Shown here: positions 1 through 64,000 of the stretch, piece after piece
How positions within the stretch are numbered: the first letter of the stretch is position 1
Layout of the letters: each line of letters opens with the position of its first letter
Assembly: GCA_017436035.1 (NCBI GenBank)
Contig: JAFSDV010000005.1
Span: 1,244 to 65,243, forward strand
Length of the DNA: 64,000 nucleotides
Reading direction: 5' to 3'
From: Oscillospiraceae bacterium
GTDB lineage: Bacteria; Bacillota; Clostridia; Oscillospirales; Oscillospiraceae
Notes under the pieces: model-generated
Told to the model about the DNA's origin: nothing
Seen by the model: only the letters and a program-made list of their open reading frames with translations
The model's database searches: none
Position numbers and translations under genes: made by a program

Positions 1-1
1 G

Positions 2-505
2 CTTCCCACGGTGCGCTCCCGGGGCACAGCACTGGCAATGCAGAATCTCCCGGAGCGGCTCATGCGCGCCCGGCTGACAGAGCTGTTTCCGCAGGCAGGA
101 CCGGAGGAGATCTCCGGAGCCATCGCCCGTTCCGGCGGCTGGCTGGGTCAGGCGCAGGCACTGTTGTCCCAAGGAAGGCAGGTCAGCCCGCAGACAGAAA
201 AATTCACTTCCGCTTTTGCTGCCCGGGATAAGCTGCTTCTGCTTCAGGCGCTTGTGCCCATGGAGCGGTGGAAGCGGGATCAGGTCCTTCCTGTGCTGGA
301 GCAGTGGCTTCAGATCCTGCAAAGCGCGTTAGTCAGCAGATCCGGCGTACAGGCAGTTTATCCGGCAGCCCGCGTTCTGAGCACAGCCCGCAGCTCCCAG
401 GAGCTGATGGATGCTGTTCACCATCTGCAAAAAGCAATCGAATATACCCAGGGCAATGTATCCGTAGCCGCGGTATGCGGTTATCTGGAATGGGTCCTGC
501 AATAG
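2..505 (+). CDS. holB: DNA polymerase III delta-prime subunit, C-terminal part (5' truncated by window)
   Basis: Frame is open from the window edge and reads LPTVRSRG (clamp-loader LLPTIRSRC-like motif); lies directly upstream of ricT/yaaT, the conserved Firmicute order. Confidence 0.75.
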   Translation, partial: LPTVRSRGTALAMQNLPERLMRARLTELFPQAGPEEISGAIARSGGWLGQAQALLSQGRQVSPQTEKFTSAFAARDKLLLLQALVPMERWKRDQVLPVLEQWLQILQSALVSRSGVQAVYPAARVLSTARSSQELMDAVHHLQKAIEYTQGNVSVAAVCGYLEWVLQ

Positions 506-521
506 GCGAAGGAGTTTACCT

Positions 522-1754
522 ATGGATGAGCTTAACACACAAGCCCCCGAAACAGTAGAAGTGGTGGATATTCAGTTCCGCCCGGGGCAAAAAATCTATT
601 ATTTCGATCCCAACGGCATCCGCTGCCAGCCCGGCGACCATGTGATCATTGACACCGCCCGGGGCGCAGAGTACGGATACTGTGCCGGCGGAAATCATTC
701 TATCAGCCAAAAGGATGTGGTCGCGCCGCTGCGGCCGGTGCTGCGGCTGGCAACACCTCAGGATGAAAAGATCGCCGCGGAGAATCAGGAGAAAGAAAAA
801 CGGGCATTTCAGACCTGCCTGCAGAAGATCGAGGATTTGGGTCTGGATATGCAGCTGGTCAGCGCCGAATGTGCCTTTGACGGAAGCAAGCTGCTGTTTT
901 TCTTTACCGCTGATGAGCGGGTGGACTTCCGGGAGCTGGTCAAGAGCCTGGCAAGCATTTTCCACACCCGGATCGAGCTGCGGCAGATCGGCGTACGGGA
1001 CAAGGCACGAATGGTAGGCGGCTTTGGAATCTGCGGCAGACCTTTTTGCTGCGCCAGCTTTTTGGACGATTTCCAGCCTGTTTCCATTAAAATGGCAAAG
1101 ACCCAGAACCTGAGTCTGAATCCCACAAAGATCTCCGGTACCTGTGGCAGATTGATGTGCTGCCTGAAATATGAACAGGATACCTACGAGGATCTGATCC
1201 GCACCAGCCCCAAGGCAGAATCCTTTGTAGATACGCCGGACGGCAGAGGAACGGTGATCGATGTGGATCTGCTGCGCCAGCGGGTCAAGGTGAAAATGGA
1301 GCTCCAGCCGGAGGTGATCAACACCTATCCCAATACCGACATCGCCGTTTTACGCAACGGCAAGGCAAAAAAGAATGACCCGCCGATCCCGGTGGAGCTG
1401 GCACCCATCTCCGGCGGAGGCAGGCGCACACCGTTGCAGCAGGAAGAGGACCGCCCCTTGCTTGACCCGATCAAGTTCCGTTACAGTACGGAAACGGTTA
1501 CGGAAGAGGTGATTCCCCAGCAGGAAAAGGAAATCGACCCGGTACCTCAGGGGCATCGCGCCCCCAGATCCCACAGGAGAAACCGCAGAGCGCGCCCGGC
1601 TGAACGGCAGGATCAGCAGCAAACACCCCACCAAGCCCAAAACAGCCCCAAAGCCGCCGCTGACGGAAACCCGGAAGCGCCCCATAAGCCCCGCCGTAAT
1701 TACCATCGCCGCCACAGACCGAAAAAGCCCGGCGGCGGTCAGACAGAAGCATAA
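522..1754 (+). CDS. ricT: PSP1-domain protein RicT/YaaT with a low-complexity Arg/Gln-rich C-terminal tail
   Basis: RVDFRELVK, RIELRQIGVRD, GICGRPFCC and KISGTCGRLMCCLKYE motifs; AAGGAG RBS. Confidence 0.92.
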   Translation: MDELNTQAPETVEVVDIQFRPGQKIYYFDPNGIRCQPGDHVIIDTARGAEYGYCAGGNHSISQKDVVAPLRPVLRLATPQDEKIAAENQEKEKRAFQTCLQKIEDLGLDMQLVSAECAFDGSKLLFFFTADERVDFRELVKSLASIFHTRIELRQIGVRDKARMVGGFGICGRPFCCASFLDDFQPVSIKMAKTQNLSLNPTKISGTCGRLMCCLKYEQDTYEDLIRTSPKAESFVDTPDGRGTVIDVDLLRQRVKVKMELQPEVINTYPNTDIAVLRNGKAKKNDPPIPVELAPISGGGRRTPLQQEEDRPLLDPIKFRYSTETVTEEVIPQQEKEIDPVPQGHRAPRSHRRNRRARPAERQDQQQTPHQAQNSPKAAADGNPEAPHKPRRNYHRRHRPKKPGGGQTEA

Positions 1755-1757
1755 AAC

Positions 1758-1789
1758 TACGCCGCTGCCTGGGCAGCGGCGTATTTTTT
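1758..1789 (+). terminator. Rho-independent terminator between convergent ricT and GH25 genes
   Basis: tacgccgctgcc-tg-ggcagcggcgta followed by a T-run. Confidence 0.8.
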
Positions 1790-1794
1790 GTTGT

Positions 1795-2625
1795 TCAATC
1801 GTAAATGAAATATAAATTCAGGTCCACATCCCCTGAAATACCCGGGACACGACCTTTGTTTGTGTATTGCCACATATTGACCCGGTAGGGACAATCCAGC
1901 ATTTGCTCATACTGGGCCAGCCAAAAGGGATATTTGGACAGCTCGTCCAAATACAGGCTGTTTTCTGCCTGGAAGGCGTTAAAATATACCATTGTCGGAT
2001 AACCCTGTGCTTCTACTGTCTGACAGAAGGCGTTTATGCAGTCCGTCAGGGTGCGGGCATTTACATGGGCGGTGCGGGTATCCGAACCGGTATGCTCCCA
2101 GTCAAAGACGATGGGCATATCCAAATCCCAGTCCTTCACCAGTTCCAATACAAATTCGGCTTCCTCCACGGCTTCCTGCGGGGTTACTGCCTGAGAAAAG
2201 AAATACGCACCCACCGCTATACCCGCTGCCTTTGCCCCGGCGTAATGGGCTTTTGCCATAGAGTCCTCCCGAAGCGCGCCCTCGTGCATACTCCGGTAGC
2301 CCAGCCGCAGAACAGCAAACTCTACCCCGGACTGCCGCACCTGCGCCCAATCGATCTGTTCCTGCCAAACAGAAACATCGATTCCCAAAACTGCTTCGGT
2401 GCTCAGGCAGGTCAGATAGTCTCCTTCATAGATAAAATCCTCGGGAGCAAGGGGGTTTTCTGTCAAACCGGTAAAACCTGACTGTCCCAAATAGTCCTTC
2501 GGAGCTGTCGGTTCTGCGGGTCGGTTTAGCCCTGTCAGCAGGCATACCGCCAGCAGCACAGCTACAAAAATGCTCAGCAGCCAAAACAAAGGCTGCCTGT
2601 AAACGGTTTTTTCAAGAAGCTTCAC
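1795..2625 (-). CDS. Membrane-anchored glycoside hydrolase family 25 (lysozyme M1-like muramidase)
   Basis: GIDVSVWQ, YFFSQA, VFDWE (DxE) and WQYT...GISGDVDLN motifs; N-terminal TM helix; start probably GTG 2625 (AAGGGG RBS) or ATG 2631. Confidence 0.88.
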   Translation of the reverse strand: MKLLEKTVYRQPLFWLLSIFVAVLLAVCLLTGLNRPAEPTAPKDYLGQSGFTGLTENPLAPEDFIYEGDYLTCLSTEAVLGIDVSVWQEQIDWAQVRQSGVEFAVLRLGYRSMHEGALREDSMAKAHYAGAKAAGIAVGAYFFSQAVTPQEAVEEAEFVLELVKDWDLDMPIVFDWEHTGSDTRTAHVNARTLTDCINAFCQTVEAQGYPTMVYFNAFQAENSLYLDELSKYPFWLAQYEQMLDCPYRVNMWQYTNKGRVPGISGDVDLNLYFIYD

Positions 2626-2781
2626 AGACATCCCCTTTCTCAGCTGCGGCTGCGTTTTGTGTGCAATCAGTATACCATACGGAAGGTTGTTTTGCCAAGG
2701 GGAAGAATCCGGCAAAACGGTATATGCCGGCAAAAAAACGGGAATACTTTTCAAACGAAAAGGATTCCCGTTTTGTTTTGT

Positions 2782-3222
2782 TTATCCTGCCAGGATCTCA
2801 GCTTTGAACACACCCTGGGTTTGACGGAGCTGCCGGAGCAGTTCCTCCAAACCTACAGTCAGATTCAGGGTCTCGGCAGATATGGTAACTACCGCGCAGC
2901 CATCAGAGGGTACGATGGAATTGATGGTCATGATGTTGGCTTTGGCCTGGGTAAAGTTCTCCAGGATCCGTGCCAGCATACCCGGCTCGTCATGGAGCAG
3001 CAGCTGAAAGGTTACGATCCGACCGGTCATCATATTCTGAAAGGGCAGCACCGCATCCCGGTATTTATAAAACGCGCTGCGGCTGACGCCGGTGATCCGG
3101 GCAGCGTCGTTGACGGTCGTTACCTGACCGGTGGAAAGCAGGCGCTTCGCCTCTGCCACCTTTAGAAAAACCTCCGGCAGCGCGGATGCCTCCACAATGT
3201 AGTATTTGGATGCGTTTTCCAT
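2782..3222 (-). CDS. ACT-domain transcriptional regulator, ThrR/PheB (UPF0735) family
   Basis: LPEVFLKV..AK.LL, SRSAFYKYRDAV HTH, C-terminal ACT domain (ANIMTIN); GGAGG RBS. Confidence 0.85.
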   Translation of the reverse strand: MENASKYYIVEASALPEVFLKVAEAKRLLSTGQVTTVNDAARITGVSRSAFYKYRDAVLPFQNMMTGRIVTFQLLLHDEPGMLARILENFTQAKANIMTINSIVPSDGCAVVTISAETLNLTVGLEELLRQLRQTQGVFKAEILAG

Positions 3223-3338
3223 GATACCCCTCCGTTGTGACGTGAGAATTTACAGTTTTTTCTTGTCTTTTCTTTCTTTATTCTAACATACATTTTATAA
3301 AAAGCAACCCTCAAACCGTAAACCGGAAAGGAGAAATA

Positions 3339-4382
3339 ATGACTTCATCCCCATGGCGCAAAGCGCTGATTGTTTTAGGAATTTTTGCAGGAAGCTTTGT
3401 AGGACTGCGCTATTTGCTGCCGGTCCTGCTTCCTTTTTTGATAGGCGCATTGCTGGCACTGGCTGCCGAACCGGCAGTAGGACTGGGCGTGCGCAGACTC
3501 CGTATGCCCCGGTGGCTTTCTGCTGGGCTGGGTGTTACTGTTACGCTGGTGCTGCTGATCGCCACGGTGTGGCTGCTGGGCGCGCTGGCGGTCCGGGAGC
3601 TGGGGCAGCTGGCGAATGCCCTTCCGGATGTGCGGCAGACCGCCCAGCAGGGAATGATCCTGCTGCAGGACTGGCTGATCGGTCTTGCGGACCGCGCCCC
3701 TGACGGGCTGCGATCTTTGCTGACACAGCTGGTGCTGGAGCTTTTCGGAAGCGGTTCGGCCTTGCTGCAGCAAGCGACCGGACGCATTCCCGGTATTCTC
3801 AGCGGTCTGCTGACCCGGATCCCTGACAGCGCCATCGGACTGGGAACGGGAATACTGGCGAGCTTTATGATCTCAGCCCGTTTGCCGGACATAAAGGCTT
3901 ATTGTTCCCGCCGCCTGCCGCCTGCGTGGAAGGAGCGGTATTTGCCGGCTCTGCACAGGATGCGCAAGACTGTGGGAAGCTGGCTGAAGGCACAGCTGAA
4001 GCTGATGAGCGTTACCTATGGGATCGTTACCGTTGGCTTGCTTTTGACAGGCATTTCCTACAGCCCGGTTTGGGCTGTTTTGGTTGCGGTGGTGGATGCT
4101 GTTCCGGTTTTGGGCACCGGTACGGTTCTGATCCCGTGGGCAGTGATCGCGGTACTGCAGAGCCAGCCCCTGCGGGCGTTGGGGCTGGTCTGCACATATA
4201 TAGCCGCGTTTCTGACACGTACCGTACTTGAGCCCCGGCTGGTGGGCAAGCATTTGGGGCTTGATCCTTTGGTAACACTGGTCTTTTTTTACGTGGGCTA
4301 TAAATTTTGGGGGATTTTAGGCATGCTGACAGCACCGCTGCTGGCTACCGCGGTAAAAAGCTTAACAGAAAAAGCCCGTTAA
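3339..4382 (+). CDS. ytvI: Sporulation integral membrane protein YtvI (AI-2E family)
   Basis: Multiple TM helices; VDAVPVLGTG.VLIPW and LEPRLVGKHLGLDPL motifs; AAGGAG RBS; CATACATT sigmaE-like -10 at 3287. Confidence 0.85.
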   Translation: MTSSPWRKALIVLGIFAGSFVGLRYLLPVLLPFLIGALLALAAEPAVGLGVRRLRMPRWLSAGLGVTVTLVLLIATVWLLGALAVRELGQLANALPDVRQTAQQGMILLQDWLIGLADRAPDGLRSLLTQLVLELFGSGSALLQQATGRIPGILSGLLTRIPDSAIGLGTGILASFMISARLPDIKAYCSRRLPPAWKERYLPALHRMRKTVGSWLKAQLKLMSVTYGIVTVGLLLTGISYSPVWAVLVAVVDAVPVLGTGTVLIPWAVIAVLQSQPLRALGLVCTYIAAFLTRTVLEPRLVGKHLGLDPLVTLVFFYVGYKFWGILGMLTAPLLATAVKSLTEKAR

Positions 4383-4398
4383 AATTTGCGGCAAAGTA

Positions 4399-4427
4399 TT
4401 GTGCATTCCTGACGTATTTGGTATAAT
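4399..4427 (+). promoter_or_regulatory. SigA-type promoter of the recJ-rel operon
   Basis: TTGTGC-17 bp-TATAAT, with TG extended -10. Confidence 0.55.
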
Positions 4428-4460
4428 AGGCGCAAATGATAAAATTGGATGTGTTATACT

Positions 4461-6509
4461 TTGAAGTACGGAATTTGGAATGTGGCAGAGCCTCAGATGG
4501 ATGCGGTCAACACTTTGGTCAGGGGCGGCTACGCGCCTCTGGCCGCCATGGTGCTGGCTTCCCGGGGAATGGCCACGCAACAGCAGGCGCAGCAATACCT
4601 GAGCTGCGATGTACCGCTGCCGGATCCGTTTTTGCTGACCGATATGGACCGGGCGGTAAAGCGTGTATCCAAAGCGCTGTCTGACGGCGAGAAGATCGCC
4701 GTTTTCGGAGACTACGATGTGGACGGAATTACTTCCACTTGCTTACTTACAGACTTTTTGCGCCGCCGTGGCGCAGACTGTGTACCTTATATTCCCGGCA
4801 GACTGGAGGAGGGCTACGGCCTGAATCCTATGGCCATCCACGCGCTGCACGAACAGGGGGTCTCCCTGATCATTACGGTAGACTGCGGCATCACCGCGGT
4901 GGAGGAAGCTGCCCTGTGCCGGGAGTTGGGTATCGATCTGGTGATCACCGATCACCATGAGTGCAAGGAGCAGCTTCCTGTAGCTGTGGCTGTGGTAGAT
5001 CCCCACCGTCCGGACGGCGGCTACCCCCATAAGAACCTCTCCGGCGTAGGCATTGCCTTCAAGCTGGCCGGCGCGCTGTGCGGCAGCCAGGAACAGGTCC
5101 TGCAGGACTATGGAGATATGGTGTGCATGGGTACGGTTGCCGATGTCATGCTGCTGCAGGGTGAAAACCGGGTGTTTGTAGCCCGGGGACTGGAATCCCT
5201 CCGGCACACCGCCCGTCCCGGTATTGCCGCCCTGATGCGCCAAAGCGGCTGCACGCCGGACAGTGTCAGCGCATCCTCTGTAGGCTATATGCTTGCGCCC
5301 CGGATCAATGCAGCCGGGCGTATGGGGAAGATCGATTTGGCTGTAGAGCTGTTTCTGACCCAGGATCCCCAACGGGCGGAGCAGCTGGCGAAGGCACTGT
5401 GTGACCTGAACCGGCAGCGGCAGGCGGTGGAATCGGATATTTATCGGCAGGCAGTGGAAATGCTGCCGCCGGGCAGCCGTCCGGAAGCCATCGTGCTGGC
5501 AGATGAACGCTGGCACCAGGGCGTGGTGGGGATTGTTGCCAGCCGGATCGCTGAAGAATTTTGCTGCCCCACCTTCCTGATCTGTCTGGACGGCGAGCAC
5601 GGCAAGGCCAGCTCCCGGAGCTATGGGGGCTTCAATCTGTTTTCCTCACTGACTGCGCTGTCGGGCTTGCTGGAAAGCTACGGCGGTCACGAGCTGGCGG
5701 CAGGCTTTACCATCCATCGGGATCAGATCGGAGATTTTCGCCGGCAGATCTGTGCCCTGGTGCGCGAACACCTTGCGGAAGATGAGCCCCGAACGGTATT
5801 GGACGCGGACTGCGCCATTTCGCCGGAGCTGCTGACGCTGGGCAATATCGAATCTCTGTCCAGTCTGGAGCCCTGCGGAAACGGCTGTCCCAAGCCGGTG
5901 CTGATCATGGAAAAACTGGTGGTAGAGCGGATCAGCCATGTGGGAAACGGCCGTCATATGCGACTGCGTCTGCGCTGCGGGCGATACAGCTTCAACGCCA
6001 TCTTTTTCTCCGCCACTGCTGAATCTGCCTCTGTTTCTCAGGGGGAGACGGTGGATGTGGCGTTTTTGCCCCAGATCAATGAGTTCCGGGGCGAGCGTAC
6101 TGTGCAAATGAATGTGCTGGATATCCGTCCCTCCTGCAAGGCAGTCTGCTCCTGGGAAAGCAGCGGCTACCGGGCACTGTGCGCAGGTACGCTGGATCGG
6201 CAGCAGGCAGAGCGGCTGCTGCCGGATCGGGCGATGCTGGGTATGGTTTGGCGGTATTTGTCAAGCTTTGGTGCAGGTACATTGCGGGAGACACCTATGT
6301 GTCTGTGCCGGAAGATCGTGCGCTGGGCAGACAGCCCCCTGAGCCTGGAGCAGCTTCTTATCTGTTTAGATGTTTTTGCTGATGTGGGCTTGCTTGAAAT
6401 CCAGCGGCTTCATCAACACCTCACCGTTCGTTTAATGCCCCGGCAGGAAAAAGCGGATCTGCTGCAAAGCCGGACTATGCAGCGGCTGTTGGCCGCGAAA
6501 GAGAGCTGA
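4461..6509 (+). CDS. recJ: Single-stranded-DNA exonuclease RecJ
   Basis: GDYDVDGITS, TVDCG, ITDHH, PRINAAGR and YGGHELAAG motifs; start is TTG 4461 or ATG 4449. Confidence 0.96.
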   Translation: MKYGIWNVAEPQMDAVNTLVRGGYAPLAAMVLASRGMATQQQAQQYLSCDVPLPDPFLLTDMDRAVKRVSKALSDGEKIAVFGDYDVDGITSTCLLTDFLRRRGADCVPYIPGRLEEGYGLNPMAIHALHEQGVSLIITVDCGITAVEEAALCRELGIDLVITDHHECKEQLPVAVAVVDPHRPDGGYPHKNLSGVGIAFKLAGALCGSQEQVLQDYGDMVCMGTVADVMLLQGENRVFVARGLESLRHTARPGIAALMRQSGCTPDSVSASSVGYMLAPRINAAGRMGKIDLAVELFLTQDPQRAEQLAKALCDLNRQRQAVESDIYRQAVEMLPPGSRPEAIVLADERWHQGVVGIVASRIAEEFCCPTFLICLDGEHGKASSRSYGGFNLFSSLTALSGLLESYGGHELAAGFTIHRDQIGDFRRQICALVREHLAEDEPRTVLDADCAISPELLTLGNIESLSSLEPCGNGCPKPVLIMEKLVVERISHVGNGRHMRLRLRCGRYSFNAIFFSATAESASVSQGETVDVAFLPQINEFRGERTVQMNVLDIRPSCKAVCSWESSGYRALCAGTLDRQQAERLLPDRAMLGMVWRYLSSFGAGTLRETPMCLCRKIVRWADSPLSLEQLLICLDVFADVGLLEIQRLHQHLTVRLMPRQEKADLLQSRTMQRLLAAKES

Positions 6510-6514
6510 AATAC

Positions 6515-8701
6515 ATGGAAAGTTTTACCGAACATTATGCGTCTATGACCCAGGCAATCCAAAAGCATTTGCCGGGGGTAGACATTGCCCGCATTGAGCG
6601 CGCCGTCGAGTATGCTGCTCAAAAGCACAAGGATCAAAAGCGCAAGGACGGCTCGCCCTACATTATCCACCCACTGGCGGTGGCTGAGATCGTGGCGGAG
6701 ATGGGGCTGGATCTGGAGGCGATACTGGGCGCGCTGCTTCACGACTGTATCGAGGATACAGACGCCTCCTTTGATGAGATCGCCAGACTGTTTGGCAGCA
6801 CCACTGCCGAGCTGGTGGAGGGTGTCACCAAGCTGACCCGAGCCAATTTCTCCAGTACGGAGCAGGCGCAGATGGAGAATCTGCGCAAGATGTTTATGGC
6901 CATGTCCAAGGACATCCGGGTGGTGCTGATCAAGATTGCGGACCGCCTGCACAATATGCGGACCATGCAGTATCAGACACCTGCCAAGCAGGTGAGCAAA
7001 TGCCGGGAGACGATGGATATTTACGCGCCCCTGGCACACCGTCTTGGTATGCAGAAGATCAAGTGGGAGCTGGAGGATATCGCTCTGCGGTATTTGGAGC
7101 CTGAAAGCTATGAAGACATCATGTCTTACCTGAATGCCCATAAAGAGCACGACGAAGCATTTATGCAGAGCATACAGGAGCGGATCTCCCAGCGGCTGTC
7201 CGGTATGGGCATCAGCAACACCTCCTACGGGCGGATCAAGCACGTGTATTCCATTTACCGGAAAATGCGGGAGCAGGATAAGACCCTGGATGAGCTATAC
7301 GACATTTATGCCTTCCGGGTGATCGTGGACACCATTCCCGATTGCTACAATGTGCTTGGACATATTCACGATCTGTTTAATCTGGTGCCCGGTCGCTTTA
7401 AGGATTACATCTCCACCCCCAAGCCCAATATGTATCAAAGTCTGCACACAACGGTTATTGGTTCTCAGGGTATTCCCTTTGAGGTGCAGATCCGGACGTG
7501 GCAGATGCATGAAACCGCGGAATACGGCATTGCCGCCCACTGGAAATACAAGCAAGGCGTGGGCAGCGGCAACGAAAAAGACTTTGAGTGGGTCCGCAGA
7601 CTGCTGGAGAGCCAGCAGGACACGGATGCGGAAGATTATCTGAAATCCTTGAAGATCGATATGTTCGACGATGAGGTGTTTGTATTTACACCTAAGGGCA
7701 AGATCGTTTCGCTTCCTGCCGGATCTACGCCCATTGACTTTGCCTACGCCATTCACTCCGGCGTTGGAAACGCCATGACCGGCGCAAAGATCAACAACCG
7801 GATCTGCAATATCGACACCCCCCTGACCAACGGTGATATTGTCGAGGTCATTACCTCCAAGGCTGCCAAGGGTCCCAGCCGGGACTGGCTGAGCATCTGT
7901 AAGAGCAATCAGGCCCGCACCAAGATCAAGCAGTGGTTCAAGAAAGAAAAACGGGAAGAAAATGTGACCTATGGCCGGGCTTCCTTTGAAGCGGAAATGC
8001 GTCGGGTGGGTCTGCCTCTGAGCATTACCATCGATCCGGAGGTCAGTCCCCAGCTTCTGAAAAAGCTGGCCTTTGACAGCTGGGAAAATATGTATGCCGC
8101 CATCGGCTACGGCGGTCTGACTGCCGTAAAGGCAGTGGGTCGGATCCGGGATGATATTAACCGGGCAGTCAAGGCCCAGGACAAAGCCCAGCAGACAAAT
8201 CCCCTGCGTACAGCACCGGAGGACGCGGCAAAGAAAAATCGCCATGCGGTCAACGGCGTGATCGTAGAGGACATCGACTCTTGTATGATCAAGTTTGCCA
8301 AGTGCTGCACTCCTGTTCCCGGTGACGAGATCACCGGCTTCATCACCAAGGGCTTTGGCGTCAGCATCCACCGGACAGACTGCCCCAACGCCGCCCACCG
8401 GCACGAGCCTGTGCAGGCAGCCCGCTGGGTGCCTGTCCGCTGGGCGAATGTGGACGATCAGCCCTTTGATACCACGCTGGAGCTGGACTGCATCACCCGG
8501 GACGGACTGCTGTTGGATGTGGCAATGGTTATGACCACCAACCGTATTCGGGTTAAGGAGCTTTACGGCAAGGATATGCCCGGTGGACACAGCCTGTTTA
8601 CAGTCCGCTTTGAGGTGCGGAACGTTGCCGAGTTAGATGCGATCCGCAACAAACTGCTGAACATCCGGGATGTGATCGGTTCTAAACGGGGACAAAACTA
8701 A
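6515..8701 (+). CDS. rel: Bifunctional (p)ppGpp synthetase/hydrolase Rel
   Basis: HD domain (LLHDCIED), synthetase (GRIKHVYSIYRK, YQSLHT, EVQIRT), TGS, CC and ACT domains. Confidence 0.97.
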   Translation: MESFTEHYASMTQAIQKHLPGVDIARIERAVEYAAQKHKDQKRKDGSPYIIHPLAVAEIVAEMGLDLEAILGALLHDCIEDTDASFDEIARLFGSTTAELVEGVTKLTRANFSSTEQAQMENLRKMFMAMSKDIRVVLIKIADRLHNMRTMQYQTPAKQVSKCRETMDIYAPLAHRLGMQKIKWELEDIALRYLEPESYEDIMSYLNAHKEHDEAFMQSIQERISQRLSGMGISNTSYGRIKHVYSIYRKMREQDKTLDELYDIYAFRVIVDTIPDCYNVLGHIHDLFNLVPGRFKDYISTPKPNMYQSLHTTVIGSQGIPFEVQIRTWQMHETAEYGIAAHWKYKQGVGSGNEKDFEWVRRLLESQQDTDAEDYLKSLKIDMFDDEVFVFTPKGKIVSLPAGSTPIDFAYAIHSGVGNAMTGAKINNRICNIDTPLTNGDIVEVITSKAAKGPSRDWLSICKSNQARTKIKQWFKKEKREENVTYGRASFEAEMRRVGLPLSITIDPEVSPQLLKKLAFDSWENMYAAIGYGGLTAVKAVGRIRDDINRAVKAQDKAQQTNPLRTAPEDAAKKNRHAVNGVIVEDIDSCMIKFAKCCTPVPGDEITGFITKGFGVSIHRTDCPNAAHRHEPVQAARWVPVRWANVDDQPFDTTLELDCITRDGLLLDVAMVMTTNRIRVKELYGKDMPGGHSLFTVRFEVRNVAELDAIRNKLLNIRDVIGSKRGQN

Positions 8702-8722
8702 TTTATAATGAGGAAGACGGAT

Positions 8723-9190
8723 ATGCGTGCTGTTTTGACAAGAGTAAGCGCCGCGTCTGTTGCCATTGACGGTCAGACCGTTGGCAGGATTGGAAAAGGA
8801 TTTCTCATCCTGCTGGGTGTAGGACCGGAGGATACGGAGCAGACCTGCCGGTATTTGGCAGAAAAGGCGCTGGGACTGCGGATATTTGAAGATGAATATG
8901 GAAAAATGAATTTAAGCCTTGCAGATGTAGGCGGTCAGGTGCTGGTGGTGAGTCAGTTTACCCTGTACGGCAACTGCCGCAAGGGTCGCCGCCCCAGCTT
9001 TACCGAGGCAGCAGGTCCGGCGCTGGGCAATGAGCTGTATGAGCGGTTTTTGTCTGTGTGCGCCGAATTGGGATATCCGCCCCAGCACGGCAGCTTTGGC
9101 GCGGATATGCAGGTGGAATCAGTTAACGACGGACCGGTGACGTTGATCCTGGATACGGATCAGCTGATGGATACATCCAGACGGGGGTAA
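8723..9190 (+). CDS. dtd: D-aminoacyl-tRNA deacylase
   Basis: MRAVLTRV, SQFTL, KGRRPSF and NDGPVT motifs; follows rel. Confidence 0.96.
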   Translation: MRAVLTRVSAASVAIDGQTVGRIGKGFLILLGVGPEDTEQTCRYLAEKALGLRIFEDEYGKMNLSLADVGGQVLVVSQFTLYGNCRKGRRPSFTEAAGPALGNELYERFLSVCAELGYPPQHGSFGADMQVESVNDGPVTLILDTDQLMDTSRRG

Positions 9191-9196
9191 CAGCAA

Positions 9197-9787
9197 ATGC
9201 TCCAAATCACCACGCTCCCTTTGGGAGTCTATCAGACCAACTGCTATATTGTGTGGACAGAAACCGCATCCACCTGCCTGGTGATCGACCCCGGCTACGA
9301 GCCGGAGACCGTTCTGGACCAATGTGCGCGGCTGAAAAAAAGCATTGCAGCTGTTTTGCTGACCCATGGACATTTTGACCATGTGGGCGGAGTGAGAACG
9401 CTGGTGGAAAAAACTGGCTGTCCTGTGTATTTATGTCCGGAGGAGCTGTCCATGCCTGAGGAAATCACAGCAGGACCGCTGTATTATACCCACCTGTGCA
9501 GGGAAGGGGAGCTGCTGAAGTTTGGAGCACTGACTGTGAAGGTGCTGCACACCCCGGGTCATACCCCAGGATCTGTCTGTTTTGCGGCGGAAAACGCCCT
9601 GTTTACCGGAGATACCCTGTTTCAGGGCTCCTGCGGCAGGACGGATCTGCCCGGCGGAAGCTGGACGGAGATCCGCCGGTCTCTTTTGCGGCTGAAGGAG
9701 CTGACCGGCTGCTATACAGTCTATCCCGGTCACGGTCCTGCCACAACCCTGGACGAAGAGAAGCAATACAATCCCTATATGGGCTGA
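9197..9787 (+). CDS. MBL-fold metallo-hydrolase (glyoxalase II-like)
   Basis: THGHFDH, TPGHTPG, FTGDTLF and PGHG motifs. Confidence 0.92.
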   Translation: MLQITTLPLGVYQTNCYIVWTETASTCLVIDPGYEPETVLDQCARLKKSIAAVLLTHGHFDHVGGVRTLVEKTGCPVYLCPEELSMPEEITAGPLYYTHLCREGELLKFGALTVKVLHTPGHTPGSVCFAAENALFTGDTLFQGSCGRTDLPGGSWTEIRRSLLRLKELTGCYTVYPGHGPATTLDEEKQYNPYMG

Positions 9788-9810
9788 TTTGTTTCTCTTG
9801 AGGAGTGTTT

Positions 9811-11229
9811 ATGAAACTGACACTGATCGGTCATGATGACCTGTACGCAACGGAGCAGCTGCTGATGGCACTTTTTGGAGCGGACAGCCCGGGTGAAGCC
9901 GTTTCTGCCCTGCACCGTGGCAGGTATTATCTGACTGCGGTAACGACCATTACCGTAAACGGAAAAACGACTAAAGGCATCCGCAGGCTCAGGACCGGGC
10001 AGGAGACTGTGCGGCTGCGCCGTCAGATCCTGCAGCAGAGTGTTTACGCGGCGGCGTTGGAGCATTTGCCCCAGCCACCCGCATGGGGTGCGCTGGCAGG
10101 TGTCCGACCCACGAAAATTACCACCAAGCACCTGCTGGAGGGCGGCACTGTCCGCTCCGCTGACAGGCTGCTGAAAAATATTTATTATGTGACCGAGTCC
10201 CGACGGGCCTTGGCGTTGGATTGCTCGGAGTCTACTGTCCGGGCAGCAAAAAAACTGGACAAACAGGGTGTATCCGTTTATGTGGGTATTCCGTTCTGTC
10301 CCACCCGCTGCACCTATTGCAGCTTTGTCAGCCGCAGCATCGGAAAACAGACCGGGCTGTTACAGCCTTATTTGGAGGCACTAAAAAAAGAACTGGCTGT
10401 TACCGGCAGGCTTTTGGCAAATTCGGGGCATACAGTTCGTACCATTTACATAGGCGGCGGAACACCCACCACCTTGTCAGAGGGGCAAATGGCAGAGCTT
10501 CTGGACAGCATCCGGCAGTCCTTTGATCTGCACCGCTGTCTGGAATTTACAGTGGAGGGCGGCAGACCGGATACGCTGGATGCCTTGAAGCTCAACAGCA
10601 TCCACGCCCATGGCGCGGACCGGATGAGCATCAACCCCCAAACCATGTCGGACCGGGTGCTCCGTGCCTGCGGACGCCCCCACACTGCCGCAGATGTGCT
10701 GCGGCGGTATGAAGAAGCGGTCAGTGCCGGCTTTGACGCCATCAATATGGATCTGATCGCCGGCTTGCCGGAGGACGATTATCCGGGCTTTTGCAGCAGT
10801 CTGGATGCGGTCGCAGCCTTGAAGCCTGCAAACATTACGGTCCACACGCTGGCGCTCAAAAAAGGCGCGGACCTGTTTGAACGGCGAGAGAAGCTTCCTG
10901 CCGGCGAGACCGTGGCGCAGATGGTGGAATATGCAAATAAAACACTGCGGTCCATGGGCTATAAGCCCTATTATCTGTACCGGCAGAAATATATGTCCGG
11001 CAGCTTTGAAAATGTAGGCTGGAGCCGGGATGGAATGGATTGTCTGTATAACATCTATATGATGGAGGAGCTGCATACCGTTATATCCATAGGCGGCGGT
11101 GGCATGAACAAGGTCAGCCTGCCGGATGGCAGAGTGCAGCGGTTCCACAACCCGAAATTTCCGGAGCAGTATATCGGGCAGATCGACAGTGTGCTGCAGC
11201 AGAAGGAAGAGCTGTTCGCACTTCTGTAA
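9811..11229 (+). CDS. hemZ: Radical SAM protein HemZ (coproporphyrinogen III oxidase-like)
   Basis: GVRPTK, CPTRCTYC (CxxxCxxC), GGGTPT and PYYLYRQK; conserved position after dtd-MBL. Confidence 0.9.
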   Translation: MKLTLIGHDDLYATEQLLMALFGADSPGEAVSALHRGRYYLTAVTTITVNGKTTKGIRRLRTGQETVRLRRQILQQSVYAAALEHLPQPPAWGALAGVRPTKITTKHLLEGGTVRSADRLLKNIYYVTESRRALALDCSESTVRAAKKLDKQGVSVYVGIPFCPTRCTYCSFVSRSIGKQTGLLQPYLEALKKELAVTGRLLANSGHTVRTIYIGGGTPTTLSEGQMAELLDSIRQSFDLHRCLEFTVEGGRPDTLDALKLNSIHAHGADRMSINPQTMSDRVLRACGRPHTAADVLRRYEEAVSAGFDAINMDLIAGLPEDDYPGFCSSLDAVAALKPANITVHTLALKKGADLFERREKLPAGETVAQMVEYANKTLRSMGYKPYYLYRQKYMSGSFENVGWSRDGMDCLYNIYMMEELHTVISIGGGGMNKVSLPDGRVQRFHNPKFPEQYIGQIDSVLQQKEELFALL

Positions 11230-11328
11230 ACTACGGTTTGCCGGGATATTTTGTGGATACACTGAACTAATACAACAGTTCGGTAGCCTGAAATTTGAAA
11301 TCCTTTTTACGAAAGGAAGTATACGATA

Positions 11329-12645
11329 TTGGAAACTCTGATCTCAAATGTGACTGTTGTGACGATGAATGAACGGATGGATGTGCTTTTTGGTGCGTAT
11401 ATCGGCATTTCTGATGGCAAGATCTGTTCTATTTCCAAGCAGCCGCCCAAAGAGCAGCCGGAGACCATTGTGGACGGAACAGGTATGGTGGCGATGCCCG
11501 GTCTGATCAACTGTCATACCCATTTGGCGACCACTGCGCTGCGGTCCTTTTTGGATGATACCGATCGCCGGGAGGCGTTGGAGCAGCTGCTGAAAAAAGA
11601 GGCCCGCATGGATGCCCGCTGCGCAAAAGCTTCCGCGACGCTGGGCATCGCCGAATGTCTGCGTTTCGGCATCACCTCGGTTTCTGACCTGTATTATTAC
11701 CCGGAGGCAACCGCCCAGGCTGCGGCGGAGGCGGGCATCAAGGCAAATTTGGCGTTGTCCTGTTACCGGTTTGAGGATCAGCAGGAGGAGTTTGATTTTG
11801 AAAAAGACCCGCAGTGTCAGGAGCTGTGCCGACTTGCTGAAAAATGGCACGGCTATGACAATGACCGCATTCGCATTGACGCGGGCTTCTACGGGGAATA
11901 CACCAGCAACTATCTGCTTTGGGAAGGTCTTGCCGACTATGCGGCAGAAAAAGGGCTGGGCATGCAGCTGCATCTGGCCGAGACCCGGGAAGAGGTGGAT
12001 TCCTGCGCAGAGCGGACCGGTTTAGGTCCCGGAGAGCTTCTGAATTGCCATCGGGTGTTTGATGTGCCTGCGCTGACTGTGGGCGGCGCATGCCTGGAGG
12101 AAGCGGAACTGCAGATCCTGGGAAAGAAAAAAGCTTCTGTGGCAGTAACGCCTGTTGCCGCTGCCAAGGCTGGACTTCCCGCAACCTCCATCGCCCCGTG
12201 CGTCAAGGCCGGTATCAATGTGACTTTAGGAACAGGCGGCGCAGTGGAATGTGGCAATTTGGATCTGTTTGAAGTGATGCGCTATACCGCCTGCGCCCAA
12301 CGGGCTGCAGGAGAAGATGCCTGCGCCATGCCTGCGGCCGCGGTTTTGATGATGGCAACGGTTTGCGGCGCCCGGGCACAGGGCAGAGCTGCCGAAACCG
12401 GTATGCTGAAGGAAGGGCTGGATGCGGACATTATTCTGGTAGACTTCTCCGCGCCCCATCTGATCCCCTGCCACAATGTCCACAGCAGTCTGGTTTTTTG
12501 CGCCAAGGGCGGCGATGTGGCAATGACCATGGTTCGGGGAAAGATCTTGTATCAGAACGGTCAGTTCCCTACCATCGACCTGAAAACGGCTGTGGAAGAG
12601 CTGACAGGATATGCAATTCCACGCTTGCTGAGCGAAAAGGAGTAA
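11329..12645 (+). CDS. MtaD/TRZ-ATZ-family amidohydrolase homolog with a degenerate active site
   Basis: MPGLINCHTH and LHLAE are retained, but LGTD is replaced by LGTG and the AH.V His is absent; TTG start. Confidence 0.8.
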   Translation: METLISNVTVVTMNERMDVLFGAYIGISDGKICSISKQPPKEQPETIVDGTGMVAMPGLINCHTHLATTALRSFLDDTDRREALEQLLKKEARMDARCAKASATLGIAECLRFGITSVSDLYYYPEATAQAAAEAGIKANLALSCYRFEDQQEEFDFEKDPQCQELCRLAEKWHGYDNDRIRIDAGFYGEYTSNYLLWEGLADYAAEKGLGMQLHLAETREEVDSCAERTGLGPGELLNCHRVFDVPALTVGGACLEEAELQILGKKKASVAVTPVAAAKAGLPATSIAPCVKAGINVTLGTGGAVECGNLDLFEVMRYTACAQRAAGEDACAMPAAAVLMMATVCGARAQGRAAETGMLKEGLDADIILVDFSAPHLIPCHNVHSSLVFCAKGGDVAMTMVRGKILYQNGQFPTIDLKTAVEELTGYAIPRLLSEKE

Positions 12646-12648
12646 GCC

Positions 12649-14292
12649 ATGTCTGAAACCACGAAAAAACAAAACTTTCTCCACGGCGCAGCCCTGTTGG
12701 CGATCGCTACTGCTGTGGTCAAGGTGATCGGTGCTTTTTACAAGCTGCCGCTGAATGCAGTCATCGGACCGGAGGGCTATGCCTATTTCATTACCGCTTA
12801 CGATATTTACGCGGTGCTGCTGATGATCTCTACCGCCGGTCTGCCGGTGGCAATGAGCCGTATGATCAGTCAGTCTGCTTCTTTGGGGCACTATAATCAG
12901 GTGCGCCGCATTTACAGCACTGCCCGGGCAATCTTTATCGGGTTGGGAATCGCCAGCTCCCTGGTTATGCTGATCGGCTGCCGCTGGCTTGCGGAAAAGC
13001 TGAATCAGCCCGATGCATGGGCTGCCATTGCCTGCCTTGCCCCCTGTGCCCTGTTGATGGGTGTGATTTCCGCCTATCGGGGCTTTTTCCAGGGTCAAAG
13101 CAATATGCGTCCCACCTCCAACTCCCAGATGATGGAGGCGGTATTTAAGCTGCTGGTAGGTCTGAGCCTGGCATTTTTGATCAATCATCTCACCGGGGAT
13201 ATTGCCCTTGCAGCGGGCGGTGCGATTTTGGGCGTTACCGTAAGCTGTCTGGTGTCCGTTGCCTATCTGCGGTTTAAGTTCAGCCCCAGCTACCGGGAGC
13301 TGCCCCAAACCGGGGAGAAGCCCCGCACCTACAAAAGCACAGCAAAAAGCCTGCTGGCGATTGCCGTTCCCATTACCATCGGCTCTGCCGGTCTGCAGCT
13401 TCTGACGGTGGTGGAATCCGGTCTGTATATGGATCGGCTGGTCTATTTGATCGGCGGCAACCAGTATATGGGGCAGATGCTTTCCCCGGAGGTGGACGCC
13501 CAAAAGGCAGCCACCATTCTGAAGGGCATTTACAATATGGCACAGACCATCTTCAATATGCCCTGCGCGTTTATCATACCCATCACCGTCAGCGTGATTC
13601 CCGCCATTACCGCAAATCTGACACTGCTGAAGGATCAGGCTGTGCGCGCAACGGAGGAATCCGCGGCGCGGATCACCGGACTTTTAAGCCTGCCCTGCAC
13701 CGTAGGTCTTTTTGTGCTGGCTGAGCCCATTATGTCCCTGCTGGGCGGCTATACCGGTATGCAGCTTGCGCTGGGCGGACAGCTGCTGGCACTTTTAGGC
13801 ATCAGCGTATTCCCGTATGCCATCATCCAGTACACCAATGCCCTGCTCCAGTCCCACGGCTATGCCCATGTGCCGGTGATCAATATGCTGGTATGCGGCA
13901 TCGCAAAGCTGGCAGTGGTGTATATTTTAGTTGGAAATCCTGCTATTGGTATTTTGGGCGCGCCTTTGGGGGCGGTTCTGGGCTATGGCTGTATCGCGGT
14001 GCTGAATCTGCTGTCCATCCGGAAGCTGGTTCCCCAAAAGCCCGCGCTTCTGCGTTCTCTGCTGCGGTCCTTGCCTCCTGCGGTGCTGATGGGGCTTGCT
14101 GTATACGGAAGCTACCGGGGGCTGATCCTTCTTCTGGGCGCGGATGCCAGCCGGCTGATCCTGTGCGGCGGTCCTGTTGTTGTGGGCGTTGCGGTGTATT
14201 TTGTGGGGATCATTCTGTTCAAGGCCATCACCCGGGAGGATTGTCAGCTGCTCCCGAAGGGCGAATGGATTGCGCGGATTCTGCATTTGTAA
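12649..14292 (+). CDS. MOP flippase, SpoVB/YabM/MurJ-like polysaccharide biosynthesis protein
   Basis: FLHGAALL..VKVIGAFYKLPL, STAGLPVAMSRMI and RGFFQGQSNMRPT; many TM helices; upstream of hup-yabO as in Clostridia. Confidence 0.88.
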   Translation: MSETTKKQNFLHGAALLAIATAVVKVIGAFYKLPLNAVIGPEGYAYFITAYDIYAVLLMISTAGLPVAMSRMISQSASLGHYNQVRRIYSTARAIFIGLGIASSLVMLIGCRWLAEKLNQPDAWAAIACLAPCALLMGVISAYRGFFQGQSNMRPTSNSQMMEAVFKLLVGLSLAFLINHLTGDIALAAGGAILGVTVSCLVSVAYLRFKFSPSYRELPQTGEKPRTYKSTAKSLLAIAVPITIGSAGLQLLTVVESGLYMDRLVYLIGGNQYMGQMLSPEVDAQKAATILKGIYNMAQTIFNMPCAFIIPITVSVIPAITANLTLLKDQAVRATEESAARITGLLSLPCTVGLFVLAEPIMSLLGGYTGMQLALGGQLLALLGISVFPYAIIQYTNALLQSHGYAHVPVINMLVCGIAKLAVVYILVGNPAIGILGAPLGAVLGYGCIAVLNLLSIRKLVPQKPALLRSLLRSLPPAVLMGLAVYGSYRGLILLLGADASRLILCGGPVVVGVAVYFVGIILFKAITREDCQLLPKGEWIARILHL

Positions 14293-14416
14293 AAAATTGC
14301 CATATTTTTAGAAAATTTAGCGAAAAAATAGGAAAAAACATTAAAAAACCCCTTGATATTTCTGTAAAAGTGTGTTAGTGTAAAAAGGAAGATTTTTGGA
14401 AAAGAGGTAAAAAACC

Positions 14417-14692
14417 ATGAACAAGACAGAACTCATCGCCGCCGTTGCGGAGAAGACCGGTCTGACCAAGAAGGACGCTGAGCGCGTCATCAACGCCACT
14501 GTGGACACTATTACCGCCAGCCTGGTAAAGGGTGATAAGGTCCAGCTGTCCGGCTTTGGTATTTTCGAGGTGAAGGCCCGTGAAGCCCGTGTCGGCCGCA
14601 ACCCCCGCACCAAGCAGACCATCCAGATCCCCGCTACCCGCCTGCCCGCCTTCAAGGCAAGCAAAACTCTGAAGGATATCATCGCGAAGTAA
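14417..14692 (+). CDS. hup: DNA-binding protein HU
   Basis: MNKTELIAAVAEK, GFGIF and GRNPRT motifs. Confidence 0.97.
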   Translation: MNKTELIAAVAEKTGLTKKDAERVINATVDTITASLVKGDKVQLSGFGIFEVKAREARVGRNPRTKQTIQIPATRLPAFKASKTLKDIIAK

Positions 14693-14693
14693 A

Positions 14694-14933
14694 ATGCGAC
14701 TGGACAAGTACCTGAAGGTCTCCCGTCTGATCAAACGCCGGACCGTAGCCAATGAAGCCTGTGACAATGGCCGTATCAGTGTAAATGGCCGGGTGGTCAA
14801 GGCCAGCTATGAGGTCAAGCCCGGTGACCGGATCGAGATCACCATGGGTCCGAGGACTGTAGCTGTGGAAGTGCTCCTGGTTGCAGATAACGTCCGGAAA
14901 GACGACGCAAACGCCATGTACAAAGAGATCTGA
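14694..14933 (+). CDS. rqcP: S4-domain RNA-binding protein YabO/RqcP (Hsp15-like)
   Basis: MRLDKYLKVSRLIKRRTVANEACD. Confidence 0.92.
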   Translation: MRLDKYLKVSRLIKRRTVANEACDNGRISVNGRVVKASYEVKPGDRIEITMGPRTVAVEVLLVADNVRKDDANAMYKEI

Positions 14934-14945
14934 CAAAAGGCGCAT

Positions 14946-15086
14946 CACATAGGGATTTATACGCTCCAAATTGGATCTTTTCCCGCAATACTGCGTCAAA
15001 AACCACGGCAGGCATCGGTCTTGCCGTGGTTTTTTATCTGGTCTTGCAGAAAAAGATTCTTTCAAAGCTGTGTAAATCCCTATGTG
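14946..15086. repeat. ~140-bp imperfect palindrome whose centre is the hup-rqcP terminator hairpin
   Basis: cacatagggatttatac...gtgtaaatccctatgtg outer arms; inner aaaaaccacggcag/cttgccgtggtttttt. Confidence 0.75.
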
Positions 15087-15315
15087 CGTCCGCCCAAACA
15101 CCACCCCTGTCACCGAAATCGGTACGGGCGGTGTTTTGCGTTCCAAGGCGACCTGTTGCAAGGACTTGTATTTTAATAAGAATTTCACCACAACATCCTG
15201 TAAGCTGCCAAAAAACCGGGTGGATTTTCTACGAAAACTTCATCGCAAAATGGTTGTAGTGGGGAAAAACCTGTGCTATAATGAATTTTACTGACGAAAA
15301 AGAAAGGAGCGGCCT

Positions 15316-16185
15316 ATGCTCAGTTCTGAACTGCATATTGAAAAAAACCATATACATAAGCTGCTCTGCGCCGCCAATCCTGACGCGGCACTTTTGTACC
15401 TGTTTATCCAAAGCGGCAATGCGCCGGAAAACGCCGCCGCTGACCTGAACATCAGCCAATCCCGCCTTTCCTGTGCTACGGCGACTTTGCGCCAGCTGGG
15501 GCTGTGGACGGAGCAGAAACAAAGCTTGGCTGTAGGTGAGCGTCCGCAGTATTCTGAAAACGATGTGCTCCGGGCGATGGACGAGGACGGACAGTTCCGC
15601 TCCCTGTACGGGGAGGTCCAGCGGCTGCTGGGTCGCAGTCTGAACACCGAGGAGCTGAAGATCCTGCTGGGCTTTGTCCGGTATTTGGGACTGCCCGGGG
15701 ATGTGATCTGTGTGCTGGTGTGTTTCTGTAAGGAGCGGGCAAGACAGCGGGGAAGCCTGCGCAATCCCTCTCTGCGAACCATCGAAAAGGAAGCCTATTT
15801 TTGGGCGGAGCAGGGCATCGATACTATGGAAGAGGCAGCGGCATATATTCAGACGCAAAACCACCGCCGTTCCCGTTTGGGCCGGCTGATGCAGATTTTG
15901 CAGATCCGGGGCAGAAGCCTGACCCCCGGCGAAGAGCGTTACGCCCAGCAGTGGCTGGACTGGGGCTTTGACGAAGGAGCGCTCACGTTGGCTTATGAGC
16001 GCACCTGCCTGAATACCGGCGGGCTGAGCTGGGCGTATATGAATAAGATCCTGACCCGGTGGCAGGAGGCGGGGCTTCTTACAGCCGCCCAGATCCAAGC
16101 CGGGGATACCAAACCCAAAGTTGTTTCCGGGCGTCTGGGTGACGCGGAGCTGGAAGCAATTCAGAACGTTTTGCGGGAGGGATGA
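15316..16185 (+). CDS. DnaD/DnaB-domain replication initiation protein
   Basis: Two DnaD-like modules (GRSLNTEE..., SWAYMNKILTRW); TGCTATAAT promoter at about 15274-15282; GAAAGGAG RBS. Confidence 0.85.
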   Translation: MLSSELHIEKNHIHKLLCAANPDAALLYLFIQSGNAPENAAADLNISQSRLSCATATLRQLGLWTEQKQSLAVGERPQYSENDVLRAMDEDGQFRSLYGEVQRLLGRSLNTEELKILLGFVRYLGLPGDVICVLVCFCKERARQRGSLRNPSLRTIEKEAYFWAEQGIDTMEEAAAYIQTQNHRRSRLGRLMQILQIRGRSLTPGEERYAQQWLDWGFDEGALTLAYERTCLNTGGLSWAYMNKILTRWQEAGLLTAAQIQAGDTKPKVVSGRLGDAELEAIQNVLREG

Positions 16186-16187
16186 AA

Positions 16188-17171
16188 ATGGCATACAGCG
16201 CACACATCATACGCCGGGCACGGCAGCGGCTGGCAAGCGCCAAGGCGGATCGGGAATCCGAAAACCGGCAGCATTTGCAGGAGGCATACAGTCAGGTCCC
16301 CCGTATTAAAGAGATTGATCTGCTTTTGCGCCGTTCTATGGCTTTGGCAGCGCAGGCGGTCTTCGCCCAAGGCGGTGACGCAAAGCTGGCTATGGAGCAG
16401 GTAAAGGAAGCAAATCTTGCCCTGCAGGAGGAGCGGCAGGCACTGGCAGAGGAGCATTTTGAACCGGGCTATTTGGATGACAGCCCCATCTGCACCCTCT
16501 GTGGCGGCTCGGGCTATCTCGGCGCAAATATGTGTGAATGTCTGCAGGAGCTGTGCCGCCAGGAGCAGAAAAAGGAGCTGTCCCTGCTGGCATCTAACGA
16601 TGAACGGTTTGAAAAATTCAGACTGGATTACTATCCGGACCGGATTGATCCCAATTACGGTGCAAGCCCCCGGACGATCATGGAGCGGAACTATACGGTC
16701 TGCCGCAAATACGCCGCATCCTTTGGTCCGGGCAGCGGCAATCTGCTGTTTGTGGGCGGAACGGGACTGGGAAAGACCTTCCTGTCGGCGTGTATTGCCC
16801 GATCTGCGGCGGATAAGGGTTTTTCCGTGGCTTATGAAAGCGCACCCCGGCTGTTTTCCAAGCTGGAGAAGGATCGGTTTAATCCGGATGAAGAAAGTCA
16901 CGAAGCAGTAGCCCGGCTCTATGACTGCGATCTGCTGATTCTGGACGATTTGGGCACGGAGCTGCCCGGAAACTTTGTGACCGCCGCGTTGTATAGTCTG
17001 GTCAATGACCGGCTGCTGGCGGAAAAGGCAATGGTCATCTCGACCAATTTGAATATTGAAGAGATCGTTCGCCGTTACTCACCGCAGATCGGCTCCCGGC
17101 TGCAGGGCAGCTTCCAGCGGCTGACCTTTGTGGGTGAGGATATCCGGGTGCTGAAAAATAGGGGATTATGA
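16188..17171 (+). CDS. DnaC/DnaI-like helicase-loader AAA+ ATPase
   Basis: Zn motif CTLCGGSG...CEC, Walker A GGTGLGKT, Walker B LLILDDLG, ISTNL, IGSRL. Confidence 0.88.
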   Translation: MAYSAHIIRRARQRLASAKADRESENRQHLQEAYSQVPRIKEIDLLLRRSMALAAQAVFAQGGDAKLAMEQVKEANLALQEERQALAEEHFEPGYLDDSPICTLCGGSGYLGANMCECLQELCRQEQKKELSLLASNDERFEKFRLDYYPDRIDPNYGASPRTIMERNYTVCRKYAASFGPGSGNLLFVGGTGLGKTFLSACIARSAADKGFSVAYESAPRLFSKLEKDRFNPDEESHEAVARLYDCDLLILDDLGTELPGNFVTAALYSLVNDRLLAEKAMVISTNLNIEEIVRRYSPQIGSRLQGSFQRLTFVGEDIRVLKNRGL

Positions 17172-17172
17172 T

Positions 17173-17832
17173 ATGAAAATTGGCATTTTATTCGATTTGG
17201 ACGGCACACTTCTGGACACTCTGGAGGACCTGAAGGACGCAGTTAATTATACAATGGGACAGTTTGGCTGCCCGGAGCGCAGCTTGGATGAGGTGCGGAA
17301 TTTTATAGGCACCGGCGCGGCAAATCTGATCCGCAAAGCACTTCCCGGAAAGGAAAGCGATCCGCCTTTGGAAGAAGCCTTGGCGGTGTATCAGGCGTAT
17401 TACGCTGCCCATGCTCAGGACCGGACCGGTCCTTACGAGGGGGTTTTGCAGGCTTTGGAGCAGATCAGCATCCGCTACCCGGTGGCGATTGTATCCAATA
17501 AGCCGGATGGCGCAACCAAGACCCTTTGCGCTGCCCATTTCCCCGGGATTTTTGCCCGTGGCGAGAGCACCGACTGCCCCAGAAAGCCCGCGCCGGATAT
17601 GCTTTATAAAGCGATGGAGCAGATCGGTGTGGATACCTGCGTCTATGTAGGCGACAGCGAAACCGATGTGCAGACTGCCCGAAATACCGGTGTTCCGTGC
17701 CTGAGTGTTCTGTGGGGCTTCCGGGACAAGGTCTGCCTGCAAAACGCCGGCGCAACTTACTTTTGCGAAAAGCCGGCAGATTTGCTGAATATGTTGGAAG
17801 CTGTGATCAGTGAGGCGTGCTATGGCAAATGA
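17173..17832 (+). CDS. HAD-family hydrolase (phosphoglycolate phosphatase-like)
   Basis: FDLDGTLLD, SNK, KPAP and YVGDS motifs. Confidence 0.9.
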   Translation: MKIGILFDLDGTLLDTLEDLKDAVNYTMGQFGCPERSLDEVRNFIGTGAANLIRKALPGKESDPPLEEALAVYQAYYAAHAQDRTGPYEGVLQALEQISIRYPVAIVSNKPDGATKTLCAAHFPGIFARGESTDCPRKPAPDMLYKAMEQIGVDTCVYVGDSETDVQTARNTGVPCLSVLWGFRDKVCLQNAGATYFCEKPADLLNMLEAVISEACYGK

Positions 17833-18397
17833 ATTTTATGCCCTGATGGGCAGAATGCGCTACATTACCCGCTGGGGCTTGATGCGCAATACCTTTTCTG
17901 AAAACATTCAGGAGCACAGTCATCAGGTGGCGGTGCTGGCCCATGCGCTGGCTCTGATCCGCCGGGATATTCTGAAGCTGGAAGGTCCGGATCCGGACCG
18001 GTGCGCCGTTGCCGCATTGTATCACGACGCTTCCGAGATCCTGACCGGCGATTTGCCTACACCCATCAAGTATTATAATCCAGCCATTAAGGATGCCTAT
18101 AAGCAGGTGGAGCGGATCGCAGGTGAGCGGCTGCTGGACCTGCTTCCTGCTGCTCTGCGGGACAGCTACGCCCAGCTGCTGCTGGAAGAGGACGAAGCTG
18201 TAAGACCCATCGTTAAAGCCGCAGATAAGTTGTCGGCATATATTAAATGTATAGAGGAGCAGAAAGCCGGCAATACGGAATTTGATTCCGCTGCCCGGCA
18301 GTCGATGGAGGCAATGAAAGCGATGGCTCTGCCGGAGCTGGATTGGTTCTGTGAGCATTGCCTTGTCCCCTTTAGCCTGAATCTGGATCAGCTGTAA
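17822..18397 (+). CDS. yfbR: 5'-deoxynucleotidase (HD family)
   Basis: RMRYITRWGLMRN, ENIQEHS, YHDASEILTGDLPTPIKY and KAADKLSAYIKC. Confidence 0.93.
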   Translation: MANEFYALMGRMRYITRWGLMRNTFSENIQEHSHQVAVLAHALALIRRDILKLEGPDPDRCAVAALYHDASEILTGDLPTPIKYYNPAIKDAYKQVERIAGERLLDLLPAALRDSYAQLLLEEDEAVRPIVKAADKLSAYIKCIEEQKAGNTEFDSAARQSMEAMKAMALPELDWFCEHCLVPFSLNLDQL

Positions 18398-18481
18398 TAC
18401 TGCAGGATTTTATAGATTGTTTACTTGACGGTTGGGGAAAAATATGATACCATACGATGGTACCCATTCGTTGTACCCTTT

Positions 18482-18568
18482 GCCGGTATGGTGGAATAGG
18501 TAGACACAAGGGACTTAAAATCCCTCGCCGTAAAAAGCGTACCGGTTCGAGTCCGGTTACCGGCACCA
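18482..18568 (+). tRNA. tRNA-Leu (anticodon TAA)
   Basis: GCCGGTA/TACCGGC acceptor stem, AGGGA-CTTAAAA-TCCCT anticodon arm, long variable arm, GTTCGAGTC T-loop, encoded CCA; TTGACG-17-TACCAT promoter upstream. Confidence 0.96.
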
Positions 18569-18605
18569 AGGAAAATCCTGTCACGAAAGTGACAGGATTT
18601 TCCTT
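18569..18605 (+). terminator. Terminator after tRNA-Leu
   Basis: aggaaaatcctgtcac-gaaa-gtgacaggattttcct perfect hairpin. Confidence 0.85.
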
Positions 18606-18607
18606 GT

Positions 18608-18712
18608 ATTATTCACTGTTCAATATTCATCATTCATTATTCATTTTACAGTGACTGGATTTTCAATGAAGAATGAATATTGAAATCGCTTTGCTGATGA
18701 ATAATAAATAAT
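18608..18712. repeat. Inverted arrays of degenerate 7-bp tandem repeats
   Basis: attattc-actgttc-aatattc-atcattc-attattc, then aatgaag-aatgaat-attgaaa...gatgaat-aataaat. Confidence 0.6.
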
Positions 18713-18965
18713 TTAATCCTTAATTTCTGCAGAAACTGTCATAATAGCAACTGCCTTTGGCAGTGAGTATAGGTATACAAATTGCATTTAACGAGAGGGA
18801 TGTGCTGTTTCCAATTTCAAAAGTCATTAATATTACTCGCTTTTTACTAAAAGTCCCCGGCGTTTTGAAGCAATAAGCAAGAAATAACAGTGAAAAGAGA
18901 TCATCAAGTGTATTTATAGGTGTTTTTTTCGACAAAGTATGCTATAATACCTCCGGGTGATAAAT

Positions 18966-19703
18966 ATGTTTTTTGTAACCAGTGATCATATTCCGGACGG
19001 CGTGGGCTTTCAGACCTTTGGATTGATCCATATTCTTTGGCTTCTGGCAGGTCTTGTTTTCTGTGTTGCTGCCTGCGTTTGCTACCGCAAGCTTTCAGCA
19101 GATAAACGGAAACTTGCGCTGAAGGTGCTGGGTGTTTACATTGTTCTGCAGGAGATGGCAAAAAACCTGGTGCTGATCCTGTTAGGCGAATTCGGCTGGG
19201 GATATCTTCCGTTTCATCTTTGCGGGATCAATATTTTGTTGATTGCCTTTGACACCATAAAGCAAACGAAAACGGTGAGAAGCTTTCTGTATTATTTCGC
19301 GATCCCCGGTGCGTTGTTGGCTCTAATCTTCCCGAATTGGACCAAAATGCCTGTCTGGAATTTTTTCCATATACACAGCTTTACGATACACATTTTGTTG
19401 GTACTGTATCCGCTGCTGCTGTTAACCACCAATCAGGTGTCTACAGATCTGAAATCGGCCCTCAAAGGGGTAGTTCTCCTGGTGTCTATGGCTGTTCCTG
19501 TGTACGGACTGAACCTGCTTTGGGGTACCAATTTTATGTTTTTGATGAAGCCTGATTCCGGCAATCCTTTGGAATTTTTTGAAAAGCTGCTAGGCTCTCA
19601 TTTGTGGGGCTTTCCCATTCTTCTGCCTGTCGTGATTTCGGTGATGTATCTGCTCTCTTTTCTGTTCAAAAGTCGAAACAAGGACGCCATGGTCCGCTGT
19701 TGA
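18966..19703 (+). CDS. YwaF/TIGR02206-like integral membrane protein
   Basis: FGLIHILW, LPFHLCG, PGALLALIFPNW, HSFTIH and GTNFMFL; multiple TM helices. Confidence 0.8.
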   Translation: MFFVTSDHIPDGVGFQTFGLIHILWLLAGLVFCVAACVCYRKLSADKRKLALKVLGVYIVLQEMAKNLVLILLGEFGWGYLPFHLCGINILLIAFDTIKQTKTVRSFLYYFAIPGALLALIFPNWTKMPVWNFFHIHSFTIHILLVLYPLLLLTTNQVSTDLKSALKGVVLLVSMAVPVYGLNLLWGTNFMFLMKPDSGNPLEFFEKLLGSHLWGFPILLPVVISVMYLLSFLFKSRNKDAMVRC

Positions 19704-19717
19704 TTTTCATAACCTAA

Positions 19718-19882
19718 GGGCGTGTTGCAAAATACGGAATCCTCCGATAAGGTCTGTAGAGGCGGCGATCCGCCGCCCGCAACGAACAGATTTCGCAAAC
19801 GCAGCGGCGGGCGGCCAAAGGCCGCCCCTACATCTGAGAATATATGGTTTTAGGGGGTGTTGCAGTATGTTGCAACACCCCC
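19718..19882. mobile_element. MITE-like element with 18-bp terminal inverted repeats enclosing an inverted REP pair
   Basis: gggcgtgttgcaaaatac (19718) vs gtatgttgcaacaccccc (ends 19882), 16/18 complementary; internal gtagaggcggcg...gccgcccctac. Confidence 0.55.
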
Positions 19883-19893
19883 GTATTCGTGTA

Positions 19894-20487
19894 TTACTTA
19901 AAGTATCTTTCCAGCAAACCCTTCAGACCGCGACCGTGGCGGGCTTCGTCACGAGCCATCTCGTGGACGGTGTCGTGGATGGCATCCAGGCCGTTCTTCT
20001 TGGCGCAGGCAGCCAGATCGAACTTGCCCTGGGTTGCGCCAAACTCGCAGTCTACGCGCCATGCCAGGTTTTCCTTGGTGGAAGCCTTCATATTGGGCTC
20101 CAGATCCTCACCCAGCAGCTCTGCGAACTTTGCGGCGTGCTCCGCCTCTTCGTAAGCAGCCTTCTCCCAGTACAGACCGATCTCGGGATAGCCCTCCCGA
20201 TGGGCAATCCGCGCCATACACAGGTACATACCAACCTCGCTGCACTCGCCGTTGAAGTTGGCCATCAGCTGATCGAAAATATACTTCTTGTCTTCCTCGG
20301 AAATGTCCGGGTTGTTCTTTACAGTCTTGGCGTAAACACCGTACTCGTGCTCCGCAGCCAGCTTCAGCTCACCCTTCTGCTCCACAAATTTGGAAGCGGG
20401 GACCTTGCAGACAGGGCACTTGAAGTCAGCCGCCAGCTCTTCGGCGGTGTGCACATAGCCACAAACAGAGCATACAAACTTTTTCAT
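19894..20487 (-). CDS. Reverse rubrerythrin / NADH peroxidase
   Basis: N-terminal rubredoxin (CSVCG...CPVC) followed by a ferritin-like diiron domain (GECSE, EEAEHA, DEARHG). Confidence 0.92.
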
Positions 20488-20558
20488 AAATAATTCCTCC
20501 AAAATTATAATTCATTTTTAGGCGCGCTGCGCCAAAGAGTTTCTTCAAATGCGTGGGG

Positions 20559-20975
20559 TTACGCGGTTTCACAGCGTTCCGACCCCTTACCGGAACATTC
20601 CCGGCACAGACCGCTGAAGCTGAGCTGACATCCGGTCACCTGCCCGCCGCAGCAGCTTTCCGCTGCGTTACACAGAGTTTCCGGCGGCTGCAGCTGGGTC
20701 AGGTCGATCACAGCATCACAGCCAGTGCACACAAAATGTACATGAGGGCTTGTATTACCGTCGAACCGCTCCACACCGCTGACCGTTGCAATACAGCTTG
20801 CCAAGCCTTGCTGCCTGAATAAATTGAGATTGCGGTAAACCGTGCCCAGGGAGAGGTCTGGGATTTGGGGCTTCAGTCCCGCATAAACCATTTCCGCAGA
20901 AGGATGTTCCGTTGTGCTTTGCAAATAAGAAAGGATTGCGTTGCGTTTGCGAAATTGTTTCGGGGCTCGCTCCAT
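20559..20975 (-). CDS. perR: Fur-family peroxide regulator (PerR-like)
   Basis: HPSAE, SLGTVYRNL, HVHFVCTGC and GLCREC; co-oriented upstream of reverse rubrerythrin. Confidence 0.82.
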   Translation of the reverse strand: MERAPKQFRKRNAILSYLQSTTEHPSAEMVYAGLKPQIPDLSLGTVYRNLNLFRQQGLASCIATVSGVERFDGNTSPHVHFVCTGCDAVIDLTQLQPPETLCNAAESCCGGQVTGCQLSFSGLCRECSGKGSERCETA

Positions 20976-21190
20976 TTGCACACCTCCTAAAAAAGAATAA
21001 TTCTTATTTACAACTAGAGTATACCACGGTCATATTCCTTTGTCAATAAGAAATTTCAAAAGTTTTGTATTTTTTATTGGAGATTTACGGTGTTTTCGGC
21101 GGGCATCAGGATGCAGATACGATTTTTCTTGCATTGGCTGTGTTTTTATTATATTATAATGTATAGATGATACAAAAGGAGGGAACGGCT

Positions 21191-22294
21191 GTGACCGAAA
21201 AAATATCTGCCTGCCGGAGCTGCCTTTTAGGTTTGGCAGTGGGCGATGCTATGGGCTGCGCTGTTGACCGCAAGACCTTGGAGGAGATCTATTCGGATTA
21301 CGGTCCTAACGGCTTGCTGGGTTACGATCTTGCTAACGGCTGTGCCGATATATCGTCCTATACCCAGGTTGCCGCATTTGTAGGAAACGGCTTGCTGCTG
21401 AGTGTTTCCCGGGGGAAAACAGACCCGATTCCCTATATTGATTTAGGATTGCGGGAGTGGGCACGGAATCAGCAGTTTCACAGAGATCCGGAAAAAAGCT
21501 ATTGCTGGGTTGCCAAGCCCAAGGCCTTGCGGCTGCACAACAATCGGGATGCCCGGATGCTGGATGCCCTCCGGGCGGAAACGTTGGGTACGCCGGAGCA
21601 GCCCAACAACCAAAATACCGGTCCGGGGGCGTTACCCGGAGCGGTGGCGGTTGCCCTGTTTTATGATACCAAGCGGCTGAGCACACAGCAGCTGATTACC
21701 CTTGCTGTCCGAACTGTAGCCAGGACCCACGGTAATCCGGAGACCTTTTTGGCAGGCGCTGTATTGGCCCAATGCATCGCAGATCGGCTGCAGCTGCCTC
21801 AAAAACCGCTGGAAGAAGTATTTCAGGACAGTATTCGTCAGGTGCAGGAGCAGTATAAAGAGCAGTTTCCTGTTCCCATGGAGCTGCTGTCTGCCCGGCT
21901 TCAGCAGGCCATTGCACTGGCAAAGGATGAAACTCAGGATATCCGGCTGTGTATGGAACGCCTTTCCTGTATGAGCGCTGCCTCCTGCCTTGCCGGAGCA
22001 ATGTATGCCTGTCTGACCTGCGGCAACGATTTTGACACGGCACTGATCACTGCGGTGAACCACTCGGGACTTAGTGCCGCTGTGGGCGCATTGACCGGCG
22101 CCATCATGGGCGCAGGATTGAACGCAGAGGCGCTTCCGGAATTTTATCTGGAATCCCTTGCTCCTGCTCAGGCGCTTTCAGAGCTGGCAGAGGATCTGGC
22201 ACAGGGAAGCCTGACCACCGGCTTGTTTGATGACCACTGGGATCACAAATATATGCAGGGTCTTCCGCCGGAAGAACACCGGATGCCTGTTTGA
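21191..22294 (+). CDS. ADP-ribosylglycohydrolase-family protein lacking the catalytic Asp motifs
   Basis: CLLGLAVGDAMG, THG and ALITAVNHSG...GALTGAIMGA match the ARH fold, but TDDT is SSYT and DSD is LSA; GTG start with AAGGAGG RBS. Confidence 0.85.
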   Translation: MTEKISACRSCLLGLAVGDAMGCAVDRKTLEEIYSDYGPNGLLGYDLANGCADISSYTQVAAFVGNGLLLSVSRGKTDPIPYIDLGLREWARNQQFHRDPEKSYCWVAKPKALRLHNNRDARMLDALRAETLGTPEQPNNQNTGPGALPGAVAVALFYDTKRLSTQQLITLAVRTVARTHGNPETFLAGAVLAQCIADRLQLPQKPLEEVFQDSIRQVQEQYKEQFPVPMELLSARLQQAIALAKDETQDIRLCMERLSCMSAASCLAGAMYACLTCGNDFDTALITAVNHSGLSAAVGALTGAIMGAGLNAEALPEFYLESLAPAQALSELAEDLAQGSLTTGLFDDHWDHKYMQGLPPEEHRMPV

Positions 22295-22381
22295 GGGCAG
22301 ATTTTTGCTCCTGCGCCCCTTGGGATGAGGCAAAAAATGAAAAAACGGTGAAATAATACGAAAAAAACCCATGAAAACCTC

Positions 22382-22463
22382 TTGCAAATCCGTTTTTGAA
22401 GTGCTATAATACGAACGTAAGTATTGACGTTCGGAAAGAGAGGGGTTCGCCCCTCTCTTTTTT
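22382..22463 (+). promoter_or_regulatory. rimP-nusA-infB promoter and leader attenuator
   Basis: TTGCAA-17-TATAAT; hairpin cgaacgt...acgttcg; terminator aaagagagggg-ttcg-cccctctcttttt ahead of rimP. Confidence 0.75.
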
Positions 22464-22500
22464 AACGGACTGCCGGTTATGGACGAAAGAGGGTACGAAC

Positions 22501-22953
22501 ATGAAGATCACCGAACAAGTAGCAGCATTTGCTCAGCCTGTGGTGGAGTCACTGGGCTGCAGTCTTTGGGATGTGGAATATGTGCGGGAAGGCTCTGAGC
22601 GCTACCTGCGGCTTTACATCGACAAGGACGGCGGCGTGGATATTACCGACTGTGAAAACATCCACCGGGCAGTTGATCCTATTTTGGATGAGAAAGACCC
22701 CATTCCGGACAGCTACCATTTTGAAGTCTGCTCCGCCGGCTTGGAGCGGGCGTTGAAGCGTCCCTCTGATTTTGAGCGGTTTATGGGCAGCGCTGTCCTG
22801 GTCAAGCTCTACCGCCCCCGAAATGGTCTGAAGGAGATCCCCGGTATTCTGCGGGGCTATGAAGAGGGCTGCGTTACGGTTGAGGCAGGTAAGGAAACGA
22901 TCACCTTTACAAAATCCGAGGTTGCACTGGTGCGGCTTCGTGTGGAATTTTAA
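22501..22953 (+). CDS. rimP: Ribosome maturation factor RimP
   Basis: LWDVEYV, LRLYIDKDGGV..DC and YHFEVCSAGLER. Confidence 0.95.
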   Translation: MKITEQVAAFAQPVVESLGCSLWDVEYVREGSERYLRLYIDKDGGVDITDCENIHRAVDPILDEKDPIPDSYHFEVCSAGLERALKRPSDFERFMGSAVLVKLYRPRNGLKEIPGILRGYEEGCVTVEAGKETITFTKSEVALVRLRVEF

Positions 22954-23030
22954 GATCAGTAACTACAAATACTATGGAGTCTTCAAAACGGACAGACACG
23001 CCGATTTTTGAAGCACGAAGGAGGAACATT

Positions 23031-24140
23031 ATGGCAAGAAATACTAGAGCCAAGAAGCAGGAAGAGCCCCAGGTAGATATCGGCGCAGAGATCTTCGCAA
23101 GCCTGCGGGATCTGGAAAAGCTGAAGGGCATCCCTGTAGAGTATATGGTGGAGCGGCTGAAGCAGGCTCTGACCAATGCCTACCGGAAGGACCGGGAGGA
23201 CCACCGGGACATCCCCGCTGAGAATGTGGTGGTGGACCTGAGCGAAAAGGGTCTTTCCATGCATCTGCTTAAGACTGCGGTGGAAGAGGTGGAGGATTCC
23301 GCTGTAGAGATCCATATTGACGCTGCCCGCAACATAAATCCCGACATCCGGCCAGGTGAGCCTGTTTCCATCCCTGTGGATATTCAGAAATTTGGCCGTA
23401 TCGCTGCCCAAACTGCCAAGCAAGTGGTCATTCAGGGCATTCGGGAGGCAGAACGGGGCGCGATCTTCGAAAGCTACTCCTCCAAGAGTCAGGAGCTGCT
23501 TACCGGCACGGTCCTGCGGCTTGATCCCTCCGGCGATCTGTTTGTTCGGATTGGACAGGGCAGCGAGCAGCATGATGCCATTCTGCGCGCCAGCGAGCAG
23601 ATCCCCGGCGAGAGCTATGAGTCCGGCGATCTGATCCGTGTATACGTGCTGGAGACCCGGCAGTCTGCAAAGGCTACCAATGTTTATGTTTCCCGGACCC
23701 ATCCCAATGTGGTGCGCCGCCTGTTTGAGCTGGAGACACCGGAAATTGCCGACGGTCAGGTGGAGATCCGAAACATTGCCCGGGAGGCCGGCTCCCGCAG
23801 CAAGATCGCTGTCCGGGCAGCTATGGAAAACGTAGATCCCGTCGGTGCTTGCGTCGGTCCCCGCGGCGGACGTGTGGGTGCGGTGGTGGAAGAGCTCCAC
23901 GGCGAAAAGATCGATATCGTGGTTTGGAGCGAAGATCCCTGCGAATACGTAAAGGCAGCACTGAGCCCGGCAGATGTACTGGCGGTGAATCTGATTCCCG
24001 GACAAAAGGCTTGTCAGGTGATTGTTCCCGATGACCAGCTGAGCCTTGCCATCGGCAAGGAGGGTCAAAACGCCCGTCTGGCTGCCCGCCTGACCGGTTA
24101 TAAGATCGACATTAAGCCTGCTTCTCAGGCAGAAGTATAA
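23031..24140 (+). CDS. nusA: Transcription factor NusA
   Basis: FGRIAAQTAKQV, AREAGSRSKIAV, GACVGPRG and LSLAIGKEGQNARLAARLTG. Confidence 0.97.
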   Translation: MARNTRAKKQEEPQVDIGAEIFASLRDLEKLKGIPVEYMVERLKQALTNAYRKDREDHRDIPAENVVVDLSEKGLSMHLLKTAVEEVEDSAVEIHIDAARNINPDIRPGEPVSIPVDIQKFGRIAAQTAKQVVIQGIREAERGAIFESYSSKSQELLTGTVLRLDPSGDLFVRIGQGSEQHDAILRASEQIPGESYESGDLIRVYVLETRQSAKATNVYVSRTHPNVVRRLFELETPEIADGQVEIRNIAREAGSRSKIAVRAAMENVDPVGACVGPRGGRVGAVVEELHGEKIDIVVWSEDPCEYVKAALSPADVLAVNLIPGQKACQVIVPDDQLSLAIGKEGQNARLAARLTGYKIDIKPASQAEV

Positions 24141-24173
24141 TTCAAAAATAAAACGTGCAAGGAGGCAGTCGAT

Positions 24174-24446
24174 ATGCAAAAGAAAATTCCCCAAAGGCAG
24201 TGTATGGGCTGCCGGGAGCGCAAGGCAAAACGGGAGCTGATCCGGGTGGTCCGCTGCACAGACGGCGAGGTCCGTCTGGATTTCAGCGGCAAGCTGAACG
24301 GACGCGGCGCTTACATCTGCCCCCAGCCGGAATGTCTGCGGGCAGCGCAAAAAGCAAAGGCGCTGGAGCGCAGTTTGGAAGTTCCCATCCCGGATGAGGT
24401 ATATGCCAGACTTTCCAAGGAAATGGAGGGCGGCATCTATGGATAA
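24174..24446 (+). CDS. ylxR: YlxR (RnpM, DUF448) RNA-binding protein
   Basis: PQRQCMGC, ELIRVVR and GRGAYIC. Confidence 0.93.
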   Translation: MQKKIPQRQCMGCRERKAKRELIRVVRCTDGEVRLDFSGKLNGRGAYICPQPECLRAAQKAKALERSLEVPIPDEVYARLSKEMEGGIYG

Positions 24447-24882
24447 GGCCCTGAATTATATGGCACTGGCACGGAAAGCAGGCCGTATTGAACTGGGAGA
24501 AGAGCCGGTGGGTGCGGCGGCCCGCGCACAGCACGCCCGCCTGATCGTTATAGCCGGTGACGCTTCGGACCATACGCTGCGCAGAGCCAACAGCTTTGCT
24601 GCCGGGACAGATCAGCAATGCATCAAGGTCCCTTATACCAAGGACCAGCTTGGTGAGGCGATAGGTCGCAGCAGCTTAGCTCTTGCGGCGTTTACAGATC
24701 CTGCCATGGCACTGGCGTTTGTAAAGGCCTTGGAGCAGCCGGAACAGTACAAGACGGTTTTAGAAAAGCTGGAGCAGCGCACAAAGCGTATACAGCAGCG
24801 GCAGAAGGAAGCCCGGGCCCATAAGCGCAACAAGGCGCGGGGTCGTACCCGTTGCAAGACCGGCGTGAAAAAGGACGATTGA
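24439..24882 (+). CDS. L7Ae/YlxQ-family RNA-binding protein with a basic C-terminal extension
   Basis: LARKAGR..GEE, IAGDAS and LGEAIGR; located between ylxR and infB. Confidence 0.85.
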
Positions 24883-24898
24883 TTTCGGAGGTGCATAT

Positions 24899-27241
24899 AT
24901 GAGTATCGTGAAATATCGATTGAAAGAGGTAGCTGCGGACTTTGGTGTAGCTACCAAGGAGATCAGTGAGATCCTCGGTAATTTTTTTGAGAAGCCCAAG
25001 GGAAGCACACAGATCCTGACTGAAGAGGAGCTGAATGTGGTTTTTGATGTGTTGTCCCAAAACCATCAGATTGACTCTTTGGAGCAGGTATTTGCAGTAC
25101 AGCCCAAGACTCCTGCCCCCAAGGCGGAGCCTCCTAAGCAGGAAGCGCCCAAGGCAGAGGAAAAGAAGCCGGCTGAGAAGGCGCAAAGCAAGCCCGCAGC
25201 CCAGCAGCCTGTCAAGGCGCAGCAGCCCGCAAAGCCTGTTGAGCCGGAGCGCAGGCGGGAACGCCGGGTGGTGGACACCTCTGCGGTGCAGGTGAATACT
25301 GCCCGTTTTGACGACCGGGTGGACAGCCTGATCTCTGAGCGTGTTCAGAACTATCAGGGCGGCAAGCAGCGCATCGGCGGCAAGAAGGGTCAGCAGCAGA
25401 ATAAAAAGGACAATAAATTCAAGGGCAATAAGGCAAGAAATGAGGAGCAGGAGAAGATGCGCCGTCTTCAGATGGAAGTGGCGCGCAAAGCCCCTGTCAC
25501 CGTTAAAATTCCCGACGAGATCACCGTTGGTGAGCTGGCCTCCCGGATGAAGAAGACCGCCGGCGAGGTTATTAAGTGCCTGATGAAAAACGGTGTTATG
25601 GCAGGTATTAACCAGGCCATCGACTTCGATACCGCGGAATTTGTAGCAACGGAATTTGGCTGCAAGGTGGAAAAGGAGATCACCGTCACCATCGAAGAGC
25701 GGATCATCGACGACCATCAGGACACTGCCGAAGAGCTGCAGACCCGCGCGCCAGTTGTGGTAGTCATGGGTCACGTTGACCACGGCAAGACCTCTACCCT
25801 GGATGCCATTCGCAAGACCTCCGTCACTGCCGGTGAGGCAGGCGGCATCACTCAGCATATCGGTGCGTACACGGTGGATGTCAACGGCAATATGATCACC
25901 TTCCTGGATACGCCCGGTCACGCCGCCTTTACTTCTATGCGTGCCCGCGGTGCCAAGTCTACAGATATCGCGATTCTGGTGGTTGCTGCCGACGACGGCA
26001 TTATGCCCCAGACGGTGGAGTCCATCAACCACGCCAAGGCGGCAGAGGTGCCGATCATTGTTGCCATTAACAAAATGGATAAGCCCACTGCCAACCCCGA
26101 CAAGATCAAAGAACAGCTTACCAAGTATGACCTGATCCCTGAGGAATGGGGCGGCGATACGGTGATCGTACCCATCTCCGCAAAAACCGGTCAGGGTCTT
26201 GATGAGCTGTTGGAAATGGTGATTCTGACTGCTGAGGTGCAGGAGCTGAAGGCGAACCCCAACCGCCGCGCCAAGGGCACAGTGATCGAAGCCCGGCTGG
26301 ATAAGACCCGGGGACCGATCGCTACCCTGCTGGTCCAGAACGGAACGCTGAATCAGGGTGACATTGTGATCGCCGGTACTGCTGTTGGCCGTGTCCGTGT
26401 TATGACCAACGATAAGGGCCGTACCGTAAAAACCGCCGGTCCGTCTGTTCCTGTGGAGATCACCGGTCTTGCGGAAGTTCCTGCCCCCGGTGACGAGTTC
26501 AATGCCGTTACCGACGAGCGTATGGCAAGAGAGCTGGTGGAGCAGCGGAAGCAGGCTGCCAAGGATGCGGCTGCCAACGCCATGCAGAAGGTCACATTGG
26601 ATAATCTGTTTGCCAAAATGCAGGAGGGCGAGATGAAGGAGCTGCCGCTGATCGTCAAGGCGGACGTTCAGGGCTCTGCGGAAGCAGTGAAAGCATCTCT
26701 TGAAAAGATCTCCAATGAGGAGGTCCGGGTTCGGGTGATCCACACCGGTGTAGGCGCGATCAACGAGTCCGATATTCTGCTGGCATCCACTGCCGGTGCC
26801 ATCATCGTTGGCTTCAACGTGCGTCCCGACGCAGGTGCCCAGGTAAGCGCCCAGCGCACCGCTGTGGATATGCGGTTCTACCGGGTGATCTATGACGCCA
26901 TCGACGAAATCGAAGCCGCCATGAAGGGTATGCTTGCCCCGAAATTCCAGGAAGCCATCATCGGTCACGCGGAAGTGCGCATGACCTACAAGGTTTCTGC
27001 CATCGGCACGATCGCAGGCTGTATGGTCAAGGACGGTAAGGTCACCAGAGATGCCCAAGTCCGTGTACTGCGGGATAATATCGTCATTCATGAGGGCGAG
27101 GTGGGTTCTTTGCAGCGGTTTAAGGATGCGGCAAAGGAAGTTACCGCCGGCTATGAGTGCGGTATGAGTATTCTGAAGTTCAACGACATCAAAGAGGGCG
27201 ACATCTTTGAGTGCTTCGTTATGGAAGAAGTCAAACAATAA
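24899..27241 (+). CDS. infB: Translation initiation factor IF-2
   Basis: [27 protein letters not shown] and NKMD GTPase motifs. Confidence 0.98.
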
Positions 27242-27334
27242 ACCTTACACTGCCGCACCGCGTCCGCGGCGCGGCAGATGCCGTTTGGCGGGTATAATAT
27301 CCCTATAAATTTTCAAAACAAAGGAGGCTGTTTT

Positions 27335-27703
27335 ATGGCATCCAACCGTATAGGACGAATCAATGAAGAAATTCAAAAAGAGCTGGCGGCGCTGATCCGC
27401 ACCCTGAAAGATCCCCGGGTACAGGACACCATGATCTCCATTACCCATGTGGAGACTACGCCGGACCTGCGCTATGCCAAGGTCTATGCCAGCTTTTTGC
27501 AGGAGGATCAGGCGGCAGACGCCCTAAAGGGTCTGCGCTCCGCTTCCGGTTATCTGCGCCGGGAGCTGGGGCGTGCGCTGCAGCTGCGTTACACGCCGGA
27601 GCTTCAGTGGGCGCTGGATGATTCTATCACCTACGGCGCAAAAATGCTGAAGCTGATCAACTCTTTAGAGGTAGAAAACCATGACGGGTCTGAACAGGAA
27701 TGA
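27335..27703 (+). CDS. rbfA: Ribosome-binding factor A
   Basis: KDPRV, DLRYAKVY and LRYTPEL; AAGGAGG RBS. Confidence 0.96.
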   Translation: MASNRIGRINEEIQKELAALIRTLKDPRVQDTMISITHVETTPDLRYAKVYASFLQEDQAADALKGLRSASGYLRRELGRALQLRYTPELQWALDDSITYGAKMLKLINSLEVENHDGSEQE

Positions 27704-28628
27704 GGCTGCCCGGTTTCTTGCCGGACGTGACAATTTTACGATCCTGACCCATCGCAGACCTGACGGAGATACCGTTGGCTCCGCTGCTGTTCTGTGCCGG
27801 GGTCTGCGGCAGCTGGGCAAGACCGCCCATGTGCTGGAAAATCCCGAGGTTACGGAAAAGTATGCCGGTCTGCTCCGGGGACTGACCAAAAAACAGGCGG
27901 AAGATACAGACACTGTGATTTGTGTGGATGTGGCATCTGCCAATATGCTGCCTGATGCTTTTCGGCTGCTGGAGGGAAAAATCGACCTGCGGATCGACCA
28001 TCACGGTACGGCATCCGCCTTTACGCCGCTGCAGCTGGTCGACCCGGACGCTGCCGCCTGCGGGGAGCTGGTCTTTGATGTGCTGCAGGAGCTGGGCGCT
28101 GCACTGGATCAGCCTATGGCAAATGCCCTGTATACGGCGATCTCTACGGACACGGGCTGCTTCCGCTACGCCAATACTACCGCTAACACCCTTCGGACTG
28201 CCGCTGCCTGTAAAGATGCGGGCGCGGATACGTTCGGGCTGAATCAGACACTTTTTGAAACAAACACCCTTGCCCGCCTGCGGCTGCAGGGCTGGCTGGT
28301 GGAAAACGCCCTATTTTTGGCAGATGGAAAAATCGTGATCTGCGCCCTGCCCCGTTCCAAGGAGCAGGAGCTGGGTCTGACAGAGGATGATCTGGAAAAT
28401 ATTTCCGGCTTCCCCCGGACCATCGCCGGGGTGCAGATATCCGCCATGCTGCGGCAGGAGCGCAGCGGCAGAGTGAAGCTGTCTGTCCGGGCTGTGCCCG
28501 GCTGTGATGCGGCAGCCATTTGCGCCAAATTCGGCGGCGGCGGACACAAAGGTGCTGCAGGTGCCAGTATGGATATGACCATGGATGAAGCAGTTCAGGC
28601 TGTGATCAGTGCCATGCCGGAGATCTGA
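27681..28628 (+). CDS. nrnA: DHH/DHHA1 nanoRNase / pAp phosphatase
   Basis: HRRPDGDTVGS, IDHH, TDTGCF and GGGHKGAAG. Confidence 0.9.
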   Translation: MTGLNRNEAARFLAGRDNFTILTHRRPDGDTVGSAAVLCRGLRQLGKTAHVLENPEVTEKYAGLLRGLTKKQAEDTDTVICVDVASANMLPDAFRLLEGKIDLRIDHHGTASAFTPLQLVDPDAAACGELVFDVLQELGAALDQPMANALYTAISTDTGCFRYANTTANTLRTAAACKDAGADTFGLNQTLFETNTLARLRLQGWLVENALFLADGKIVICALPRSKEQELGLTEDDLENISGFPRTIAGVQISAMLRQERSGRVKLSVRAVPGCDAAAICAKFGGGGHKGAAGASMDMTMDEAVQAVISAMPEI

Positions 28629-28629
28629 T

Positions 28630-29490
28630 ATGAACGGAATCGTAATTGTAGACAAGCCCGAGGGCTGGACAAGCCAAGACGTGACCGCTAAGCTGCGAGG
28701 TGTTTTTCAGACCCGGCGGATCGGTCACGGGGGAACGTTAGACCCGATGGCCACCGGTGTGCTGCCGGTTTTTGTGGGCAGGGCTACCCGGGGCGTAGAA
28801 TTTTTTGAGCATGCGGAAAAGACCTACGAAGCCACCCTTCGGCTGGGCGTGACCACGGACACAGAGGATATCACCGGAGCGGTTTTGGAGCAGCAAGAGC
28901 CCCGTGTTTCGGAAGCGGAGCTTCTTGCCGTGCTGGAGCAGTTCCGGGGGGATATTCAGCAGATCCCGCCCATGTATTCCGCACTGAAGGTGAACGGGCA
29001 AAAGCTTTGCGATCTTGCCCGCAAGGGCAAACAGGTGGAGCGAATGCCCCGCACCGTCACCATCCACCGGCTGGAGTGCCTGGCGTTCACCGGGCAAACT
29101 GTCCGGCTGCGGATCCGGTGCTCCAAGGGCACGTACATCCGCACCCTCTGCAAGGATATCGGTGCCGCGTTGGGCTGCGGGGGCTGTATGGAGCAGCTGC
29201 GCCGCATTTGTGCCGGAAGCTATACCATTGAAGAAGCGATCCCTCTTAAAACGCTGCTCGATGCCGCGGAGCCCCAACAGTACCTGCGGGGCGTGGATAC
29301 CATGTTCAGTGGATTCCCTGAAATTACCCTGACACCGAATCAGGAAAAACGCTGCCGAAACGGCAATGCCTTTTCCCGGTCCGAACCGGACGGTACTTAC
29401 CGGGCTTACAGTCAGACCGGCGAATTTCTCATGCTGGCAAAGGCGGAGTCTGGTGTTATGTCGACCATTAAGAGCTTTTTTGAAGTGTGA
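28630..29490 (+). CDS. truB: tRNA pseudouridine(55) synthase
   Basis: DKPEGWTS, GHGGTLDPMATGVL, PPMYSA and CSKGTYIRTL. Confidence 0.97.
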   Translation: MNGIVIVDKPEGWTSQDVTAKLRGVFQTRRIGHGGTLDPMATGVLPVFVGRATRGVEFFEHAEKTYEATLRLGVTTDTEDITGAVLEQQEPRVSEAELLAVLEQFRGDIQQIPPMYSALKVNGQKLCDLARKGKQVERMPRTVTIHRLECLAFTGQTVRLRIRCSKGTYIRTLCKDIGAALGCGGCMEQLRRICAGSYTIEEAIPLKTLLDAAEPQQYLRGVDTMFSGFPEITLTPNQEKRCRNGNAFSRSEPDGTYRAYSQTGEFLMLAKAESGVMSTIKSFFEV

Positions 29491-29537
29491 AAACATTGCA
29501 ACAGCGGGCTCTGCAAGTTGGATAATAGGTATTCGTT

Positions 29538-30428
29538 ATGACAGAAAGAACAATATATGCCCTTGGTTTTTTTGACGGCGTTCACATAGGACATGCCGCG
29601 CTGCTGCGCGCCTGCCGCCGGATGGCGGACGAACAGGGCTGTAAAGCAGGTGTTTTGACCTTTACCACCCATCCGGATGCTTTAGTGCTGGGGAAAATGC
29701 CGGCACTGATCAATACTTCAGCAGACCGGAAACGGATGCTGCTGGAGCGGTTTTCTATGGACGTGGTGACGGAGCTGCCCTTTGACCGGGCAATGATGGA
29801 GCTGTCTTGGCAGAATTTTTTCCGGCTGCTGATCACAGAGCATCACACTGCCGGGCTGGTCTGCGGCGCGGACTTTCGCTTTGGCAGCCGGGGCGCAGGC
29901 AATGCCCGGCTGTTGGAGGAAGCCTGTAAAGCGGAGGGTGTTCCCTGCGTTGTTGTGCAGCAGCAGAAAATCGACGGTATTCCTGTTTCCTCTACCTACA
30001 TCCGGAAACTGCTGGAAGAGGGACAGATGGAGCAGGCAGTTCGGTTTTTAGGTCATCCCCATATGCTTACCGGCACAGTGGTTTCCGGGCGGAAGCTGGG
30101 GCGCACTTTGGGTATTCCCACGGCCAATTTGCATCTGCCGCCGGAGGTCGTCTGCCTGCGGCACGGGGTTTATGCCTGTAAGGTCCGGATAGAGGGACGG
30201 CAATACCTTGCGGTGACCAATGTTGGTACTCGCCCCACTGTGGGCGGACACCGCACTACCGTCGAGCCCTGGCTGCTGGATTTTGACGGAGAGCTGTACG
30301 GCAAAGAGCTGACGCTGGAATTTTATGAATTTCTGCGCCCAGAGCAAAAATTTCCGTCTTTAGAGGCGTTAAAGGAAGAAATCAAGAAAAATGCGGTCCA
30401 AGTGCGGAAAATTTTTCAAAATAAATGA
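29538..30428 (+). CDS. ribF: Bifunctional riboflavin kinase / FAD synthetase
   Basis: GFFDGVHIGH, VSSTYIR, LGIPTAN and NVGTRPT. Confidence 0.96.
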   Translation: MTERTIYALGFFDGVHIGHAALLRACRRMADEQGCKAGVLTFTTHPDALVLGKMPALINTSADRKRMLLERFSMDVVTELPFDRAMMELSWQNFFRLLITEHHTAGLVCGADFRFGSRGAGNARLLEEACKAEGVPCVVVQQQKIDGIPVSSTYIRKLLEEGQMEQAVRFLGHPHMLTGTVVSGRKLGRTLGIPTANLHLPPEVVCLRHGVYACKVRIEGRQYLAVTNVGTRPTVGGHRTTVEPWLLDFDGELYGKELTLEFYEFLRPEQKFPSLEALKEEIKKNAVQVRKIFQNK

Positions 30429-30437
30429 AACTTTCCC

Positions 30438-30570
30438 TTTACATTTGGGAAAACTCATGTTAAAATGGTCGGGCTGGCTGTGGCCAGATAACGAAAATGC
30501 CCTCTGCTCAGTTGCGGGAGAACGCGCAAAGCGCATTCCACTAGCCCCAACTTGGCTTTTGGGTAAATTT
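30438..30570 (+). promoter_or_regulatory. rpsO promoter and structured 5' leader (candidate S15 autoregulatory element)
   Basis: TTTACA-17-TAAAAT; ~120-nt leader with agttg/caact and gcgc-aaa-gcgc stems. Confidence 0.5.
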
Positions 30571-30590
30571 ATGTAAAGGTGGAATAAACC

Positions 30591-30857
30591 ATGATTCAGA
30601 AGGAAAAGAAGACCCAGGTCATCCTGGACAATGCGACCCACGAGGGCGATACCGGTTCTCCCGAGGTTCAGATCGCCATCCTGACTGCCCGTATCAACGA
30701 GCTGACCGATCACCTGCGGGTGCACAAGCACGACAATCACTCCCGCCGCGGTCTGCTGATGATGGTCGGTAAGCGCCGTAACCTGCTGGACTATCTGGCA
30801 AAGAAGGACATCAACCGCTACCGTGCAATCATCGCCAAGCTGGGTATCCGTAAGTAA
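30591..30857 (+). CDS. rpsO: 30S ribosomal protein S15
   Basis: [25 protein letters not shown] and VGKRRNLL. Confidence 0.98.
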
Positions 30858-30862
30858 GAAAC

Positions 30863-30890
30863 AAAAAGGGCGACACTTGTCGCCCTTTTT
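30863..30890 (+). terminator. rpsO terminator
   Basis: aaaaagggcgaca-ct-tgtcgcccttttt. Confidence 0.85.
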
Positions 30891-30910
30891 CGCCATTCCA
30901 CAAAACAGCA

Positions 30911-30980
30911 TCGGGAGCGTCTTTAGCAGTTGAAAGTGGTGCTGAGCATCGGCATCAGTTTCAAGTGCTAAACCTCCCGA
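30911..30980 (+). promoter_or_regulatory. Long stem-loop in the pnp leader (candidate RNase III site)
   Basis: Nested pairings tcgggag/ctcccga, tttagca/tgctaaa, ttgaaa/tttcaa and tggtgctga/tcggcatca. Confidence 0.6.
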
Positions 30981-31009
30981 ACACCAAATTACACTAAGGA
31001 GGTCATTCA

Positions 31010-33133
31010 ATGATTACGCGTAAACAGTATCCCAACCATCACATTTACGAGATGCAGATCGGCGGCCGTCCCTTTACCGTGGAGACCGGCCTGGTTGCCG
31101 AGCTGGCAAACGCAGAGTGCATCTGCCGCTACGGTGATACCGTGGTTCTGACCACTTGCACCTGCAACCCCATCCCCAAGGCCGGTATCGACTACTTCCC
31201 TCTGACCATCGAGTTTGAAGAGAGAATGTATTCTGTGGGCCGTATTCCCGGCTCTTTCAACCGCCGGGAGGGCAAGCCCTCTGAGCGGGGCATCCTGAAC
31301 AGCCGGATCATCGACCGTCCTATGCGCCCTTTGTTCGACGAGGAGCTGCGTAACGACACGGTTGTGACCTGCACCGTTCTTGCCAACGACCACGAAAACC
31401 CCGTAGAGATCGTGGCATCCTTGGGTGCATCCATCGCCATCGCTTCCTCGGATGTTCCATGGAACGGACCGGTCGCCACCACCAATGTGGCGCACGTTGG
31501 CGACAAGTATATCATCAACCCCTCCGCCGATGAGCGGGAGGCCTGCGACTGCTTCGTGTGCATCTCCTCCACCTTCGAAAAGGTGGTCATGATCGAGACC
31601 GAAGCCAACGAGGCTCCTGAAGCCGTGGTTCTGGAAGCGATCCGCATCGCCCATGAGACCAACATGGAGATCGTCAAGTTTATCAACGGCATCGTTGCTG
31701 AGATTGGCAAGCCCAAGTTCACCTTTGAGAAGGCTGCCGTCAACCATGAGCTGCTGGACGACCTGATCGAATACGGTCTGGGTCAGATCGAGTACGCCCT
31801 GGACACCGACGACAAGAACGTCCGGGAGGAGCGTCTGACTGCTGCCCGTCTGGACTTCCAGGAGAAGTTCGGCGAGAAGTATGAGGATTTCGAGACCCAC
31901 ATTGAGGTCTGCCTGTATAAGATGCAGAAAAAGGTGGTCAAGAAGTGGCTGCTGGCAGGCAAGCGTGTGGACGGCCGCGGTATGGACGATATCCGTCCGC
32001 TGGACGCCCAGGTCGGTCTGCTGCCCAGAGTACACGGCTCCGGTCTGTTCTCCCGCGGTCAGACACAGGTGCTGTCCATCTGCACCCTGAACACCCTGTC
32101 CGCTGCGCAGAAGCTGGACACCATTTACCCCGAGGAGAACAAGCGTTATATCCATCACTATAACTTCCCCGCTTTCTCCACCGGCGAGGCACGGGCTGCC
32201 CGTTCCACCAGCCGTCGTGAGATCGGTCACGGTGCACTGGCAGAAAAGGCTCTGCTGCCTGTGATCCCCAGCGTTGAGGAGTTCCCCTATTCCATCCGTG
32301 TTGTATCCGAGGTTCTGTCCTCCAACGGTTCTACCTCTCAGGGCTCTATCTGCGGTTCGACATTGGCTCTGATGGACGCAGGCGTGCCCATTAAGCGTCC
32401 TGTTGCAGGTATTTCCTGCGGTCTGATCTCCGATCAGGAGACCGGCGAATGGAGAACCTTCACCGATATTCAGGGCGTGGAGGACTTCCACGGCGAGATG
32501 GACTTCAAGGTCGCCGGTACCACCGAGGGTATTACCGCCATTCAGATGGACCTGAAAAACAAGGGTCTGACTATGGAAATCATTGCTGACGCGCTGGAGC
32601 GCTGCCGCAAGGCCCGTCTGGTGATCCTGGACGAGATCATGCTGCCCTGTATCTCCGAGCCCCGGAGCGAGGTTTCTGAGTATGCGCCCAAGATGATCAG
32701 TATGAAGATCCCCGTGGATAAGATCCGCGAGGTCATCGGCTCCGGCGGCAAGACGATTCAGAAGATCTGCGCCGATACCGGTGCGAAGGTGGACATTGAG
32801 GACGACGGCTCTGTCTTCATCTCCGCTGTGGATTCTGCTGCTGCTTATGCAGCTAAGAAGATGGTCGACGACATCTGCTTCGTACCCGAGGTGGGCAAGC
32901 TGTACTACGGCAAGGTCGTCCGCATCCTGCCCATCGGTGCATTTGTAGAGATCGCTCCCGGTCACGACGGAATGGTCCACATCTCCAAGCTGGAAAACCA
33001 TCGGGTAGAAAAGGTTGAAGATGTCCTGAACCTGGGTGATATGACTTGGGTCAAGTTTATGGGCTTCGACGAAAAGGGTCGCGCCAACTTCAGCCGCAAG
33101 GACGCCCTGAAGGAAATGGCAGAAAACAATTAA
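31010..33133 (+). CDS. pnp: Polyribonucleotide nucleotidyltransferase (PNPase)
   Basis: GRIPGSFNRRE, RVHGSGLFSRGQTQ, RREIGHG, SNGSTS and GEMDFKVAG; KH and S1 domains. Confidence 0.98.
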   Translation: MITRKQYPNHHIYEMQIGGRPFTVETGLVAELANAECICRYGDTVVLTTCTCNPIPKAGIDYFPLTIEFEERMYSVGRIPGSFNRREGKPSERGILNSRIIDRPMRPLFDEELRNDTVVTCTVLANDHENPVEIVASLGASIAIASSDVPWNGPVATTNVAHVGDKYIINPSADEREACDCFVCISSTFEKVVMIETEANEAPEAVVLEAIRIAHETNMEIVKFINGIVAEIGKPKFTFEKAAVNHELLDDLIEYGLGQIEYALDTDDKNVREERLTAARLDFQEKFGEKYEDFETHIEVCLYKMQKKVVKKWLLAGKRVDGRGMDDIRPLDAQVGLLPRVHGSGLFSRGQTQVLSICTLNTLSAAQKLDTIYPEENKRYIHHYNFPAFSTGEARAARSTSRREIGHGALAEKALLPVIPSVEEFPYSIRVVSEVLSSNGSTSQGSICGSTLALMDAGVPIKRPVAGISCGLISDQETGEWRTFTDIQGVEDFHGEMDFKVAGTTEGITAIQMDLKNKGLTMEIIADALERCRKARLVILDEIMLPCISEPRSEVSEYAPKMISMKIPVDKIREVIGSGGKTIQKICADTGAKVDIEDDGSVFISAVDSAAAYAAKKMVDDICFVPEVGKLYYGKVVRILPIGAFVEIAPGHDGMVHISKLENHRVEKVEDVLNLGDMTWVKFMGFDEKGRANFSRKDALKEMAENN

Positions 33134-33145
33134 ATTATTGCATAT

Positions 33146-33180
33146 CGAGCGCATTGTCATAAGGCAATGCGCTCGTTTCT
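33146..33180 (+). terminator. pnp terminator (a second palindrome follows at 33192-33227)
   Basis: cgagcgcattgtc-ataa-ggcaatgcgctcg then ttt; ctacgccattcttta/taaagaatggcgtag. Confidence 0.7.
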
Positions 33181-33342
33181 AAAATACGGGGCTACGCCAT
33201 TCTTTACTGCACTAAAGAATGGCGTAGGATATTTATAAAAACAGCCATAAGGATATGCTATCATATCTTCAAGGAGTGGATGTGTGCCGATTTGTGCTGC
33301 CGCTCTCAGCGGATACTTTATTCAATACTGGAGGTAAACAAA

Positions 33343-34416
33343 ATGAAAAAAAGCAGAAAATCATTTGTAGCACTGCTGTTGGTGCTCTGTATGGCTGTGG
33401 CGTTTGTTGTGCCGGCGGCATTTGCAGAAGGAGAACAGCTGGTTTACGATTTTGGCAACTCAGCTGTAGCCGGTGAGTACCGGGGCATTGATGCTTGTCA
33501 GCCGGATGAGCCTATTCTTCTGAAAGGCACCGCAGCAAATGTTACAAACGAGGCCTATTTCCTGAACTGCAACAGCGGCCGTGGATTTAATATTGCAGGT
33601 TCTGTTGCTGCATTCCGTTCCAATGCGTCCAAGTGGTGGTTTGCTGTTGAACTGTGCGACGTAAAGGCCGGTGTATACGACCTGAATATTCTTGTAAAGC
33701 TGAAGGAAGCAAGCAGCAACGGCGGCGGCACTGCAAATGTGTATTTTGTGAAGGATCAGGATTATGAAGCTGCTTTCGCATCCACCAATATGGCAGCTGT
33801 ATTTGCAACAGTTGAAAAGGATGTAAATACCAACGATGTGGCTTTGATTGATGAGTTGGTGAAGAACGAAAAGGTCGTAGCATCCTTCTCTCTTGGACCG
33901 GATGCAACGAAGGCCTCTTGGAAAAAGGAGGGAGTTAGCTTCCCTGCAAATGACGATTATGTAATGATTTTCAGAATTACAGAGAAGGGCGCTATTGATC
34001 TGTCCGGTCTGGAAATGACCCTGAAGGAAGCTATTCAGGTTTCTGCAACAGATGCTGTGATTCAGGCAATCGACGCTATCGGCACTGTAACACTGGACTC
34101 TGAGGCTGCAATCACTGCTGCCCGTACTGCTTATGACGCGCTGTCTGCGGCTGATAAGGCACTGATTACCAACTATAGCAAGCTGACCGATGCTGAGACG
34201 GCATTGGCTGCACTGAAGACTCCTGTTGAGCCCAGTGAGAGTCAGAAGCCTGATGATGATCAGAAGGATGATCAGAAGGATGACCAGAAGGATGATCAGA
34301 AGGATGATCAGAAGGGCGGAGACAACACGCTGTGGATCGTTGTAATCGCAGTTGCTGCGGTTGTTGCAGTGGTAGCGGTTGTGATCGTTGTGAAGAAAAA
34401 GGGAAAGAAGGAATAA
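33343..34416 (+). CDS. Secreted, C-terminally membrane-anchored surface protein of unknown function
   Basis: Signal peptide ending AFA; beta-rich domain; helical module (IDAIGTVTLDSEAAITAARTAYDAL); DDQK linker; TM helix plus KKKGKKE tail; GGAGG RBS. Confidence 0.8.
   Translation: MKKSRKSFVALLLVLCMAVAFVVPAAFAEGEQLVYDFGNSAVAGEYRGIDACQPDEPILLKGTAANVTNEAYFLNCNSGRGFNIAGSVAAFRSNASKWWFAVELCDVKAGVYDLNILVKLKEASSNGGGTANVYFVKDQDYEAAFASTNMAAVFATVEKDVNTNDVALIDELVKNEKVVASFSLGPDATKASWKKEGVSFPANDDYVMIFRITEKGAIDLSGLEMTLKEAIQVSATDAVIQAIDAIGTVTLDSEAAITAARTAYDALSAADKALITNYSKLTDAETALAALKTPVEPSESQKPDDDQKDDQKDDQKDDQKDDQKGGDNTLWIVVIAVAAVVAVVAVVIVVKKKGKKE
34255..34314 (+). repeat. In-frame 12-bp tandem repeat x5 (DDQK)
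   Basis: gatgatcagaag x5 with one variant (gatgaccagaag). Confidence 0.95.
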
Positions 34417-34471
34417 TTCGACCCCGTTAGAATCCTTGTACGGTTTGTACAATAAATCCTAGACAGCTTAG

Positions 34472-34507
34472 ACACAGCAGGGTGATTCACCCTGCTGTGT
34501 TTATTTT
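34472..34507 (+). terminator. Terminator between convergent surface-protein genes
   Basis: acacagcagggtga-t-tcaccctgctgtgt followed by ttatttt. Confidence 0.8.
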
Positions 34508-34524
34508 ACCCTGAATTATTAAAC

Positions 34525-34572
34525 GTAGGGGCGGCCATTGGCCGCCCGCAGACCACATCAGGTCGTCTCTAT
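34525..34572. repeat. GTAG-type REP-like palindrome
   Basis: gtaggggcggcca-t-tggccgcccgc with a degenerate inverted partner ggtcgtctctat. Confidence 0.65.
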
Positions 34573-34607
34573 AAATTCTTTAGATCAGTTTTCAGTGCGT
34601 CCAGCAG

Positions 34608-35837
34608 TTATTGCTGCAGCCGGAATACGGAGATACCGGGGGCATTGACTGCCAGCCGGCTGGCACTGTACAGGATCTGCGCCGCATCGGAACGGGTCAG
34701 TGGGTCACCGGCATCCATGCTGATACCGTTGCTGCAAAGGACGCTCAGCGCGGCAGTTGCCCAGGTGGGAATCCCGTCCTGCTCCAGCTCTGAATAGGTG
34801 GACAGTGCATCTTCTGTGATAGACAGGTCCAGCGCGTTTTGCAGCATCACGGCGGCTTCCGCCCCGGTAATAGGCTCATCGGTATAGAATTTAGCGGTTT
34901 CTGTGGAAGGTAGTCCTGCGGTCAGACCGGAGCGCAGTGCCGCCGCCAGATAAGGCTTCAGCCAATTTGGGGCACTGTTCGAGATCTGCTCGCTGCCGAC
35001 ATCCTGTAAAGGGATGTCCAGCGCCTTGACCATCATGGCAAGAAACTGCCCCCGGGAGACGGTTTTTTCCGGGAAGAAGCAGGACTGGTCGTTGATCCGC
35101 TCTCCTTGGAACAGTCCGGTATTGCGCAGCCATTCCGCTTCAAACCGGCAGGAAAGACCTGCAGTGTCGGTATACTGCTCTGCGGAGGTGGGCTTCAGGA
35201 TCTGAATGGTAACGGTAGCTTCCCGGGAGATGTTTCCTGCAGGATCGGCGGCAGTAAAGACAAAGGAGTCTACACCAACCTTGTTCTTTTTGGGTGTATA
35301 GACAAAGGTGCCGTCCTGATTGATTACCACCTCGCCCCGCTTGGGACTGCGAACCAGCGTGTAGGTCAGCGCTTCGCCTTCCGGATCGGAAACATTCAGC
35401 ATGCCCTCATTGGGTACGTTTTTGTAGGTCTCGATGGCAGAATCCACCGCTACAGGGGATTCATCCTTTTTGCCCCGGATGGACAGGGTCATGGTTGCGG
35501 AACGCTCTACCCGGTCCTGATAGATGGGCAGATAGGTGATCTGCGCCTGCGCATCCTGTTCTGTACGCAGAGGAGAAAAGGTCATTTGCGCCACCTGCTC
35601 TGCGGTCAGGATATCCCCTGCCCGGAGAATACGGGTGCCCAGCAGCACTGTGCCGGTATGGGCATCGGGCAGATCGGTGATGCAGATGCCCAGCAGCGGA
35701 TCTTCAGACTGAGAAAAATCCTGGGAAGTAAAGCAGTAAATCGTGTCGCAATCCACTTCTGCTGCAGTGACGCCGCCGCACAGACCCAGCAGGCAGCAGG
35801 CACAAAGCAGCAAGCAGATAAAACGCGCTCGGAACAT
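34608..35837 (-). CDS. Secreted Ig-like (cadherin-like/Big_9) plus S-layer homology domain protein
   Basis: Signal peptide; SDPEGEALTYTLV..DGTFVYTP..GVDSFVFTAAD Ig-like module; SLH-like FPEKTVSRGQF, ITGAEAA and LTRSDAA. Confidence 0.8.
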   Translation of the reverse strand: MFRARFICLLLCACCLLGLCGGVTAAEVDCDTIYCFTSQDFSQSEDPLLGICITDLPDAHTGTVLLGTRILRAGDILTAEQVAQMTFSPLRTEQDAQAQITYLPIYQDRVERSATMTLSIRGKKDESPVAVDSAIETYKNVPNEGMLNVSDPEGEALTYTLVRSPKRGEVVINQDGTFVYTPKKNKVGVDSFVFTAADPAGNISREATVTIQILKPTSAEQYTDTAGLSCRFEAEWLRNTGLFQGERINDQSCFFPEKTVSRGQFLAMMVKALDIPLQDVGSEQISNSAPNWLKPYLAAALRSGLTAGLPSTETAKFYTDEPITGAEAAVMLQNALDLSITEDALSTYSELEQDGIPTWATAALSVLCSNGISMDAGDPLTRSDAAQILYSASRLAVNAPGISVFRLQQ

Positions 35838-36031
35838 AGTTGTAACCTCCTGTTTTTGTGTTCAGAGGTATTGTTTGCCAACCGGGATAAAAATATGCAG
35901 TTTCAGAAAAAATTCTGGAACCCATAGAAAAACCGTTTTGTATATGTTAAACTAAGTATAGAACATCAAACAAGTGCATAAGCGGAATACTGAAGACAGA
36001 CAAGCAAAGCATCAACCGGGAGGCATGGTCT

Positions 36032-38017
36032 ATGAAAACGAAGCCCACCTTTACAAACGAAGAACTGCGGTATCTGAATCTGCTGGCACAGGAGTATCCT
36101 ACTGTGCAGGCGGCAGGTACAAAAATTATGCAGCTGCGGGCGGTTTTGAATCTGCCCAAGGGCACAGAGCATTTTATTTCCGACATTCACGGAGAGAATG
36201 AGGCGTTTTTGCACATCTTAAATTCCTGCTCCGGAGAGGTGCGGGATAAGCTAGAAGCCTTGTTCGGAGAAAGCCTGTCCTATCAGGAGCAGGATGACCT
36301 GGCAACGCTGATCTACTACCCCGCCGCAAAGCTGGCACTGGTGGCGGATACGGTGGAAAATATGGAGCAATGGTACAGGATCACGCTGTACCGGCTGGTG
36401 GACCTGTGCCGGTTCGTTTCATCCAAGCACACCCGCAATAAGCTCCGGGATTCTATGCCGCCGGATTATGCCCACATCATCGATGAGCTGCTCAGCAGCC
36501 GAACGGATATGGAATTTAAGAAGGAGCACTTTGAAAACCTGATCGACACCATTGTGGAGATCGGTCAGGCGGGCGAGGTGATCGAGGCGATCTGCAAGGT
36601 GATTAAAACCATGGCGGTAGACCATCTGCACATCGTAGGCGATATTTTTGACCGGGGTCCCCGTTCGGATATCGTGATGGACAGCCTGATGTCCAGCCAC
36701 AGCGTGGATATCCAGTGGGGCAACCATGATATTCTCTGGATGGGTGCGGCGTCCGGCTCCCGTACCATGGTGGCTACTGTGCTGTCCAACTCCATTCATT
36801 ATAACAATTTGGACGTGATCGAGACCGGTTACGGCATTTCTCTGCGCCCGCTGAGTATTTTTGCCAACGAGGTCTACAAGGATTCCGATACCCACTGTTT
36901 TCAGGTGAAGCTGATGGGCGATGAGGCGGAGCATTATACAGAAAAGGATAAGCTGCTGTCTGCCAGAATGTATAAGGCGATCACCGTGATCCTGTTTAAG
37001 CTGGAGGGACAGAAGCTTCTGCGCCATCCGGAGTTCAATATGGCAGACCGGCTGCTGCTGGATCGGATTGACTATGAAAACAAGACCGTGACCATTGACG
37101 GAACGGTTTATCCGCTGGAGGACTGTGATTTCCCCACAGTGGACCGGAATGATCCCTATGCCCTGACCGAGGAGGAACGGCTTGTGATCGAGCAGCTGAC
37201 GGATGCCTTCCGTCATTCGGAGAAGCTGCAAAAGCATATCCGCTTCCTGTACGCCAAGGGCGGTCTGTATAAGGTTTATAACGGCAATCTGCTGCTCCAC
37301 GGCTGCATCCCCATGACACCGGAGGGAGAGCTGATGTCCTTTACCATTGGCGGCGTTACCCGCTCCGGCAAGGCATTTTTGGATTTTGCGGAGAAAACAG
37401 CCCGAAAAGCCTACTACGACAAGCGGGGAACGCCGGAGCGGCAGTACGGACTGGACTTTATGTGGTGGCTGTGGGCAGGTCGGAACAGCCCGATCTTCGG
37501 ACGGGACCGGATGACCACCTTTGAGCGGCGGCTGATTCGGGATGAGGCGGCTTGGGCGGAGCCGAAAAATGCCTACTACACCCATTATCAGGAAAAAGCG
37601 GTGTGTGAGATGCTGCTGCGGGAATTTGGACTGGAGGGTGAACACTGCCATATCATCAACGGTCACGTGCCGGTGAAGGTACGCAAGGGCGAAAGCCCGG
37701 TCAAGGGCGGCGGCAAGCTGCTGGTGATCGACGGCGGCTTCAGCAAGGCCTATCAGGCGACCTCCGGCATCGCCGGGTATACCCTGATCTTCAATTCCCG
37801 GTGTATGCGGATCGTATCCCATCAGCCCTTTGCAGGAAAGAAGCAGGCACTGCTGCATAATCGGGATATTGCAAACGAGTCCTTTGTTTTTGAAAAAATG
37901 CAGACCCGAATCAAGGTGGCACAGACCGATCAGGGACGGGAGCTGGAGATCCGGGTCAAGGATCTGATGCGCCTGCTGGAGGCTTACCGCTCCGGTCTGA
38001 TCGCGGAGAAACATTAA
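36032..38017 (+). CDS. fbp: Fructose-1,6-bisphosphatase class III
   Basis: LNLPKGTEHFISDIHGE, GDIFDRGP, QWGNHD, NGHVPV and IDGGFSKAY. Confidence 0.96.
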   Translation: MKTKPTFTNEELRYLNLLAQEYPTVQAAGTKIMQLRAVLNLPKGTEHFISDIHGENEAFLHILNSCSGEVRDKLEALFGESLSYQEQDDLATLIYYPAAKLALVADTVENMEQWYRITLYRLVDLCRFVSSKHTRNKLRDSMPPDYAHIIDELLSSRTDMEFKKEHFENLIDTIVEIGQAGEVIEAICKVIKTMAVDHLHIVGDIFDRGPRSDIVMDSLMSSHSVDIQWGNHDILWMGAASGSRTMVATVLSNSIHYNNLDVIETGYGISLRPLSIFANEVYKDSDTHCFQVKLMGDEAEHYTEKDKLLSARMYKAITVILFKLEGQKLLRHPEFNMADRLLLDRIDYENKTVTIDGTVYPLEDCDFPTVDRNDPYALTEEERLVIEQLTDAFRHSEKLQKHIRFLYAKGGLYKVYNGNLLLHGCIPMTPEGELMSFTIGGVTRSGKAFLDFAEKTARKAYYDKRGTPERQYGLDFMWWLWAGRNSPIFGRDRMTTFERRLIRDEAAWAEPKNAYYTHYQEKAVCEMLLREFGLEGEHCHIINGHVPVKVRKGESPVKGGGKLLVIDGGFSKAYQATSGIAGYTLIFNSRCMRIVSHQPFAGKKQALLHNRDIANESFVFEKMQTRIKVAQTDQGRELEIRVKDLMRLLEAYRSGLIAEKH

Positions 38018-38033
38018 AAAGTATAGAGAGCCT

Positions 38034-38123
38034 GTAGGGGACGGATTTTCCGTCCCCTATAATACTGATGGGATGCAGGGACGGCGATCCGCCGCCCGCG
38101 GGCGACATAATAGTCGTCCCTAC
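38034..38123. repeat. Cluster of GTAG-type REP-like palindromes
   Basis: gtaggggacgga..tccgtccccta; gcagggacggcgatccgccgcccgc; gtcgtccctac; shares ggcgatccgccgcccgc with 19764-19780. Confidence 0.7.
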
Positions 38124-38180
38124 AAGTTGCAATCCGCACACGTTCGTGCTATAATACCCCCACGAAAGCGAGGGTTTTTT

Positions 38181-38609
38181 ATGACCAGGATTCTATTCGT
38201 CTGCCACGGCAACATCTGCCGCAGTCCGATGGCGGAATATGTGATGAAGGATTTGATCAGGAAGGCGGGTCGGTCGGAGGAGTTTTTGATCGATTCTGCT
38301 GCCACCAGCCGGGAGGAGCTTGGAAGCGGGGTATACCCTCCTGCCAAGCGGGAGCTGAACCGGCACGGCATTGCCTGTGACGGGCATCGCGCCCGGCAGA
38401 TTACGGAGGCGGATCTTTGCCGCTATGACCGTATTTACTATATGGATGGCAGAAATGCCAAATATCTTGCCCGGATGTTTCCGGGCGTGGAGGGCTTTAG
38501 ACCCTTTTTAGACAGAGATGTGGCGGACCCGTGGTATTCCGGGGATTTTACCCAGACCTGGGCGGATATCTGCGAAGGCTGTGAACGGATCTTGGAGGAG
38601 CTGACGTAA
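38181..38609 (+). CDS. Low-molecular-weight protein-tyrosine phosphatase
   Basis: P-loop VCHGNICRS and DPWY. Confidence 0.93.
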   Translation: MTRILFVCHGNICRSPMAEYVMKDLIRKAGRSEEFLIDSAATSREELGSGVYPPAKRELNRHGIACDGHRARQITEADLCRYDRIYYMDGRNAKYLARMFPGVEGFRPFLDRDVADPWYSGDFTQTWADICEGCERILEELT

Positions 38610-39148
38610 TGGATATGAACTTGCTGGAGCAGCAGTTGTCCCAGCTGCCGTTGTATGCGTATGGGTTTATTGACCCGAAGGAGCTGGAGTTTTCAGACCG
38701 TATCCGGCATATCTGCCGCACGGAGTGTGCCATGTACGGCAAAACCTGGGCATGCCCGCCGGCGGTGGGGGAAGTGTCCGAATGTGCTGAAAAGTGCTTG
38801 GCATATAAAAGCTGTCTGCTCATTGGAACGATCACAGAGGTGCAGGACATCGGGGACATTTCTCAGACCCTGTCCACCCGGCCTGCCCATGAGGCGGTGA
38901 CTAATCAGGTCCGGGATCTGCTGCGGGAGCAGGGCGTTCAGCCTTATATCCTGTCCACCGAGGCCTGCGATATCTGCGCCCGCTGCGCCTACTTAGACGG
39001 TCTGCCCTGCCGGATGCCCGGAAAGATGCACCCCTGTGTGGAAAGCCACGGAATCAACCTGATCCCGACTCTGGAGCGGATGGGACTGGAATTTTACTAC
39101 GGAAGCAACATTGTCACCTGGTATTCTCTGCTGTTTTTTAATGCATAA
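38609..39148 (+). CDS. DUF2284 predicted metal-binding protein
   Basis: C..YGKTWACPP, C.IC..C and PCVESHGI Cys pattern. Confidence 0.8.
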   Translation: MDMNLLEQQLSQLPLYAYGFIDPKELEFSDRIRHICRTECAMYGKTWACPPAVGEVSECAEKCLAYKSCLLIGTITEVQDIGDISQTLSTRPAHEAVTNQVRDLLREQGVQPYILSTEACDICARCAYLDGLPCRMPGKMHPCVESHGINLIPTLERMGLEFYYGSNIVTWYSLLFFNA

Positions 39149-39359
39149 GGAGCCGCTTCCGGCTGGGACGCACGGACCGGACCGGCAGCCTGATTTTTAC
39201 AATATGCCCTGCGGAAAGGGGTTCTGATCCGCAGGGCTGCTTTTGTTTGGGGCAATCCGGGCTAAACTTCAAACTTTTTCTTAAATTTCTGTAAAGCAGG
39301 GTAGAAGTCAGGACGGCTTTGTGCTATAATGAGCACAAGTATACATATGGAGAGAGATC

Positions 39360-41444
39360 ATGATGTTGGAACTTTTAGCACCGGCAGGGTCTATGGAGGC
39401 TCTGCGGGCGGCGGTACAGAACGGTGCCAACGCGGTCTATTTAGGCTGCGGGCAGTTCAATGCGCGGCAAAGCGCGAAAAACTTTACACCGCAAGCACTG
39501 ACGGAAGCAGTAAAATACTGCCATATTCGGGGCGTGCAGGTCTATTTGACCCTGAATACGCTGGTTTCCGATAAGGAAACACCGGATGCCGCTGCTTTGA
39601 TTCGCCACGCCGCCATCAGTGGGGTGGATGCTTTTATTGTGCAGGATCTGGGCGTGATTAGTCTGTGCAGGCAGATCGCGCCGGATATTCCTGTCCATGG
39701 TTCTACTCAAATGTCTATCCACAGCCTGCCCGGGGTGCTGTTATGCGCTGCCTGGGGTATGAGCCGGGTGGTGCTCAGCCGGGAGCTGAGCCGGGATGAG
39801 ATCCGCTATATTACTCAAAATTCTCCCATTGAGATCGAGGTGTTTGTGCATGGCGCGCTGTGTATGGGCTATTCCGGACAGTGTTATCTGTCTGCGGCGA
39901 TCGGTGGTCGTTCCGGAAACCGGGGACGCTGCGCCCAGCCCTGCCGTCAGAGCTATGGCTATGGCCGGTGGCAGAACACACACCCGCTGAGTCTGAAGGA
40001 TAACTGTCTGGTGCACAATATCAAAGAGCTGGAGCAGATGGGCGTGAAGTCCCTGAAGCTGGAGGGCCGGATGAAGCGGCCGGAATATGTGGCGGCAGTT
40101 ACAGGCGTATACCGTCAGGCGATGGATACCCAGCGTGTGACCCCCCAGATGATGGACGCACTGCATGCTGCTTTTAACCGGCAGGGCTTTACAGACGGTT
40201 ATTATTACGGAAAGACCGGCAGGCAGATGTTTGGAATCCGGGACGAACGGGGTGAGGACCAGAGCTGGCTGCGGCAGATCCGTCAGAGCTATGAAACGGC
40301 AGAAAACAGCCTGGTACCGGTCCGTTTCCACTGCGTTGTACGCCCGGACAAAACGGTCCTTTCCGTAACAGATCCCGACGGACGGGTCTGCACGCTGGAA
40401 GGACCGAAGCCGGAGTCTGCCCGGGTGATGGAACTGACGGAGGAGGCACTGTCCTCACGGCTGAACAAGACCGGCGGAACGCCCTACCGTTGCGTGGAGG
40501 TCCGGGCGGATATTACACCGGGCTATACCCTTTCCGCGGCGGCGATCAATGCCCTGCGGCGGGATGCTTTGAATTTACTGACTGCTCAGCGTGCCCGCCG
40601 GGAAGCGCCAAAGCTGAACCGTCCTAAGAAAGCACCTGTTTTCCCCGGAAACCGAAAGCATCCGGTACTCACCGTTCAGGTGACAACCCGGGAACAGATC
40701 ACCGAGGGACTTTTGAGAAAAGCACCTGCTGTTTTATATGTCCCCCTGCATTTACTGGCGGCAGATCCGGATCTGTGCCGGAATCTCACCCGGCGGGTAA
40801 AGGTATGCGCGGTGCTGCCCCGGATCGTACACGATACAGAGCTGTCGGCACTGTGCCGGAATATGAAAACGGTGCGGGCCTTTGGTGTTGAAGAGGCACT
40901 GGTGAGCAATTTGGGTCAGATCCTTCCGGTCCGGGATTGCGGACTTGTGCCCAGAGGAGACTTTGGACTGAATCTTTACAGCTCCGCGGCGGTGAATACA
41001 GCCCGGGAGCTGGAGCTGAGCTCTGCCTGTCTGAGCTTTGAAATGACCTTGCCCCAGATCCGGGATGTGAGCAAGGCTGTTCCCTGTGAGATCCTGAGCT
41101 ACGGACGACTGCCCCTGATGGTCACGGAAAACTGCCTGATCAAAGGACGCAGCGGTCAATGCACCTGCCATCTGTCAACGGCAAAGCTGGTGGACAAGAC
41201 CGGTGCGGAATTTCCTGTGATCAAGGACGGGGATTCCTGCCGCAGTGTGCTTCTGAACGGCAAAAAGCTGAATTGGCTGGACCGGCAGGACGATCTGTCC
41301 CGGCTGGGCCTGTGGGCAACCCGGTTGTATTTCACAACGGAAAATCCAAAGGAAGTAGAGCAGGTACTCTCCTGCGTGGACAATCCCGAGCCCTTTGAGC
41401 CGGGCGCGTTCACGAGAGGTCTGTATTTACGGGGACTGGACTAA
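39360..41444 (+). CDS. U32-family protein with DUF3656 (RlhA-like RNA hydroxylase)
   Basis: ELLAPAGS, HGALCMGYSGQC...GNRGRCAQPCR Fe-S motif and SLKLEGRMK. Confidence 0.9.
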   Translation: MMLELLAPAGSMEALRAAVQNGANAVYLGCGQFNARQSAKNFTPQALTEAVKYCHIRGVQVYLTLNTLVSDKETPDAAALIRHAAISGVDAFIVQDLGVISLCRQIAPDIPVHGSTQMSIHSLPGVLLCAAWGMSRVVLSRELSRDEIRYITQNSPIEIEVFVHGALCMGYSGQCYLSAAIGGRSGNRGRCAQPCRQSYGYGRWQNTHPLSLKDNCLVHNIKELEQMGVKSLKLEGRMKRPEYVAAVTGVYRQAMDTQRVTPQMMDALHAAFNRQGFTDGYYYGKTGRQMFGIRDERGEDQSWLRQIRQSYETAENSLVPVRFHCVVRPDKTVLSVTDPDGRVCTLEGPKPESARVMELTEEALSSRLNKTGGTPYRCVEVRADITPGYTLSAAAINALRRDALNLLTAQRARREAPKLNRPKKAPVFPGNRKHPVLTVQVTTREQITEGLLRKAPAVLYVPLHLLAADPDLCRNLTRRVKVCAVLPRIVHDTELSALCRNMKTVRAFGVEEALVSNLGQILPVRDCGLVPRGDFGLNLYSSAAVNTARELELSSACLSFEMTLPQIRDVSKAVPCEILSYGRLPLMVTENCLIKGRSGQCTCHLSTAKLVDKTGAEFPVIKDGDSCRSVLLNGKKLNWLDRQDDLSRLGLWATRLYFTTENPKEVEQVLSCVDNPEPFEPGAFTRGLYLRGLD

Positions 41445-41486
41445 AATTGCGGGGCTGCCCTGCCGAATTTTGAAAAGAGGAAACCT

Positions 41487-42062
41487 ATGCAGTATATACT
41501 GGCATCTCAGTCGCCCCGGCGAAAAGAGCTGATGGGGCTGTTTCATATACCGTTTATCGTTCGCACCGCGGATATTGACGAAACCATGGACCCCGGGAAA
41601 GCACCCTTTGATGAGGTGGCGCGGGTGTCTCTTGCAAAGGCGGAGGCAGTGGAGCGGCAGCCGGAGGATGTGGTGATCGCGGCAGATACGGTCGTGGTGT
41701 GCGACGGTCAGGTGCTGGGAAAGCCTGTAGATGAGCAGGACGCCTTTCGGATGCTGAGCCTGCTGTCCGGTCGGGAGCATCAGGTGATGACCGGGCTGAC
41801 GGTTTTGCGGGGTGATCAGCGGGTGGTTTGCACCGAGGTGACCCGGCTCCGTTTCCGCACCCTGACGCCCCGGGAGATCTGGCAGTATATCCGTACCGGA
41901 GAGCCGATGGATAAGGCGGGCAGCTATGGAATACAGGGCGGCGGTGCACTGTTTGCGGAAGCAATAGCGGGAGATTACTACAATGTAGTAGGGCTTCCGG
42001 TGTGCCGGCTGGGTCAAATTTTAAGGACTGTTGCTCCTGAATGGATGGAGGAAGAGAAATGA
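41487..42062 (+). CDS. maf: Maf nucleoside triphosphate pyrophosphatase
   Basis: ILASQSPRRKEL, IAADTVV, LGKP and DKAGSYGIQG. Confidence 0.96.
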   Translation: MQYILASQSPRRKELMGLFHIPFIVRTADIDETMDPGKAPFDEVARVSLAKAEAVERQPEDVVIAADTVVVCDGQVLGKPVDEQDAFRMLSLLSGREHQVMTGLTVLRGDQRVVCTEVTRLRFRTLTPREIWQYIRTGEPMDKAGSYGIQGGGALFAEAIAGDYYNVVGLPVCRLGQILRTVAPEWMEEEK

Positions 42063-42889
42063 AGCATTTTTTTACAAGCCGGGTCAAGACCGTGTTGGTG
42101 GCGGCATTGCTGCTGGCGGTGGTGCTGACGGTTGTCAGCAGTCTGACCGGCATGCAGCTGCCGGATCTGTTTGTTAAGGGCATCCTGTCTCCCATCCGAT
42201 CCGGTGTGAGCCAGCTTACGGACCGGGCAGAGCAGCTGTATAATTATATGTTTGAATATGAAACACTGCTGTCAGAAAATCAGAAGCTGAAGGAGCAGCT
42301 GGCGCAGATCGAGGATGAAGCCCGTCAGGCAGATTCCATTGCCCGGGAGAATGAACGGCTGCGGGCGATGCTGAAGCTGTTGGAGACAAACGAGGACTAC
42401 AAGCTGGTTGACGGATATATCATTTCCCGAAGCTCCGTGGACTGGACCAGTACCTTTACCGTCAACCGGGGAACCAACGCAGGTATCCGGGCGGGTATGT
42501 GCGCCATTACCGCCAACGGCGAGCTGGTTGGCTTGGTCAGTGAGGCGGGAAGCAACTACGCGGTGATCAAAACCGTGCTGGACTCCTCCCTGGAGATCAG
42601 CGCAACCATTTCCTCCTCCGGCTGTAACGGTATGGTGCAGGGCGGCTATTCCACCGGTCTGGACGGCTTGCTGCGGATGGACTATCTGCCCAGCTCCGCG
42701 GTGATCCGCAACCACGATCAGGTGGTAACAACCGGCTCTACAGTCTATCCCCGGAATCTGATTTTGGGCAGAGTTGTAGACGCGGGCTTTGATGATACCG
42801 GTGTGGCGAAGTTTGCGCTTTTGGAGCCTGCAGCGGATTTTGGAACGCTGGAGCAGGTGTTTATTATTACCGAGTATAATGTGGGGTGA
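42059..42889 (+). CDS. mreC: Rod shape-determining protein MreC
   Basis: TM helix, coiled coil (ENQKLKEQL, ENERLR), beta domain (LVGLV, VVTTG, PAADF). Confidence 0.9.
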   Translation: MKHFFTSRVKTVLVAALLLAVVLTVVSSLTGMQLPDLFVKGILSPIRSGVSQLTDRAEQLYNYMFEYETLLSENQKLKEQLAQIEDEARQADSIARENERLRAMLKLLETNEDYKLVDGYIISRSSVDWTSTFTVNRGTNAGIRAGMCAITANGELVGLVSEAGSNYAVIKTVLDSSLEISATISSSGCNGMVQGGYSTGLDGLLRMDYLPSSAVIRNHDQVVTTGSTVYPRNLILGRVVDAGFDDTGVAKFALLEPAADFGTLEQVFIITEYNVG

Positions 42890-42894
42890 GCCGA

Positions 42895-43473
42895 ATGGCA
42901 AAAAAGAGTGAATTTCGGCCCGATAAGCCCCGGGGCGGAATCCTCAGCAAGCTGTATCTGACAAAAAAACAGCGCAGATCCCTGCTGAAGTGGTGTCTGT
43001 ACGGTCTTGTGCTGTTGGTGCTCAGCGTGCTGCAGGATGTGATCCTCAGCCGGGTGCGGCTGTACGGCGCAAGCACCGAGCTTGTGCCCTGCGGTATTTT
43101 TCTGATCTGCATTCTGGAGGGGACCCATACAGGAAGCGTTTTCGCGCTGGCGGCTTCGTTGGCATATTTGTTTTCAGGTACAGCACCGGGCACTTACGCA
43201 ATGGTGCTGATCGTGGTGCTGGCGATTTTTGTGTGTATCCTTCGGCAGGCGTACCTGCAAAACGGCTTTGGAACAGCTATGCTCTGCACCGCTGCGGCTA
43301 TGCTGGTCTATGAGCTGAGTGTTTTCGCCATCGGTCTGTTTTTGAGACTGACGGTGTTCAGTCGGATCAGCGGCTTTTTGATCACGGCAGCGTTGTCGCT
43401 GCTTGCCGCACCCATCCTGTATTTCATTATTTTGTCCATCAGCAAAGTGGGAGGTGGAGCATGGAACGAATAA
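42895..43473 (+). CDS. mreD: Rod shape-determining protein MreD
   Basis: Hydrophobic multi-TM protein between mreC and PBP2. Confidence 0.7.
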   Translation: MAKKSEFRPDKPRGGILSKLYLTKKQRRSLLKWCLYGLVLLVLSVLQDVILSRVRLYGASTELVPCGIFLICILEGTHTGSVFALAASLAYLFSGTAPGTYAMVLIVVLAIFVCILRQAYLQNGFGTAMLCTAAAMLVYELSVFAIGLFLRLTVFSRISGFLITAALSLLAAPILYFIILSISKVGGGAWNE

Positions 43474-45527
43474 CCCGTCTGCGGGCGCGGATTTTGTTGG
43501 TTGTTTTTGCGGTGGTGCTGGGTTTTTTTGCTTTTAAGCTGTACGACCTGCAGATTATTCAGACCGGCGGAAATACGGACAATACCTCCACCTTTATAAC
43601 CCGTACCCGTGTAAAGGCTGCCCGTGGAGAGATTTTGGATAAAAACGGAAACGTACTGGTAAGCAACCGGCCCAGTTATGATCTGGTGATCAACCACTAC
43701 GTGCTGATCTCTGCGGAGGGCACAAACAATTATTTGTATCAGCTGGCGAAACGGGCGCAGGAGCAGGACATCACCTATACAGACCGGTTTCCCATTTCCA
43801 AGGAACGGCCCTTTGTGTATACCCTCAGCGAGTATAACGCTTCGTGGCAGAGCTATTTTCAGACCTACTTGAATTACAAGGGCGGACTGGATTCGGACAT
43901 TACTGCCCCGCTGCTGATCGAGAAGCTCCGGGAAAAGTATAAGATTCCCGCAGAGTGGACAGATGAGGAGGCGCGGCTGGTCATCGGTCTGCGCTATGAG
44001 CTGGATCTGCGCCAGTGCGTTGGTGTGCTGGCAAACTATGTGTTTTTGACTGATGCCAGTGATGCGGAGCTTTCTGCGATCATTGAGCTGAATACTCCCG
44101 GTATGAATGTAGAGGCATCCAGTGTCCGGGAATACAATACCCCCTATGCGGCCCATATTCTGGGACACGTAGGTGCGATGAGTCCGGAGCAGTGGGAGTA
44201 TTATAAGAATGTTGAAGGCTATGAGATGGATGCGGAGGTCGGTCAGGACGGTCTGGAGGAAGCCTATGAGGAATATCTTCATGGCGTAGACGGTCTGCGG
44301 GAGGATAAGGTAGCTACCGACGGAACGCTGATTTCTTCCCGCTATATTATCGAGCCGAAGGCCGGTGCCAACGTGGAGGTCTCCGTAGATATCAATTTGC
44401 AGCGGGCAGGAGAAGAGGCACTGGCAAAGGTGATCGAGACCCTGCGCGCAGGACAAGGCGACGGCTCTGATGCTGCCGGCGGCGCGGTTGTAGCGACTGA
44501 CGTAAAGACCGGACAGGTATTGGTCTGCGGCAGCTATCCCACCTATGACCTGTCCACCTTCTTTGAGGATTATCCGGAGCTTTCTCAGGATGTATACAGC
44601 CCCCTGTATAACCGGGCACTGTTGGGTCTGTATCCCCCCGGATCTACCTATAAAATGTCTATGGTGGTGGCAGGTATCGATTCCGGTAAGGTGGACGCGG
44701 ATACGCTGATCACGGATCAGGGCAAATTTACCAAGTACAAGGGCTTCTCCGCATCCTGTCTGCACTATACCCTGACAGGCGGAACGCACGGCGCGATCAA
44801 CGCGGCTGTGGCGCTGCAGAAATCCTGCAACTATTACTTCTACGACCTGGGCGACAGAATTTCCCTGGAGGCTATGGACAACACAGCGAAGCTGCTGGGT
44901 CTGGGCGAAGCTACCGGCGTGGAGCTGACAGAGTATTTGGGACATCGGGCAAACGCCGAGACAAAGCAGCAGCTGTATACCGGAGACGGAACCGGCTGGT
45001 ATAAAGCGGACCAGATCCTTGCGTCCATCGGTCAGTCTGACAATCTGTTTACGCCCATGCAGCTTTGCGTTTATGCCGCTACACTGGCAAATCAGGGAAG
45101 CCGCTATAAGGCGACCTTTATGAACCGGGTGGTGTCTTCGGACTACCGGAGTCTGCTGCTGAAAAACGACCCCACGCTGGTGTCCAAGCTGAATATTTCC
45201 CATGAGGCATACAACGCGGTGAAGGAAGGTATGTATATGGTCGCTCATGTGCCGGGCGGCACAGCGTACAGCACCTTTGCCGGCTACCCCATTCAGGTGG
45301 CCGCCAAGACCGGTACTGCCCAGCACGGCAATAACGAGCTGGATTCGGACAACGCGTCCTTTGTTTGCTATGCACCCATTGACGATCCCCAAATCGCCAT
45401 TTCCGTATATGTGGAAAAAGGCGGACACGGTTATACTCTTGCGCAGATCGCCAAGGCGATCCTGGATGTGTACTTTGAGGTGGGAGAAGTGGGCGATGTA
45501 GATACCTTTGAAAATCAGCTGAGTTAA
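43461..45527 (+). CDS. mrdA: Class B penicillin-binding protein (PBP2)
   Basis: ARGEILDKNG, SxxK (GSTYK), SxN (SCN) and KTG motifs; follows mreCD. Confidence 0.88.
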   Translation: MERITRLRARILLVVFAVVLGFFAFKLYDLQIIQTGGNTDNTSTFITRTRVKAARGEILDKNGNVLVSNRPSYDLVINHYVLISAEGTNNYLYQLAKRAQEQDITYTDRFPISKERPFVYTLSEYNASWQSYFQTYLNYKGGLDSDITAPLLIEKLREKYKIPAEWTDEEARLVIGLRYELDLRQCVGVLANYVFLTDASDAELSAIIELNTPGMNVEASSVREYNTPYAAHILGHVGAMSPEQWEYYKNVEGYEMDAEVGQDGLEEAYEEYLHGVDGLREDKVATDGTLISSRYIIEPKAGANVEVSVDINLQRAGEEALAKVIETLRAGQGDGSDAAGGAVVATDVKTGQVLVCGSYPTYDLSTFFEDYPELSQDVYSPLYNRALLGLYPPGSTYKMSMVVAGIDSGKVDADTLITDQGKFTKYKGFSASCLHYTLTGGTHGAINAAVALQKSCNYYFYDLGDRISLEAMDNTAKLLGLGEATGVELTEYLGHRANAETKQQLYTGDGTGWYKADQILASIGQSDNLFTPMQLCVYAATLANQGSRYKATFMNRVVSSDYRSLLLKNDPTLVSKLNISHEAYNAVKEGMYMVAHVPGGTAYSTFAGYPIQVAAKTGTAQHGNNELDSDNASFVCYAPIDDPQIAISVYVEKGGHGYTLAQIAKAILDVYFEVGEVGDVDTFENQLS

Positions 45528-45534
45528 ATACAAT

Positions 45535-45572
45535 AAAACAACGAAAGAAACCGAGGTTTCTTTCGTTGTTTT
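45535..45572 (+). terminator. Terminator after PBP2
   Basis: aaaacaacgaaagaaacc-ga-ggtttctttcgttgtttt. Confidence 0.85.
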
Positions 45573-45668
45573 CCTGTAACTGGAAATTTTTTCTTTGCAT
45601 TTGGTTATATTAGTGGTATACTTATAGTGTAATTTGCGCGTTATAAGGCTTTGCAAGGAGAAAAAACG

Positions 45669-46646
45669 ATGAAAGACGAAAAGAAAACCAGGCTTTTGCT
45701 GCTTGCAGCAGGACTGCTGTTTCTTTGTCTGGTATTGGCAGTAAGCCTTGCGTTCTGTGCCGGAGGGAATAAACCCAGGATCGGCATTTGCTTGCGCCAA
45801 AACCAGGAACAAAGTGAATATACCAGCCTGCTGAAGGAGCAGCTGCAGGAGGCGGGATATCGGGTCAGCACAGTCAGCGCTGAAAACGATCAGAGCCGCC
45901 AGACAGAGCAGATCGGAGAATTGATTGAAAAGGAATACGACCTGCTGGTGATCGAACCGGTGATGGTCGGCGTCAGCGGTGAGCTTGCCCAGCAGCTGCA
46001 GCAGGCACAGATTCCCGCGATATTTATCAATTATAAACCGGATGAAGCCGCGCTGGAGCTGTGGGACCGACTGAGCTATGTTGGCTGTCAAGAGGAGCTG
46101 CACGGGGTTTTTCAGGGCGAGCTGGTTCTTGAAACAGCAAAAAAAGGCGACTTAAATGGTGACGGCACTGTATCCTGCCTGATCATTACCGGACCGGAGG
46201 ATGACCGCCGGGCGCAGCTGCAAGCCCAAGGATGTATACAGGCGCTGACAGATGGGAACATGAACCCGGATCCGGTGGCGACCTTGTGGGGAGCATGGAG
46301 CTTGGAGAGCGGCAGAAAGCTCTGCGCCGATGCGTTGTCCCAGTACGGAAAGGATATCGAAGTGATCTTCTGCGGAAACGACACGATTGCCCAGGGTGCA
46401 GCGGAGGCGATCGGTGCCGGTGGCTGGAATGTGGGAAAGGATCTTCTTGTGGTAGGACTGGGCGGCACAGAGGAAGTACAGGAGCTGGTCGCAGCAGGGC
46501 AGCTTACAGGAACTGTAGCGCAGGATATTCAGGGACAGTGCCGGCAGGTGTTGGCGGTGGCTGAAAGGCTCTTAGCCGGTGAAGAGGCAGAAAATGAATA
46601 TTATGTAAACTGCAAACCGGTTGCTGCGGATGTAGCGACTCCGTAA
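45669..46646 (+). CDS. Orphan sugar ABC substrate-binding protein (MglB/RbsB-like)
   Basis: Q.EQI..LI, DLNGDG Ca-binding loop, IFCGNDTIAQGA and LTGTVAQD; no adjacent permease or ATPase. Confidence 0.8.
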   Translation: MKDEKKTRLLLLAAGLLFLCLVLAVSLAFCAGGNKPRIGICLRQNQEQSEYTSLLKEQLQEAGYRVSTVSAENDQSRQTEQIGELIEKEYDLLVIEPVMVGVSGELAQQLQQAQIPAIFINYKPDEAALELWDRLSYVGCQEELHGVFQGELVLETAKKGDLNGDGTVSCLIITGPEDDRRAQLQAQGCIQALTDGNMNPDPVATLWGAWSLESGRKLCADALSQYGKDIEVIFCGNDTIAQGAAEAIGAGGWNVGKDLLVVGLGGTEEVQELVAAGQLTGTVAQDIQGQCRQVLAVAERLLAGEEAENEYYVNCKPVAADVATP

Positions 46647-46693
46647 CTGTGCAAAAAACGTAGAAATCAGGATCAAACCAATTAATATACAAC

Positions 46694-46782
46694 GCAGGGG
46701 CGACCATTCGGTCGCCCCTTACTGCGTTTATGGAATGTGTGACCGTAATGCGACGGAGTTGGTATAAGGAGGAGATTTGACT
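46694..46782 (+). repeat. Direct repeat copy 1 (REP-like head)
   Basis: gcaggggcg...ctgcgtttatggaatgtgtgaccgt...tataaggaggagatttgact. Confidence 0.8.
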
Positions 46783-47077
46783 AAAAAGCCTGCGTTTTTA
46801 TGGTGCGCTGCACAAAAGCAACGCACCATTTATTCGCGCAAAGAAGACCTATTAGAAATATAAGACAGATAAAGTTTTTTGTGACAATACACAAAAATAA
46901 CGAATAAGAATTGTTTAATGTGACAGCTTGAAAAACCATCTAGATCTGTGTATAATTATGTATACAAGGTATGTCAATGAGAATGAAAAAGGCAAGGTGA
47001 TTCCAATGGTTCATATTTGATTCCTAAACGGCATACAGTTTGGGATTAACCGACCAACAATTCTTGTATGTATAGAT

Positions 47078-47272
47078 ATGTTCTCAGGGAGTTTTACAAT
47101 AAATAAACGAATAAAAATTTTATGCTCTTTTATGGTTGTAGCTCAAGATGTCGAATTGACAGCAACGGAAGTTAAGGCGCAAATCCTGAATACAGCAACG
47201 CAGGTTAGTAGTCTTAGCGGTTATTGTGTATCTGGTGGTTACTTAAATGCAGCTGCCGCACTGGGAGGGTGA
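47078..47272 (+). pseudogene. C-terminal remnant of a subtilisin-like (S8) protease
   Basis: LTATEVKAQILNTA..VSSLSGYCVSGGYLNAAAAL resembles subtilase C-termini; no catalytic-domain ORF upstream. Confidence 0.6.
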
Positions 47273-47278
47273 TAAATT

Positions 47279-47776
47279 ATGAAATTTTTGAAGCATTGCA
47301 CGGTTTGGATGCTGCTGGTTTGTGTGCTTTTCTGTTTTGCAGCCTGCAAGGAACAGCAGGAGCAGCGGGATGAGCGAGAGCTTTCCGTATTTGAGCTGAC
47401 ATATTCTCAAGAGCTGCGGGATAAAATTATTGATACCTATGATCAATGGAGAATCGACCAATACGGAGACGACGGTACTAGAAGCTTCCGTTGGGAATTT
47501 AACACAAATGTACCCGGTTCGCTTTCAAACGATTACCGTTACTACGGTACATTTGATGACTGCATCGTGTGGTTCTTAGGCGGTGTGACAGAAGAAATTA
47601 CAGAATTTTACCTAGGTGAAGCGCACTTTTGGCATTCCAGCGGTGCATCGTTTTTTGTTCACAGAGACGGCACGCATATGACCTTGCAGGAGGCCTATGA
47701 GCAGGGTCTGATCTCCGATGGGGATATTGCCATTGTGGCAGAACGCCACAAGGCGTACAATGAATACGGTAAATAA
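47279..47776 (+). CDS. Hypothetical lipoprotein
   Basis: Lipobox FAAC after a hydrophobic signal; GGAGGG RBS; AT-richer than the flanks. Confidence 0.75.
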   Translation: MKFLKHCTVWMLLVCVLFCFAACKEQQEQRDERELSVFELTYSQELRDKIIDTYDQWRIDQYGDDGTRSFRWEFNTNVPGSLSNDYRYYGTFDDCIVWFLGGVTEEITEFYLGEAHFWHSSGASFFVHRDGTHMTLQEAYEQGLISDGDIAIVAERHKAYNEYGK

Positions 47777-47880
47777 TCCTGGAAAACTTCTGAAGCAACC
47801 TAAAAAAGCAACAGGGCGTGCTGTTTGGATAGCAGCGCGCCTTTGCAATGCAGAATGGGAATTTTATATTCATGCTCCTT

Positions 47881-47964
47881 GCAGGGGCGGTGTTGCCTGT
47901 TGCTGCGTTTATGGTATGTGTGACCGTGCAGGCGATGGAGTCATTATAAGGAGAAGATTTGACT
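47881..47964 (+). repeat. Direct repeat copy 2; supplies the -35 box of the trmB promoter
   Basis: gcaggggcg...ctgcgtttatggtatgtgtgaccgt...tataaggagaagatttgact; TTGACT-17-TATAAT. Confidence 0.8.
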
Positions 47965-48035
47965 GTTGGACCGGTTTCTGCTATAATGCTGTTCGGAATG
48001 AACTGCGGGTGCAGGGTTTATTTGGAGGAACGGAT

Positions 48036-48737
48036 ATGAGAATGAGAAGAATGCGCAATTTGGAGCCCCGAATGGAAAAATGCGCCGAATACCGCATTAT
48101 TCAGCCGGAACAGCTGCAGGGAAAATGGCGCAGCTTAAAGCCGGATTGCAGCGCGTTGTGGGTAGAAGTAGGCTGCGGCAAGGGGAAATTCACCGCCGAG
48201 ACAGCCCAGGCCCATCCGGACGTGCTGCTGATCGCCGTGGAACGCTGCCGGGAGGCAATGGTGGTCGCTATGGAAAAGGCGAAAGCCATGGGGCTTACAA
48301 ATGTGTTTTACATCGATATGGATGTGGAAAAAATAGAGGAAATTTTTGCCCCTGAGGAGATCGACCGGCTGTTTATCAACTTTCCAGATCCCTGGCCCCG
48401 GAAGAAAAACGCCAAGCGCAGGCTGACCCATCGGGGCTTTTTGGATAAGTACTGCCGGGTGGTGCGCCGGGGCGGGGAATTTCATTTTAAGACGGACAAC
48501 GCCCCGCTGTTTGAGTTTAGTGTAGAGGAATTTGCCGCCTGCGGTCTGGAAGTGAAGAATCTGACACGGAATCTTCACGAAAACGGCATTGTGGGTATTA
48601 TGACCGGTTACGAGGAAAAATTCCACGCTATGGGAACGCCCATTAACCGCTGCGAGGTGGTCTGCAAGCCCTTTGTGCTGCCTCCTGAGGAGAAAAAGCA
48701 GCAGACAGATTCCACAACAAATGAGGACAATGCATGA
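48036..48737 (+). CDS. trmB: tRNA (guanine-N7)-methyltransferase
   Basis: [26 protein letters not shown] and MTGYEEKF. Confidence 0.96.
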
Positions 48738-50605
48738 ATATCTATGATGCAGGACAATGCGATATTGCGGTGATTGGTGCCGGACACGCCGGTATTGAGG
48801 CGGCGTTGGCGGCAGCTCGTATGGGGCAGTCGGTGATCCTGTTTACCATCAATCTGGACGCGGTGGGAAATATGCCCTGCAACCCGGCAATCGGCGGCAC
48901 AGGAAAAGGACATCTGGTTCGGGAGCTGGACGCGCTGGGCGGGCAAATGGGCGTTGCCGCAGACGCGGCATGTATCCAGTACCGGATGCTGAACCGGGGC
49001 AAAGGTCCTGCTGTCCACTCTTTGCGGGCGCAGGCAGACCGCCGGCGTTATCAGGAATATATGAAGCACACTCTGGAGCAGCAGGAGGGCTTGCAGTTAA
49101 AGCAGGCGCAGATCACCAGGGTACTGACGGAAAACGGCGCAGTTACCGGCGTGCAGACCCAGCTTGGCGCGGTTTACAGCACCCGGGCGGTGATCATTGC
49201 CACCGGCACATTCTTGGACAGTACCATCGTGATCGGAGAATCGGTAGTATCCTCCGGACCGGACGGGATGCACGCCTCCGTGGGTCTGGCAGATGACCTG
49301 CGGGCGCAGGGGTTGGTGCTGCGGCGGTTTAAGACCGGAACACCGCCCAGAGTAAATCGCCGGTCCATTGATTTTTCAAAAATGGAGCTGCAGCCGGGGG
49401 ATGAAGCCCCTGAGCCCTTCTCCTTCCGGACGGAGCACGGACTGAACAATCAGGCGGTCTGTTACCTGACCTACACCAATGAGCAGACCCACCGGATCAT
49501 CCGGGAAAATCTGCACCGCAGCCCTATGTATGACGGCACGATCTCCGGAGTAGGTCCCCGGTACTGCCCCAGTATTGAAACGAAGATCGTCCGCTTTGCG
49601 GAAAAGCCCCGGCATCAGCTGTTTATCGAGCCCTGCGGTATGAACACGGAGGAAATGTATATTCAGGGCTTTTCCTCCAGCCTGCCGGAGGATGTGCAGC
49701 TTGCAATGCTGCGGACTGTTCCCGGACTGGAAAACGCGGAAATGATGCGTCCGGCTTACGCCATCGAATATGAGTGTATCGATCCGACCCAGCTGCTGCC
49801 CACCCTGGAGTGCAAAAAGATCCCGGGACTTTACGGCGCAGGTCAGTTCAACGGAACCTCCGGTTACGAGGAAGCGGCGGCGCAGGGTTTGGTAGCCGGT
49901 GTGAATGCCGCGCTGAAATTGCAGGGAAAGCCGCCCATGATCCTGACCCGGGATACCAGCTATATCGGCACCCTGATCGACGATCTGGTGACCAAGGGCA
50001 CAGAAGAACCCTACCGGATCATGACCAGCCGGTCGGAATACCGGCTGCTGCACCGGCAGGACAACGCGGATCAGCGGCTGACAGCCATCGGTGCGGCGGT
50101 GGGTCTTGTTCCTCGGGAGCGGCTTGCCCAGGTGGAGGAAAAATACACCCAGGTCCGTCAGGAGATCAGCCGACTGGAGCGCAGCGGCGTGGCAGCCAGC
50201 CCGGCACTGAATGAAATGCTGGTCAGCCGGGAAACAGCACCGGTAGAGAACTCCGCAAGGCTTGCGGACCTTTTGCGGCGGCCTCAGGTCAGCTATGAGG
50301 ACATCGCGCCCTTTGACCCGGACCGACCGGTGTTGCCGCTCTGTGTAACACAGGAGGTGGAGATCCAGGTCAAATATGCCGGCTATCTGGCACGGCAGGA
50401 GAAGCAGGTGGCGGAATTTAAGAAAGAGGAAGCCCGGCTGCTTCCGGCAGACCTGGACTATAACGCCATTGGCGGTCTGCGGCTGGAAGCCCGGCAGAAG
50501 CTTCATGAGATCCGCCCCGTATCCATCGGTCAGGCAGGCCGGATCTCCGGGGTCAGCCCGGCGGATATCGCGGTGCTGCTGATCTGGCTGGAGCAGAATA
50601 AATAA
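48734..50605 (+). CDS. mnmG: tRNA uridine 5-carboxymethylaminomethyl modification enzyme
   Basis: [32 protein letters not shown] and [17 protein letters not shown]. Confidence 0.97.
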
Positions 50606-50663
50606 TTAAAAAGACTTACACAACAATCGCCTCCGACGCATAGAATAGTCGGAGGCGATTTTT

Positions 50664-51590
50664 ATGCCAATTGTCAATACCACCGCACCCATCACTGCCG
50701 CAAGCTGTGATGAGATGATCCGCAGCATCGTCAGCACCTATCCCTTCTGCCGCTCGGAGCTTCTGACCAGCACTGCCTTTCAGCGACCGATCCGCACGCT
50801 GGTCATTGGAAACGGACCAAGAAAGGTGATCTATTCTGCCGCCCATCACGCCAATGAATGGATTACATCTCTGGTGCTGCTCAAGTACGCCGAAGAGCTG
50901 GCGCAGGCGATTCGGGAGGGCGGACAGCTCGGCGGTCAGGATGCCAAGGCGTTAGCAGAGGCGGTTACGATCTATATGGTGCCGATGGTAGACCCGGATG
51001 GGGTAGATTTGGTGACCGGGGCGATCCAGCCGGGAAATATTCAGTACGATCTGGCCCGGCGGCTGGCAGCGGATTTTCCGTCCATCCCCTTCCCGGAGGG
51101 CTGGAAAGCCAATTTGTTGGGGGTGGACCTGAATTTGCAGTATCCTGCAGGCTGGCTGATGGCACGGGAAATTAAATTCTCGCAGGGCTACACCCAGCCC
51201 GGTCCGAGGGATTATGTAGGGCGCGCGCCCCTGAATCAGTTTGAAACCCAGGCGTTGGCGGGTTATACCCGGTTTATCGACCCGGAGCTGGTGCTGGCAT
51301 ATCACGCGCAGGGCAAGGAGATCTACTGGCAGTTTATGGATTATGAAGTTCCCGGCGCCCGGGAGCTGGGGGAGCAGATGGCACAGGCCAGCGGCTACAC
51401 GTTGACAGATGTGCCCTACGAATCCGGCTTCGCCGGGTATAAGGACTGGTTTATTCAGGAATTCCGCAAGCCGGGCTACACCATAGAGGTGGGCACAGGG
51501 GTCAACCCCCTGCCCCTGAGTCAATTTGATGAGATCTATCGGGACAATGTGCCGATCATGACCATTGCCGCATTGGGCGGAACGGAATAA
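50664..51590 (+). CDS. M14 zinc peptidase, gamma-D-glutamyl-meso-DAP peptidase (YqgT-like), no LysM domain
   Basis: HHANEW, WKANLLGVDLN, YHAQG, GYKDWF and TIEVG. Confidence 0.88.
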   Translation: MPIVNTTAPITAASCDEMIRSIVSTYPFCRSELLTSTAFQRPIRTLVIGNGPRKVIYSAAHHANEWITSLVLLKYAEELAQAIREGGQLGGQDAKALAEAVTIYMVPMVDPDGVDLVTGAIQPGNIQYDLARRLAADFPSIPFPEGWKANLLGVDLNLQYPAGWLMAREIKFSQGYTQPGPRDYVGRAPLNQFETQALAGYTRFIDPELVLAYHAQGKEIYWQFMDYEVPGARELGEQMAQASGYTLTDVPYESGFAGYKDWFIQEFRKPGYTIEVGTGVNPLPLSQFDEIYRDNVPIMTIAALGGTE

Positions 51591-51596
51591 AAGATC

Positions 51597-51624
51597 AAAA
51601 GCTGCCGCGCCGCGGCAGCTTTTT
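51597..51624 (+). terminator. Terminator after the M14 peptidase gene
   Basis: aaaagctgccgcg-c-cgcggcagcttttt. Confidence 0.8.
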
Positions 51625-51664
51625 GCTGCGCAATTTATAGTTATCACTCTGTTGGGTGATAAAT

Positions 51665-51761
51665 AATTGAAAATTGATAATGGAAAATTGAAAATGAATG
51701 TGTCCCCTTCGGGGACTTATTAAAATCATTTCCGGAAGCAATACGATCATTGTCAGCTGTC
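51665..51761. repeat. Degenerate 7-bp tandem array plus small hairpin
   Basis: aattgaa-aattgat-aatggaa-aattgaa-aatgaat; gtccccttcggggac. Confidence 0.55.
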
Positions 51762-51884
51762 CCTACGGTTTATTGATGTGCTGCAACACATCAATAAAAC
51801 CCAAATTATAAATCAAACAATGGGCGTTGCAAGTGGTGGTGGATTTTGCTATAATAAGAACAATACAGAAGTAAAGCTGGTGAA

Positions 51885-52658
51885 ATGATGCACAGCAAAT
51901 CGGATTATATCGCGGTGTTCGATTCCGGTGTAGGCGGAATCAGCGTGCTGCGGGAGCTGATCAGGCAGCTGCCGCAGGAGCGGTATTTGTACTTCGGAGA
52001 CTCTTCCAACGCCCCTTATGGGGACAAGACCACCGAGCAGGTGCGGCAGCTGACGCTGGAAGCGGCGGAAATACTCACTGCCCGAGGCATCAAGGCGTTG
52101 GTGGTAGCCTGCAATACAGCGACCTCCGCGGCGATCCGGGTTTTGCGGGAGCGGTATCCCGAGCTGATCGTGGTGGGGATCGAGCCGGCACTGAAGGTGG
52201 CGGCAGACCGGTTTCCCAATGGTCGCATCGGCATTATGGCGACCCAAGTGACCCTGGCGGAGGAGAAGCTTTCCAAGCAGGTGGACCGGTTTCCAAATGT
52301 GCAGATTCACCGGATTCCTGCGCCGGGCTTGGTAGAGCTGATCGAGGCAGGTCACACAGACGGATCCCAGGTACAGGAGCTGTTGGAGTGCGTTTTACGC
52401 CCTTATGTGGGACAGCTGGATGCGTTGGTGTTGGGCTGTACCCATTATCCCTTTGTACGCAATGCCATCGGGCAGGTTCTTGGACCGGATACACTGCTGT
52501 TGGACGGCGGAGCGGGTACAGCACGGCAGACCCGCCGGTGTCTGGAGGCAGCGGGTCTGCTCTATGACGGTCCGGGCTGCGTGGATATGGAAAACAGCAG
52601 CGCAGATCCGGCACTTTTGAAGCGGTCTATGGACTTATTGAACAGGCAGGCAGAATGA
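51885..52658 (+). CDS. murI: Glutamate racemase
   Basis: FDSGVGG, PYGDK, VACNTATS and LGCTHY. Confidence 0.97.
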   Translation: MMHSKSDYIAVFDSGVGGISVLRELIRQLPQERYLYFGDSSNAPYGDKTTEQVRQLTLEAAEILTARGIKALVVACNTATSAAIRVLRERYPELIVVGIEPALKVAADRFPNGRIGIMATQVTLAEEKLSKQVDRFPNVQIHRIPAPGLVELIEAGHTDGSQVQELLECVLRPYVGQLDALVLGCTHYPFVRNAIGQVLGPDTLLLDGGAGTARQTRRCLEAAGLLYDGPGCVDMENSSADPALLKRSMDLLNRQAE

Positions 52659-52659
52659 A

Positions 52660-53526
52660 ATGAGCATTGAAATCAATACAGAATGTCTTTTGTGCCACTT
52701 ACGGCGAAATTTGGAAACAGCCCGGTCCTTGGGGGATGAGCAGACGGCAATGGCTTTTGCCAGGGAGCTGATGGGGCTGTATTTGGATGTACCGGAGGAT
52801 GCTAGCTCCTCTGCACTGACACCTGCGGTGAACAAGCTGTTTCGAAAATACTACGGGCTGGAGGAGGACCGCTTCCGCAAAGAAAAGGAGGAATCCAACC
52901 GGTTTGTGCTGGCAAGGATGGAGGACATTCGCGGCCGGGTGGAACAGGCACGGGATCCACTGTATGCTGCACTGCAATTTGCGATCTTGGGCAATTATAT
53001 CGATTTTTCCGCGCTGCAGGGGAAGGTCAGCTTTCAAAAGCTGGACGAGCTGCTGGAGCAGGCGGCGGAAATGGATATAGACAGCGCGGTTTATCACAGG
53101 ATGTGTCAGGATCTGAAAAACGGGAAAAAGCTGCTGTATCTGACGGACAATGCCGGGGAGATCTGTTTTGACCGGATTTTTGCGGAGCAGATCCAAAAGC
53201 AGTATCCCCATTTGCAGATCACCTTCTGTGTCCGGGGTGTGCCGGTACATAATGACGCTACACGGGAGGATGCCGCTGCGGTGGGAATCCCGTTCCCGGT
53301 GGTCGACAACGGCAACGGCGTGGGCGGCACGGAGCTGAGCCTGCTGTCAGAGGAAGCAAAGCAGGCTGTGAACGAAGCGGATGTGATCATCGCCAAGGGA
53401 CAGGGCAACACAGAAACGCTCTATGGCTGCGGCTTGAACATCTATTACGCGTTTTTGATCAAATGCAGCCGCTTTGTGCAGGTGTTCAGGCAGCCGCTGC
53501 TGACCCCAATGCTGGTGGCGGAATGA
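52660..53526 (+). CDS. DUF89/ARMT1-like damage-control phosphatase
   Basis: ECLLC, GNYIDF, LTDNAGEICFD, HNDAT and AKGQGN.ETL. Confidence 0.9.
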   Translation: MSIEINTECLLCHLRRNLETARSLGDEQTAMAFARELMGLYLDVPEDASSSALTPAVNKLFRKYYGLEEDRFRKEKEESNRFVLARMEDIRGRVEQARDPLYAALQFAILGNYIDFSALQGKVSFQKLDELLEQAAEMDIDSAVYHRMCQDLKNGKKLLYLTDNAGEICFDRIFAEQIQKQYPHLQITFCVRGVPVHNDATREDAAAVGIPFPVVDNGNGVGGTELSLLSEEAKQAVNEADVIIAKGQGNTETLYGCGLNIYYAFLIKCSRFVQVFRQPLLTPMLVAE

Positions 53527-53575
53527 ATATAAACGAACAACCCATTCCGTTTTTGGAATGGGTTGTTTTAATGGA

Positions 53576-53959
53576 TCAATCAGCAGGTTTATTCTTTTTT
53601 CTCAGAAACCGGTACTCTGTCAGGGCGAACAAACCGCAGCCGGCAGCGTAGCACAGAAGATCCTTCCAATCAAAGGTGCTGCCAAGAGCAACATCCAGTG
53701 CAGTACCCTCCAAGCCCAGCCGGGCAGGCAGGTCCAAAAGCTGGCTGCATTCCACTGCGCCGCTGAATAAAAGCACCCAAACAGGCAGCCACCGGGAACT
53801 GTGGGGCAGGAAGATCCGCCCAAGGCAGCACAGCAGCACAGTTACCAGTACATCGCCTGCATAAGGCCGGATAAATGCGTCCCGGACAAAGGCGCCGATC
53901 AGACACTCTGCTGTCAGCAGTATCAGAAAACAGAGGAAATATACAGTCCGTCTGTTCAT
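53576..53959 (-). CDS. DUF2809 membrane protein
   Basis: FVRDAFIRPYAGDVL, VECSQ and LGSTFDWKD. Confidence 0.85.
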   Translation of the reverse strand: MNRRTVYFLCFLILLTAECLIGAFVRDAFIRPYAGDVLVTVLLCCLGRIFLPHSSRWLPVWVLLFSGAVECSQLLDLPARLGLEGTALDVALGSTFDWKDLLCYAAGCGLFALTEYRFLRKKNKPAD

Positions 53960-55476
53960 GGCTGCTCCGTTACCACGTCCGGCTTCGGCAGATATTTACC
54001 GGCAATATGGCTTGCGTAATTCCATTCCCGGAAATCCTCAATGGGGGCATCAGACCGCCGGTTCAGCCGGAATTTCGCCTGTTGGGCGATCTCCGGATTC
54101 TGATCCTCCGTAAGCTGCTGCAGATAAGGAACAGCACCGCTGCCCAGACGGCTCAGATACGCTACATCTACGGTTTCCAGCCTTCCGGACCGGTAAGCGG
54201 AAACATTATAGCGGGCAACGACCGTGTCTACATCTGCCCAAATAACGCTGGTACCGATCACCAGACCTGCCAGCAGGATGGCTTTCATATACGGCAGCTT
54301 GGGTGCAAACAGCCAAATGCTGACGGTCAGCGTGGTGATGCCGAGCCAAAGCATGATTACCTCGGTCAGCACCCGCAGGCGGGTCAGACCGTAAGAGCCG
54401 ATATACAAAAACATCTTGGCACTGGCTGTAACCACCAAAAACAGCGTCACGATGCCAATAAACAGACACAGCAGCCGGGTGGACAGGGGGGCTTTATCTA
54501 CCTTTGCTACCAACCCAACAGACAGAACGACAAGGCCCAGGTTGATGGCGCAGAGCCAGGCCATCTCAAAGAAGCCCCGGCGGGCATATTGGGCCATAGT
54601 ATAGCCTTCCGGCAGGATTCCCAAAAAGCCGCCGGAGAAATAGGCAAGCTGACTGGCAAGATACGCCCCATAGACCAGGGCTACGGCGATCAGCACGGTA
54701 TTGACGGTCAGGGGACTGATGCCTTTCCGGGCAGTTTTGGAAAGAGGTGCTTCCTTGGGGCAGTGCTTCAGGGAAGCACTGCGGATATATAAAACACAGG
54801 AAGGAAACACTCCGAGCACCACTGTGCTGAAAAGCTCTGAAAAATCCCGCTTGGGTAAAAGCTGCAGCAGCCCGTCGAAGGCTGCGTCCGCGCTGACCAG
54901 CAGCGGGATCAGGATCGCCAAAATGGGAATGGCTATACAGCAGCCCAGCGCAATGGCACTGCCTTTTTTGCCCACAGCACCGCTGCGCCGGAAGGCTTGG
55001 AGCAGACCGCTGAAGGCCTCGTGGCATTTTCCCATACCCAGGGTGAACAGTGTCCGGGGAGCGTCCAGCACAGAAGATATGCCGTTGGGTGAACGGCGGT
55101 TTTGACCCGCCAACAGGCAAAGCCCCAAATTCTCGCTGACCAGCAGAAAGCACATCAGTACAAATTTTACAAAGCTGTCATTGGACCGGGCAAAACCGGC
55201 CAAAATGATCAGGCTTAAAATCAAAAGAGCGGCGCTGTAGCCGGTGAGTCGGCAGCCGGACCATAATAAATACCCCGCGGTACACAGAAGACTCAGGCTC
55301 GCAAAGATGGAAAAACCCAGATTAAAGCCCCCATAGAGAACACTGTTACACAGCAGAAGCCCGCAAATGAACATCAAAAGTGCCAAAATCAGTTCCTTTG
55401 GCCCAATAGGGAAGCTGACAGGCTGGGTATCCCTATTCGGCATCTCCCAGCCGTCCGTGTTATGATGCTGTTCCAT
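53956..55476 (-). CDS. DUF4153/DUF4173 multi-TM membrane protein
   Basis: LLVSADAAF, YARRGFFEM, YIGSYGLTRLR and DVAYLSRLG..AVP. Confidence 0.85.
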   Translation of the reverse strand: MEQHHNTDGWEMPNRDTQPVSFPIGPKELILALLMFICGLLLCNSVLYGGFNLGFSIFASLSLLCTAGYLLWSGCRLTGYSAALLILSLIILAGFARSNDSFVKFVLMCFLLVSENLGLCLLAGQNRRSPNGISSVLDAPRTLFTLGMGKCHEAFSGLLQAFRRSGAVGKKGSAIALGCCIAIPILAILIPLLVSADAAFDGLLQLLPKRDFSELFSTVVLGVFPSCVLYIRSASLKHCPKEAPLSKTARKGISPLTVNTVLIAVALVYGAYLASQLAYFSGGFLGILPEGYTMAQYARRGFFEMAWLCAINLGLVVLSVGLVAKVDKAPLSTRLLCLFIGIVTLFLVVTASAKMFLYIGSYGLTRLRVLTEVIMLWLGITTLTVSIWLFAPKLPYMKAILLAGLVIGTSVIWADVDTVVARYNVSAYRSGRLETVDVAYLSRLGSGAVPYLQQLTEDQNPEIAQQAKFRLNRRSDAPIEDFREWNYASHIAGKYLPKPDVVTEQP

Positions 55477-55561
55477 ACAGTTCCTTCCTTTCGAGTGTTG
55501 TTTCTTTAGGTAGGAAATCTACCGTTGCATTCGACATTTTGCATTTTGATAACAAAGCCTT

Positions 55562-56080
55562 TTATCTGTGCGATAAAGGGTATTCTGCAAATGCAAATGT
55601 ATAATCACCCTGATTTTCAGAATTGAATTTCCCATCGTTTCCTACCCACGAATAATATAACGACGTAAATTTGTTAATCAAATGCGATTCCTCTTGATTG
55701 CCGTATAAAGTATTGGTTTGATAATTGTATACATAGCATACAGAATCATGATTTTTACTGTTTTTTTCAAACAGCCAAATACACAATTCATCTTGATAAA
55801 AAGACAAAACAACACTGTATTCATCATTTACAGGTATATTTACGTGTACAAAGCATCCAAAGTCATAATCAACCCCTGAACCCTCTATTGATGTAGTGAG
55901 AATAGTTTGAGTCCCGTTTTTTTCGGAATTGACCATATTCCAGATTTCCTCATAGACATTATCTACACGATAAAGTTTACCTGTAATTACTCCTTTGGTA
56001 AACATATTTGTCAAAGTAAGTACAGCAACAACTATTATAGAAATTGCAACTGCACTACGAACAATGATTTTCTTTTTCAT
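55562..56080 (-). CDS. AT-rich hypothetical membrane-anchored protein (possibly TipC-like immunity protein)
   Basis: 172-aa ORF with KKK plus N-terminal TM helix; markedly AT-rich relative to the flanking genes. Confidence 0.65.
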   Translation of the reverse strand: MKKKIIVRSAVAISIIVVAVLTLTNMFTKGVITGKLYRVDNVYEEIWNMVNSEKNGTQTILTTSIEGSGVDYDFGCFVHVNIPVNDEYSVVLSFYQDELCIWLFEKNSKNHDSVCYVYNYQTNTLYGNQEESHLINKFTSLYYSWVGNDGKFNSENQGDYTFAFAEYPLSHR

Positions 56081-56215
56081 ACAATCACACTACTTCGTTA
56101 AATTTCGATTTATCGGTTAGTTTATTCTCGCTTACAAATCTTTTGTGCGAACAGATATGCGGATATAGTCGTCGGCTTTTTCTCTACTCAAAAGAACAAT
56201 CGTCTTGAGAAAAAA

Positions 56216-56440
56216 TTACCGTTTCCAGGGGTCGGCGTCCTCTGCGTATTCAAACAGGTCGCCGGGCTGACATTTCAGCTCCCGGCAGATCTGATCCATG
56301 GTGCTCATACGCACGGCCTTGGCTTTGCCGGTTTTCAGAATGGACAGGTTTGCGGGGGTCATGCCGATCCGCTGGGCCAGTTCCAGAGAGGTCATCTTCC
56401 GTTTTGCCAGAATGACATCTAAATTTACAATGATTGCCAT
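56216..56440 (-). CDS. XRE-family HTH regulator (YozG-like)
   Basis: IIVNLDVILAKRKM, NLSILKTGKAKAVR and LKCQPGDL. Confidence 0.93.
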   Translation of the reverse strand: MAIIVNLDVILAKRKMTSLELAQRIGMTPANLSILKTGKAKAVRMSTMDQICRELKCQPGDLFEYAEDADPWKR

Positions 56441-56450
56441 AGCCGCCTCC

Positions 56451-56897
56451 TCAGATCGTCAGGTCGTTTTCTTCCCGAATGGACACAGCCGCAGCCAGGA
56501 CTTGGGCAACCACACTGATCACCAGACATAAAAAGGACATGATGATGACCATGAAAAACAGCGGCATATAGATGAACGCCGCCGGCAGGCAGATCAGACT
56601 GACGCCTGCACAGCACCAGCAGACGCGGCGGATGTGCCGGACGTTTTCCCGGGTAAAGACAGACAGCTTCAAAATGTGACGCAGCAGCTGGTCCAAATTC
56701 CACAGTGCCACCGCGACTACCACCGCACAGCAGTAAAAAGCAATGGTGATCGCCCGGTATTCCGCCGGAGTCAGGGCTCGGAATTGACAGTACCAGTCCA
56801 ACAGCAGGGGCAGGGTGGGCAGCAGCACTGCCAAAAGCAGTCCGATGAGTCGGTTCACCCACAGGGTTATGCGGGCAGAATATTGATTTTGTTTCAT
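56451..56897 (-). CDS. DUF2975 (YoaS-like) membrane protein
   Basis: VFTRENV and C-terminal AVSIREENDLTI; paired with the YozG-like HTH gene. Confidence 0.9.
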   Translation of the reverse strand: MKQNQYSARITLWVNRLIGLLLAVLLPTLPLLLDWYCQFRALTPAEYRAITIAFYCCAVVVAVALWNLDQLLRHILKLSVFTRENVRHIRRVCWCCAGVSLICLPAAFIYMPLFFMVIIMSFLCLVISVVAQVLAAAVSIREENDLTI

Positions 56898-57074
56898 AAA
56901 ATATGCCTCCTTATAAATGCATCATACTGCTAAAATTATCGAATGTCAATAATAAATTCAAGAAAACAAGGAAACAGAGCGCCTGCAGGGAGAGTTGACA
57001 GACTGTTCGCGAAAATGCTATAATATACAAAATTATTGCAGCAGATCGGCTGCAGAAGCGTTGGAGGGATCATT

Positions 57075-57476
57075 TTGGCGGGGATTATTTTGATCGCGGC
57101 AGCGGTTATTGTGTTTTTGGTGTCCTTTTTTCGTAAGCCGGGGCAGCCACCTCAGGAGAAGGTGACAAGCACCGGTGTGGTGGAGCAGGCGCAGGGAACA
57201 GAATCCGGGGCTGTTCAGTACACGGTTCGGTTTACCGGTGCGCGCAACCGCAGTTTTTTGGCGAGAACCGGACGTTACACCGGCAATACCGGCAAATACC
57301 AGGAAGGAAAGCTGGTGCATATCCGGTATTGGTTCGACAAAAAAGGCAGACCCGGCGTGGAGATCCTGGATGAGGAGCTGACCGCCATTTCGGAAAAGTC
57401 CCGGAACATCTCCCGGTGGTGCTTGGTTTTCAGCCCGGTCCTGCTGGTGCTGGGAATTTTACTTCTGATCATTTAA
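57075..57476 (+). CDS. Small membrane protein, TM-beta-TM (DUF3592-like)
   Basis: Two terminal TM helices around TGVV..YTVRF..YQEGKLVHIRY; TTG start after GGAGG; TTGACA-17-TATAAT upstream. Confidence 0.6.
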   Translation: MAGIILIAAAVIVFLVSFFRKPGQPPQEKVTSTGVVEQAQGTESGAVQYTVRFTGARNRSFLARTGRYTGNTGKYQEGKLVHIRYWFDKKGRPGVEILDEELTAISEKSRNISRWCLVFSPVLLVLGILLLII

Positions 57477-57560
57477 CAGGTCCGTTGACCGACTCCAAAA
57501 TCGGAGTCGGTCTTCTGTTTGTGCAAAATGGTGAAAATATAGAACACGGCATATTAGGGC

Positions 57561-57628
57561 TTGACAAAAGCAGCTGTATATGGCAATATATTGTGGAAAG
57601 CACAGCAAAAAGATACAAGATATTGTGC
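57561..57628 (+). promoter_or_regulatory. nrdD promoter with tandem NrdR boxes
   Basis: TTGACA at 57561; tggcaatatattgtgg (57581-57596) and atacaagatattgtgc (57613-57628) match acaCwAtATaTwGtg, 32 bp apart. Confidence 0.8.
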
Positions 57629-57668
57629 TTTCGGATGAAAGAATATAGAGAAAGACAGGTTAAGACTT

Positions 57669-59951
57669 ATGATTCAGAGCATCATCAAGCGCGACGGACG
57701 TGTAGTTCTGTACGATCAGAACAAGATCGCCGCTGCCATTTTGAAATCCCTGGAAGCAGCCCGTGAGGGCGATGCCGCGGATGCCGCAAGAGTGGCAAAT
57801 GACGTCCAGCGGGAGCTGGAGGGACAGTTCCCCTCTGAAGCCCCCAATATTGAAGCGATTCAGGATGCGGTAGAGCGGCAGCTGATGAACCACGGCTTCC
57901 CCGCTGCAGCCAAGGCCTACATTTTGTACCGGGCAAACCGTACCCGCGCCCGGGAGGCAAATACCGCACTGATGAAGACCATCGATGAGATCACCAACAT
58001 CGATGCCCGCATCAGTGACATGAAGCGTGACAACGCCAATATCGACGGCAATACTGCCATGGGCTCCATGCTGCAGATCGGTGCAGCCGGTGCAAAGGCC
58101 TACAATGAAATGTATCTGCTGCGCCCGGAGCATGCCAAGGCATACCGGGAGGGCGACATTCATATCCATGACTTCGACTTCTACTCCCTGACCACTACTT
58201 GCTGCCAAACAGACATTATTAAGCTCTTTAAGGGCGGCTTCTCCACCGGTCACGGCTACCTGCGTGAGCCCCAGAGTATTCAGAGCTATGCTGCCCTGGC
58301 TGCCATCGCCATCCAGTCCAATCAGAACGATCAGCACGGCGGTCAGTCCATTCCCAACTTTGACTACGGTATGGCAGAGGGCGTTGCCAAGACCTTCCGC
58401 AAGGCTTACATTCGCCGGCTGAAGGAAGCTTTGGAGGATCTGCTGGATCTGGAGGATGAGCAGCAGAGCATCTCTGCGCTGGTTGCTTCCGCGGAGGAAG
58501 CCTGCGGCACCACTGCCCGGCTGGAAAATGAACCGGACTTTGACCGCACTGTTGCGGTGAAGCTGACTGAAAAGTATGCGCTGACCCAGGATCAGGCAGC
58601 TGCCTTGATCTCCCGCTCCAGAAAGCGCGCATGGCAGAAGACCGACCGGGACACCAAGCAGGCTATGGAGGGCTTTGTCCACAACCTGAACACCATGCAC
58701 TCCCGCGCCGGTGCGCAGACACCCTTCTCCTCGATCAACTACGGCACAGACACCACACCCGAGGGCCGGATGGTCATCCGAAATGTGCTGCTGGCACTGG
58801 ATGCGGGCCTGGGCCACGGCGAGACCTGTATCTTCCCCATCCACATCTTCAAGGTCAAAGAGGGCGTGAACTACAACGAAACCGACCCCAACTATGATCT
58901 GTTCCGGCTCAGCTGTAAGGTCAGTGCCCGCCGCCTGTTCCCCAACTACACCTTCCTGGACAGTCCCTTCAACCTGCAATATTATGTCCCCGGCCGTCCT
59001 GAGACTGAAGTGGCGACCATGGGCTGCCGTACCCGGGTTATGGGTAACACCTACGATCCCACCCGTGAGATCGCATACGGCAGAGGCAACCTGTCCTTTA
59101 CCTCGATCAACCTGCCCAGAATCGCCATTGAAGCAAAGGGCGACGAGAAGGTGTTCTACGAAAAGCTGCAGGCCATGCTGGAGCTGGTTGCCCAGCAGCT
59201 GCTGGACCGCTTCGAGATTCAGGCGAGCAAGCACATCTACAACTATCCCTTCCTGATGGGTCAGGGTGTGTGGCTGGATTCCGAGAAGCTGAACAACAAC
59301 GACGATCTGCGTGAGGTGCTCAAGCACGGCACACTGTCCATCGGCTTCATCGGCCTGGCGGAGACGCTGACTGCCCTGTACGGCAAGCATCACGGCTGTG
59401 CCGAAGAAATTCAGGAAAAGGGTCTGCAGATTCTGGGCTTTATGCGCAAGTACTGCGATGACAAGTCTCAGGAGCTGAAGATGAACTTCTCCCTGTTGGG
59501 CACACCGGCAGAAGGGCTGTCCGGTCGCTTCATCCGTATGGATCAGAAGCGTTACGGCAAGATCCCCGGTGTCACCGACCGTGAGTACTATACCAACTCC
59601 TTCCACATCCCTGTTTGGTATAATATTTCCGTATATGACAAGATCCGTTTGGAAGCGCCTTATCATGCCCTGTGTAACGCCGGACACATCAGCTATGTAG
59701 AGCTGGACGGTGATACAGCGCACAATGTGGAAGCCTTTGAGTCCGTTGTCCGCTGCATGCACGACTGCGGCATTGGCTACGGCTCGATCAACCACCCGGT
59801 AGACCGGGATCCGGTCTGCGGTTATGTGGGCATCATCGGTGATGTATGTCCCCGCTGCGGTCGCCACGAGGGTGAGCAGATCGATCCGGACCGGGTAGAG
59901 GAACTGAGAAGAAAGTATCCCCAAATGCCCGCGTTTCAGGGAATTGAGTAA
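57669..59951 (+). CDS. nrdD: Class III anaerobic ribonucleotide reductase, large catalytic chain lacking the glycyl-radical loop
   Basis: ATP cone (IKRDGR), TTTCC, finger loop ATMGCRT, TPAEGL, YYTNS, Zn ribbon (DPVCG..CPRCG); ends without R.TGY. Confidence 0.95.
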   Translation: MIQSIIKRDGRVVLYDQNKIAAAILKSLEAAREGDAADAARVANDVQRELEGQFPSEAPNIEAIQDAVERQLMNHGFPAAAKAYILYRANRTRAREANTALMKTIDEITNIDARISDMKRDNANIDGNTAMGSMLQIGAAGAKAYNEMYLLRPEHAKAYREGDIHIHDFDFYSLTTTCCQTDIIKLFKGGFSTGHGYLREPQSIQSYAALAAIAIQSNQNDQHGGQSIPNFDYGMAEGVAKTFRKAYIRRLKEALEDLLDLEDEQQSISALVASAEEACGTTARLENEPDFDRTVAVKLTEKYALTQDQAAALISRSRKRAWQKTDRDTKQAMEGFVHNLNTMHSRAGAQTPFSSINYGTDTTPEGRMVIRNVLLALDAGLGHGETCIFPIHIFKVKEGVNYNETDPNYDLFRLSCKVSARRLFPNYTFLDSPFNLQYYVPGRPETEVATMGCRTRVMGNTYDPTREIAYGRGNLSFTSINLPRIAIEAKGDEKVFYEKLQAMLELVAQQLLDRFEIQASKHIYNYPFLMGQGVWLDSEKLNNNDDLREVLKHGTLSIGFIGLAETLTALYGKHHGCAEEIQEKGLQILGFMRKYCDDKSQELKMNFSLLGTPAEGLSGRFIRMDQKRYGKIPGVTDREYYTNSFHIPVWYNISVYDKIRLEAPYHALCNAGHISYVELDGDTAHNVEAFESVVRCMHDCGIGYGSINHPVDRDPVCGYVGIIGDVCPRCGRHEGEQIDPDRVEELRRKYPQMPAFQGIE

Positions 59952-59977
59952 TCAGAACATAATAGGAGGAATTGAAT

Positions 59978-60139
59978 ATGACGATCAAATCAAATAATGA
60001 GAAAATGGGTCAGGGTGTAGGCTTTGAGCGGATTCGCCGGATCACCGGCTACCTGGTCGGTACAATGGACAAGTGGAACGATGCCAAGCGTGCTGAGGAG
60101 CGGGACCGTGTAAAGCACGGCATGGGTAAGAATGCTTGA
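59978..60139 (+). CDS. 53-aa stand-alone NrdD glycyl-radical domain peptide
   Basis: Translates MTIKSNNEKMGQGVGFERIRRITGYLVGTMDKWNDAKRAEERDRVKHGMGKNA; AGGAGG SD at 59964-59969; overlaps the nrdG start. Confidence 0.9.
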   Translation: MTIKSNNEKMGQGVGFERIRRITGYLVGTMDKWNDAKRAEERDRVKHGMGKNA

Positions 60140-60644
60140 TCTTGCCGGTATTACAGGCGACAGCATCGTAGACGGTCCGGGCATCCGTACAACGGTGTTC
60201 AGTCAGGGCTGTCCCCATCACTGCAAAGGCTGCCACAATCCGGAGACTTGGGAATTTGGAGTCGGCACACCGATGGACGAGGAGACAGTGCTTCAGATCA
60301 TCCGGTCGAATCCGCTGTGCCGGGGCGTGACCTTCTCCGGCGGAGAACCCTTTGCCCAGGCGGCGGGCTTTGCCGGACTGGCACGGATGCTGAAGGAGCA
60401 TGGCTATGAGGTGGCATCCTATTCAGGCTATACCTTTGAGCAGCTGCTCGACGGAACACCGGCGCAGCGGGAGCTTTTGGGGCTGATCGATATTTTGATT
60501 GACGGACCGTTTTTGCTGGAGGAGCGAAGCCTGGAGCTGAATTTCCGGGGCAGCCGCAATCAGCGCATATTGGATGTACCGGCGTCTTTGGCAGCAGGAA
60601 AGGCTGTCAGCACGACCCAGCCTCGCTGGCTGAGCGAATACTGA
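60132..60644 (+). CDS. nrdG: Anaerobic RNR activating radical SAM enzyme
   Basis: DSIVDGPGIR, QGCPHHCKGCHNPETW, TFSGGEP and FRGSRNQR. Confidence 0.96.
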   Translation: MLDLAGITGDSIVDGPGIRTTVFSQGCPHHCKGCHNPETWEFGVGTPMDEETVLQIIRSNPLCRGVTFSGGEPFAQAAGFAGLARMLKEHGYEVASYSGYTFEQLLDGTPAQRELLGLIDILIDGPFLLEERSLELNFRGSRNQRILDVPASLAAGKAVSTTQPRWLSEY

Positions 60645-60650
60645 AAGAAA

Positions 60651-60681
60651 GGCCGCACCTTTGAAAAAGGTGCGGTCTTTT
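60651..60681 (+). terminator. nrd operon terminator
   Basis: ggccgcaccttt-gaa-aaaggtgcggtc then tttt. Confidence 0.8.
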
Positions 60682-60858
60682 GAGAGGGAAGGAAAAACGG
60701 GCCTCCAATAAGTTGATTCATATCGATATATTTGTGCTTTTTGAGCAAAAAAAGAAAAATCCAAGAAAATCAAGTGGACAAAGTTCACAAAGTGCGATAT
60801 GATATAACTGTTAATACGGTGAAGCTCCGTATGTATAGTTTACTAAGAGGTGATACCT

Positions 60859-62181
60859 ATGGCGTTCTCGTTCTTTGGTGGCATTCATCCCAAGGAAAAC
60901 AAGTGGTACGCGGAAAAACACCCGGTCTATCCGTTCCCTGAACCGGATATTCTGGTAATTCCCATGTCACAGCATATCGGCGCGCCCTGTGCGCCGTTGG
61001 TGAAAAAAGGAGACCCTGTTACAATGGGTCAGAAGATCGGCGACGGACAAGGTTTATGTGTGCCGGTCCATGCACCGGTATCCGGAAAAGTAAAGGCTGT
61101 GGAGATGCGTCCCCACACCAGCGGAACGATGATGATGAGCGTGGTCATTGAAAATGATCACTTGGATACCCTGTGCCCGGATATTAAGTCCCGCACCCTG
61201 GAGGAAGCCCAGGCACTGACCCCCGAGGAATTGATGCAGATCATCCGGGAGGCGGGTATCGTGGGTATGGGCGGCGCCACATTCCCCACCCATGTAAAGC
61301 TCAGCTCCGGACTTGGAAAGGTAGACACGATCATTGTAAACGTGTCAGAGTGTGAGCCGTACATCGTAGCCGACGACCGGCTGTGTCAGGAATATCCTGC
61401 GGAAGTGGTTTCCGGACTGCAGATCATTATGAAGGTGTTGGGGTTGGACAGCGCCCATATCGCACTGGAGGACAATAAACCTGCGGCTGCAAAGGCTCTG
61501 AAGCAGGCAATGGAGGGCAAGGACGGGATCGTGCTGGATATTCTTCCTTCTAAATATCCTCAGGGCGCGGAGAAGCAGCTGATCTATGCGGTGACCGGGC
61601 GGCAGGTGCCCTCCGGCGGTCTGCCTGCGGCAGTGGGCTGCGCCGTGTTCAACGCAGGCACCTGCAAGGCGATCCATGACGCGGTGTATGACGGAATGCC
61701 TCTGATCCGCCGGATTGTGACGGTTTCCGGTGACATTGTGATGGAGCCCAAAAACCTGCTTGTTGCCATCGGCACAAGCTTCAATGAGCTTCTGGAAGCA
61801 GTTGGACATAAGGAAAACCCCTATAAAGTGCTTTCCGGCGGTCCTATGATGGGTGCGGCACAGTACGATCTGGCTGTTCCCGTGATCAAGGGCACGAACG
61901 CGGTGACGATTTTGGGTCAGAAGAATAAGTACATTGTAGAAAATGCCCGGTGTCTCCGCTGCGGAAAGTGCATCGAGGTTTGTCCCATGAATCTGATGCC
62001 GGTACTGATCTATAAGGCTATGTATACCGGTGATACAAAAGATGTGATGGCGGTGGATCTGATGGATTGCATCGAATGTGGCTGCTGCGCCTATACCTGC
62101 CCTGCAGGTGTGCCGCTGGTGCTGGGCTTCCGGGCAGCGAAGCAGCGGGTGCGGGATGCCCAGACTGCAGCAAAAAAGTAA
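60859..62181 (+). CDS. rnfC: Rnf electron transport complex subunit C
   Basis: QHIGAP, GIVGMGGATFPTHVK, ECEPY, YPQGAEK, GGPMMG and two CxxCxxCxxxCP motifs. Confidence 0.96.
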   Translation: MAFSFFGGIHPKENKWYAEKHPVYPFPEPDILVIPMSQHIGAPCAPLVKKGDPVTMGQKIGDGQGLCVPVHAPVSGKVKAVEMRPHTSGTMMMSVVIENDHLDTLCPDIKSRTLEEAQALTPEELMQIIREAGIVGMGGATFPTHVKLSSGLGKVDTIIVNVSECEPYIVADDRLCQEYPAEVVSGLQIIMKVLGLDSAHIALEDNKPAAAKALKQAMEGKDGIVLDILPSKYPQGAEKQLIYAVTGRQVPSGGLPAAVGCAVFNAGTCKAIHDAVYDGMPLIRRIVTVSGDIVMEPKNLLVAIGTSFNELLEAVGHKENPYKVLSGGPMMGAAQYDLAVPVIKGTNAVTILGQKNKYIVENARCLRCGKCIEVCPMNLMPVLIYKAMYTGDTKDVMAVDLMDCIECGCCAYTCPAGVPLVLGFRAAKQRVRDAQTAAKK

Positions 62182-62196
62182 GGAGGAGGAAGTCAA

Positions 62197-63195
62197 ATGG
62201 CACAGATGAAATACTTTTATGAGCTGACGATTTCCAGCTCCCCCCACATTCACTCCAAGATGACCACCCAGACCATTATGCGGGATGTGCTGATCGCCTT
62301 AGCACCCGCGTTGCTGGGAAGTGTGTACTTTTTCGGCTTTCGGGCACTGATGGTCACGCTGATCAGCGTGGCGGCCTGTGTGTTTTTTGAATGGGCGTAT
62401 TGCAAGGTGATGAAGGTCCACTGCAAGGTCTATGACCTGTCAGCGATCGTTACCGGTGTGCTTTTAGCATTTGTGTGCCCTGTGACCGTGCCTTACTGGT
62501 GTATCATTATCGGTGATTTCTTTGCCATCGTCGTTGTTAAGCAGCTGTTTGGCGGTTTGGGAAGAAATATCGTCAACCCTGCGCTGGCAGCCCGGGCGTT
62601 TATGTTCAGCTGGCCGGTGATTATGAATACATGGGTCAAGGTGGGCTTCTCAAATGCTGCGGGAATCTTTTCCACCGCTGATGCAGTGACTGCGGCAACG
62701 CCGCTGGCATCTATGCATCAGGGTCAGCTTCCGTCAGAGGGGCTGCTGGATCTGTTCCTTGGCAATGTAGGAGGCTGCATCGGTGAGACCTCCGCGCTGC
62801 TGCTGTTGGTTGGATTTATATATTTATTGGTCCGTAAGGTGGTCAGCCTGCGGATCCCGGCGGCGTTTTTGGGTACGGTGGCGGTTTTGAGCCTGCTGTT
62901 CCCCATGGGTAATGACCGGCTGACCTGGTGCGCCGCGCAGCTGTGCGCCGGCGGTGTGATGCTGGGTGCGCTGTTCATGGCGACGGACTATGTGACCAGC
63001 CCGGTGACCAAGCTGGGTCAGGTGATTTTTGGAATCGGCTGCGGCGTGCTGACCGTTGTGATTCGCTATTTTGGCGGCTATAACGAGGGTGTCAGCTATG
63101 CCATCCTGGTAATGAACTGCTGCGTGGTTCTGCTGGATCGGATCGGTCGTCCCAAGAAGTTTGGCACTCCTAAAAAGGAGGTAGCGAAAAGATGA
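62197..63195 (+). CDS. rnfD: Rnf complex subunit D
   Basis: SSPHIH, KQLFGGLG.NIVNPA, TAATPL (FMN site), GETS and FMATDYVTSP. Confidence 0.96.
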   Translation: MAQMKYFYELTISSSPHIHSKMTTQTIMRDVLIALAPALLGSVYFFGFRALMVTLISVAACVFFEWAYCKVMKVHCKVYDLSAIVTGVLLAFVCPVTVPYWCIIIGDFFAIVVVKQLFGGLGRNIVNPALAARAFMFSWPVIMNTWVKVGFSNAAGIFSTADAVTAATPLASMHQGQLPSEGLLDLFLGNVGGCIGETSALLLLVGFIYLLVRKVVSLRIPAAFLGTVAVLSLLFPMGNDRLTWCAAQLCAGGVMLGALFMATDYVTSPVTKLGQVIFGIGCGVLTVVIRYFGGYNEGVSYAILVMNCCVVLLDRIGRPKKFGTPKKEVAKR

Positions 63196-63743
63196 AAAAG
63201 AAACATACGGCTTCCTATATTTTGCGTTTGGCACTGACGCTGTTGGTGATCACCGCGGTGGTAGCGGCGGCACTGGCGGCAGTCAACGCTGTGACAGGAC
63301 CGATCATTCAGCAGATCACCGAAAGAAAAACCCAGCAAGCAATTGAGGCGGTGCTGCCCGGCGGCGGGGAGAAGCTGGAACACTTTACAGACCCGTCCGG
63401 TCTTGTACAGGCGGTATATGCTTCCGATAAGGGCTATGCGGTGCAGGTTGCCCCTGTGGGCTTTGACGGTGAGATCGTGATGATGGTGGGCGTTGGAAAA
63501 GACGGCAAGGTGCTGGGGATCGATATTATTTCCAACACTGAAACAGCGGGTCTTGGCGCTGTTGCAGGCGCGGACAATTCCAAGGGCGAGGCGTTCCGTG
63601 AGCAATTTGCGGACAAGAGCGGGGAATTGGCTGTAGATAAGGACGGCGGTCAGATCGATTCGCTGACCAGCGCTACCATTACCTCCCGTGCGGTGGTCAA
63701 GGGCGTGAACGCAGCACTGGCTTGCGTAGCCGGTTTGGGTTAA
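63192..63743 (+). CDS. rnfG: Rnf complex subunit G
   Basis: TM anchor, GFDGEI, ETAGLG and TSATITS (FMN site). Confidence 0.93.
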   Translation: MKKKHTASYILRLALTLLVITAVVAAALAAVNAVTGPIIQQITERKTQQAIEAVLPGGGEKLEHFTDPSGLVQAVYASDKGYAVQVAPVGFDGEIVMMVGVGKDGKVLGIDIISNTETAGLGAVAGADNSKGEAFREQFADKSGELAVDKDGGQIDSLTSATITSRAVVKGVNAALACVAGLG

Positions 63744-63755
63744 GGAGGCGTTCTG

Positions 63756-64000
63756 ATGAATTTTAAGAAACAGTTATATGAAGGACTGCTGACCAAAAAC
63801 CCGGTGCTGGTGCAGCTTTTGGGTATGTGTTCCACGCTGGCAATCACCACCAGCCTGTTTAACGGACTGGGTATGGGCTTGTCTGTTACCATCATTTTGA
63901 TCTGCTCCAATGTGCTGATCTCTGCGCTGCGGAAGGTGATTCCTTCCCAAATTCGGATCGCGGCATATATCGTGATCATCGCGGGCTTTGTGACGATCGT
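63756..64000 (+). CDS. rnfE: Rnf complex subunit E (3' truncated by window)
   Basis: MNFKKQLYEGLLTKNPVLVQLLGMCSTLAITTS..GLGMGL..IRIAAY; AAGGAGG RBS. Confidence 0.92.
   Translation, partial: MNFKKQLYEGLLTKNPVLVQLLGMCSTLAITTSLFNGLGMGLSVTIILICSNVLISALRKVIPSQIRIAAYIVIIAGFVTI

Follow-up and report, generated by a model that had tools for sequence, protein, structure and literature searches.

A split class III ribonucleotide reductase locus in gut Oscillospiraceae with the glycyl-radical loop on a separate 53-residue protein

Textbooks and structural studies of class III (anaerobic) ribonucleotide reductase (RNR) all, to our knowledge, locate the radical glycine in the catalytic chain. The nrdD locus described here, which lies in a window of 64,000 nucleotides (the whole stretch of DNA that was analysed) from the metagenome-assembled genome (MAG, 62% complete) of a gut Faecousia bacterium, departs from this layout, as its large chain lacks the RxxGY glycyl loop while the loop sits on a 53-aa open reading frame (ORF) between nrdD and nrdG (Table 1). 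This raises the question of whether the two reading frames are the remains of a broken gene or two subunits of one enzyme. The initial annotation favored the latter, and its sequence claims, namely an NrdD without glycyl loop and a separate small ORF that carries the loop behind its own Shine-Dalgarno (SD) motif, all proved correct.

Table 1. Features of the split nrdD locus (positions refer to the window).
Feature	Position	Strand	Basis or remark
Two NrdR-box-like 16-bp palindromes (57581-57596 and 57613-57628; starts 32 bp apart) upstream of nrdD	57581..57628	+	Sequence, consensus match
nrdD large chain, 760 aa; ATP-cone, catalytic barrel and Zn ribbon, without glycyl-radical loop	57669..59951	+	Family models
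Finger-loop motif MGCRT, aa 451-455, with presumed thiyl-radical Cys453	59019..59033	+	Invariant in split large chains
Zn-ribbon segment C717...CPRCGR732, kept on the large chain	59817..59864	+	Invariant Cys
28-aa tail peculiar to the split form, HEGEQIDPDRVEELRRKYPQMPAFQGIE	59865..59948	+	Conserved motif, dN/dS
Shine-Dalgarno AGGAGG of the small ORF, 8 nt 5' of the ATG	59964..59969	+	Sequence
53-aa glycyl-radical subunit; radical Gly24 (codon 60047-60049) within FERIRRITGYLVG	59978..60139	+	Family models, conservation
nrdG activase, radical-SAM, 170 aa	60132..60644	+	TIGR02491
GC-rich terminator-like hairpin just 3' of nrdG	60653..60675		Scored on the minus strand; stem palindromic

The large chain is a clear member of the NrdD family, with an ATP-cone at residues 4-92, the curated family signature in the catalytic barrel, and scores of 611 bits against PF13597 (cut-off 26.2; model positions 1-531 of 562) and 1065.8 bits against NF005497 (cut-off 764; model positions 1-715 of 746). 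Both the finger-loop cysteine and its partner cysteine are present, the motifs M451-G-C453-R-T and T177-C178 being invariant in 52 split large chains, and the same holds for C717, C727 and C730 of the Zn ribbon. The Met-Gly-Cys finger loop suggests an enzyme of the formate-dependent type, by comparison with Escherichia coli NrdD. The closest solved structure is that of Prevotella copri NrdD (8P23), to which the large chain can be aligned up to residue 709 and in which the Zn site of the glycyl-radical domain is the counterpart of the retained Zn ribbon (PMC11226230).

The 53-aa ORF matches exactly the end that the large chain lacks, covering positions 533-562 of 562 in PF13597, 585-617 of 618 in NF011292 and 710-744 of 746 in NF005497, so that both ORFs together span the NrdD models from end to end. 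Residues 16-50 of the peptide align to residues 707-741 of 8P23, including Gly711, and residues 16-29 are invariant among 52 sequences, as is the motif RRITGY. Its sole Pfam match is PF13597, with no homology to the glycyl radical domain of pyruvate formate-lyase (PF01228). With its own SD and ATG, the peptide has the form of a free-standing small protein bearing a glycyl-radical loop, as do the known spare-part proteins. The adjacent nrdG, which scores 137 bits against TIGR02491 (cut-off 126.1), would provide a dedicated activase, and no other nrdG was found in the MAG.

Together, nrdD, the small ORF and nrdG appear to form a single operon. The nrdD stop codon TAA (59949-59951) is followed by a spacer of 26 nt to the ATG of the small ORF at 59978, and the end of the small ORF overlaps nrdG, whose ATG lies at 60132, by 8 nt. 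A promoter scan between nrdD and the small ORF gave nothing convincing. Upstream of nrdD, one of the two NrdR-like boxes deviates from the consensus by three mismatches; similar boxes occur within 220 nt upstream of the split nrdD in 44 of 52 loci and are near-perfect in close relatives. Since nrdR was not found in the 62%-complete MAG, the reading of these elements as NrdR boxes stays suggestive.

The junction is not an artefact of assembly, because Logan contigs from four runs of four different studies span positions 59815-60046 without any indel, and without substitution in 59847-59994. Nor can one sequencing error have separated a continuous gene, as had been argued at the outset, given that the frame of the small ORF contains a TAG at 59963 while the nrdD frame beyond its own stop runs into a TGA at 59973. 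The short gap between the ORFs might still suggest that a single chain is produced after all, by programmed frameshift, ribosomal bypass, stop read-through or protein trans-splicing. However, in 51 complete split loci the gap varies from 2 to 284 nt, its sequence is unrelated among the loci and all three frame relations occur, whereas an SD-like motif and an ATG are always present; moreover, both possible read-throughs meet stops in the locus described here, and an Rfam scan of 56800-61000 (E up to 0.1) matched no family. The 28-aa tail of the large chain and the 15-aa leader of the peptide are presumably also far too short for the halves of a split intein, and they lack junction residues. In view of the variable gaps and frames, the stops and the conserved start signals, we rejected trans-splicing, frameshifting and bypass, and consider a single-chain product next to inconceivable.

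SD and tail are conserved among relatives, where the initial annotation had suggested that they be examined, and so is the coupling to nrdG, which follows the small ORF in 47 of the 51 loci, in most cases overlapping it, at distances mostly between -23 and +16 nt. Two adjacent co-oriented ORFs that correspond to a one-piece homologue and are conserved across taxa are also what defines described split RNRs. Gene anatomy, independent translation signals, conservation and purifying selection are direct observations; in the large chain dN/dS was 0.10 (core) and 0.11 (tail), and in the small ORF it was 0.29 (leader) and 0.00 (peptide core), at dS of about 1.1-1.5 (about 1.1 for the peptide core).

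The split form is widespread. Searches returned 7997 small homologues of the peptide with a length of 29-93 aa, the top matches being exactly 53 aa long and located on contigs of up to 115 kb. About 62 of the best 80 genome loci were split, including those of the isolates Butyricicoccus porcorum BB10 and Allofournierella massiliensis DSM 100451, and among 396 high-quality genomes drawn from the order the small-frame form occurred in at least 53. The draft genomes of B. porcorum BB10, Clostridium sp. CAG:417 and Oscillospiraceae bacterium 42-9 yielded the split NrdD alone; a large subunit of class I or II was not found in them with two Pfam models.

The Faecousia MAG itself holds a second, intact single-chain nrdD (723 aa, contig C13) of a different subfamily, with a clearly different loop sequence and no adjacent nrdG, and the split enzyme therefore need not be essential in this host. 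The initial annotation had not seen this second gene. A separate intact nrdD had been named beforehand as a sign of a decaying gene, and with its discovery this part of the expectation turned against the two-chain reading; the split nrdD would then be a pseudogene, the small ORF a leftover, and the 723-aa NrdD would do the work. Nevertheless, the strong purifying selection on body, tail and peptide core, together with the genomes in which no RNR other than the split one was found, indicates that the gene is not decaying. The conservation of SD, ATG, tail motif and nrdG coupling across families and the location of the only nrdG found in the MAG within the split operon likewise contradict a pseudogene, which we regard as extremely unlikely.

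The intact NrdD could alternatively be the main client of the peptide, which would then chiefly serve as a spare radical loop for the single-chain enzyme that shares its cell, and the truncated large chain would be secondary. The lack of an nrdG next to the single-chain gene would fit such a role, and in the genomes sampled from the order stand-alone NrdD-type glycyl proteins of about 100 aa often co-occur with fused NrdD. However, the single-chain NrdD of this MAG is from another subfamily and its loop is clearly different, the peptide gene without exception accompanies a truncated nrdD from the same subfamily as itself, and some genomes have the split pair alone. The linkage hence does not point to a spare for a full-length parent equipped with a loop, and we judge this reading very unlikely.

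The tail that replaces the loop on the large chain had originally been described as unrelated to the missing segment. While it indeed lacks a glycyl motif, the initial ~10 residues are similar to the linker and the FER(I/V) segment found in fused relatives and in the peptide, so that the description does not hold for the whole tail. A pattern EGE..x.ER/K.xEL+K.YP.MP.F.G.E is kept across families. When the tails were searched with a profile of the small proteins, weak matches only were obtained (E 0.01-0.1 in a set of 61), confined to the first ~10 residues (GE.V.FERI). Tails of the Butyricicoccus type ('...TIGYHGD...EERDRR') appear loop-like by eye and received no score in this profile search. 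That the tail might be a decayed copy of the glycyl loop can be offered as a lead only. Reading the DNA of the peptide by eye in its other frames revealed nothing tail-like. Between EGE and GxGFERIRR, which are adjacent in fused relatives, the split loci contain about 24 tail codons, a stop, the SD-bearing spacer and about 11 leader codons.

The split probably has one or a few origins within Clostridia. A quick maximum likelihood tree of 61 large chains, each truncated at the Zn ribbon, required at least six changes between split and fused forms, and the history of the split is thus not simple; with an outgroup on a very long branch and sequences chosen by likeness to the peptide, neither number nor direction of these events was inferred from the tree.

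Structure prediction is in line with an association of the two chains. In the AlphaFold2 model of the large chain the core reached pLDDT values of mostly 80-97, and a tail helix was predicted at residues 740-749 with low confidence. Modeling of NrdD together with the peptide resulted in an ipSAE of 0.78 (0.77-0.80 in three runs) compared to 0.00 for the best control; the same mark was reached by 58 of 80 solved complexes and by 2 of 110 mismatched pairs. The peptide was modeled with pLDDT values of at least 76 and about 180 contacts, at least 80% of which were common to the runs, and its glycine loop was placed on the finger-loop cysteine, with large-chain residues 452-454 touching peptide residues 9-28. 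Further contacts to the peptide were predicted for large-chain residues 732-738, 743 and 754-755. The suggestion that the new tails form a docking interface finds support in the model only for the proximal tail, where residues 732-738 face residues 13-15 of the peptide, the distal tail being predicted with low confidence. As the model may draw on memory of solved single-chain NrdD structures (8P23, 1H78), it demonstrates likeness rather than binding.

Taken together, the locus very probably encodes a working class III RNR of two polypeptides plus an activase, as first proposed and now supported by a conserved arrangement of SD, tail and nrdG coupling; binding of the peptide, its activation by NrdG and catalysis are what we infer from this arrangement. 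The 760-aa chain would contribute the ATP-cone, the specificity and active sites, the finger-loop Cys453 and the Zn ribbon, whereas the 53-aa protein would supply the last ~35 residues of a one-piece NrdD, i.e. the buried loop with the radical Gly24 and a short C-terminal strand at the surface. NrdG, translated from a start that overlaps the stop of the peptide, would abstract the C-alpha hydrogen of Gly24 using S-adenosylmethionine. Once the peptide is seated in the barrel, the radical could pass between Gly24 and Cys453, as it does in single-chain enzymes. Since a loop is missing from the large chain itself, the peptide would be a regular subunit and not a spare.

Compared to known single-chain NrdD/NrdG systems (8P23 from P. 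copri; 1H78 and 9D3X from phage T4), the split form shares the ATP-cone, the barrel, the finger-loop cysteine, the Zn ribbon, the RITGYLVGT loop and an adjacent radical-SAM activase. It differs in a break within the glycyl-radical domain that separates the Zn site from the radical loop, and in the addition of a conserved 28-aa tail on one side and of a leader of ~15 aa with its own ribosome-binding site on the other. The peptide also resembles the pyruvate formate-lyase (PFL) cofactors GrcA/YfiD from E. coli and Y06I from phage T4, which are small and free-standing with a glycyl-radical loop as the sole recognizable feature, and by analogy it may likewise be activated by the activase of its parent and dock into a large chain without usable loop. 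In contrast to GrcA, it is homologous to the C-terminus of NrdD and not of PFL, has a length of 53 instead of 127 aa, and has a partner that is genetically truncated, which makes it a regular subunit.

The two-chain enzyme may have been kept for economy of repair, an idea put forward in the initial annotation and compatible with the two-chain reading. Oxygen would cleave only the 6-kDa peptide, which would dissociate, and a fresh NrdG-activated peptide would reload the intact 87-kDa body. By analogy, GrcA/YfiD rescues oxygen-cleaved PFL (PMC8683613), high mobility characterizes the glycyl-radical domain of the homologous enzyme from P. copri (PMC11226230), and tight translational coupling of peptide and nrdG would match their supply. 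In addition, some genomes have further copies of the small gene, either unlinked or in tandem, with three in Oscillospiraceae bacterium 42-9 and others in G179, G195 and G081. On the other hand, the peptide appears as a regular part of an enzyme whose large chain has no loop of its own, and the numerous modeled contacts and the buried loop would speak for a tight, maybe non-exchanging complex. We therefore consider repair economy a rather doubtful reason for the split. Equally tentative is the fuller proposal of a consumable radical cofactor, according to which NrdG would charge the free peptide prior to docking, the fragments would leave after cleavage at Gly24 and a new peptide would take their place, while the copies that are unlinked (~100 aa) or carried by phages would act as genuine spares of related enzymes. 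If true, this would be the first repair-by-replacement of a glycyl-radical enzyme outside PFL; a 2026 review lists formate lyases as the only class of these enzymes with identified spare-part proteins (PMC13450708).

Similar divisions of RNR genes have been described earlier, although of another class or with another break point. In Pseudomonas aeruginosa the class II enzyme NrdJa/NrdJb is encoded by two adjacent ORFs that together correspond to a one-piece catalytic subunit (PMC4520616), and an extra C-terminal element of NrdJa was proposed to aid association (PMC9669993). The split NrdD belongs to class III, is broken elsewhere, and has only the radical-bearing loop detached. Phage nrd genes of class I and III can be split by introns, inteins or endonucleases; the divided phage nrdD genes that have been described are due to introns, inteins or unexplained fragmentation and are not broken between Zn site and glycine loop (PMC3653736), whereas the split NrdD is free of introns, inteins and homing endonucleases. 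A possible parallel comes from Pseudomonas (Stutzerimonas) stutzeri ATCC 14405, where Pstu14405_04655, a protein of 51 aa with a match to COG1328, is encoded between a 672-aa nrdD and nrdG and overlaps the latter (PMC10433244). It was detected by mass spectrometry with 113 peptide-spectrum matches, only under oxygen limitation, and was called a small 'oxygen-sensitive reductase' (annotated as 'oxidoreductase') rather than being read as a radical subunit (PMC10433244); the likeness consists of length, position and the COG1328 match, and concerns a proteobacterium with a large chain of different length. Our literature searches for split or truncated NrdD, for a glycyl radical subunit and for NrdD with GrcA found no description of the two-piece layout, in agreement with the initial annotation, which knew of no characterization. 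Surveys with length bounds discard the small gene, one of them having dropped sequences under 400 residues (PMC9531940), and many ORF cut-offs miss it as well.

In a widespread group of gut anaerobes the essential radical of the enzyme responsible for all DNA precursors would thus reside on a separate 6-kDa protein. The split NrdD offers a natural system for studying how an activase recognizes a glycyl loop that is untethered from its enzyme, and it allows one to ask whether radical loops exchange after oxygen damage and how a mobile radical domain is coupled to allosteric control.

The radical loop of the window's class III ribonucleotide reductase (RNR) lies on a separate protein between nrdD and nrdG, and this structural observation of the initial annotation stands by both sequence and profiles. 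The NrdD large chain carries the Zn-ribbon motif CPRCGR (to aa 732), continues into the C-terminal sequence HEGEQIDPDRVEELRRKYPQMPAFQGIE and ends at a TAA, while the small ORF starts 26 bases past this stop and 8 nt past an AGGAGG, and its end, up to and including the TGA, overlaps the nrdG start (ATG at 60132). Owing to a TAG at 59963 in the frame of the small ORF and a TGA at 59973 in that of nrdD, the two frames cannot be joined by a single indel or by read-through, so that the earlier claim that one sequencing error could not fuse them was borne out, as were all its coordinates. In profile searches the NrdD family models were divided cleanly between the two products, with the large chain covering positions 1-531 of 562 in PF13597 and 1-715 of 746 in NF005497 and the small ORF covering positions 533-562 and 710-744, respectively; nrdG scored above the TIGR02491 cut-off. 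The alignment of the large chain with Prevotella copri NrdD (8P23) reaches residue 709, and peptide residues 16-50 align with residues 707-741. Since the radical Gly711 of 8P23 follows the structural Zn site within a mobile C-terminal glycyl-radical domain (PMC11226230), the split point falls inside this domain, between Zn site and radical loop.

Positions of the split RNR genes, neighboring elements and related sequences (L, related loci; G, genomes, G000 being the window's MAG; C, contigs; plain numbers, window)
Feature	Position	Strand	Remarks
nrdD large chain, 760 aa	57669-59951	+	ORF table and sequence
Small ORF, 53 aa, MTIKSNNEKMGQGVGFERIRRITGYLVGTMDKWNDAKRAEERDRVKHGMGKNA	ATG at 59978, TGA 60137-60139	+	ORF table and sequence
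Two 16-bp NrdR-box-like palindromes	57581-57596, 57613-57628		32 bp apart
Next gene downstream, 443 aa	60850-62181	+	Two CxxCxxCxxxCP ferredoxin-type motifs, GGATFPTHVKL segment; looks RnfC-like by eye
Second intact single-chain nrdD, 723 aa	G000 C13:23822-25639; L001:1495-3666	-	Different subfamily, ends ...RRTCGYIGTQYWNQGRTQEIKDRVLHL
Small-gene copies, Oscillospiraceae bacterium 42-9 (G044)	C7:143115, C3:10685, C51:4233
Other multi-copy small-gene genomes	G179, G081, G195 (C7:2929, C7:3407)		G195 tandem
Small NrdD-type glycyl-radical ORFs without adjoining nrdD	L044:2600-2830, L084:2900-3120		Short-ORF-dense regions that look phage-like
Nearest fused relatives	L063, L067, L070, L083, L093, L096
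Longer-tail large chains	L071:639-2945, L079:452-2758, L091:606-2939, L045:546-2876, L064:665-2977
Cysteine-pair large-chain tails	L041, L043, L048, L049, L051, L053, L054, L056, L066, L073, L081, L082, L088, L090, L098
Cysteine-pair small proteins	L055, L071, L079
Stand-alone glycyl proteins	L061:2821-3117, L074:233-574, L086:1295-1609, L089:289-609		Many more in the order sample

An assembly or sequencing artefact at the split was ruled out by contigs from four public gut-metagenome runs, each of a different study, which cross the junction in single pieces (59724-60046, 59815-60215, 59700-60300 and 59700-60228) without any indel and, within 59847-59994, without any substitution. Relatives of the small protein numbered 7997 (29-93 aa; E ≤0.001), the nearest being exactly 53 aa long with 89-98% identity on up to 129 contigs (contig size ≤115 kb). 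When one genome per species was scanned, at least 586 loci were confirmed, the closest among those listed belonging to Faecousia and other Oscillospiraceae MAGs, from which the identity of the window's organism follows. Among the best 80 of these, about 62 were split, with an upstream nrdD of ~752-782 aa, and included Butyricicoccus porcorum BB10, Allofournierella massiliensis DSM 100451, Oscillospiraceae bacterium 42-9, a complete Lachnospiraceae chromosome, Clostridium sp. CAG:417, Mogibacterium/Anaerovoracaceae and some MAGs labelled Treponemataceae or Bacteroidota. In 51 split loci with both genes complete, the spacers ranged from 2 to 284 nt and were unrelated in sequence, all three frame offsets occurred, and an SD-like motif preceded the small-ORF ATG, a pattern that fits independent initiation of the small ORF and is not matched by frameshifting, bypass or read-through. 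In 47 of the 51 a co-oriented nrdG gene came next, its start mostly -23 to +16 nt from the peptide stop, and translation of peptide and activase is therefore probably coupled. Split form, SD with ATG and nrdG coupling recur across taxa. In an even, order-wide sample of 396 genomes (≥90% complete), the peptide profile matched in 156; at least 53 had the split form, in which a 51-165-codon frame was matched from the leader onward, and about 60 the fused form, a 771-949-codon frame that terminates in the motif.

The initial annotation had regarded a separate intact nrdD as a possible sign of gene decay. Such a gene, encoding a 723-aa NrdD, is present in the window's MAG (1.16 Mb, 36 contigs), with no adjoining nrdG, the sole nrdG found being that of the split operon; neither a class I/II RNR large subunit nor nrdR was found in this 62% complete MAG. 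Decay of the split nrdD is nevertheless ruled out by dN/dS and by other genomes in which only the split NrdD was found. Among twelve close relatives with 760-aa large chains (synonymous divergence ~1.1-1.5), dN/dS was 0.10 for the catalytic core, 0.11 for the 28-aa tail, 0.09 for its distal 16 residues, 0.29 for the peptide leader and 0.00 for peptide residues 16-47, indicating that the tail is constrained equally with the enzyme core and that the peptide loop is frozen; residues 16-29 were invariant in 52 sequences. Searches of B. porcorum BB10, Clostridium sp. CAG:417 and Oscillospiraceae bacterium 42-9 with the NRDD model gave the truncated large chain, small frames and nothing else, and a class I/II model, positive in 12 of 14 control genomes, had no match, which reads as "not found" because these genomes are drafts. 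A cultured isolate with the split pair as its only detectable RNR argues strongly that the pair works. Some genomes hold two to three copies of the small gene, some unlinked to nrdD and some in tandem. Of 52 loci, 44 have NrdR-like boxes no more than 220 nt ahead of the split nrdD, some of them perfect to consensus; the window's two palindromes on their own would be a weak indication.

In the nearest fused relatives the sequence runs CGR-x-EGE-x-G-(M/I)-G-FERIRRITGY, and in the split form it runs CGR-x-EGE, ~24 tail residues, stop, spacer with SD, ~11 leader residues and G-x-G-FERIRRITGY. Many tails open with GE-x-(I/V)-x-(F)-ER-(I/V), an echo of GEGVGFERI in the peptide, and the peptide profile aligned weakly with the tail start (E 0.01-0.1; 61 tails), which hints that the junction segment may have been duplicated when the gene was split. 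A quick ML tree built from large chains truncated at the Zn ribbon, with biased sampling and a poor root, implied at least six changes between split and fused forms, the fused being nested among the split. Tails are longer in large chains of the Butyricicoccus type and in related ones, where ...NSDTIGYHGDPNEERDRR... or ...NTDNCGYCGD... looks by eye like a degenerate glycyl loop; a profile search gave these tails no score. Many lineages carry a C-terminal cysteine pair (FCGCE, PCDCNH, CCK, QDCACRD) on the large chain or the small protein, recalling the redox-shuttle tails of class I/II RNRs; the window's own tail is without cysteine. A distinct stand-alone family, whose members are ~90 aa long when counted from the start codon and lie in open frames of 96-128 codons, combines an unrelated N-terminal half (...LDVNIDGEYADLSYEFSHVPFERIRRITGY...) with a glycyl loop of the NrdD type; the sole Pfam match is to the NRDD tail. 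Its genes do not adjoin nrdD and often co-reside with a fused full-length NrdD (e.g. genomes G404, G405, G121, G397, G191), and its members resemble true spare parts more closely than the window's peptide does.

AlphaFold2 modelled the large chain alone (52-row alignment) as a confident barrel (mean pLDDT 83.9, pTM 0.78), with low confidence from ~711 to the end (block means 52, 54, 60, 62, 43), a short tail helix at 740-749 and six disordered final residues. When large-chain residues 110-760 and the peptide were each given as alignments, the complex reached an ipSAE of 0.78 (runs 0.80, 0.78, 0.77; best control 0.00), a mark attained by 58 of the 80 solved complexes and by 2 of the 110 mismatched pairs, with ≥80% of contacts in common among runs and a partner pLDDT ≥76. 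The confident interface joins peptide residues 9-28 and 34-51 to the finger loop (452-454), the barrel (385-391, 613-622, 649-658, 674-680) and the Zn-ribbon region (706-716, 723, 727), and tail residues 732, 734-738, 743 and 754-755 contact peptide residues 7-15. The modelled peptide is in the canonical radical-loop position. Since single-chain NrdD structures are already solved, this pass may be recall, reflecting likeness to solved NrdD, short of binding of these chains.

A split class II enzyme, NrdJa/NrdJb, has been described (PMC4520616; PMC9669993), and phage nrd genes, some nrdD included, are interrupted by introns, inteins or endonucleases (PMC3653736). The spare parts GrcA/YfiD and T4 Y06I are described for pyruvate formate-lyase alone (PMC8683613), and a 2026 review names formate lyases as the sole GRE class with such proteins (PMC13450708). 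Phrase searches found no description of a split or truncated NrdD, and the two-chain class III layout is undescribed in the searchable literature. In Pseudomonas stutzeri ATCC 14405, a 51-aa product encoded between a 672-aa nrdD and nrdG carries the annotation "oxidoreductase" and a COG1328 match, and its detection, by 113 PSMs, was confined to oxygen limitation (PMC10433244); by length, position and COG1328 match, that study unknowingly documents the peptide's protein class.

Following the established chemistry of the family, NrdG with SAM would install the radical on the peptide's Gly24, and the peptide would fill the barrel and hand the radical to Cys453 of the large chain, and reduction would then proceed as in single-chain enzymes. 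The reductant is probably formate, to which the Met-Gly-Cys finger loop presumably points. The proposal that the peptide is a consumable part, exchanged after oxygen damage, seems to us rather unlikely. Given that the two genes are initiated separately, conserved, under purifying selection and coupled within an operon, and that in some genomes no other RNR was found, the window locus is a real, conserved and functional-looking two-chain class III RNR.
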